A stretch of DNA of 59,143 nucleotides, the filler included, from Squatina squatina (Eukaryota): NCBI GenBank assembly GCA_031763465.1. It is 3 parts of 3 records of this genome, joined end to end, with 100 filler letters (N's around TTAATTAATTAA, not from the genome) between each part and the next. Parts side by side here need not be neighbours in the genome. Positions count along the whole stretch, not along the records: positions 14,032 to 40,541 come from JARFOE010000051.1; 2 more parts are not named here. The stretch is one strand, 5' to 3'. Below are positions 1-59,143 of this stretch, piece after piece. Below the pieces are notes generated by a model. The model was not told the DNA's origin and made no database searches. It saw nothing but the letters and a program-made list of their open reading frames with translations. Each line of letters opens with the position of its first letter. Position 1 is the first letter of the stretch. Both the position numbers and the translations under genes were made by a program.

Positions 1-13235: not shown

Positions 13236-13517
13236 ATGTTGATTCCATCTCTGTTTTTCTTCAGCTGCAGTCTCTCCCTGGGAACAGGGTTTCGCAAGGG
13301 TATGGATAACACTGGAAAAAGGCATTATCAAATTCAGCATGGACCTTGCAGTTATACCTTTTTGCTTCCCGAGGTGGACAACTGCCGCTCGGTGGCAAAT
13401 CACTACGTGCCTAACACAGTGCAAAGGGACTCTCCAGAAATAGATAATGATGGCTCTTTGCAAAGGCTTCAGCAACTCGAAAATATAATGGAAAACAATA
13501 CACAGTGGCTGCAGAAG
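13236..13517 (+). CDS. ANGPT2: Angiopoietin-2 first coding exon (signal peptide and N-terminal superclustering region)
   Basis: MLIPSLFFFSCSLSLG...FRKGMDNTGKRHYQIQHGPCSYTFLLPEVDNCRS...VQRD...LQRLQQLENIMENNTQWLQK|gtaggc matches recalled ANGPT2 (FRKSMDSIGKKQYQVQHGSCSYTFLLPEMDNCRS...LENIMENNTQWLMK); phase-0 donor at the expected place; AGPAT5 on the opposite strand supports orthology. Confidence 0.92.
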
Positions 13518-13931
13518 GTAGGCTGATCAGTTTCCTCTTAGAAAAGTGAGACATTCTTTTAGCAGCGAGACAGTTATTGAAAATCAAAAGAAAAGGAAAT
13601 GTATTAAGTACACAGACTATGGCAAACTTCAATATAAAAGTGTTGGTCTGATGTGCAGACTGTTGATGGAGTTTGCTAATTTGTCTTGCCAATCTATAAA
13701 AACCTTGCCTTGTGAGCTACTACAGCACTGTTCTTGTGCTTGTGAGCTGGCAAAAGCATCCGCAGTATTTTGCTTTGGCTAAGGCATATTAATTGTTTGG
13801 TGAATGTATTTCTTTGGGGTACTTCTTAGTATTTCACATATGATTACAAAAGTAGTCCAAAAAAGCATATTGGCAACTCAGACAAAATTGTTCAATTATT
13901 AAATAATCAAAGACGCTTTTCTTTAAATAAG

Positions 13932-14031
13932 NNNNNNNNNNNNNNNNNNNNNNNNNNNNNNNNNNNNNNNNNNNNTTAATTAATTAANNNNNNNNNNNNN
14001 NNNNNNNNNNNNNNNNNNNNNNNNNNNNNNN
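13932..14031. other. Artificial scaffold linker N44-TTAATTAATTAA-N44
   Basis: 12-mer with stops in all six frames (13976-13987) centred in exactly 100 positions; identical structure at 40542-40641. Confidence 0.95.
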
Positions 14032-14371
14032 TCCATTCAAGTTCACATGCAGTGCTTGCACAAGGGATAGCTTGCTTTTACTAGCCATTGACAATGCTTT
14101 GACTAACTCCATCCCAACTGTACAATCAGGGCTGGCCTTAGAGAAGATGGCGCCGTAGGCGACCTAATATTTGGGCGTCCTTTCTTTGAGTTTAAGTAGG
14201 TTGTATTAGCGAAGGTTTCAGAAATAAAGCTGTAAGCGCGAATGTTTTTTAAAATAGTTTGAACAATATATGTCATAAAAAATAACATTGTAGCTAAGTG
14301 ACAAATAAACTAAGCATTAAATTAAATGCTAAACTAATAAATAACAATATTTTGTTCATCAAGTTTTAAAA

Positions 14372-14660
14372 AAAATTCGTTTGCAGGAAGTGGACGTCGC
14401 TGGCAAGGCCAGCATTTATTGCCCATCCCTCATTGCCCTTGAGAAGGTGGTGGTGATCCGCCTTATACAACCGAGTGGTTTGCTCGGCCATTTCAGAGGG
14501 CAGCAGTTAAGAGTCAACCACATTGCTGTGAGTCTGGAGTCACATATAGGCCAGACCGGGTAAGGGCAGCAGAATTCCTTCCCTCAAGGACATTAGTGAA
14601 CCAGATGGGTTTTTACAGCAATCTGATCGTTTCATGGCCACCATTACTGATTTTTAATTC
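14372..14660 (-). mobile_element. tRNA-derived SINE (recurrent family), cut by a gap
   Basis: Closely similar to copies at 15320, 16553, 37222 and 55098 (ggcaaggccagcatttattgcccatccct...aagagtcaaccacattgctgtg...ccctaaaggacattagtgaaccagatggg). Confidence 0.85.
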
Positions 14661-15319
14661 NNNNNNNNNNNNNNNNNNNNNNNNNNNNNNNNNNNNNNNN
14701 NNNNNNNNNNNNNNNNNNNNNNNNNNNNNNNNNNNNNNNNNNNNNNNNNNNNNNNNNNNNCATTGAAGGTCTAAGCAGAAGCTTGTTCAATCTAAACATA
14801 GTCAGTGCCTGAGAGCAACTACGTTGTGTACTATCATGTATTCTGTGCACCCAGTTCCTGTCCTATTGTGGTATCATTAGATGTCATCAGTTATGCCCCA
14901 AAAGGTGCCCCGGCAACAGACATCGCTTTCCGCAGATTGTACATAAAATGTAGTCAATACAGCTGGAACTGCAATAATGCTATCGTTATTGGTGAAACAG
15001 TGTTGGCTAGTGATTTCCTGATCAGTCCTGATCCTTACCATAGAAATACTGCTGCAATCTTTGGCTTCCAAACACAATTGTCAGCATCTCCTTCTCTATT
15101 TGGGTAAAGTATGTGGTCCTGTCAATGTACAGGCAGCTGAATCATTCTGCATTAATACTCATCCTAGCCCGTATTTTGAAGCACTGTCCAGTTACGACAC
15201 ATGACGATGCTTCACTGAAATTCAAAAATTGCCCTTATAACACACCTAGTAATCCGTTTCCTCTATTTGAACAAAGTCTGCTGTTGGTTTTTTTCATTGT
15301 GACAAAAGGATGCTTTTTT

Positions 15320-15800
15320 TAAAAATTCGTTCATGGGTTGTGGGCATCGCTGGTCAGCACTTATTTCCCATCCCAAATTGCCCTCAAGAAGGGTGTAGTG
15401 AACCACATTTTTGAACTGCTGTGGTGAAGGTACTTCCACAGTGCTGTTATACTTCTTTTTGTAGTGGTTTGGCATAACTGAGTGTCTTACTGGGCTATTT
15501 CAGAGGGCAGTGAAGAGTCAACCACATTGCTGTGAGTCTGGAGTCACATATAGGCCAGGCTGGGTAAGGACGGCAGATTCCCTTCCCTAAAGGACATTAG
15601 TGAACCCGATGGGTTTTCACAACAATCTGGTAGTTTCATGGTCACCATTACTGACACGAGTTTTTTAAAATTCCAGATTTATTTAATTAGCTGAATTTAA
15701 ATTCCCCAGTTGCTGTGGTGAGAATGGAACTCATGTCCCTTGGATCAGGATTCCAGGCCTCTGGATTACTCGTCCAGTGACACAAGCACTATGCTACCGC
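15320..15800 (-). mobile_element. tRNA-derived SINE, near full length
   Basis: Minus-strand head ggtagcatagtg...gagttccattctcaccac (A/B-box-like); body shared with four other copies. Confidence 0.85.
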
Positions 15801-16142
15801 AGCCATATCTGGAGTGCTTCCAAAGCACCTCCACTCCCATCACTAGGGTCACTGTAGCTTGCAGTCGAATACCTGGTCACCTCCTAAGTCGCAGCGAAAG
15901 ATTGCACTGTAGTAGCCCTGCTTTCAGAACCGATCTTTTATGAGCTTCATGTTCAGCTGAACTCGTAAAAAAGGCTTTAATTACAATCAGCTTGACTGTG
16001 ATTTTACAGCAAATATTTGGCTGTTTTTTGTTTCTAGGTAAANNNNNNNNNNNNNNNNNNNNNNNNNNNNNNNNNNNNNNNNNNNNNNNNNNNNNNNNNN
16101 NNNNNNNNNNNNNNNNNNNNNNNNNNNNNNNNNNNNNNNNNN

Positions 16143-16497
16143 ATTCCCACCTAGCTTTGTATCATCAGCAAACTTGGAAATATTACATTTGATCCCCTCA
16201 TCCAAATCATTGATATAGACCAGATTCAGGGTATTAATTGGCTTTCAGTCCCATTAGTTTCTCCAGTACTCTTTTTCTACTAATACTAATTTCTTTCAGT
16301 TCCATCATTCCCACTGGAGACCCTTGGTTCCCAAGTATTTCTGAGAGGTTTTTTTTGTGTCTTCTTTCATGCAGTCAGCCACAAAGTATTTGTTTAATTT
16401 CTCTGCCATTTCCTTTTTCCCCCATTATAAATTCTCCTGTCTCATTCTGTAAGAGGTCCACATTTACTTCTGCTAATCTTTTCCTCTTACATACGTA
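16143..16497 (-). mobile_element. CR1 LINE fragments (internally deleted)
   Basis: DEGIKCNISKFADDTKLGG (RT catalytic motif) joined to KRKRLAEVNVDLLQNETGEFIMG. Confidence 0.85.
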
Positions 16498-16552
16498 CCT
16501 ACATTGGCAGGATAGCACATTTTGGTTACTAGGTACATCCAAGTTTATTTTC

Positions 16553-17022
16553 CCTATTCGTTCCTGGGATGTGGGCATCACTGGCAAGGCCAGCATTTAT
16601 TGCTCATCCCTAACTGCCCTCGAGAAAGTGGTGATGAGCCGCCTTCTTGGACTGCTGCAGTCCTTGTGGTGACTTTTTTTGTAGCAGTTGTTTACAACTG
16701 AGTGGCTTGCTCGACCATTTCAGAGGGCAGAATAAGAGTCAACCACATTGCTGTGGGTCTGGATTCACATATAGGCCAGACTGGGTAAGGATGGCAGATT
16801 CCCTTCCCTAAAGGGCACTAGTGAACCAGATGGGTTTTATGACAATCTGATAGTTTCATGGTCACCATTACTGACACTAGCTTTTTTTAAAAAGCAGATT
16901 ATTTTTTAAATTAACTGAATTTAAATTCCACAGCTGCCATGGTGGGATTTGAACTCACGTCCCTGGATCAATAGTCCAAGCCTCTGGATTACAAGTCCCG
17001 CAACTTAATCTCTACACTACCA
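16553..17022 (-). mobile_element. tRNA-derived SINE, near full length
   Basis: Same family as 15320-15800; head ends near 17020 (gagttcaaatcccacc on the minus strand). Confidence 0.85.
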
Positions 17023-18308
17023 AGTTCCCAATGTGTTTGCTAATGTTCCTAAGAGGCACCTTGGGACATTTTATGAGCTTAAAGGCGCTGTACAAATGGA
17101 AGTTATTGTTATTTTTATGTCAAAATTGTGATTCTGCCTTTCAGTTGAAAATCTGATGAACTTACTAAACGCACGTGAGAAGCCAACATCTCAGTGCAAG
17201 TGCCAGGATACACCTGCCCAGGACCCCCGGTGCTGACTCTGCCAAAGTTCATGGAATCAGAGGGAGGTCCCTTAATTTAAAAAGCCTAGGTAGTGTCCNN
17301 NNNNNNNNNNNNNNNNNNNNNNNNNNNNNNNNNNNNNNNNNNNNNNNNNNNNNNNNNNNNNNNNNNNNNNNNNNNNNNNNNNNNNNNNNNNNNNNNNNCT
17401 CAGGGGGTTGTAGGGCTGGAGGAGATTACAGAGCTAGAGAAGGGCGAGGCCATGGAGGGATTTGAAAACAAGAATGAGGATAAAAGTGAGGCGTTGTTGG
17501 ATCAGGAGCCAGTGTAGGTCAGCGAGCACAAGGGCGACGGGTAAACGGGACTTGGAACAAGTAAGTTACAGGCAACAGAGTTTTGGATGATGGCCCTTTG
17601 CCAGTTTATTGTCTCTCATGTGTGCAGGTGAGAGTTGGCATTACACACAGAATAAAAGCAGAGCCAAGTAGCTGCAATGACAGACAGTGAGGGCAACTAA
17701 GATCTGTGTCCATATGTGAGTGAGTCATTCGGGTCAGAGATAGAAGAGTGAGTCAGCTCTAAAATCAGACAACACTGACACAGCACCTTCCCCACCCCCA
17801 CGGAAACGTGATTCGGTTCAGAAACAGACAGACTACTGGAGGAAGCATTGCTAAAACAAATCTGGAGTTTTGAAGCTGCCTGCACTCGTCTCCCAGCCAG
17901 CCACTTCCCACAGTTGAACCTGCAATGAGTTATGAGTAAAAATAGCATTCTGGCAATCTGTAGAGTTAGTGCCAGGGCATTCCATTCAGATAGGATCCTC
18001 CTTCTAATCGGTACATGTCTGAGCTGGTGGAGGCTGATTGGGCCCGTTAAGGTGACTCCACAGTCACCGAGTGTTTGCACATATATTCAAACTTATCAAG
18101 ACACAAAGCCATACTTTTATCAATTGACGTTTACATCAAACACTATCTCCCACTTATCAGTGTGTTAATAAACAAATTAAATGACTCACTCCTGTGTCTT
18201 ATTGCATGAGGATGACCATACTTTCGACACAGAATCCAGAGAGACACAGTGCGGGAGCACAGCAGAGTAGTTAGGATGGAAAATGTAGTTTGCACAACGA
18301 AGCAAGGC

Positions 18309-18341
<33 letters not shown>

Positions 18342-18877
18342 GTGTATATACAGTGGAAAAGTAAAACGAAATACCGGGGATGTGATATCACACTACTGAA
18401 GCACATTCAGACACCTGACCGATCCCCCGCCCAGCCACTGAGCTAACACCAGCCCCCCGCCCCCCCCCGGGGCGGNNNNNNNNNNNNNNNNNNNNNNNNN
18501 NNNNNNNNNNNNNNNNNNNNNNNNNNNNNNNNNNNNNNNNNNNNNNNNNNNNNNNNNNNNNNNNNNNNNNNNNNNTCCAATGCTGTAGTGCACTGTCAGC
18601 ACTGTTAGATGAAACATCAACTCTAATGTGGCCATGGTCACACTAAAGGCCCCAGCTGAAAATGCATCATGAATGACGTCACCAGACTCGCTCCCATCTC
18701 ATTGGGCCGGGTAACAGGCCTCAATAAAATAAATTCATTTTCAACAGCGGGATGGAGCCAGCAGCGGGGCCAGGACCTGACATGGCCACTGCCCGCAGCA
18801 GACCCGCCAGGGTAAAGAAAATTCCACCTGCTGGATCAAATGGCCAGCTTCCGTGCTGAAAATTTCTATGATTCTAT

Positions 18878-19145
18878 GAAGGATACCCAGATCCCTCCGA
18901 CTACCAACATTTCCCAATCACACCATTTAAAAAATATTCTGCTTTTCTAATTTTCCTACCAAAGTGGGTAACTTCACACACAACTCCACATTATATTCCA
19001 TCTGCCATGTTCTTGCCCACTCATTTAACCTGTCTGAATCCCTTTGCAGCCTCTTTGCATCCTCCTCACAACTTACTTTCCCACTTAGCTTTGTATCGTC
19101 AGCAAACATGGAAATATTACATTCTGTCACCTCATCTAAGTCATT
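18878..19145 (-). mobile_element. CR1 LINE (outer host of the nested stack), part 1
   Basis: NDLDEVTECNISMFADDTKLSGKVSCEEDAKRLQRDSDRLNEWARTWQMEYNV; the sequence resumes at 24135. Confidence 0.9.
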
Positions 19146-19617
19146 GACTGGAATTTTCCCTAAAAAAAACGGTGTTAAAAATGGTATTCCCGACCTGATC
19201 CCGCCTCCAACCTGCCGACTTCCGGTTTTAACGCAGGCAGGGCGGAAGACCAACCCGCTCCCGGGGGGCGGTACCTCATTTAAATATTGTAATGAGGCTG
19301 GAAGCCTCTTTATTAAATGATATTTTGAATTTAACTGCATGGTGATGGGTTTCACACAATTCCTGAAACCCAATAGTTAAACTAAGGCGGGGCTGCTGCA
19401 CCCAGGAGGTAAGTGGCTTTATACCTACCTCCTGGGTCTGACTATACTCAGCACCTCATGAGGCCTCCGATCATCTCCCCAGGCCGCCGATCCCCACTTT
19501 GAGGCCCCCCCATCCACTCGACCAATGATGCTGAGGCCGGCCGTTCCCGATTCTCTCTCATCCCCACCGATCCCCAGCCGACATCACCGGCTGACCACTC
19601 CCCCACCGATCCCCCCT

Positions 19618-22600
19618 AGTGCTAGTGCTGTTGGGGAGGGTTTAAACTAATTTGGCAGGGGGACGAGCACCAGGATGTAGCATTAGAAAGGAGAAACAAG
19701 GTGCACAAAGGATTGGGAGGGACTGATAACACCAGAGTAAGAAATTGTACGGTATTAAGTGGGTTCAGACTAAGAGAGAATACAAGAAGGTCTAAAACAG
19801 AGCATATGTGTGAATGCACGAAGTGTGGTCAGTAAAGTTGGTGAGCTGCAGGTGCAAATAGACACATGAGAATATGGTGTTGTGGCGATAATGGAGACCA
19901 GGCTCAAAAAAGGGCAGAATTGGGTATTAAATATTCCTGGATATTGTGATATCTTGAGACACAGCATGGCTTCTGGTAAGAACTGTACTGCCCATGTGCT
20001 TTATTATTATATACATCAGTAGTCACCAGTTGGCGCTATTACAGATATAAAGGCCGCGGTTTCGCCATGGGAGGCAGGTTGGGTGCAGGCCACAGAGGAG
20101 CTGTGTGGAAAACGCACTCCCCACCATAGCCTGCCCTCCCCCGACGATCTTCCCATGATTGGCCTGGTTAAGCCCGCCGTGAGGGCTTCCCCTCCAATTA
20201 ACTGGAAGCTGGACTGATGATGTCATATGATGACGCATCATCAGCCGGTTTTCTTAAAGGGACCATGGCCAACTCTTTTTCTGTCGGTGTTCTGCAGCAT
20301 TCAGAAGCTGCAAACATTGACAGGCACTGCACCAAAGTGCCACATTCACCCAGGCTCTCCCATGACTCCCTCCAGATGCTTATGCACGCAGGAAGATCCT
20401 CTTCCCTTGCAATGAGCAGAAGAGACCTCCCAGGACACCAATGCAGCCTGGTTGCACAGTGCACAGAAGGGAACAAGCAGGCATGTTGTCAGGAGGACCT
20501 GGCTGCAGTGGCGCAGACCTTTCAATGATCTCAGTAGATCATGAAACGTTACTATAAAGCTACATTCAACCTCATCCTGCTGTGCCACTCATCACATTCC
20601 CATTACTCTGTCTTCCCTACCCTCCTCCTGCATATCCGTAGTCACACCAACTTAACTTTTACCTTCACCCATCCCACTCTACATTATCACATCTCCATCT
20701 CGCTAGTCACCCCTCACACTCACCCTCATCCTTGTCCAATCATACCAAGGCACAAGGGTAGTCACTTGGGTGTTTCAGGCAATGATCATGTAGAGTTTCT
20801 GGTGAAGAGTTGTCAAACATTGAAATCTTTATTTTGAGCACTTTGCCTTCTTGGGACAGATTTGTGTGCACATTCTGAAGTGGCTTAGTGAGTTGTAGTG
20901 AATGCTGAGACATAAGGACACCCCGCACAATGATGATGTGTGTGAAGGGAATAGCATGGGCATTGCAGGGTTGCTTTATGGTGCTGGTGTGTTGTGGTGC
21001 CATCCTGGCGCATCAATGAGCCTCAAAGACTTGTTAAGTGCCTCAACGATTTGTCCTGCTGCTTACTGTTGGGTTTGGTAAGAGCGCAGATCCTGACAGC
21101 TGGGAAACTGACAAGGGGGCAGGATCGGAGCAGCAATCGGACCTGCTGTTAATTAAGGCCATTTTGCCAGCGGGCCTGCCCCCAAACCCACCCTCTGAGC
21201 TCCGGCAAAATTGTTCAAGAAAGTTAGAGAAGGAAAGAAAGGACATGGGCTGGCAATATTGATTAAGGAGACTATTACAGTGCTGGGGAGAGAGGATGTC
21301 CTGGAGGGGTCAAGGACAGAATCGATTTGGTTAGTGTTGAGTAACAATAGAGGTGCCATTACACTAAGAGGTGTATTCAATAGGCCGACAACTAGTGGGA
21401 AGTATACAGAAGAGCAAATTTGCAGGGAAATTATGGAGAGGTGCAAGAACTATAGAGTAGTGATATTGGGGGAAACCAACTATCCTAATATAGACTGAGA
21501 TAGTAATCGTATAAAGGGCAGAGAGGGGGAAGAATTTCTTAAGTGTGTTCAGGGGAACTTTTCTGATCAGTACATTTCCGGCCCAATGAGGAAGGAGCCA
21601 TTGTTGGATTTGGTTCTGGGAAATGAGGTGGGTCAAGTAGAGCAAGTCAGTAGGGGAACATTTAGGGAACAGTGATCACAGTATCATAAAGTTTAGATTA
21701 GTTATGGTAAAGAACCGGGAGAAATCTAGAGTAAAAATACTTACTTGGGGGAAAGCCAATTTCAGTGGGCTGAGAATGGATCTGGCCCGGGTAAATTGGA
21801 ATCAAAGGTTGGCCAGCAAAACTGTAATCAAACAATGGGTTGCCTTTAAAGAGGAGATGGTTCAGGTACAGTTGAGGTACATCCCACGAGGGGGAAAGGC
21901 CAGACCAAAGCCAGACCTCCCTGGATGACAAAAGAGATGGAGAGTAAGATGAAGCAGAAAAAGCGGACGCATGACAGATGTAAGATTGAGAATACAGGTG
22001 AGAACCAGGCTGAATGTAGAAAGTTCAGAGGGGAAGTGAAAAAGGTAATAAGAGGCGCAAAGAAAGAGTATGAGAATAGATTGGCTGCTAACTTAAAATC
22101 CATCTTCTATAGGGATATAAATAGTAAACGCGTAGTAGGAGGGATGTGGTCTCATAGGGTCCAAAATGGAGACCTATGCAGAGGGCATGGCTGAGGTACT
22201 AAATGAGTATTTTTCATCAGTCTTTACCAAGGAAGAAGATGCTGCCAAAGTCAGTGAAAGTGGAGGTAATTGAGATACTGGATGGGATAAAAATTGACAA
22301 GGAGGAGGTACTAGAAAGGCTGGCTATACTTAAAGTAGCTAAGTCATCAGGATCGGATCAGATGCATCCTCGGATGCTGAGGAAAGGTGGAAATTGCAGA
22401 GGTACTGGCCATAATCTCCTTGAATACAGGGCTGGTGCCAGAGGACTGGAGAATTGCAAATGTTAGACCCTTGTTCAAAAATGGGTGAAAGGAAAAACCC
22501 AGCAACTACAGGCCACTCAGTTTAACCTCAGTAATGGGGAAGCTTTTAGAAACGACAATCCAGAACAAAATTAACAGTCACTTGGACAAGTGTGGATTAA

Positions 22601-23838
22601 TTAAGGAAAGCCAGCATGGGTTTGTTAAAGGCAAATTGTGTTTAACTAAGTCAATTGCTGAGGTAACAGAGGGTTGATGAGGGCAATGTGGTTGATGTGG
22701 TATACATGGACTTCCAAAAGGCATTTGATAAAGTGCCACATAATAGGCTTGCAGCAAAGTTGAAGCCCATGAAATAAAAGGACAGTGGCAGCATGGATAC
22801 AAAATTGACTAAGTGACAGGAAACAGAGCGTAGTGGTGAATGGTTGTTATTCGGAATGGCATTTCCCAGGGGTTGGTACTGGGGCCACTGATTTTCTTAA
22901 TGCATATTAATGACTTGGACTTTGGTGTTCAAGGCACAATCAAAATTTACAGATGGCAGAAAACTTGAAAGTATAGTGAACAGTGAGGAAGATAGTGATA
23001 GACTTCAAGAAGACATAAACAGGCTTGTGAAATGGACAGTCATGTGGCAGATGAAATTTAACGCAGAAAAGTACGAAGTGATACATTTTGGTCGGAAGAA
23101 TGAGAGGCAATATAAACTACATCCTATAGAGGGGGCATGAACAGAGAGACCTGGGGGTATATGCACACAAATCATTTAAGGTGGCAGGGCTGGTTGAGAA
23201 AACAGTTAATAAAGCATATGTGATCCTGGGCTTCATAAATAGAGGCATTGAGTACAAAAGCAAGTTATGCTGAACCTTTATAAAACACTGGTTCGGCCTC
23301 AACTGGAGTATTGTGCCCAATTCTGGGCACCGCACTTTAGAAAGAATATGAAGGCCCAAGCGAGGGTGCAGAAAAATTTTACAAATGGTTCCAGGGATGA
23401 GGGACCTCAGTTACATGGATAGACTGGAGAAGGTGGGGTTGTTCCCCTTAGACCAGAGAAGATTTGATAGAGGTGTTCAAAGTCATGAGGGGTTCAGATA
23501 GAGTAGATAGAGAGAAATTGTTCCCATTGGCAGGAGGGTTGAGAACCAGCAGGGACAGACTTAAGGTGATTGACAGATGAACCAAAGGCGACATGAGGAA
23601 AAATGTTTTTACACAGCGAGTGGTCAGAATCTGTAATGCACTGTCTGAAAGGATGGTGGAGGCAGATTAAATCGTGGCTTTCACAAGGAAATTGGATAAA
23701 TACCTGAAAGAAAAAATTCACAGGGCTACGGGAAAAGGGTGGGGGAGTGGGACCAGCTGAAGTGCTCTTGCAGAAAGCTGGCACAGGCTCGACGGGCCGA
23801 GTGGCCTCTTTCTGTGCTGTAAACATTCTATGATTCTA
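19618..23838 (+). mobile_element. CR1 LINE with end of ORF1 and near-complete degenerate ORF2 (APE + RT), interrupted at ~19947-21209
   Basis: NARSVVSKVGEL...VVAIMET..LNIPGY, then FKKVREGKKG.GLAILIKE...TESIW...VVILG..NYPNID, NYRPLSLTSV, SQHGFVKG, YMDFQKAFDKVPH, LEYCAQFW, then tail attctatgattctat; many stops and frameshifts. Confidence 0.93.
19947..21209 (+). mobile_element. Harbinger-derived insertion carrying a decayed Myb/SANT-like gene remnant
   Basis: Splits the CR1 endonuclease between IPGY and FKK; 20340-20535 gives PRLSHDSLQML...ILFP...RRTWLQ.R..FNDL, like the Myb protein at 32676-32918. Confidence 0.65.
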
Positions 23839-24134
23839 TCCCCGATCCTCCCCTCCCCCGCTGATCCCCGACCGAGCCAGCCATTCCTCAACCCACCCCG
23901 CTTCCCCAGACCCCATGATCCCTCCCCCTCACACCCTCTGCTGAACTGAGGCCTATCCGCCAGCAGCCAGCCAACCTCCCAATCTGGCTGGCTGCCGGTA
24001 GGAATCCGAGGTTTGACAGGCAAATCAGGCCACGCTGTTAAAATCGGCAGGACCTGCGGGAAACTTGGCCTCACGGGTTTCCCGCCCACCTCAGAGGTCC
24101 CCCCACCCCTATCTACCTCGACAAAATTCCGGCC

Positions 24135-24800
24135 ATTGATATAGATTGTAAATAACTGAGGCCCAAGCACTGATCCTTACGGTGCCCCACTAGTTACAGG
24201 CTGCTAACCCAAAAATGACCCATTTATTCGTATTTATTTCTGTCGGTTAACGAATCCTCAATCCATACTATTACCCCCAATCTCATGAGCCCTGATTTTG
24301 TGTAATAACCTCTTGTGTGGCACCTTATTAAATGATTTTTGAAAATCCAAATACACCATTGGTTCCCCCTTCTCGACCCTGTTAGTTACAAAAATCTATT
24401 AGATTTGTCAAACACGATTTCCCTTTCATAAATCCGTATTGATTCTGCCCAATCATATTATGATTTTCAAAGTGCCCTGTAACGTCCCTAATGTATTCTA
24501 GATTTTCACTACTACTGATGTCAGACTAACTGGTCTATAGATTCTGTTTTCTCTCTTCCTCCTCAGGGTTATATTAACTACCTTCCAATCCTTGGGGACT
24601 GTTCTAGAAGCTAGAGAATTCGGGAAGTTCAAAAGCATTGCATCCACTATCTCTGTAGCCACCTCTTTTAAAACCCTAGGATGTAGGTCATCAGGTCCAC
24701 ACGATTTGTTGGCTTTTAGTCCCATTAATTTCTCCAGTACTATTTCTTTGCTGATAAAAATTTCTTTAAGTTCCTAATTCTCATGAGACCCTTGGTCCCT
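24135..24800 (-). mobile_element. CR1 LINE (outer host), part 2
   Basis: MGLKANKSCGPDDLHPRVLKEVATEIVDA...VPKDWKVVNIT...YRPVSLTSVV and LGPQLFTIYIN, which continues into 19145. Confidence 0.9.
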
Positions 24801-24887
24801 ATTAACAAGCAGCAATCTACAAAGGACAGCAGAGCAAGGTCAAGCTTCTGTAAAACCTTTTTCAACTTCCCACCCCAGAGAGGGGAA

Positions 24888-25023
24888 GCTGCACCGTTCC
24901 CAGAGGCACTGCAATGCCAGGTTGACTGAGCAAGCCAGTCCCATCTCCCAGATCAAAAAAGCACTTTTAATTTTTAGTCCCCAGATAGGGGACGTATCAG
25001 ATTTAAAAATGATAAGAGCAGAT
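24888..25023 (-). pseudogene. RNU2: U2 snRNA pseudogene fragment (~nt 38 to 3' end)
   Basis: Minus strand ATCTGCTCTTATCATTTTTAAATCTGATACGTCCCCTATCTGGGGACT...GGGAGATGG...GCTTGCTC...ACCTGGCATTGCAGTGCCTCTGGGAACGGTGCA aligns to recalled U2 (ATCTGTTCTTATCAGTTTAATATCTGATACGTCCTCTATCCGAGGAC...ACCTGGTATTGCAGTACCTCCAGGAACGGTGCA); 5' ~37 nt missing; Sm site degenerate. Confidence 0.88.
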
Positions 25024-25390
25024 TTTCTTTGGTTCAAAAATACAGTTTATTCATAACATTTCTAAAGGTACATTACAGTACAATCCAAATGTCGCAACTT
25101 AAATGGTACAATACAGATCACTTAGGTTAAATACTGTACATGCACTCCAGGGTGCCTTATTCCACTTACAGTCCAGATTACATTCACATTTAAAATCAAA
25201 TATTTTCCTGACACATTCACCCAAGGAGGTTTTACCCTGGTTGTGACCACTTGGTGTACTATGGGCGGTGCTGGGAGGGCTCCAAAATGTAGCCTTTCCC
25301 CATTGAGCTTTTGCAGCAGCTGCACCAAGCTTCACTGCGTCCCTGAGCATTTAGGCCAGGACTGTGGAATGTGCCGGTCTGCACTGCAGG
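25024..25390 (-). mobile_element. Tx1-clade (Keno-like) LINE 3' end
   Basis: ORF2 C-terminus MLRDAVKLGAAAAKAQWGK, 3' UTR ending atgaataaactgtatttttg and a short A-rich linker that abuts U2 at the position known for Keno insertion. Confidence 0.75.
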
Positions 25391-25601
25391 AGGCTGCCAC
25401 ATGCCTCAATTTGCCGCAAATGTGATGCACGCTAGGTTCCCCGCATATGTCATATATCTTCGACTTCCCCCAATGGCAAAGCTAGAAATGCAAACAAAGC
25501 ACAAGGATTTATTTCTAGGGGTATAGAATTCAAAAGTGGTGAAGTTATGATGGCATAGGATTCTGGCCAAGCTACACTTAAGAGTACTGTACACAGTACT
25601 A

Positions 25602-26745
25602 GGGCACCCAATTGGTCTTTAAGTTTGTGGCTATATGGGACCAATAAGAGTAAATTTAGTGCCCATTTTGCACCATTATTTTAAGACGCAGAATTGGTGT
25701 GTTAGAAAACTTTTGGGGGGCAGATTAAAAACTGGTGCTAAAAACCAGCGCTATCGGGACTAATGACACTTGTTTTTTCAGTAGACCAATTCTGCGACCG
25801 ATCTAAGGAGGTGCTATCAAGTGTCAGGCCACTTCAGCCCTTAAAGGTGATCATTCTGCAGACACAAGCAATGCTTAGGTCAGTCAGAGCATAGATCGCT
25901 GATGGGCGAGGAGCGATTGTCTTCGCAACTGCTGTGCTTGGCAGACATGATCGATGGCACCTTGGACCCTCGGGAAGCCGGCTATTATGGCGACGCCCAC
26001 AGCTCTGTCTTGCTGACCTGGCATCTGAGGAATCACCGATAGTACCTCATTTGATGTCACCTTCCTGTCCGACCTTTTGGAGGATGATGCTGGGCTGTGG
26101 CTTCTGCCACCAGTGAGGTCGAAGGCTGTGGCAAATGAAGGGTCGCTGGGCGTGCTGATGATGACCAACTGGTGCAACATCCTGCCTGGCTTCATCTTGT
26201 TCTGAGACCATCTCTCTCTGCTGCAAAAGGATGCCATTCCTGCACATCCGTACCCACTCCAACATTAGTGCTGGCCCCCATGGCTGAATAGCCCGATTGT
26301 TGTCAATTTCAATTGCTGAGCCAAATGCAAACAAAAATCTTCATAATGGCCGTTCCAAGTCCCACACAATGAATCCAAGGCATTATCAGGTCTCAAAATG
26401 GGTTTTTTTGCAATAAAAATGGCGGGGCCTCATAGACATTCAAATTGTGCCCAAAATAACATTCATTCCGGGTGTCACCGGCCAAAAAAAAAACGGGCGC
26501 CATCACCGTCACTTTAACGCCATGAGAACGGAGACCAATTCAGCATCGGGCGGCTGCGCCCTCTGATGACATCAGCGAGTCCATTTTATGCCCAGCGCCG
26601 TGTTTCCAGCGCTCCCGCAGTAGCGCCGGCGTTGACGGGAGACCAATTTTGCATCTTAGCGATTAGCGCCAAAAACGGTCGTTAGCCCCCTAATACCCGT
26701 TCTGCGCCCATTTAGCGCTAGCGCTGAGGGACCAATTGGGCGCGC
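25602..26745 (-). mobile_element. Non-autonomous Harbinger-family element (~1.15 kb)
   Basis: TIRs GGGCACCCAATTGGTC / GACCAATTGGGCGCGC (14 of 16 match); CpG-rich subterminal region; right ~550 bp is the reverse complement homologue of 33479-34020; no TSD visible. Confidence 0.75.
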
Positions 26746-26749
26746 AACA

Positions 26750-27330
26750 TCTCCATTCTATAAAAAGGACATAGAGCCACTGGAGGATTGTGCCAGACCT
26801 GAGAGATTACAACTATTGGGAAAGATTGAACAGGTTGGAGCTTTTATTTTAGACAAGAGAAAACATAAAGAAAACCTGATAGAATTATTTAACATAGGTT
26901 AAAATGGGTTGGACAGGGTAGATGTGGAGAAGCTGTTTTCACTTGTGGGAGAATCTAAAACTAGCAGTCATAAATACAAGATAGTCACTAATAAACTCAA
27001 CAGGGAAACAAGGAGAAATTTCATTACTCAGAGATTGGTTAGAATGTGGAACACTACCTCAAGAAGTGGTTGAGGCAAACAGCTTCGATGCTTTCAAATG
27101 AAAACTAGACGGGTACATGAGACGAAAGGGAATAAAAAGATGTTGTGAAATGGATGATCAGCCATGATCTCATTGAATGGCAGAGCAGGCTCGAAGGGCC
27201 GAATGGCCTACTCCTGCTCCTATCTTCTATGTTTCTAAAAGCTGAGATGAGATAGAATGCGAAGAAACTCGTGCAGGGTATAAATACCAGCACAGACTAG
27301 TTGGGTTTAATGGCTGTATATTCTATGTAG
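26750..27330 (+). mobile_element. CR1 LINE 3' fragments with two different tails
   Basis: YKKDIEPLE...GESKTSSHKYKIVTNK...RRNFITQRLVRMWN remnants; tail cagccatgatctcattgaatggcagagcaggctcgaagggccgaatggcctactcctgctcct at ~27160-27235. Confidence 0.8.
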
Positions 27331-27461
27331 TCAGAACAAAGGGGAGAGCTTGTAAAACAAACAGAGTGGAGAGGAAGTATTGGTGGAATCATTTGTAGCC
27401 TGCTTAAAAAATGGTAGGCTGAGATGAAGTAAGGTGGGAGGAGGCTTGTAAGGAGCATATG

Positions 27462-27925
27462 TTCCATTCACCCATCATCTCGTGCTCGCTGACGTACATT
27501 GGCTCCCGGTGCGGCAATGCGCAATTTTAAAATTCTCATCCTTTTTTCAAATGCTTTCATGGCCTCGTCGCTGCCCAGCTCCGTAATCTCCTCCAGTCCT
27601 ACAAGCCCGTGCGATTGCTGCGCTCCTCAAATTCCAGGATATTGCACATCCCCGATTTTCACTGCTCCCCCATTAGTGGCTGTGCCTTCAGCTGCCAGGA
27701 CCATGGCTCTGTAATTCCCTTACCAAACCTCTCTGCATTTCTACCTCTCTCTCACCCTTTAAGACACTCCTTAAAACCTACCACTTTAACCAAGTTTTTG
27801 TTCACCTCCTCTAATTATGACCTCGTGAGCAGCCCTGATTTTAATCGCTCAAACATCGGTGGCTGTACCTTTTGCTGCCCAGGCCCTAAGCTCTACAATT
27901 CCCTCCCTAAACGTCTCCACCTCAC
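27462..27925 (+). mobile_element. L2-clade LINE 3' fragments
   Basis: SPITH.LVLADVHWLPV, FKILIL, RLLRSSNS...IGGCTFCCPGPKLYNSLP remnants. Confidence 0.75.
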
Positions 27926-27928
27926 TGT

Positions 27929-28300
27929 GGGTGCCCAATTGATTCTCCAGCGCTTGCGCTAAATGGGCGTAGAATGGGTCTTAGGGGTCTAACGCCCGTT
28001 TTTAGCGCAAAATTTTAAGACGCGAAATTGGTGTAAATTTAACGCCGGCGCTAAATGAGCGCTAATGCAGGAGTGTTGAAACCGTGGTGCTGGGCATAAA
28101 ATGGACTCTGACGTCATCAGAGAGCGCAGTGCCCAAAATGGCCGCCCAACGCTGAATTGGGCTCCATTTCAATGGCGGTAAAGTGGTGGTGACAGTGCCT
28201 GTTTTTTTGGGTGGTGACACCTGGCATGGATGCTATTTTGGGCGCAATTTGAATGTCTATGAGGCCCTACCACTCTTTGATCAAGCTTTAGGTCACCCGC
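27929..28300 (+). mobile_element. Truncated Harbinger-family end (same family as 25602-26745 and 33479-34020)
   Basis: Starts GGGTGCCCAATT; shares ttaggggtctaacgcccgtttt and tgacgtcatcagag.gcgc with the other copies. Confidence 0.75.
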
Positions 28301-29496
28301 CCCAACATCTTGTGAAATTGAGGAGGACAAGGAAGGGTAATGTACCACGATCACAGTCCTGAATTTCATTCCTGGTTTTCGGCAGAATTTTTTGTTGTTT
28401 AAGCCAAATATTTTCTTGGGTTCAGTGTCAATGGTCATTCGTGTAAGCAGGTTTCATGTCCATCCCACAAAGGGCACCTTAACTTCAATCTCTAATAAGT
28501 ATCTCTGCTTATGCAGAAGTGCTACTTAATAGTTTAAAAAGTAATATTGCATTTCACTAACAAATTACTGAATACAATTGTGACTTGGTAATCTGAATTA
28601 TAGCACCATGACACATCATGTTGTAACAATCTTTGGATGCGTTACACTTACAGCTGCAATGTTGTCATGCGGTTTTGCTTTGCACCGGTGCTAGGGGGCA
28701 GCCTGAAAAAAGAGTAAGGACCTAACTTGACACAGGAGTGGAGTAGACCGAGATGCCACTTCATGTTGTAGCCAGTTCTGGTCTTTAAGGCCCGTAATTT
28801 GTGGTCAGCAGCAAAGCAAAGGCGTTTGTCACTGGGCCTGAAGAAAGCTGCCCACTGAGTTCTTGTGGTCTCTGTGGCAGAGTTTGCCTTTTTCGATGCC
28901 TAATTGATTGCAGCGCTCTGTAGTAGGAGTCCCTAGTGCGATTTGCTGTGACATCAACAGGCAAGTTCAAAAATACATTTTGCATTTTCAAAAGAAACAA
29001 GGGGCGGGGGGGCCCAATTAGAAGTTGTAGACTGTCGCGAATCGGGCGCCAAATGGGCGTTAGAGCCCTAACGTCGGCTGGTGGCGTCTGCATCATAGTG
29101 TAGAATTCGGCAGAGGCTGACACTGGCGTTAAAACGGCGTAGAAGGCTGGGTGCTGGTGGCGGCCGTCATGGCGGTGGCAGGCGTCTATGACGTCATCAG
29201 CCTATGCGCCGCCGATTCTACACCTAACGTTCTATATTGGCTTGGGCCAGCATTGTTTAAGGAGGGCGCTGAACACACCTGTTTTTTTCAGTGCAGAACA
29301 CCTCCATCTTGTCCAGGATGGCGGTATTTAAAGGAGCCTATCTGGCAGCCATTTTAAATCAGCAATTCTGGCTGCTGCTGCTGTGCTGGTGGAATACAAG
29401 TCTCAGGGATCTCAGTAGAACGTCAGGATTAGTGGGACATAGATTTCGGACTTGCCTATAGCACTCTCATGTCCCTGTATTAGGTTGTAGTACATT

Positions 29497-30800
29497 ATGG
29501 GTGCTGCCTTAGCGGTGGATATAGAACTTCACTGTCATCACATGATTTATCATAGAGGGAGATGTCGGCTTCACATGCAGCGGAGCAAGATAAGGCGCAT
29601 GCAAAATGCACTGAGGGCTGAGGAGCCAGAGGTTCATGTAAATGGGCATGGTCAGGGAAAAGCTGACACAGCCACCTGAAGCAGATCAGCAACAGGAAAG
29701 GCAGAATGCAGCTCCTGGTAGAAGTGGGCGAGGCCAGGGCAATAGGAGTAGATATGCTCTCAGAGTATTCTGTCCACATTTCACCTATCTCCAGGTGAAA
29801 GATGAGCAATGTCTGCAAAGACTGCACTTCAGGAACGACGTCATCACGGAGCTATGCCAACTATTTCAAGGTGACCTTCAATCTTACAGCAGGGCTTCAA
29901 TGACTCCATCAGTGGCAGTGAAAGTTACCATTGCCCTCAATTTCTATGCAAATGGGTCATTTCAGGGCGCAACCAGGGACATCTGTAACATCTCTCACTA
30001 TGCTGTACATTGCTGCATCAGACAGGTGACTAAAGCTCCATATCGAAAGAGGAGGCAGTACCTCTCCTTCCTAATCACCAGGCAGGATCAGCAAGAGCGA
30101 GCTGTTGATTTTGCCCGTATCACGGGTTTCCCCAAGGCTCAGGGTGCAATAGATTGTACCCAAGTTGCCCTCAGGGCACCAGAGCAAAATCCTGAGATCT
30201 TCCGCAACAGAAAAGGCTACCATTCCCTGAACATTCAGCTGGTGTGCAACCACACACACGAAAAATCCTTATGGTGGATGCGCGGTACCCTGGCAGCACC
30301 CACGGTGCCTTCATCCTTAGGCATGCCAGAGATGTTCCAGCCACCACTCTCTCCAAGGATGGATCCTTGGCAACAAGGGATACCCACAGGAAACATGGCT
30401 CATGACTCCCCTGTGAAACCCCAATACTGCAGGCGAGCTTTCATACAATGAAAGCCATGCTGCCACCCGCAATCTTGTTCAAGCAGAGGTTTCGGCGCCT
30501 TGACTGTTCGGGTGGCTCCTTGCAGTACTCGCCTCACTGGGTCTCCCAGTTCACCGTCGTCTGCTGCATGTTGCATAACCTTGCAATCATGCGGGCACAG
30601 CCACTTGAAGTGGAGATGCCAGAGGCAGATAATGAGGATGAAGAGAAGGAGAATAAGGAGCTGGAGGAACAACTTGCGGATCATCTTCAGGAAGTGCAAG
30701 AGGTCCCTAAGGAATGAAGAAGGGGGGGAGGAGGCACCGACCTCGATGTTACCCTGCCAGGGAAGCTAGAGTTAAACTCATTAGAGATAGATTTAGTTAA
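29497..30800 (+). pseudogene. Harbinger (HARBI1-like) DDE transposase, frameshifted
   Basis: CLQRLHF...ELCQL...VAVKVTIALNFYANGSFQ...GFPKAQGAIDCT...FRNRKGYHSLNIQLVC, then after shifts DARYPGSTHGAFIL, WILGNKGYP, KQRFRRLDCSGGSLQYSP...VVCCMLHN. Expected HD reads HG and GDKGY reads GNKGY. Confidence 0.92.
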
Positions 30801-30999
30801 ACGTCATGAGTGTTCCATTCCTTCTATGCCTCAACTAGGAGGTAGTGTGTTGGCCCGAACCATTGGCACAACAAACCTTGAGAAGGAAATGCATCATACA
30901 GTCAATAAAGGAAAAGACATTTAATCACAACATAAACTTTCAAACAAAAGGAAAAATCAATTACCCACCCGTTGTGAGAAACTGTACCTCCCCTTTCCT

Positions 31000-32918
31000 T
31001 AATGCCTATCCAACTACTTCTCCTTGGTGGGGGTGGTGTGGCTGCAACATGGCTGACACCAGGTTGCTGTGAGTCTGGAGCGGTAGCTACAGATGGCCCT
31101 CTGGGACACCCTCGGCGAGCTTTAACCCTGGAAGGGTCGGCTTCAGCTTGCGGAACCGGAGGGGTTGTTTCGGCAGGCTGGGGCTCATTGGTCCCAGGCC
31201 TGAGTAGTGTCAATGATGGCGTGCAGCTGCAACGAACAGGAGTGCTGCCATGCTGAGACAGCGCAGCAGGGTCCTGCTTGGATGAGTCAGTGACCTTTCC
31301 CCGGGAAAGCATCATCAGCATCCACACTAGTTGGAGAGAGGTCAGACTGGTGGAGAGCCATTGCACCGTTGGGCCCCCGGTCTCCTGTGATGGACCCAGT
31401 GGCGATAGCGGCAGTCAGTACTTGCATGGCCTCCAACTGAGACTGCCTGAGAGCATCATCATCATGGATACCAGCTAAAACTTCCTGCAAGGCATTTGCG
31501 ACCCCTTGCACACATCATTCTGAGCTTGCCTGAGAGCAGCCTCAGCATGTGTGCTAACAACCAGTGTTTCCACTGCAGCAGCAAGCCGTCGCGTTGCCTC
31601 GGCCTGTGCCACAATGATGGTCGGATCCTCACGTCCGCTCTATGAATCTAATATTGATTGCACGCTCCCAATGAGAGGCTGCAAGGTCTGCGTAGAGCTC
31701 TGCATGCTGCAGGAAGCGGACAACTCCACGCTCCTCACCACTTCTACAAGACTCTCGGGCACCCTTGCCATTGACGCAGTCATCTGCTCTTGCATCTGAA
31801 AGACTCTTTTATTGACAGACGCCCCGCCCAGGTCCTCATCTGAGCCATCGGAAGCAGCGTTGATTGGCCAACTGACCCTCTGGACAGCTGAAACATCAGC
31901 TTCCCTTGGCCTCGCACCCTGCTGGGACACTGTGCTTCACCCAGTGCTGACCCGTGGCGGGACCTAACCTCTAAATTACACGAAGTGGAAGTATCTAAGC
32001 TGGCGAATGATGCTGCTGGACGGTGTTCCCCCTCCTCCCACTTGCCCCTATCATCTTCCACAAGCTCCTCCAAGTCCATTACAGTGGATTCTTCATCAGC
32101 AATGTCTGGTCCTTCCTGTGACTGCGTCCCTTCCTCTGCAGGCACATCAAGCTCTGGGGATGAGTGATCGTCTAAAAAGAGGAAGGGGAGGCCACATACA
32201 TGAGGGTGAGGGGGGATGGGTGGCGGCATGGGGCACGTCTTCCTTCCACCATTACAATGGACTGCATCTTGAGGCGAGAGGGTCACAAGCAGAAATGCGA
32301 CACATGCACACATTCACTTACCATCATCTGCAGCAGTAGGAGGCACACCACCACCTGCAACTGGATGGCCCATGTCTCCTCCCAGTATCCTGGCAATGTC
32401 CTGCTCGATGTCAGATAGTGTAATGGTATCCGCCTCGCCTCCAGTTCTGTTCCTCGCTAGTTGTGCTACATGTAATAGGAAAAGCTACAGACTATCACAT
32501 ATATCTACCCGCTGCATGTCATGTCCAAGAAGCTGTGCCATTTGTTTCAAGGCCACAAATAATGATGCATGCATGTAGAACAGATCAAAGTTACATGATG
32601 TTGACATAGCCGCCCCCATCACAGGACTTTGATCACACTTGTACATTTGTATATTGAAGACAAAATGACACTTACTTTGACTTCACGACTAAGGTCGTTA
32701 AACTTTTTACGGCACTGATGTCCTGTTCGTACAACCACATCCGAGGTGGACATCTTCGTTGCTATCTCACTCCATAAAGCCCTCAGCATTTGTGCACTTC
32801 CCCTTTGGCCCCATTTTGCAAAGAATCGTGCCACCCTCCTCTCTACTGAGGACACCAGAGTCTCCAGGGCCGCATCAGTAATCTTGGGGGCTCTGGCCCC
32901 TCTTCCACCTGCTGTCAT
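31000..32918 (-). pseudogene. Harbinger Myb/SANT-like DNA-binding protein gene (intron-containing, decayed)
   Basis: Exon 1 32918-32676: MTAGGRGARAPKITDAALETLVSSVERR...LWSEIATKM...RTGHQCRKKFNDLSREVK|gtaagt; exon 2 ~32470-32322 (NRTGGEADTITLSDIEQDIARILGG|gtaagt); acidic/coiled-coil-like exon from ~32175; 3' boundary approximate. Confidence 0.85.
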
Positions 32919-33478
32919 TCCTGCAGTCTGAACGGCTTCACAAAGTCGCAGCACCCACTCCAGCAATAGCTCCTCTTTCAAAACAAGAACTATGGACTGA
33001 CCTGAGCAGTGGGTTACTGAGTGCAAACATTGCTTTTAAGGGTTCAGGTGAGCTGGTAAGTAATTGATCCTTATGAGGTAGTTCAGTGAATTGGTCCCGT
33101 GGAATCTATCCCGCCCACTTAACATCGCACCTGCATCCATTTACACTGATTTTAAGATCCATTTCGACCCTGCCTGAAAAATTTTTTTTAAAAAGGGACC
33201 AATTCTGCAGTTTAAGAGAACGGCGCAAAAAACAGCCCTATTTGGCACCTTAAGTTACCAGCACGGTGCAATCCAACTGGGCCCCCAAGGTCTTTGTCCA
33301 GTTAATGCATGAAAGGAAACAAGCAAAATTACAGTTAATATCACATTAAAACAATTATATTATGAAGTATTAATTTAAAACCATAAACATGAGTGAGATA
33401 TGTCAGGCATTACATGTAAATAAGCAAAGCATCTGTAAGAATGCCGCAAACATACATGATTTGGGTTTGAAATATTCT

Positions 33479-34020
33479 GGGCACCCAATTCTCACTCCGG
33501 CGCCAGCATTAAATGGGCACGGAATGGGCGTTAGGGGTCTAACGCCCGTTTTCAGCACTAAATTAAAATTTGCGAAATTGGCCTCAGTTCAGCACCGGCG
33601 CTAAATGGGCGATAAAGCGGGAGCGCTGGAAACGTGGTGTTAGGCGCAAAACGGCCTCCGTGACGTCATCAGAGGGCGCAACGCCCAAAATGGCCACTCG
33701 ACAAAGAATGAGCCTCAATTTCCTTGGTGCTAAACTGGCGCTGACAGCGCCTGGTTTTTTTGGGGCGGTAACACCCGTGCTGATATTTCTCTTAAGGCGC
33801 AAAATCATTGTCTATCATGCCCCACCATGTTTACCGCAAAAAGCCCCATCTGGAGACCTTATAAATCGTTGAAATCGTGTGCGCGACTTGGAACGGCCAT
33901 TTTTATGATTTTTGATGATCTTGGATGACCTCTTGAAAAGGGCTATTCGGCCATGGGGGCCATCACTAAAGGTGAGGTGTGGACGGACGTGCAGGGATGG
34001 CTCCTTTTGGAGCAGAGAGA
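33479..34020 (+). mobile_element. Truncated Harbinger-family element
   Basis: Starts GGGCACCCAATT; collinear with the reverse complement of 26745-26210, including ggctattc.gccatgggg. Confidence 0.78.
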
Positions 34021-34074
34021 CAAGTCACACTGATAGTGACCTTTGCCTGACCCTTTCGCTTTGTGACCATTCTG

Positions 34075-34230
34075 ACTATTCAACCACGGGGGTATTGGGG
34101 GTACGGTATTGATGTGGATAGAGAATTGGTTGGCAGACAGGATGCAAAGAGTCGGAATAAACGGGTCCTTTTCAGAATGGCAGGCAGTGACTAGTGGGGT
34201 ACCGCCAGGCTCAGTGCTGGGACCCCAGTT
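34075..34230 (+). mobile_element. CR1 RT fragment
   Basis: WIENWLADRMQRVGINGSFSEWQAVTSGVP.GSVLGPQ. Confidence 0.9.
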
Positions 34231-34333
34231 NNNNNNNNNNNNNNNNNNNNNNNNNNNNNNNNNNNNNNNNNNNNNNNNNNNNNNNNNNNNNNNNNNNNNN
34301 NNNNNNNNNNNNNNNNNNNNNNNNNNNNNNAAG

Positions 34334-34498
34334 CAATGTTCCCTGTAAGCTGCGCTTTGTTCTGCGTGGCTTGTTCCTTTTAATGCGTGGTCCCTTTAAA
34401 TTTCTGAGCATGTGTTACTTACAATGGAAAAGCCGGAGAGCGGGCTGCGCGGGAACTTTCCCATTACTACGCAGTCATGCAGTTTAGAGGGAACATTG
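34334..34498. mobile_element. 165-bp MITE (possibly hAT-type)
   Basis: TIRs CAATGTTCCCTGTAAGCTGC / GCAGTTTAGAGGGAACATTG; left flank lies next to a gap so the TSD cannot be checked. Confidence 0.72.
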
Positions 34499-35214
34499 TT
34501 CTCGAGGGCAATCAATGCTGGCCTTTCCAGCAATGCCCATATCCAAAGAATGAATTTTTAAAATGCCAACTGAGTGTTACTTTGCCCACATCTGGGCTGT
34601 AGTTTGGAGTGTAGCTGTTAGCCCCTCAGTGTACTTTCACGGAACTGAATCAACTATTGGATGAAAACTGAGACACTTTTTGTATTACAGACCTTTAGGG
34701 GCATCTGTGACTTTGTAATCTCTTGAAGGATAATATCCGTCTGCATCACTCTTAGAGTAGGACAAGCTGCTGACAGTCACAGATTGGATGTCAACGCAGA
34801 AAGCCCTTCAAGCATGATTTACAACAAGATGTGACACAAACAGAGAATATCTAACGCTGTGCAAGTTCTGCACTTTAGGATTTACAGATGGGCCCTGCAT
34901 ACCACAGATTGTGACCACCTTTTTTTTTCCAAGTCTTCACCGCTGTCTTTGTCACAGCTTCCGATATCTTGATACTTTCAGGCTATACCTAATGCTGCCT
35001 CCAGGAGTAAAGGGTTCAGCACCTTCACAGTTTCCAGAACATGAACTAGAGGGTGCCAGACATCAAGAGAAGAACTTAGAAAACATGAAAGTTTCTTTGA
35101 ATCCTCAGGAGTCTGACATAGTGGTCATTTTGATCTGAAGGTGACTTGCTTCTGCTAACCCCAAAAGAATCTGAAAAGAAAGAGGAAACTTTGACAATAC
35201 ACATATATATGGAC

Positions 35215-35405
35215 CAGAACTTGCCAATGGCAGCCATGCCTTCAAGCTCTTGAGCTCTGAATTCCATCCCTAAATCTCTCCACCTCTCTACTATTCTTTC
35301 CTCCTTTAAGAGGCTCTTTAAAGCCAGTCTCTTTGACCAAGCCTGTCCTAATATCTCCTTATGTGGCTCGGTGTCAAATTTTGTTTGATAGTCGATCCTG
35401 TGAAG
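35215..35405 (+). mobile_element. L2-clade LINE 3' end
   Basis: ggcagccatgccttcaagctc...gaattccatccctaaatctctccacctctct...ctttgaccaagc...ggtgtcaaattttg; same tail as 39020-39245. Confidence 0.7.
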
Positions 35406-35407
35406 CT

Positions 35408-36881
35408 ACTATCTCAGCACAACCCCAGCCCGACATGAGGTTGAAAAGGCCATCCGCCAACTGAGAAACAAGAAGGCCTCTGGCGCAGACAAAATCCCCG
35501 CTGAAATACTAAAACATGGCGGAGAAATACTCTTGGCACGAATCCCCTTATCTGGGAGGAGGAGAGCATGCCAGGTGATCTCAGACGCCGTAATCGTGAC
35601 CAACTTCAAGAAAGGAGACAAGTCCAATTGCGGAAACTAGATGGGGTCGCCCTGCTGTCCGCCACAGGGAAGGTCATCACAAGAATTCTCCTCAACCGTC
35701 TCCTCCCAGTGGTTGAAGAGCTCCTCCCAGAGTCACAATGCCGATTCCGCCCATCAACATGGACATGATCTTAAGTGCGCGGCAAGTCCAAGAAAAGTGC
35801 AGAGAGCAGCATCAGCCTCTGTACATGGCCTTCTTTGATCTCACAAAGGCCTTTGACTCTGTCAACCAGGAGAGATTATGGAATGTCCTTCTCAAATTTG
35901 GCTGCCCACAAAAATTCGTCACCATCTTCCACCTGCTCCACGATGACATGCAAGTCGTGATCCTCACCAACAGATCCACCACAGACCCGCTACAAGTGCA
36001 AACTGAGGTCAAGCAAGGCTGCATCATTGCACTAATGATCTTCTCCATCTTCCTCGCCGCAACACTCTATCCCATCTCCATGAAGCTCCCCGCTGGAGTG
36101 GAGTTAATCTACAGGACAAGTGGGAAACTGTTCGACTTCCATCGTCTCCAGTCCAGAACCAAGACCACACCAACTTCTGTATGCAGATGACACTTGCATG
36201 TGTGCACACTGAGAGGCTGAGCTCCAAACCATCGTTAATTCATTTACTGAGGCGTATGAGAGAATGGGCTTTACGCTAAACATCTGAAAGACAAAGGTCC
36301 TTTACCAGCCTGCTCCCACTGCACAACACTGTCCCGCAACAATCAAGAACCACGGCAAGCCCCTGGACAATGTGGATTACTTTCCAAACCTTGGGAGCCT
36401 CCTCTCACTGATGGCAGACACAGACGATGAAATCCAACACCGCCTCCAGTGTGTCAGCACAGCCTTCGGCCACTTGAGGAAAAGAGTGTTTGAAGATAAA
36501 GACCTCAAACCCGGCACCAAGCTCATGCTCAACAGGGAAGCAGTGATACCCGCCCTCCTGTATGCATCGGAGACATGGACAATGTACAGCAGGCACCTCA
36601 AAGCACTGGAGAAATATCACCAACGTTGCCGCCGCAAAATCCTGCAAATCCACTGTCAGGATAGGCATACCAATATCAGCGTCCTCTCTCAGGCCAACAT
36701 CCCCACCATCGAGGCACTGGTCACGCTCAACCAGCTTCGATGGGCGGGTCACATCATCCGCATGCCTGACACAAGACTCCCGAAACAAACACTTCGAGCT
36801 CTGTCACGGCAAGCGATTACCAGAAGGGCAGAGGAAACGCTTCAAGGACGTCCTCAAAGCCTCCCTGAAAAAATGTAACAT
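35408..36881 (+). mobile_element. RTE-clade (BovB/RTE-1-like) LINE, degenerate RT region
   Basis: LLPESQCRFRP, DMILSARQVQEKCREQHQPLYMAFFDLTKAFDSVN, VKQGC, ADD, YFPNLGS, LLYASETWT, QLRWAGHIIRMPDTRLPKQ, GQRKRFKDVLK; frameshifted. Confidence 0.93.
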
Positions 36882-37221
36882 NNNNNNNNNNNNNNNNNNN
36901 NNNNNNNNNNNNNNNNNNNNNNNNNNNNNNNNNNNNNNNNNNNNNNNNNNNNNNNNNNNNNNNNNNNNNNNNNNNNNNNNNTGCTCCTTTCACTGCAGTG
37001 AACAGTTTGTCTGGATCAACTTTTACAATCCTATTTTTTCAAGGAAGTAGGAATCCTGCCTTGAATTTTTATTGACTTGAATGTGTGACTGGATGCAGCA
37101 AAAGGCCAAGTGGATTGTAAATCGGCATTTCAACATTTGTGAATTGTGATGTGGGAGAATATTAAAAGAATTTTTTAATTAAATGCTTGAGTTGTTGCTA
37201 CTGAGCCTGAATTTTTTTTTT

Positions 37222-37676
37222 AAATTTGTTCCTGGGATGTGGATGTCACTGGCAACGACAGCATTTATTGCCCATCCCTACTTGCCCTTGAGAAGGTGGT
37301 GATAAGCCTCCTGCTTGAACTGCTGAAGTTTGTGTGGTGATGTTTCTTTGTAGCAGTTTTGGAATAACTGAGTGGCTTCCCAGGCCATTTCAGAGGGCCA
37401 TTAAGAGTCAACCACATTGCTGTGGGTCTGGAGTCATATATAGACCAGACCAGGGAAGGACAGCAGATTCCCTTCCCTAAAGGACATTACCGAACCAGAT
37501 GGGTTTTAATGTCATTCCAGTAGTTCCATGGTTACCATTACTGATACTAGCTTTTTATTCCAGATTTATTTAATTTAAATTTTCCAGCTGCTATGGTGGG
37601 ATTTGAGCTCATATCTCCAGAATTATTGGTCTAGGCCTCTAGATTACCAATCCAGTAACATTACCACTATGCTATC
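37222..37676 (-). mobile_element. tRNA-derived SINE, near full length
   Basis: Same family as 15320-15800 and 16553-17022. Confidence 0.85.
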
Positions 37677-38019
37677 ATTCCCAATAGATTGCTAGCTGAA
37701 AAGTGATTCTAAGAAAGGTAGGTGAATTGCCATGTGTGGTACTTCTGCTCTCCGCTGTAACCTTGGCCCAAGAGCCATGGAAACTCTGGAAAAATGGTGC
37801 TTTTGACATTTTTCTGGATTTTCCATTGGCTCTTCCACCAAAGTTATGGTGGATAGGAGCAGGAGCCCCCACAGTAATTCACCCCCATAGAACCATAGAA
37901 ACTTACATCACAGAAGGAGGCCATTCAGATCAACATGCCTGTCCGCTCTTTGCTAAAACAGTCAAAACTAATCTAACCACCCATAGCCCTTTATTATCCT
38001 CTTCTTGAAATAATATATA

Positions 38020-38700
38020 GAATTACATAGACTTTACAGCACTGAAATAGGCCATTCAGCCCAACTGGTCTATGCTGTTGTTTATGCTGCACAGGAACCT
38101 TCTCTGACCACTTCATCTCACCCCATCAGCACATCCTACTATTCCTTTCTCCCTTATATCTAGTCTCCCCATAAATGCATCGACAATATTCGCCTCAACT
38201 ACTCCATGTAACAGCAAGTTCCATATTCTAACCACTTTTTGGGTAAAGAAGTTCCTCCTAAAATCCTTAGGGATTTATTAGTGACTGTCTTATATTTATG
38301 TCCCCNNNNNNNNNNCTCGAAATATATGGCAGCATCTTTTCTACATCTACTCTATCAAACCCTGTCATAATCTTAAAGACCTCTATTAGGTCATCCCTGA
38401 GACTTATTTATAGAGTAAAGAGCCCCCAGCCTGGTTAGCCTTTCCTGATAGTTAGAACCCCTCAGTTCTGGTATCACCCTTGTAAATCTGTGTTGCACCC
38501 TCTCCAGTGCCTCTATATCCTTTATGTAATATGGCGACCTGAACTGTGCACAGTACCTGGAGTGTGACCTAGACATATAATTTAACATAACTTCTCTGCT
38601 TTTCAATGCTATTCCTGTCGGAATGTACCCCAGTGCTACGTTTGTATTTTAAAAAATGTTTTTGATGGCATTGCTACTTTTAATGATTTGTGAATATTTA
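38020..38700 (-). mobile_element. CR1 LINE 3' fragment
   Basis: KSREVMLN...YCAQFRSPYYIKDIEALERVQHRFTRVIPELRG..YQERL; tail near 38020. Confidence 0.85.
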
Positions 38701-39019
38701 TCTGCTCTTCTCTCTAAAGATGTAGTGGTGTCTGCTTAACTTACTCTGAAGCAATGCNNNNNNNNNNNNNNNNNNNNNNNNNNNNNNNNNNNNNNNNNNN
38801 NNNNNNNNNNNNNNNNNNNNNNNNNNNNNNNNNNNNNNNNNNNNNNNNNNNNNNNNNNNNNNNNNNNNNNNNNNNNNNNNNNNNNNNNNNNNNNNNNNNN
38901 NNNNNNNNNNNNNNNNNNNNNNNNNNNNNNNNNNNNNNNNNNNNNNNNNNNNNNNNNNNNNNNNNNNNNNNNNNNNNNNNNNNNNNNNNNNNNNNNNNNN
39001 NNNNNNNNNNNNNNNNNNN

Positions 39020-39245
39020 GTGTCTACAGCTGCTTGGGCCCTATGCTTTGGAATTCCCTCCCTAAGCTCCTCCGCCTCTCTACCTCTCTCCTTTAAGATG
39101 CTCCTTAAAACCTACATTTTTGACCAAGCCTTTGGTCACCTGTACTAATATCTCCTTTGGCTCAGTGTCAATTTTTGTCTGATAATACTACTGTTAAGCG
39201 CCTTGGGACATTTATGTTAAAGATGCTGTTTAAATGTAAGCTGTT
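39020..39245 (+). mobile_element. L2-clade LINE 3' end
   Basis: LGPYAL...tggaattccctccctaag...gcgccttgggacatttatgttaaagatgctgtttaaatgtaag tail. Confidence 0.7.
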
Positions 39246-40541
39246 ATTGATGAAGCTTAATTAGTTGATAAAAACACACAGAATGAATGAGTAAAGACAC
39301 TTTGTCCCATACAATTTGTCTTAATGGACTCTACCCAACCTGCCCAATGTCTTGATTTAAGGGACAAACTCTCTCAAATCAGCATTATTTTATAAAAACA
39401 TAAAAATTAGGAGCAGGAGTTGGCCAGACAGCCCCTCGAGCCTGCTCCGCCATTCAGTAAGATCATGGTTGATCTTCAACCTCAACTCCACTTTCCCACC
39501 CGATCCCCACATTTTTTAATTCCCCTAGAATCTGAATTTTGGGAAACCTCACCACAACTCTGAAGGTTATGAAGCAAAAGCTCCACTGTCCACTAATTCC
39601 CATTGGCTATTAATTTTCCTTGTCTTATAACACAGAGTATTCAGTCTCATGCCACAGATAATCCATCTCCTTAGACAAGTTGAACTTTGAAGCCTTTATC
39701 CTGATCAGAATTATCCAGCTTTTTAAAAAAAAAAGTGTAATTGACAAGGTTAAGTTGTTTTTGTGCTTCAGAAATCACCTACTCTGGAAGGGGACAATCC
39801 CTTCGAGTCTGCCATCTTGCATGGGAATTGCTAACTTTCTATTTATTCCCTCCAGTTCTGCAGTTCGAGATTAGGTTAAATAAATTGCTCTATCTGTATT
39901 ACCTGCGACTGACATCACTGGGCGATATTTTGTGCCTGCAGTCTTTTCTATAACAAAATACAATTTCTTCATTGAGTTGTGCTTTTCCTTTGAAATTCTT
40001 CAATGTGAAGGTAGAACATACAATTATGATCGCTGTATTGATGTGACCTTGTCATAATAACCTGCTTTGAGTTAATTGCTAAATGCTTTTGAGAATCGTT
40101 TCTCTTACTCGATTAACCTAATTCTGGAAAATTCACATCCACTAAGTGCTTTCGGTGCAGCCTTTTTAATCAACTCAAATCATTTTCCTTTTCCACATTC
40201 GCAAATATGTTGTTGCACTCAGCAAATCCTTGAGTGTAGTGTTGCAAGCTTGCACATTAATCAACTCCTCATCAGACAAGATCAAAGAACTGGCAGGAGA
40301 TGGAATGTCTTCTAACCCCATAATCCAGGTCAGAACTCCTGGATCTCTGAAAAATTCATGGCAGGAGTTTTTGTAAAAATATGTGAGGAAATTTGATCTT
40401 TAAATTGAATTGAATGATTCTTTGTGGCTCAGGCTAGAGCCTGTCCAAATGCAAGTTAATTACTTAGACACCAATAGTGTAATGACTATTACAGTTACAC
40501 AATAGACTCAAACGACCTGCAGAGCCAAGGTGATCAAGTTT

Positions 40542-40641
40542 NNNNNNNNNNNNNNNNNNNNNNNNNNNNNNNNNNNNNNNNNNNNTTAATTAATTAANNN
40601 NNNNNNNNNNNNNNNNNNNNNNNNNNNNNNNNNNNNNNNNN
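40542..40641. other. Artificial scaffold linker N44-TTAATTAATTAA-N44
   Basis: 12-mer at 40586-40597 flanked by 44 N on each side. Confidence 0.95.
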
Positions 40642-40642
40642 C

Positions 40643-40751
40643 CTGGTTAATAGGGTTGGATTTGAGGGTGTCTGAACTTCCCATGTAGTCCTCGTTCCAT
40701 CCATGAAAGTTGGGCGAGTTCAGTTCTGCTGTATCCAGGCAATCAAGACTT
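40643..40751 (-). CDS. DLGAP4: DLGAP4 third coding exon (possible 5' extension to 40790)
   Basis: ccacag|A AGT CTT GAT = (K)SLDCLDTAELNSPNFHGWNEDYMGSSDTLKSNPINQ|g; phase 2 fits the previous exon; resembles recalled human SLDRLDSVDMLLPSKCPSWEEDY...SCISQ; donor cut by the linker. Confidence 0.8.
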
Positions 40752-42656
40752 CTGTGGATGGACTCACTCACTGATGCAAGATAGCTGTGGCTGCACAATG
40801 TGAAGTATTGAAGATTGGTCACTAAAAAACCTTTACATTCAATACACTCATTCACATTTCTAAATTTCTTCTTAAGAATGAGATACATTAAGAATTACAT
40901 AGAGTTACGTAGAATGTACAGTGCAAGAACAGGCCATTCGGCCCAACTGATCCATGTTGGCATTTCAGCTCTACACAAGCCTCTCCCACCCCTCTTCATC
41001 TAAATCCATCAGCATAAAAGAGGTCAAATGTACAGTAGGTCATTGGAGCTAAAAAAAAATGACTTCATCAGATGTAGCCCAAAAGCCTGCAAATTTTTTT
41101 GAGCACCGTTCTTTGCACGTTTAAATTATCTATTCAGGCAAACTAGTCCCACAAAAGTTGATTCTAACAGATGTGCTTGGAATGTATCAGGATTACACAT
41201 CAGGCACAGATGATGTCATCTTGTATACACTTAAGGCTGTACAATCAACTCGGTTCCCAGACATTAGCAACATATGTTTAAATTCTAATTAGAGCAACCT
41301 AAGGCATATCTTAGGTTTGGCTTCACAAAATCGTGGAGCAAAAATATTTAAAAATGAAATGGAACTTTTTTGCAAAATACAGTATCAACACAGAAAAGTG
41401 ACACTTTACATATTGAACATTAAAGCATGTTATTGCTTATTAAAGGTTGTGCGGATTCTAATTTTGTTTTGTGTTGCCTCATTGTACCAATAATAATGAA
41501 AGGCATGAGGTGATGACGCTGCTGGGGNNNNNNNNNNNNNNNNNNNNNNNNNNNNNNNNNNNNNNNNNNNNNNNNNNNNNNNNNNNNNNNNNNNNNNNNN
41601 NNNNNNNNNNNNNNNNNNNNNNNNNNNNNNNNNNNNNNNNNNNNNNNNNNNNNNNNNNNNNNNNNNNNNNNNNNNNNNNNNNNNNNNNNNNNNNNNNNNN
41701 NNNNNNNNNNNNNNNNNNNNNNNNNNNNNNNNNNNNNNNNNNNNNNNNNNNNNNNNNNNNNNNNNNNNNNNNNNNNNNNNNNNNNNNNNNNNNNNNNNNN
41801 NNNNNNNNNNNNNNNNNNNNNNNNNNNNNNNNNNNNNNNNNNNNNNNNNNNNNNNNNNNNNNNNNNNNNNNNNNNNNNNNNNNNNNNNNNNNNNNNNNNN
41901 NNNNNNNNNNNNNNNNNNNNNNNNNNNNNNNNNNNNNNNNNNNNNNNNNNNNNNNNNNNNNNNNNNNNNNNNNNNNNNNNNNNNNNNNNNNNNNNNNNNN
42001 NNNNNNNNNNNNNNNNNNNNNNNNNNNNNNNNNNNNNNNNNNNNNNNNNNNNNNNNNNNNNNNNNNNNNNNNNNNNNNNNNNNNNNNNNNNNNNNNNNNN
42101 NNNNNNNNNNNNNNNNNNNNNNNNNNNNNNNNNNNNNNNNNNNNNNNNNNNNNNNNNNNNNNNNNNNNNNNNNNNNNNNNNNNNNNNNNNNNNNNNNNNN
42201 NNNNNNNNNNNNNNNNNNNNNNNNNNNNNNNNNNNNNNNNNNNNNNNNNNNNNNNNNNNNNNNNNNNNNNNNNNNNNNNNNNNNNNNNNGAGGCTCCCTC
42301 CTGGCAGTCTGCTCGCTTTTCTTGGCTAGGTGCACTTCAGGTTGGTATGCTCCCCAAACCTGATTGCACAGTTTACATCATTGCAAAGCAGAAGATCCTA
42401 GTCATTGGCCCAAACTGCGTAATATAATAACCCTAAAAATGTATCATCTGCACCCCATAATTAGAATGGAGTGTTGAAAAGATAGATTGCCTACCTTAGT
42501 GCCTTTGAATGCAAATATTTTCCACATACTGCAAGAGTCTGTCATTTGTCCCATTGATCTTGGAGTCAAAAGATCGACATACAGAACCTGATGCCATAAG
42601 TATTATTGTTGAAATGCAATTCACTGTTCATACGCACCATAAAACGATGTCAACAG

Positions 42657-42820
42657 GGGCAATTTTAACTTTTGTCGATAATGTAAAATGGCCGCCCGTT
42701 ATATACCCCAGCCCATTTTCCTTTCCATAAAGTTAATGGATAAGAAAATCAGGCGAGGTGGATATCGTCAGCGATCTGATATTGTCCATTTTCCACTATA
42801 GCCAAAAGTTAAATTTACCC
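42657..42820. mobile_element. 164-bp Harbinger-type MITE with CAG TSD
   Basis: GGGCAATTTTAACTTTTGTCGATAATGTAAAATGG / CCATTTTCCACTATAGCCAAAAGTTAAATTTACCC imperfect TIRs; CAG at 42654-42656 and 42821-42823. Confidence 0.72.
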
Positions 42821-43632
42821 CAGTGTACCTTAGCCCCAGCTTGTTATGACCTTTACCGCAGTATTTGGCTGTATTATACAGCTTGATTCTGACAGAAATT
42901 CCTATTAGTGCCTATAGGGAATGATGGGAGGAAGCGTGGTGTCTGGAGAATGGTTTCAAAAGAAGAAAGCACCAGGTGATCCATCTTTCTTCTTCATTCT
43001 GCATTGTCCATACGATATAAGAGCCAAGAATAATAAGATTCAGATGGAGGAGTGCCTCTGTCGTGGAGTTTCAACAGAGAGGATGGATCTGCCAAAGGTT
43101 AAATTTAGGGAAGTCAGCAGATCCAACTAGTAGTGCTTCATGAATGTGAGAGGATTACTTCCAAGAACAGCTTTGCAAATAATGTCAATGGACATTTGTT
43201 TGAGGGAAACCCAGAATATGAAAGACTGAAACCTGACCTTGGGTTTGGATTCCACAAGCCAGTAACAATAAAGAATGCATTCTACCATGTATTTAGCTAC
43301 TCTAGCTTACTTAATGTTCCATCTTGCTTAATGTTTTTGTTCCACGGGAAATTAAACCTGTCATGATTTATGGAAATGTTCTGTGTGTATGAAATAGCTT
43401 GTAAAGCCCTGAGAGTATCTAAGTAATGGAGTTGGCAATAAAATTTGTGAGATGGAGGAATAATAACTCCAATCCCAAATGAAAGTGATAGGTTACCTTG
43501 TGTAAGAAAGCAGGTGAAGCCTTAAGCAAGAANNNNNNNNNNNNNNNNNNNNNNNNNNNNNNNNNNNNNNNNNNNNNNNNNNNNNNNNNNNNNNNNNNNN
43601 NNNNNNNNNNNNNNNNNNNNNNNNNNNNNNNN

Positions 43633-43750
43633 TGGAGAGAAAGCAGGTACGGGGTACTGAGTTGCATGATCAGCCATGATCATATTGAATGGCGGTGCAG
43701 GCTCGAAAGACCGAATGGCCTACTCCTGCACCTATTTTCTATGTTTCTAT
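43633..43750 (+). mobile_element. CR1 LINE 3' tail
   Basis: gatcagccatgatcatattgaatggcggtgcaggctcgaaagaccgaatggcctactcctgcacctattttctatgtttctatg. Confidence 0.8.
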
Positions 43751-44938
43751 GATCGTTAACAAATATGTTTTGATGAGCTTCAACTTTGAGAAGCTCTGTT
43801 CACTGCTCGCATGGTTAACAGGATCCTGAGTGCTATCTATGTGTTTGGAAACTTGCTCTTCAAACTTAAAGTTTGTTCTGCTTGAGGAGCACTACATTCC
43901 ATTGGAAGCAGACTTTGGAGAAAGCAAAGTTCTTCACAGAGGTTGATGCAGTTACTGTCAGATGCCCCTGATCACGGCGTCCCCCCACTCCCAACCACGT
44001 CGCCCATCCGTAAGGCTGGCATTGATGGCAATGATAAAGTGTGCTCTGCTGCAGGATAGAATGCAGAACAAGCTTGCACAGGGCTGTTTTCTGAGGGGGT
44101 TAGCCTGTAGCTTCAGTGATGGTGTAAACTTTACGGCCTGCATACTTTGCCCATGGTATTAGGAAAGACTGCATAGCCTTAATTTGGCAGACTTCCTGAG
44201 TCTATTAAACTTTATTTCATCTGTTCCTTTGTCCTTTGGATTAGTATGGGGTGAGGGGAAGTTAATGAGTAAATAATTTAATGCACTGCATTTTGGTTAT
44301 TAGTAAATGTTGCAATGGATCAGTGTAATATTTACCAAGTGAGTGTATTCCCACTTGTAAGCAGGAAAATTATAATCATTACCTGCAGCAATGTAAATCG
44401 TCGCATCATGTCACATATGTAGAAGTGTGATCCAGGCCAATGGCCCTGGCTGCACAATGGTTTTTAAAAAAAATCAATGTTACTATTGTCACAATAGCAA
44501 CAGCATAATCTATTGTCCACTGGAATATGTCAACATTTTAAATGGTCAGCAAGGTAAGACACACCCTTTAAGTGAGATGTTGTTTAAATTCTCTATATCT
44601 GAGCTGGTTTCTGACTGAAGTCTCTTGATGTAAAAGACAGCAACTTGATTTAATTTAACGACCAAACCATGAATTCCACTATTAAAGGACTGTGGAATGA
44701 AGAAGACTGATTGTGTTTTCCGAAAACAAAATCACTTTGTCAAAGTTATTGACAGTCACTTTCCTGAACCATGAGTCAGCAGTTCGCAAACCCGAGATTA
44801 CAAAAGCTATTTAATAATTTAATGCTTTCAAAGAAGAATATGGAAGTCATGATAATGAAACACCATCAAGCATAAAAGAAAAGCAATGCAACAAAACAAC
44901 ATGACGTATAGAAGAAATGAGCACGGATGAAAACTTAC

Positions 44939-45159
44939 TTGCGCTGGCTGATCTGATCACTGAGCGATTGCTGTGTGGCCTTGAGATAACTTTGACGTCT
45001 TGCTGCAGTCTTCGGGGATGGTTTGGGGCTCATCTCAGAGTCCTCACTGTCATCATCTCCCATTGCCTTTATGTAGCTGCCACTACGCATTCGCCGACAG
45101 GGAATTTCTCCCACTTTTCCACGTGAAAGAGTGCTATTCCAGTCCTCGTGAAGAGGGAC
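44939..45159 (-). CDS. DLGAP4: DLGAP4 second coding exon (221 bp; GK-binding repeats)
   Basis: gcag|GTCCCT...CAGCGCAA|gtaagt = VPLHEDWNSTLSRGKVGEIPCRRMRSGSYIKAMGDDDSEDSEMSPKPSPKTAARRQSYLKATQQSLSDQISQR; matches recalled IPCRRMRSGSYIKAMGDEDS...SPKPSPKTAARRQSYLRATQQSL; phase 0/2. Not in the ORF track. Confidence 0.95.
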
Positions 45160-47341
45160 CTGCTCAAGATGGAGTACTCTTTATTAGACCAAGTGCTTTT
45201 CCACTTCATTTATTTCAATGATAATGAAAGAATGACAGCATAGTGTTGCTCCCAGNNNNNNNNNNNNNNNNNNNNNNNNNNNNNNNNNNNNNNNNNNNNN
45301 NNNNNNNNNNNNNNNNNNNNNNNNNNNNNNNNNNNNNNNNNNNNNNNNNNNNNNNACACATTCACCAAAATGATCCTGGGTGTCAATTCAGAAGTATAAT
45401 GGGCTCATCTCGTTTTCTGCTGTCATCGGTTTGCAGCAGAGAAAAACAACACTTCACAGGATCCATGCTGACTGCTGCACAATTTAACTTCTCTGTGGAG
45501 ATAGTCTGCTGTTAAAGATACATTCTGTTCTAAACTGTAACTGACAGATGATAAATTTAGAGGAGAATAATATGGATCAAAGCAACTTAACTAAATTGTG
45601 GAAACACAGATCGAATGTAGAAAGGGCAGGCTGGGAGAAATAATTGGGAAGGCATAATTGGTTTGTGACACTTATCATTGATAATTCATTTTTAGAAAAA
45701 GATAATGAAGCATTAAACCAAATGACTGAGCTTTTTATTTGTTTAGAAATGCACTTTTAGTCTGCGTCAAATTGAGCAACAGATAATTAAAGGCAGATAA
45801 CCAATAACTTTGCAAGAGGGCTTGTAGCCATTTTTTGTTGTGTTTGTAGTGATGTTGGCAAATTAGATTACATTTTAATTTAAAATTATTATCCATCTTT
45901 GATGTTATTCATTATCATTTCATTATATATTTCTTTGAAGTTTAGTGCAGGAAAGATCAGACAATAATAAGTATGGGGAATTCTAACATTCAGACTTCAC
46001 CCTCGCCATCTAAATCTACCCTGGTCCTGACCTGCGCTCCTGACAGGATCTATATTGTCAGGAGGGTGCCTGCCAGTGCAGAGGTTGAGAATCCCAGAGA
46101 TGCTGCAGTGGAGGTGCCGATCTCCCAGAACACTGAGCGAGGGACTTTAAAGAGGCTGTAGCACAGCAAAGCTCTGAAACCATGAGTCACTGAAGACCTC
46201 AGCAGAGACCAGGGTCTTTCAAAGGTAGACCGAACAGGAGAGGAAGCCGCTGAGAGGTCCTCTCCTTTCATGAGGCCACCTCAGGGCAATTACCGCCAAT
46301 CCCCAGGGCCACCTTCCTACAGCAACTGTAATATTAGAGGATAGAAGGAAAATCCATCAAGACCCAGGCTCCCGCCCCTGGCCACCAATGCAGGCGTGGG
46401 TGGGCAAGAAGCGGGCAGCGATGGTTCGAGCAGAGGCTGGGGGGAAGGAAATTATGGTGATGGTGGTGAAGTAGCGGGAGGCTTTACTGCTCTATTATCT
46501 TACCATTTCTGTTGCAATTCCGCCCGATTTCAGACAAGATCTCAGAGGAAAATCCTCCCAATAAGAAGATTGGAAGAAGAAAAGGCCTTTCAGAGAATCT
46601 AGCTCAGCATATCATGCATTGCAACACTGGACGTGCTCAGGTTNNNNNNNNNNNNNNNNNNNNNNNNNNNNNNNNNNNNNNNNNNNNNNNNNNNNNNNNN
46701 NNNNNNNNNNNNNNNNNNNNNNNNNNNNNNNNNNNNNNNNNNNAACCTGTATCTACTTTCAGTACATTATGGATCAGCAGCAAAACTTCATACATTTCTC
46801 CTCCCCCACCCCGTCATGGATGTATGGAAGTAGATAGTGAATTACAACAATTAAATGATTTCAGAGGGAAAATGATCACTCATTGTAATGCTGTTAGGCT
46901 AATTTTACTTTTGCAAGTTCCTAATGAAAATTTAAACTGCCACTGAATGGTCTATTACCTGGATTAAATGTGGCTGCTTTCCAGTTATGCTTAAGACATT
47001 ATAGAACGTCAGACAAATTCCGCTAAATTGCAATATCAACTCTCTGAAACCACTCTGCTGTGAATTGTTTTTAGTACAGTTCTACTGATAATGCCATACA
47101 TTTGTCAGATGAAAGGTGCACTTTAAAAGTTGGATGTTATTCAACACTCTTTAAATTAACATTCGTGGCGTCCCCTGGTTCCCAAAGGAAATGTAATTGA
47201 AATATGTAATAGGATGTAAAGTAGAGCTAAAAGTTGTAAAGCCGCAATTTACATTTTGTGAAATGAATAAAAGATATTATGGGAGCTGAGTTTTGCTTAC
47301 TGAAGATCGGAACTTGCCAACCTTCAAAACACGTCACCTAC

Positions 47342-48306
47342 CTTCAAGTACTGAGAAGCAAGATCATGATGATATGACTTGGATTTCAATAGCGCTTTGT
47401 CCATAGTAGCAGACGACTTTTGGCAAACTTCTCGAGTCTGACTTAGGGTCAGTGTGGACCAAGAACCCCTCTTTATGTACTTTGAGTCAGCGTTTATTGG
47501 TATATTCACACATGGTGAACATTTCAAGTCATTATTGCTCTTTGAAGCTTTAAGGGTATGTTCACTGATTGTGTTATATGCATTCATGAAGTATTTGGCA
47601 GGTCCGTGGTCAGGACGTCTACCAAGTGTCATTAAACTCATTGGATTCCGGTAGTTGCAGTTGTCACTATCCAGGNNNTCATCGGAACTCCACCAGCCTG
47701 ATATGTTTGTTCTTGTTCTGCGTTTTGAGTCCAATTTTCGGTCCTTGCTCTTGCTTCGCTTGCTCTGTTTGGGGTCCTCCGAGCCATATTTGCTGCCATT
47801 CATACTTCCTTTTCCGGTGCCTTCGAGGGACTGAGATTTCGCAAAGAGCTTTTGCACAGAGTGTACGAGGTGGCGTATCCGACCCGGACTTTCGCTCCGG
47901 TGTTTGTTGTCGCTCCTCTGGAACTGCAGAGTGTGAAATCCATCCCTGTGCATAGGCNNNNNNNNNNCAGCTGCTTCTCAAACTGGTCCAGCAGGTTAGC
48001 AGGAATGCGATTTATTTTGCTCGTGGAAGTATTCGGGGTGAAACCACATTCATCTTGCAGGTCAAAGTGCGAGTTATAGTGGATCCTGGGGAAGGTGCTG
48101 CTGGCAATCTGGTTGTTCAAGGGGAGGAGGCAGTCTCCCTGTACAGCACTGGAAGCTGGGAACCGGTGATGCTCCATTTGATATGAGTCCGCTGGACTGA
48201 GCAGATAGGGATTCCTTTCCTGGGTAGGGGTTGGGTACATTTGGTCATTTGTAGGTTCACAGTTGTCAGAAAGGTGACGGCTTCGGTTACCTCCTAACCC
48301 TTTCAT
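47342..48306 (-). CDS. DLGAP4: DLGAP4 (SAPAP4) first coding exon; exon begins at the acceptor at 48370
   Basis: MKGLGGNRSRHLSD...RNPYLLSP...STFPRIHYNSHF...KINRIPANLLDQFEKQL/PMHRDGF...ESPGRIRHLVHSVQKLF...NISGWWSSD..LD...KRGSWSTLTLS...DKALLKSKS...YLK|gtaggt. RHLSD, IHYNSHF and NISGWW favour DLGAP4 over DLGAP1-3; acceptor ttctttgcag at 48371+; apparent frameshift coincides with a 10-N gap. Confidence 0.93.
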
Positions 48307-51300
48307 GGCTGCCTGTGTTGAAATATCATACCTCTAGTTTCAAGGACAGACGACAGCTTTCTAGGTGAGCCTGCAAAGAAAGAAAATCACATGAAGAAAA
48401 TAAGTCTATCAGTCAACATTTTTTTTTGGCAAAACCATTGAAAATTCAGACATCTGATTCCCTTCATATTTTGCTGTTCATTTATTTTCTTTGTATTTAG
48501 TTAAGATTTGCCATGAAAGTTAGTCTCGCAAACCAAGGTAACTGTCTAACAATGCAGTGTGGAAACAGAACAACGTACTACTTGGGGGAAAGAAAATACA
48601 TGGTGCATGTTAACATTCAGGAACATATGTTAATTCAACACTGACAGAAAGCAAGTGTTCCAGATCCTCCAACACAATGAAGTATAAATCAAGATTTGAA
48701 TTCTCACTGAAGTGGGTTGTGTGACATTTACATTATTCGATGAGAATATTTCCCCTTTTTTTGCAGGGGTGGGGGAGCTAAGAAAAGGTGTCATTAAAAT
48801 TCTTGTTCTGGTATTTCTTTTTCCATCTTAAAACATTTTTTCATGACTGCCAACAAATCCCATTTGTGAAGGTTATTTATTTTTAAAGGGATTTTCTGCA
48901 TTTCCAGTTAAAACTTTCATAGGGTATTTGCTTTTATTTTGGTTAAAATGGTTCTAAAAGCTTTAGTTATGGGTTAGTTGTACATTTCTAGGGATGTGGA
49001 GAGAGGAAGAAGTCCTTTTTCAATGCAAACTCCCTCCCTTCCATTTATATATTTTAAAAGAATAAATTATAATTTAGGGTGCAGTTATGCTGCCACTTTC
49101 ACTGATGTAAAATGTTTTTTTGTGCCCACTGATAGCTGTATTGCTACTTTCCTACTCCTGAGCACTCCAGACCAAACTGAGACCACCTCTAGTACACATG
49201 GTTACTTCACAACAGATACAGGGCAACCCCAGATTGGTGCAAAAGCATATTTTAATGCTGCATTTACACTACAACTTTAGCAGTCTGTGTCACCTTTGCT
49301 TTGAACTGACAGACAGTAAATTCAGAGTCTGGGCCCAAACTGCCTGTTTCAAAGTGGTGCAAGGCCACTAGAGAAGACTGCTCCATACTGATGCTACAAC
49401 TGTACAGTCAAGACTGCCCACTGAGCTTTTATAAACTTGCTTTTCAGTCTTTGATTATTACTACAATAGCTGATTTAGCTTGCTGTCTCCTAATGTTAAA
49501 AAAAAAGCCAGCAGGGAGCAGTGTGCTGCTCATGAACCCAAGCATGAATTCAGTGAAGCACAATCAGCAGGACTGGTGTCTGCTGAGCACTGTGCAGATA
49601 GCTGTTTCCAGCTGGTAAGTGCAGCGTATCCTTAGTAAAGTTCACTTCTGCTTCTTTGAGTCTCCACTGTAAACAGAAATGGCTTAGCTGCTGAGAGCCA
49701 CAGCTGATGCCAATGAGTGACTCAATGGGAAATGATCTTAATTGGTATCTTTCCTGTACTGGGTGCCAAGTGGGAGACAGCTGAGCTCGGATTAGCTGAA
49801 TATTACAACGCACTTGACTGGTGCTTAAATTACCCTGCTTTAACACGTCCCAACTGGGAAAATTAATACATGCTAGTTTGCATTATTTGCTGTGGAGTTA
49901 CTCATCAGCTGTGGGCAGTTAACTAAGCATCTTGCCACCTAGTAGGGATGGCAGAGATCTTAAATTGTCAGGAGGAATTAGATTACACAAACCCCACAAA
50001 TTTTAGTTCTCTTGATATTGCCAATGAGCCCACTTACTGACAGTTGAGTTTACAGACCAGGAACAGCAGAAAAATTGCAAATATCCTACAAGGCAAGAGT
50101 TAACATTGAGAAAGTACTCACCCCTAAAGTGAACTTTACCTTTGTCTTTAAAATGGAAATAGAAACATTTTTAGATATGCCCATTTGATGAGAATGTTGA
50201 TCATTTTCTAGGAGAGGTTAACCCAATTTTCTCAGACTAACAAGCACCTGAACTTCAATTTTACCCGTGAGCGAATAGAAACAGTAGGGCACATATCCTA
50301 CAGTGCACTGTGCTGCAGTTTTTATTAAAAAAAACCAAAGTAGCTAACATTTTTTGCATTTCGAGAATAGTAATTTATAGTTTAAAACTAATAGCAATAG
50401 TCCCTAACTTGAGTAGAGTTGACCAGCATTCCCAATTGTTACCCAGCAACATTTGCTGGAAGTGTAGCCCTTTGACATAGAGCACAATCAGCCTCAGTTA
50501 CAATGCCACCACAGTTGGCCACTCGAGCGAGGTAGCCAGCATTCATGGAATCACAGGCTACATCATTGCCTTCTTAAGAGGAGGAGAGAAAACCGGAGAG
50601 CGAGAGGGAAAAAAGTTATTTTTTCTATGCCACCTCAAAGATTCAGGAAACTGAAATTAAATATCATGAAAAGCTGCATCTGAGAAAAGGAAAGCCCCCG
50701 TTAGAGGAGCATTGTTCAATAACTTACCTATCGATGTCTTCTCCAGTTTATTGCTGTCTGATGAAATCTGCAGAAATAGATTTTATATACAAATACTGAA
50801 GACAAACACAAGTGTACACATATTATACAGGTTTTACAACAAAAGCACTTAGTTCTCCCATTTATCTTTTGTTTTAAGGGAGTAAATAGGTCAACAATAT
50901 TAAAAGGTAGAAGTAATTGTTAATGTTACCCCAAAATTACTTCTATGATTAATTCCATGTCAAAAGTAATATAGCATTCCTGACAAGGGCTTTAGCTGCA
51001 AAATCTTAAANNNNNNNNNNNNNNNNNNNNNNNNNNNNNNNNNNNNNNNNNNNNNNNNNNNNNNNNNNNNNNNNNNNNNNNNNNNNNNNNNNNNNNNNNN
51101 NNNNNNNNNNNNNNNNNNNNNNNNNNNNNNNNNNNNNNNNNNNNNNNNNNNNNNNNNNNNNNNNNNNNNNNNNNNNNNNNNNNNNNNNNNNNNNNNNNNN
51201 NNNNNNNNNNNNNNNNNNNNNNNNNNNNNNNNNNNNNNNNNNNNNNNNNNNNNNNNNNNNNNNNNNNNNNNNNNNNNNNNNNNNNNNNNNNNNNNNNNNN

Positions 51301-54300
51301 NNNNNNNNNNNNNNNNNNNNNNNNNNNNNNNNNNNNNNNNNNNNNNNNNNNNNNNNNNNNNNNNNNNNNNNNNNNNNNNNNNNNNNNNNNNNNNNNNNNN
51401 NNNNNNNNNNNNNNNNNNNNNNNNNNNNNNNNNNNNNCACGAACAACAAATAAGCAACAAGTAATGAAACGTTCGAAGACTATCACGGTCAGCGATCCAA
51501 GGAAAACGGGCTTTGGAGAACTTCTGCCACCCGGCCCGACCAACGGCATGCTTCACCTTCCAGGTTTCAGCCTCCGGGGTCCAGCGCCTTTGAGGTTCAG
51601 CACTACCGATCAGCCCAGGTAGAGGGCAAGCTCCACGCCGCGACTGGCGAGTCATCTCCAGGGTTCCACCACAGCCGTGCCTCGAGTCGCACCTGGAGAC
51701 CTCCACCGGCCACAAGCAGGCTGACCTAGACCACGCCATCAGCTCCCATCCATGCCATTGCCTCCAACAACCCAAGCTGGGCCACCGTCGCCATTTGGGG
51801 TGCACACCAAGCCATGGAAGATGTTGCACCGAGAGTTCTGGTGAGCATACGTCCAAACCCAAGACACGTGGGCACCACAACGTGAAGAGCAACCCTCGCA
51901 ACTCTCAGCCAAGCTATAGTTTAAAGGGGTATTGCTATAACTGCTTTGTATCATTGATCTTGTCTTATTTGTGGCTACACATAATAAAACATCTTTTGGT
52001 TCAACCTTAGACAGGTGTTTTTTGCATTGACTCAAAGTGTTTTCTCCGACAAATACATTATCATAAGTCCAGGTCCCTCGGACACAATAGATCCTTGGGG
52101 TGGAGTTGCATTAGGCGCAGCCGAAGCAGATTCCACCTGCACTGATCTAAAAACACTTACACAGCCTACTCCTGCTCCTAATTCTTTTGTTCTTATGTTA
52201 TTTAATTACAGTGAAGCACACAGAGGAAATGGTCCCCGTGGTGTATATTAAAAACACTACTTTCAGTTGTGGCTGGAAACAGCACTTGTGGAAAGGCCAA
52301 TGACAACCTGTCGGAGATGACGGCCTGAATCAAATGTGAAAGGATGGTTTGGAGCCGATCAGGATGCAGGACTGTCCATTGATATGCTTGATTTCTCACC
52401 AGTGATTGCCACTTTAACACAAACAGCTGTTCTTAACAGTTGCTCTTTCATCTAAACTGAATAGACTAAGCAAATTATGTTTTTATTGTCCAAATGGATC
52501 CCTGTGGTGTTGAGAAGAGCCCATGCAGTTAATATGATGCAAAGCAAATTTGAGAAATCCCACCTCCGAGCATCAAATGTAAGTACCCAATTGACAACGT
52601 TCCCAAACAATCTATTTCAAATAATTTATTCCAGATTCACATATTTCAAATCTAATACATTCAAATTGGCTAAGTAAATGTGCTGATTTGCCCAGTAAAT
52701 TTCATTTGTTTTCAATCCCTTCTGCAAACAGATAATAATAACGCAGCAGCCACACTATTATTGAAGGTGAGTGTTCTGTGCATTCAAAGGAAAGAAATCT
52801 TCCAGAAGTTATTGAGGATGCCTTCCAATGAATGCAAAGAAGTTCTCAAAGACTTGATCTTGACTTTGTTAGCAGTAGAATTTTGTGTGAACTAATCTAA
52901 AGCAAGGCATCATTTTACACTCCTAAGTATGCATGAATACAAACTGTCATTCTTTATGAAGGAGGAAATAATATTGAAATTAATTGGCCCTGAAATCACG
53001 GTCCCTATGGGTGCATAAGCAGTACGCACATGCACTGGTAGGGACCCCGCAAGTTCCAGGTTTAGGGCTGCAAAGCACATACACCTAAACCTGACAGATC
53101 CAACGCATGCCTGGGAGAAGGGTCTCCATGGCCGGAGAGTTGGGCTATTTCCCCAGTTCTTGCCCAGCGAAAGCCCCTCAAATTGTTACGCTGATAAAAG
53201 CAGGAGTACAGACCTGCTTTTAGCAGCATAAAAGATTAAAAAAATTGAAAAATAGAATTCAAACACTTATTTATTTATTAAAAACCCAGTCCATTCGTGA
53301 CGTGCTCCTCCTGTCTCTGGGGACACCAAAGCGGTGTNNNNNNNNNNNNNNNNNNNNNNNNNNNNNNNNNNNNNNNNNNNNNNNNNNNNNNNNNNNNNNN
53401 NNNNNNNNNNNNNNNNNNNNNNNNNNNNNNNNNNNNNAAAAACCATATGATCCTGATTATTTAAATAATGGGATTCATTTCTCTCCGCAAATGTCACTTC
53501 TTTATAATTCCTCCAGGTCTGGCAAAAATCAAAATATGATCAGAGGGAATCATCCAATATCAAGAACTGATGATACAAAACGATGAAATTTTGCTCCTAT
53601 TCAGAATTATACCGACGTGGAGTTAACTGGCAGTGACAAGTGAAAGAGGATAAACCTATGCTCACGCAGATAGATAGCTTGCCTTAGAAAATAAGGAAGC
53701 TTTGCCAGTGAAAAGGTTGACTACCACATCAGAATTAAATTATAGTTTAATGAAATGAAGCTGGACATGAAACAGTGATAATGGGCTGAGAGCAAGAAGG
53801 AAAAATGGCAATATGTAAACTCCATTATACTTCTCTCTGATCAATTATCAGATTGCCACTGACTACCAATATTTTTATAACATTTAACGTTAAAATAGCT
53901 AACTTCATGATGTTAGTGTAATAAACCATGAAGTGATTATTCCCAAAAATTACACACTTTAAAAAATTTTTAAAAAATATTTTTAATAGATTAGCACAAT
54001 GTTTATACAACTTGTCTCAGTCTGTAACATGAAAATAGGCATTGCTTCGTATTGATGTAGAAGGATTACTTAAAAAAGAGAATCCCTGTTATCTTTTTTA
54101 AAATTTTATCTCAGTTCTTTTAATGTGTCAGCTTGTTCTAATTTGATGGCTCATTTTAAATGATCCATTCAATTCAATTAAAGTTGTACAGATTGCTACC
54201 AGTGTTCCAGTTTGATAACTCCATCAGGGGGCATTCAATATGCCAGAACTGAGGATTACCACGCTTGTGAACTGCAGTTTTACATGTTTTAAACCTTATC

Positions 54301-55097
54301 TGTGGATTCCATTTCACTCGGAAACGAGCTCAATCCCTGCTTTATTCGTGTAGCTGAATAGAATGTTAATGGGCAGTCAATGCCCATCAGTCACACAATA
54401 TATTGCAGGAACTATAACTTGCTGTTCAAATAAAATGGGATTAGTATTTTTCTTCGGCTGCTGTTATATGATGTGCACCCTGCAGCTAACAGTTACACTG
54501 TCGGCCGTGTGTCGTTGGGTCTCCTACAAGCTCTATTTTATGGCTGGTAAGTTTTTAATGTTTTGAGGCTTTGGGTTAGCGATTTCACACACTCCTTCGC
54601 CAAAAAGAGTTTGCTTGTCTTTTTTAATTGCCCCAGCTGTCCAGTGGGCGACTTGGATAGGGTTTTAAAAGCGACTTTGTACCAGATTATACCGCACCTG
54701 ATGCAAAAATCGTGGGTGTGAAACCACTTACTCGAGGTGTTTGGGCCAACATGCACTCGGTTAGAAATAACTGTGTTATAATGCTGATTTTGTGTTGCTG
54801 TAAAAGTGAAACTGAACTGCTCTGCATTGATGCAGCATAACAGAGACCAAAAAGTAAATACTAAGCTCACTAAGTCGTCCTGAGACCCGATATGTTTCTC
54901 AGAAGAATAAAAATTCATGTTGCTTCATTCCCATTTTGGTTTTATTTTCTACGGCCATAAAATCAATGTACGAATAACTGAAGGTTTTTACTTTTGCTGT
55001 GTGCAAATCTACCTCAATTCACAGGGGCACATTTCTCCACCTGCCACAATGCGAGGGACACAAAGGAATACTTAGCTTTAAACTAACAATTTTTTAA

Positions 55098-55310
55098 AAT
55101 CCTTTCCTTCCTGGGATGTGGGTGTCGCTGGCAAGGCCAGCATTTATTGCCCTTCCCTAGCTGCCTTTGAGGTGGGTTGTGATGAGCCACCTTCCAGATT
55201 ATTTAATTAAATGGATTTAAATGCCACAGCTGCAAGATTTGAACTCATGTCTTTGGATTAATAGTCCAAGCCTCTGGATTACTGGTCCCACAACTTAACC
55301 ACTATGCTGC
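55098..55310 (-). mobile_element. Internally deleted copy of the recurrent tRNA-SINE
   Basis: Tail (gggatgtgggtgtcgctggcaaggccagcatttattgccc) joined directly to the head region. Confidence 0.75.
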
Positions 55311-55371
55311 TGAGTTCCCATGATCCTGGCTACACCTCCTCCCTTCCCTAACCACCACCCACTTCAGCTTG

Positions 55372-55527
55372 ATAGCACTCTTCCCTGAATCAGAAGGCTG
55401 TTGATTCAAACCTCACTCCAGAATTTAAGCACATAATCTAGATTGACATTGCAGTGCTGCACTGGGGCAGTCTGAGGCCCCCATCTACCTATGGTTCAAG
55501 TGGATATTAAAGACCACAGATGTCCCC
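55372..55527 (+). mobile_element. DeuSINE-like 5' fragment
   Basis: tagcactc...tgaatcagaagg...ttcaaacctcactccaga resembles 6855-6910. Confidence 0.65.
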
Positions 55528-58500
55528 NNNNNNNNNNNNNNNNNNNNNNNNNNNNNNNNNNNNNNNNNNNNNNNNNNNNNNNNNNNNNNNNNNNNNNNNN
55601 NNNNNNNNNNNNNNNNNNNNNNNNNNNAGAAAACCACTGGGGATATGGATTTTGAATTAAATATGGCAAATATTATGTGAGTGACATGACAATATTTTCT
55701 ACTTTCATTTAAATTCCATTTTAAATTGTCCTTTGCAACTTGGTTCATTTTAGTCTCAGCGAACTGTATTGTAGGCCTGCTTGCCAAAGACCATATGGAG
55801 ACAACTGCAAAGCTGCAGAAAAAAGTGAATCCGTACTGTGACCAGATGGTTGTGCCTATTTGTAATTTTCATTTAAGAAAACTGCATTGGTCACTTATAG
55901 GTCTCTAATTGTTTTAGATATTTTGAAAAGTACTCACCAGAAATCAGCACCCTTTGAGCATTTAGTCAAGCTAGTCAGAGGAGCCGCAAAAGTCAGTGAT
56001 GGCTCTCAGGAAACAACTGCAATCATGGCCCGACATTAATTGGTGAAGGGTCAAAAAACAAGCTGTTAATAATCTGCTTTGCTCCAGAACTGAAGGCTGG
56101 CAGCTGTTTTATGGTACGTTGTGTTCCTAATGCATCGTATCAAACAGAAACAAGCTATAAATGGCACAAGCATCCATCAGCATTTCGTTTTTAATATTAA
56201 GCCCATTTCATGTTCTGCACTAAGGTAAGACCAAATTAACGGTGACATATTTAACAGTCAAATCCTTTTCGAAGTTTTACACAAGAATCTGTACTGCAAT
56301 GCACCTGCAGTCCACCATATCTCACGATTTGTATGCAATGAGCGTAGGTTTACGATTTAAAGCAAGTGGAACCCTGGCCCTTTCACCATCACAGGCTTTT
56401 AAAAAAACATAGATCTAGGATGANNNNNNNNNNNNNNNNNNNNNNNNNNNNNNNNNNNNNNNNNNNNNNNNNNNNNNNNNNNNNNNNNNNNNNNNNNNNN
56501 NNNNNNNNNNNNNNNNNNNNNNNTAATAGCTGGCATTCTCATCAGTGCTCATGTTAGATTTGTAAACTTTAGTCTAATCTGATATACTTCTCGACACAGA
56601 TATATTTAACAATTGTTTGAGTTTCTTGTCACGTTGCCCAGCAAGGTGTGAGAAGGAACAACGTGGATTACGGAGTTTGCTATTGGTGCTATGTGCACGT
56701 CCTAAGACTGTTCCCATGGAAACAAGCTTTCGCCATCTGCAGCAGCAGAATGCGACTCTGCACTGCTGGCATTCTCTCAGGTTATTAGAATGCACAGGGC
56801 TAGGAAGCCTGGTGAGGAAATAACTGTTTATCAACAGAAAAGTCCGAGCTTGATATAATGAGAATTTTAGATTTCAAAAAAAGAATTTTCGGTGAAGTCA
56901 TAGTCTGATTATTTATATATCAACAATTAAGATATGTGCATGCTTGCAGTTATCCTATAATTAGTCGAAACAATTTTATTTTTCATCTCACAATTGGCTG
57001 GTGTCAATGTGTTGTTTATTAAAATAAAAGTTAAACAAAGACTGAGCGGAATATCATAGTTATGAATGATTTTCCATGCAATTTGATTCATACTGTTCTA
57101 CAAGTAGCTATGCTACTGGTAGCTGCTGATGTGATATTTCTGCACTGTATCTAACCTTTCTCCTGAGACGCTGGAGCAGCATCAGGCCAAGGAAAGAGTC
57201 TTTTGAAAATTGTCGCTTGCTGTGGGTCAGAGAGCGTCCTATGCCAAACCCACAGGGGATCCAACCAAAAAGCAAAACAAGCTGACACAAATCAGCTAAT
57301 TTGTAGTAGCAAGTGATTCAACCATTTTTTTTGTCAAATGGCTTCTTGCCAAATTACCATAAATTAGTCTTCTACTTCATAGGCTGCACACACTAAGTGC
57401 AACATTTTACTTGTACGATTGGTTGAGCATTAGCCACGAAGAGACTAATTAGGTTATTTGTTTTCTTTTCAGGTGATCATTAGGTAACTATGCTTCAGGA
57501 AAGAACAACAGGACATCTATCTTTTATTTTTATTTTTTATTTTTAAGTNNNNNNNNNNNNNNNNNNNNNNNNNNNNNNNNNNNNNNNNNNNNNNNNNNNN
57601 NNNNNNNNNNNNNNNNNNNNNNNNNNNNNNNNNNNNNNNNNNNNNNNNATCCCTATAAAGTGAACCCATTTGGCAGCTGCTGCTGCTCCTGTGAAGCGTT
57701 TTAATTTCACAGTTCAGTGATACATGGCACATGTAGTAATACACACTTGAGGAAAAGCCAAACAAGATAGTTTCACTCAAGGAAAGTAGTACTTATATAC
57801 AGAACTTTAAGACATAAAACCAAACAGTCTTAACGGATCTTTTTTTTAAAAAAAACTACACACAATTTCTTAAGCGCAGTGGCAAGTGAGAAATTAGAGC
57901 AATCATGCTTTTCAGTGGCCCAACAATCAATAGAGATTATAAAGATGGTTATACCCTTACAAATCATTTTGCAACACTCTTGTCTCCCTCACAGGAGGCC
58001 TTTGGCAACAGCAGTAAATGGGAGCTGAATGCTCAATATGTAATCTAATCTGGTAGAAACAGTAAGCTGAAGTCATGGCACATGTTTAACGGGCTATGGA
58101 ACGATACTGCTACCACAATGTAATAAATAATATAATGTAAATTATGTGCTTTGGATGAATTTGAGAAACATAATTTATTGCATCATGTGGAGCACTTTGG
58201 AGCATTTCTGAGTGACATGAATAAGGCACTTTATAAACGCAAGTATTTGTTTTATAGATTTGTATTCAACATCAGAAATGAATAATTTATACAGCAGAAA
58301 TGAGAAGTTTCCAGATCCATAGATTCGATATCTTGCTGTTGTGTCAATGAGAATATCTCTGAGACAAATATTTTGTTTCCTNNNNNNNNNNNNNNNNNNN
58401 NNNNNNNNNNNNNNNNNNNNNNNNNNNNNNNNNNNNNNNNNNNNNNNNNNNNNNNNNNNNNNNNNNNNNNNNNNNNNNNNNGATTTGCAAACAACCTGAT

Positions 58501-59143
58501 AATTAAAACAGCTTAACAGTTGACACCCAACCAACCACACATTGTCAGTTCATGCCCTTGGCCGACAAGTCACATTCGCCCATTTTTTTCCATTGAGGAA
58601 GTGTTAGTCAGTTTTTAAACCGAGCTCCTAAATAGAGTGGAACGTGGAATTAGGGGAAGGAAACGAGAAACAAAAATCTGACACCATCTGCTTCACACTG
58701 TTTGAATTATGACTCCTGACAGCCAAACAGAGTACTACCATTGTTCAGACTGCCACACTTTCTGGAATAAGTGGTTGCAAGAGACAAGTGCCCTGCATAA
58801 GGAGAAAAATTTAAACCAAGTGTTGCATAAATGACATGCTTTGCGACCAGTGGGCACAATAGGGCATAGAGTGTCTGAGTGACATGTACAACAACATTAT
58901 GATTAAGAATGATAAAGTTTAATTAACTAAAGAAACTATGTCTAAATTATATTAATGGTGCCTCCTAAACACTTGTGCATCTGTCTTTCGGTTGGCAACA
59001 CTGGGGTAACCCAGTGTCACCTTTATTGGCTAATTCAAAATAGGCATGCTGCGTAATTACTCTGACACTCTCCTGACATTAACTTGCTAATGTGAACGAT
59101 GCACATTAAGCTGTCATAAGATGTCCACGGAGGCCTAACTTCT

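Follow-up and report, generated by a model that had tools for sequence, protein, structure and literature searches.

A Keno-like LINE fossil joined to the 3' part of U2 snRNA in the genome of Squatina squatina

Background

In a stretch of 59,143 nucleotides of DNA from Squatina squatina (here called the window), a 0.7-kb fossil of a Keno-like LINE is joined on the minus strand to the back part of a U2 gene. Keno is an APE-type non-LTR retrotransposon of the Tx1 clade that is specific for U2 (Kojima and Fujiwara 2004, as cited in passages of PMC4494074, PMC4640811 and PMC6136364). The locus raises the question of whether the LINE inserted into a U2 sequence that already stood here, or whether it arrived with the U2 sequence as a tail. 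An earlier note on this DNA proposed the latter. The features on which our answer is built are collected in Table 1.

Table 1. Features of the cassette and its immediate neighbours, in window positions
Position	Strand	Feature	Basis or remark
24135..24804	-	CR1-like LINE fragment, 5'-truncated end facing the cassette	RT-coding similarity to other copies in the window
24805..24883	-	About 80 nt after U2, with 3'-box-like word at 24866-24856 and no A-tail	Likely the U2 gene's own 3' flank
24884..25022	-	Decayed 3' part of U2 snRNA, beginning at nt 39 and lacking 12-13 nt of the stem III region	RF00004
25023..25287	-	3' UTR with AATAAA (25051-25046), T-run and short A-rich linker	Layout as in control junctions
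25288..25383	-	Last 32 codons of a Tx1-family ORF2, one in-frame stop	phmmer, tblastn; directly fused to the ORF1 piece
25383..25486	-	Keno-type ORF1 piece, one frameshift; present 5' end of the element	Frameshift-aware alignment, profile
25486..27240	+	CR1-like LINE fragment in opposite orientation, starting exactly at the end of the ORF1 piece	Similarity to copies in the window

Results

Junction of the LINE tail with U2

The Rfam model of U2 (RF00004) matches positions 25050-24884 on the minus strand (46.3 bits, E = 4.2e-06), just above its gathering score of 46; this is the sole Rfam match at the gathering score in 59 kb of repeat-rich animal DNA. Model positions 1-37 are occupied by the LINE tail, and a good alignment begins only at U2 nt 38/39; the first unambiguous U2 base is nt 39, at 25022. 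The 3' junction is the published Keno site, U2 nt 38/39; the 3' target of Keno is printed in the passages of PMC6136364 that we cite, and, according to PMC4640811 in part, the downstream U2 of Utopia begins at nt 39 with 3' flanks identical to those of Keno.

As controls, metagenome contigs were scanned for AATAAA followed by the U2 target, and nine loci were returned, six of them (L002 and L006-L010) with recognisable Tx1 ORFs. Among viral contigs the searches gave no matches, one chance match, and 268 pattern matches with none confirmed; prokaryotic genome contigs gave no matches. The register of the window junction equals that of all nine control junctions, which were selected for that register. 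The spacer between AATAAA and U2 measures 23 nt in the window compared to 17-22 nt in the nine controls. AATAAA and the U2 start belonged to the search pattern in this comparison, whereas the T-run and the shape of the A-rich linker, which the control tails and the window tail have in common, did not. Between the 3' UTR of the window element and the fish UTRs no clear alignment was obtained (best z 4.2). Over 132 aligned bases, the U2 part shares 76.5-80.3% identity with its counterparts in L002, L003, L004 and L010; this level of identity to four fish-type sequences, together with the nucleotides lost in the stem III region, indicates that it is old.

Two of the control loci deserve a separate description. 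L004 has a 3' and a 5' U2 junction in opposite orientation within one 1.6-kb contig, beside a U5 gene. In L005 (342-400), the U2 sequence after AATAAA and an A-run begins at nt 39 but gives way to unrelated DNA after only about 27 nt, and the 341 nt upstream have no clear match to Keno UTRs; L005 could be a short carry-over of the target or a U2 sequence broken on its 3' side.

ORF2 and its protein relatives

A phmmer search with a 40-residue read-through of the ORF2 end against 1.84 billion proteins gave two matches (E = 4.9e-05 and 3.2e-04), one of them from the whale shark. A search started from one of these matches found 19 proteins among 216 candidates, and all 11 that carry a species name come from sharks or rays. 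A word-indexed protein search with the 51-residue piece from the window matched none of 40 candidates. Compared with eight elasmobranch Tx1 proteins, the ORF2 C-terminus (25383-25288) has 56-75% identity over 31-32 aa to six, including 75% to the catshark protein P0004 (tblastn); a seventh aligns over 25 aa at 60%, and the eighth is without that region.

In the full-length relative P0045 the window ORF2 end aligns with residues 1106-1137. The domains of P0045 are an N-terminal APE (PF03372), a reverse transcriptase (PF00078) and zf-RVT (PF13966). The APE endonuclease of this relative places the window element with the Tx1 type and not with Utopia, which is characterised by a restriction-like endonuclease and an NeSL-clade reverse transcriptase and is ruled out on this ground. 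P0045 is 33.5-37.8% identical to four ORF2s that meet U2 at their 3' end; these values fall inside the spread among the four themselves (down to 30.7%), in a comparison limited to these five sequences. ORF2 pieces of the family, known as protein relatives whose flanks are not visible, occur on 6 different contigs in Heptranchias and on 9 in Cetorhinus, and their spread suggests that the shark Keno-like family may not be confined to U2 genes. Elsewhere in the window, a reverse transcriptase fragment at 35437-36106 (plus strand) belongs to a LINE class other than the CR1-like copies and matches Keno ORF2s by tblastn with E of 1e-07 to 1e-09.

The structural part of the earlier note is borne out by these results. 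It had read the minus strand as a Tx1-type ORF2 C-terminus and a 3' UTR with AATAAA and A-rich linker that run into U2 at about nt 38, and every item is present; the proposed RF00004 check recovers U2, sound from nt 38/39. The Tx1 assignment of ORF2 agrees with the elasmobranch proteins and with APE-bearing P0045, and the junction register and the ORF2 matches combined support the description as the 3' end of a Keno-like Tx1 element placed at the Keno site of U2.

A piece of ORF1 and an internal deletion

The ORF1 piece is about 100 bp or about 34 codons long and covers the end of the second ZCCHC3-like RNA-binding domain and the first zinc knuckle, as located by Pfam on the control ORF1s, the comparators being only about 40% identical. 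Frameshift-aware alignment with four control ORF1s gave scores of 50-59, which were reached by 0, 1, 0 and 1 of 276 control stretches. With a profile of the four ORF1s, the piece came first of 397 distinct matches in the window with a score of 56.4, the next having 38.6 (mean 22.0, sd 4.0). Its tail probability depends on the fit, with 0.004 matches expected by moments and 1.1 by a maximum-likelihood extreme-value fit; the rank and the exact adjacency to ORF2 are a stronger argument for its identity than the tail probability. A plain HMM of ORF1, which does not allow frameshifts, scored the piece at noise level (0.4), and tblastn searches with the control ORF1s missed it, so that only frameshift-aware scoring detected the piece. 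A search for shark ORF1s found two proteins, neither of which spans the zinc-knuckle part.

The ORF1 piece stops on the very base where the ORF2 similarity starts (25383), and the joint has a 5-nt direct repeat. By the ORF coordinates of L006, about 4 kb is missing between the two pieces, and the distance from the ORF1 piece to the U2 head is expected to be only about 0.55 kb (L009) to 0.85 kb (L006). The fusion of ORF1 to the ORF2 end therefore points to an internal deletion of roughly 4 kb and to a U2 head that would have stood less than 1 kb further up. It also indicates that large deletions have struck this copy, whose U2 part lost 12-13 nt as well. Unless the deletion was already present in the donor, the window copy is not a typical short 5'-truncated insertion.

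The earlier note had described a truncated LINE at 24860..25390. The missing 5' end stands; a simple 5' truncation does not, since ORF1 is fused to the end of ORF2, and the upper limit has to be moved by about 100 bp to 25486, the added part being ORF1.

The fusion could also mark a non-autonomous derivative, that is, an internally deleted form of Keno that was copied many times, an idea that can be combined with other explanations of the locus. The clean joint at 25383 with its direct repeat would fit, and internally deleted non-autonomous LINEs exist (R2 SIDEs in PMC3414825; PMC4494074; both in the passages cited). There is one copy only, however, and the known cases retain the 5' end, which is absent here, and we consider such a derivative very improbable. 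The element is here named Keno-like, as its sequence resembles Keno in the junction, in ORF1 and in ORF2, the U2 head being absent.

The missing U2 head

As the earlier note had observed, U2 nt 1-37 are not seen upstream of the LINE: an Rfam search at E <= 10 over 20000-36000 gave just one U2 match, in a test that a decayed piece of 25-37 nt could escape, and the 5' junction stretches of four control loci found only chance matches of 9-15 nt in the window, its own junction aside. The Keno trait of a U2 5' part upstream is thus not found in the window copy, whose own 5' end is gone too. The missing head needs no special cause, given the ORF1 piece and the LINE that abuts it at 25486. As neither promoter nor U2 head survives, the original site is not established as a U2 gene.

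Among the controls, the U2 head is kept in all four loci that hold the 5' end of the element (L002, L006, L007 and L009), which makes in-place insertion the norm; four of the nine are uninformative on this point owing to contig ends. The head is about 26 nt long in L002, L006 and L007, and 51 nt long with a 13-14 nt duplication in L009. With ORF2s only 31-32% identical and different 5' junctions, L009 on one side and L002, L006 and L007 on the other appear by sequence to be two Keno-type lineages. L009 (5083-5164 and 1-131, minus strand) looks intact, has two ORFs and is preceded on its 5' side by U2 nt 1-51.

In L003, the one 5'-short copy among the controls, no more than about 450 nt of Keno-like UTR are present, there is no U2 head, and another repeat lies against the 5' end. 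The 2283 bp that follow downstream match the U2-U5 array of L002 at 96% identity, and a headless junction can therefore occur together with a U2-array flank. L003 could represent a deletion in place or a long transduction. The earlier note had taken the headless U2 as a sign of retroposition; this argument is weakened by L003, where the head is also absent and 2.28 kb of U2-U5 array follow.

U5 or 5S lies within 335-1022 nt of the U2 end in all four controls with enough flank, compared to none in 59 kb of the window, where Rfam found no other snRNA or 5S gene. No tRNA genes were found, and self-comparison of the window gave no second copy of the cassette. The solitary position of U2 in 59 kb, set against the U5 or 5S neighbours of the controls, argues against an insertion in place, although shark U2 genes may be arranged otherwise than those of the controls.

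The flank after U2 and the neighbouring LINEs

The stretch after U2 (24805-24883) contains no poly(A), the longest A run being 5 and the A fraction 0.20. The 3'-box-like word that the earlier note had pointed out is indeed present; it lies 17 nt beyond the stretch matched by Rfam and follows what we take to be the 3'-box consensus. By chance, the window should have 0.003-0.03 words of such shape per 35 nt, for patterns chosen after the word had been seen. This word and the further flank are equally expected for an insertion in place. A 9-bp inverted repeat at 24863-24891 links the U2 end and the 3'-box-like word, and the hairpin past the U2 end is no more stable than shuffled sequences (z -1.04).

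No target-site duplication brackets the cassette, the longest exact match between its two ends being 7 nt and off the boundaries, and no terminal repeats were found around it. An 11-nt near-repeat (24861-24871 and 25459-25469) was rejected as a target-site duplication, since the similarity to ORF1 extends through it. An A-tail may also exist on the far side of the left-hand LINE in a form that is no longer recognisable.

The LINE fragments on both sides carry protein motifs that we take to be those of CR1. The left-hand copy resumes at 19147-18878 beyond a nested insertion. The intervening 5-kb block at 19148-24134 has short inverted ends, cleanly splits the minus-strand copy with an apparent 3-nt duplication, and holds a long plus-strand CR1-like copy at about 19600-23840; it looks like a DNA-transposon relic with nested insertions. 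Runs of N (assembly gaps) occur at 18475-18575, near the far end of the left-hand LINE, and at about 38750-38800, in another CR1-like copy. The right-hand LINE is interrupted by a nested repeat at about 25660-26770; its segment 25486-25613 shares 66% identity with the copy at 38649-38528, and its segment 26787-27237 shares 60% with 23385-23838. A GC-rich repeat has three copies 70-75% alike (26213-26746, 27928-28277 and 33478-34020), one of them nested in the right-hand LINE. Neither the plain HMM nor the frameshift-aware profile found more of Keno ORF1 beyond 27240 or elsewhere in the window. As ORF1 does not resume beyond 27240, an additional deletion has to be assumed in place of a simple insertion of the right-hand LINE into ORF1. 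The original neighbourhood of the cassette cannot be recovered from the window.

The position of the cassette next to the 5'-truncated end of a LINE with the same orientation could be the result of a template switch, the reverse transcriptase of the left-hand CR1-like copy having moved over to a read-through RNA of Keno and U2; snRNA-LINE chimeras of this kind are described in passages of PMC4494074 and PMC3414825. In a strong form of this scenario the two flanking LINE pieces would be halves of one twin-primed insertion, and the left piece does end about 35 nt short of the start of the right piece in the reverse transcriptase gene. However, the right-hand LINE scores 96.5 against the copy at 38010-38800 and 64 against the copy at 1-810, compared to 53 and 97 for the left-hand LINE; these opposite preferences, though modest evidence, make the two pieces look like different subfamilies, and leave twin priming of the flanking LINEs unsupported. 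The left piece moreover ends at the 3' end of another LINE beside an assembly gap, and adjacency to a LINE is cheap evidence since CR1-like pieces are everywhere in the window. We regard a template switch as hardly credible.

Discussion

Our preferred reading, to which we assign a probability of about 0.6, is that the cassette is a decayed and internally deleted Keno-like LINE that was inserted in place in a U2 gene or pseudogene and later eroded. Tx1 elements insert by target-primed reverse transcription. On this knowledge, the APE endonuclease would have nicked U2 DNA at nt 38/39 and the LINE RNA would have been copied at the nick, with U2 from nt 39 to its end and the 3' flank staying in place and never having moved. 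The original insertion would have been long, reaching ORF1, and would have lost about 4 kb of its middle later; the last 0.55-0.85 kb of 5' sequence and U2 nt 1-38 would have been removed by a deletion that accompanied or followed the insertion of the LINE now beginning at 25486. The cassette is probably without function now. This reading is favoured by a flank past U2 that has neither poly(A) nor a bracketing duplication, and by the presence of another LINE where the U2 head would be expected. For Utopia, passages of PMC4640811 report that 5'-truncated copies lack flanking U2 and that copies in Phytophthora have no U2 5' part upstream of them.

The retroposition proposed in the earlier note would require a transcript of Keno-in-U2 that passed the weak poly(A) signal, continued through U2 from nt 39 to its end and the 3' box, and was copied into a non-U2 site, with reverse transcription starting at the far end of the RNA and the target being carried along by 3' transduction. 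The isolated site, without another gene for a small RNA in 59 kb, and the dispersal of the family over many shark chromosomes are consistent with this scenario, as is L005, where U2 gives way so soon to non-U2 DNA. Target-specific LINEs are described as using read-through RNA with the downstream target (R2Ol in PMC6530143; also PMC4494074), and 3'-box cleavage can be inefficient (PMC12667742), in the passages cited. On the other hand, in R2Ol it is at the true site that the downstream target helps annealing, and insertion off target does not appear in the cited part of PMC6530143. A transcript of snRNA type would normally end before the 3' box, a box whose role is described in part in PMC12667742. 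The A-tail and the target-site duplication are both absent, though they could have been lost with age or to the LINEs on either side; the missing U2 head is already accounted for by the ORF1 piece and the abutting LINE, and the window has a single copy. With about 4 kb of internal loss added, the anatomy of the locus speaks rather against a read-through RNA retroposed to a non-U2 site. We consider this scenario unlikely, and somewhat less so, though still well short of even odds, if the version with a template switch is counted with it.

A Keno-disrupted U2 gene could also have been duplicated or moved as DNA with only part of the LINE, by segmental duplication, as an orphon derived from an array, or within another repeat. 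Such a copy would explain together why the 3' flank looks genomic, why marks of retroposition are lacking and why the position is an orphan one. There is no second copy in the window, however, and no terminal repeats surround the cassette; the additional step comes without a positive sign, and we find it quite improbable.

If the cassette is an eroded insertion in place, it matters little beyond adding a cartilaginous-fish example of Keno-type U2 targeting. It also serves as a warning that Rfam matches to U2 in shark genomes include halves broken by a LINE. More would follow from a shark Keno lineage, possibly short and internally deleted, that reads through U2 and its 3' box into non-U2 sites, the existence of which we find distinctly doubtful. 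Such a site-specific LINE would bear its own target as a tail and seed U2 pseudogenes throughout the genome; the family would show a site-specific LINE escaping a small set of targets and making new U2-like sequence, and on the 3' side it would correspond to Tx1-Mar and SINEU with their snRNA heads. No description of Keno with a transduced U2 tail was found in the literature searched, which consisted mostly of open papers, with Repbase and the original Keno paper outside it, and the ten supplements of PMC4640811 contain no mention of Keno, shark, CMi or Callorhinchus.

Comparison with known systems

The window element shares with Keno the 3' junction at U2 nt 38/39, the same downstream target, and AATAAA with a short A-rich linker, and its relatives have the two-ORF anatomy of Tx1 (APE, reverse transcriptase and zf-RVT in P0045; a ZCCHC3-like ORF1). 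It differs from Keno in that its family is found in cartilaginous fish, where the cited passages of the literature name frogs, fish, lancelet, hydra and vertebrates in general, and in that the window copy is internally deleted, has lost its 5' end and the U2 head, and is not near an snRNA cluster. Utopia, of the NeSL clade and with a restriction-like endonuclease (PMC4640811, in part), is alike in its U2 site and in having copies without the upstream U2 5' part; unlike Utopia, the window family has a relative, P0045, with the APE endonuclease PF03372.

Tx1-Mar and SINEU of crocodilians (passages of PMC4494074) are similar as Keno-related Tx1 elements that have left U2 targeting and are associated with snRNA-derived sequence. 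They carry U1 or U2 as a 5' head, whereas U2 in the window lies on the 3' side of a single copy. R2 SIDEs (PMC3414825, in part) resemble the cassette as a target-specific LINE shrunk by a large internal deletion, but keep their 5' ribozyme end and are multi-copy, in contrast to the one copy without a 5' end in the window.
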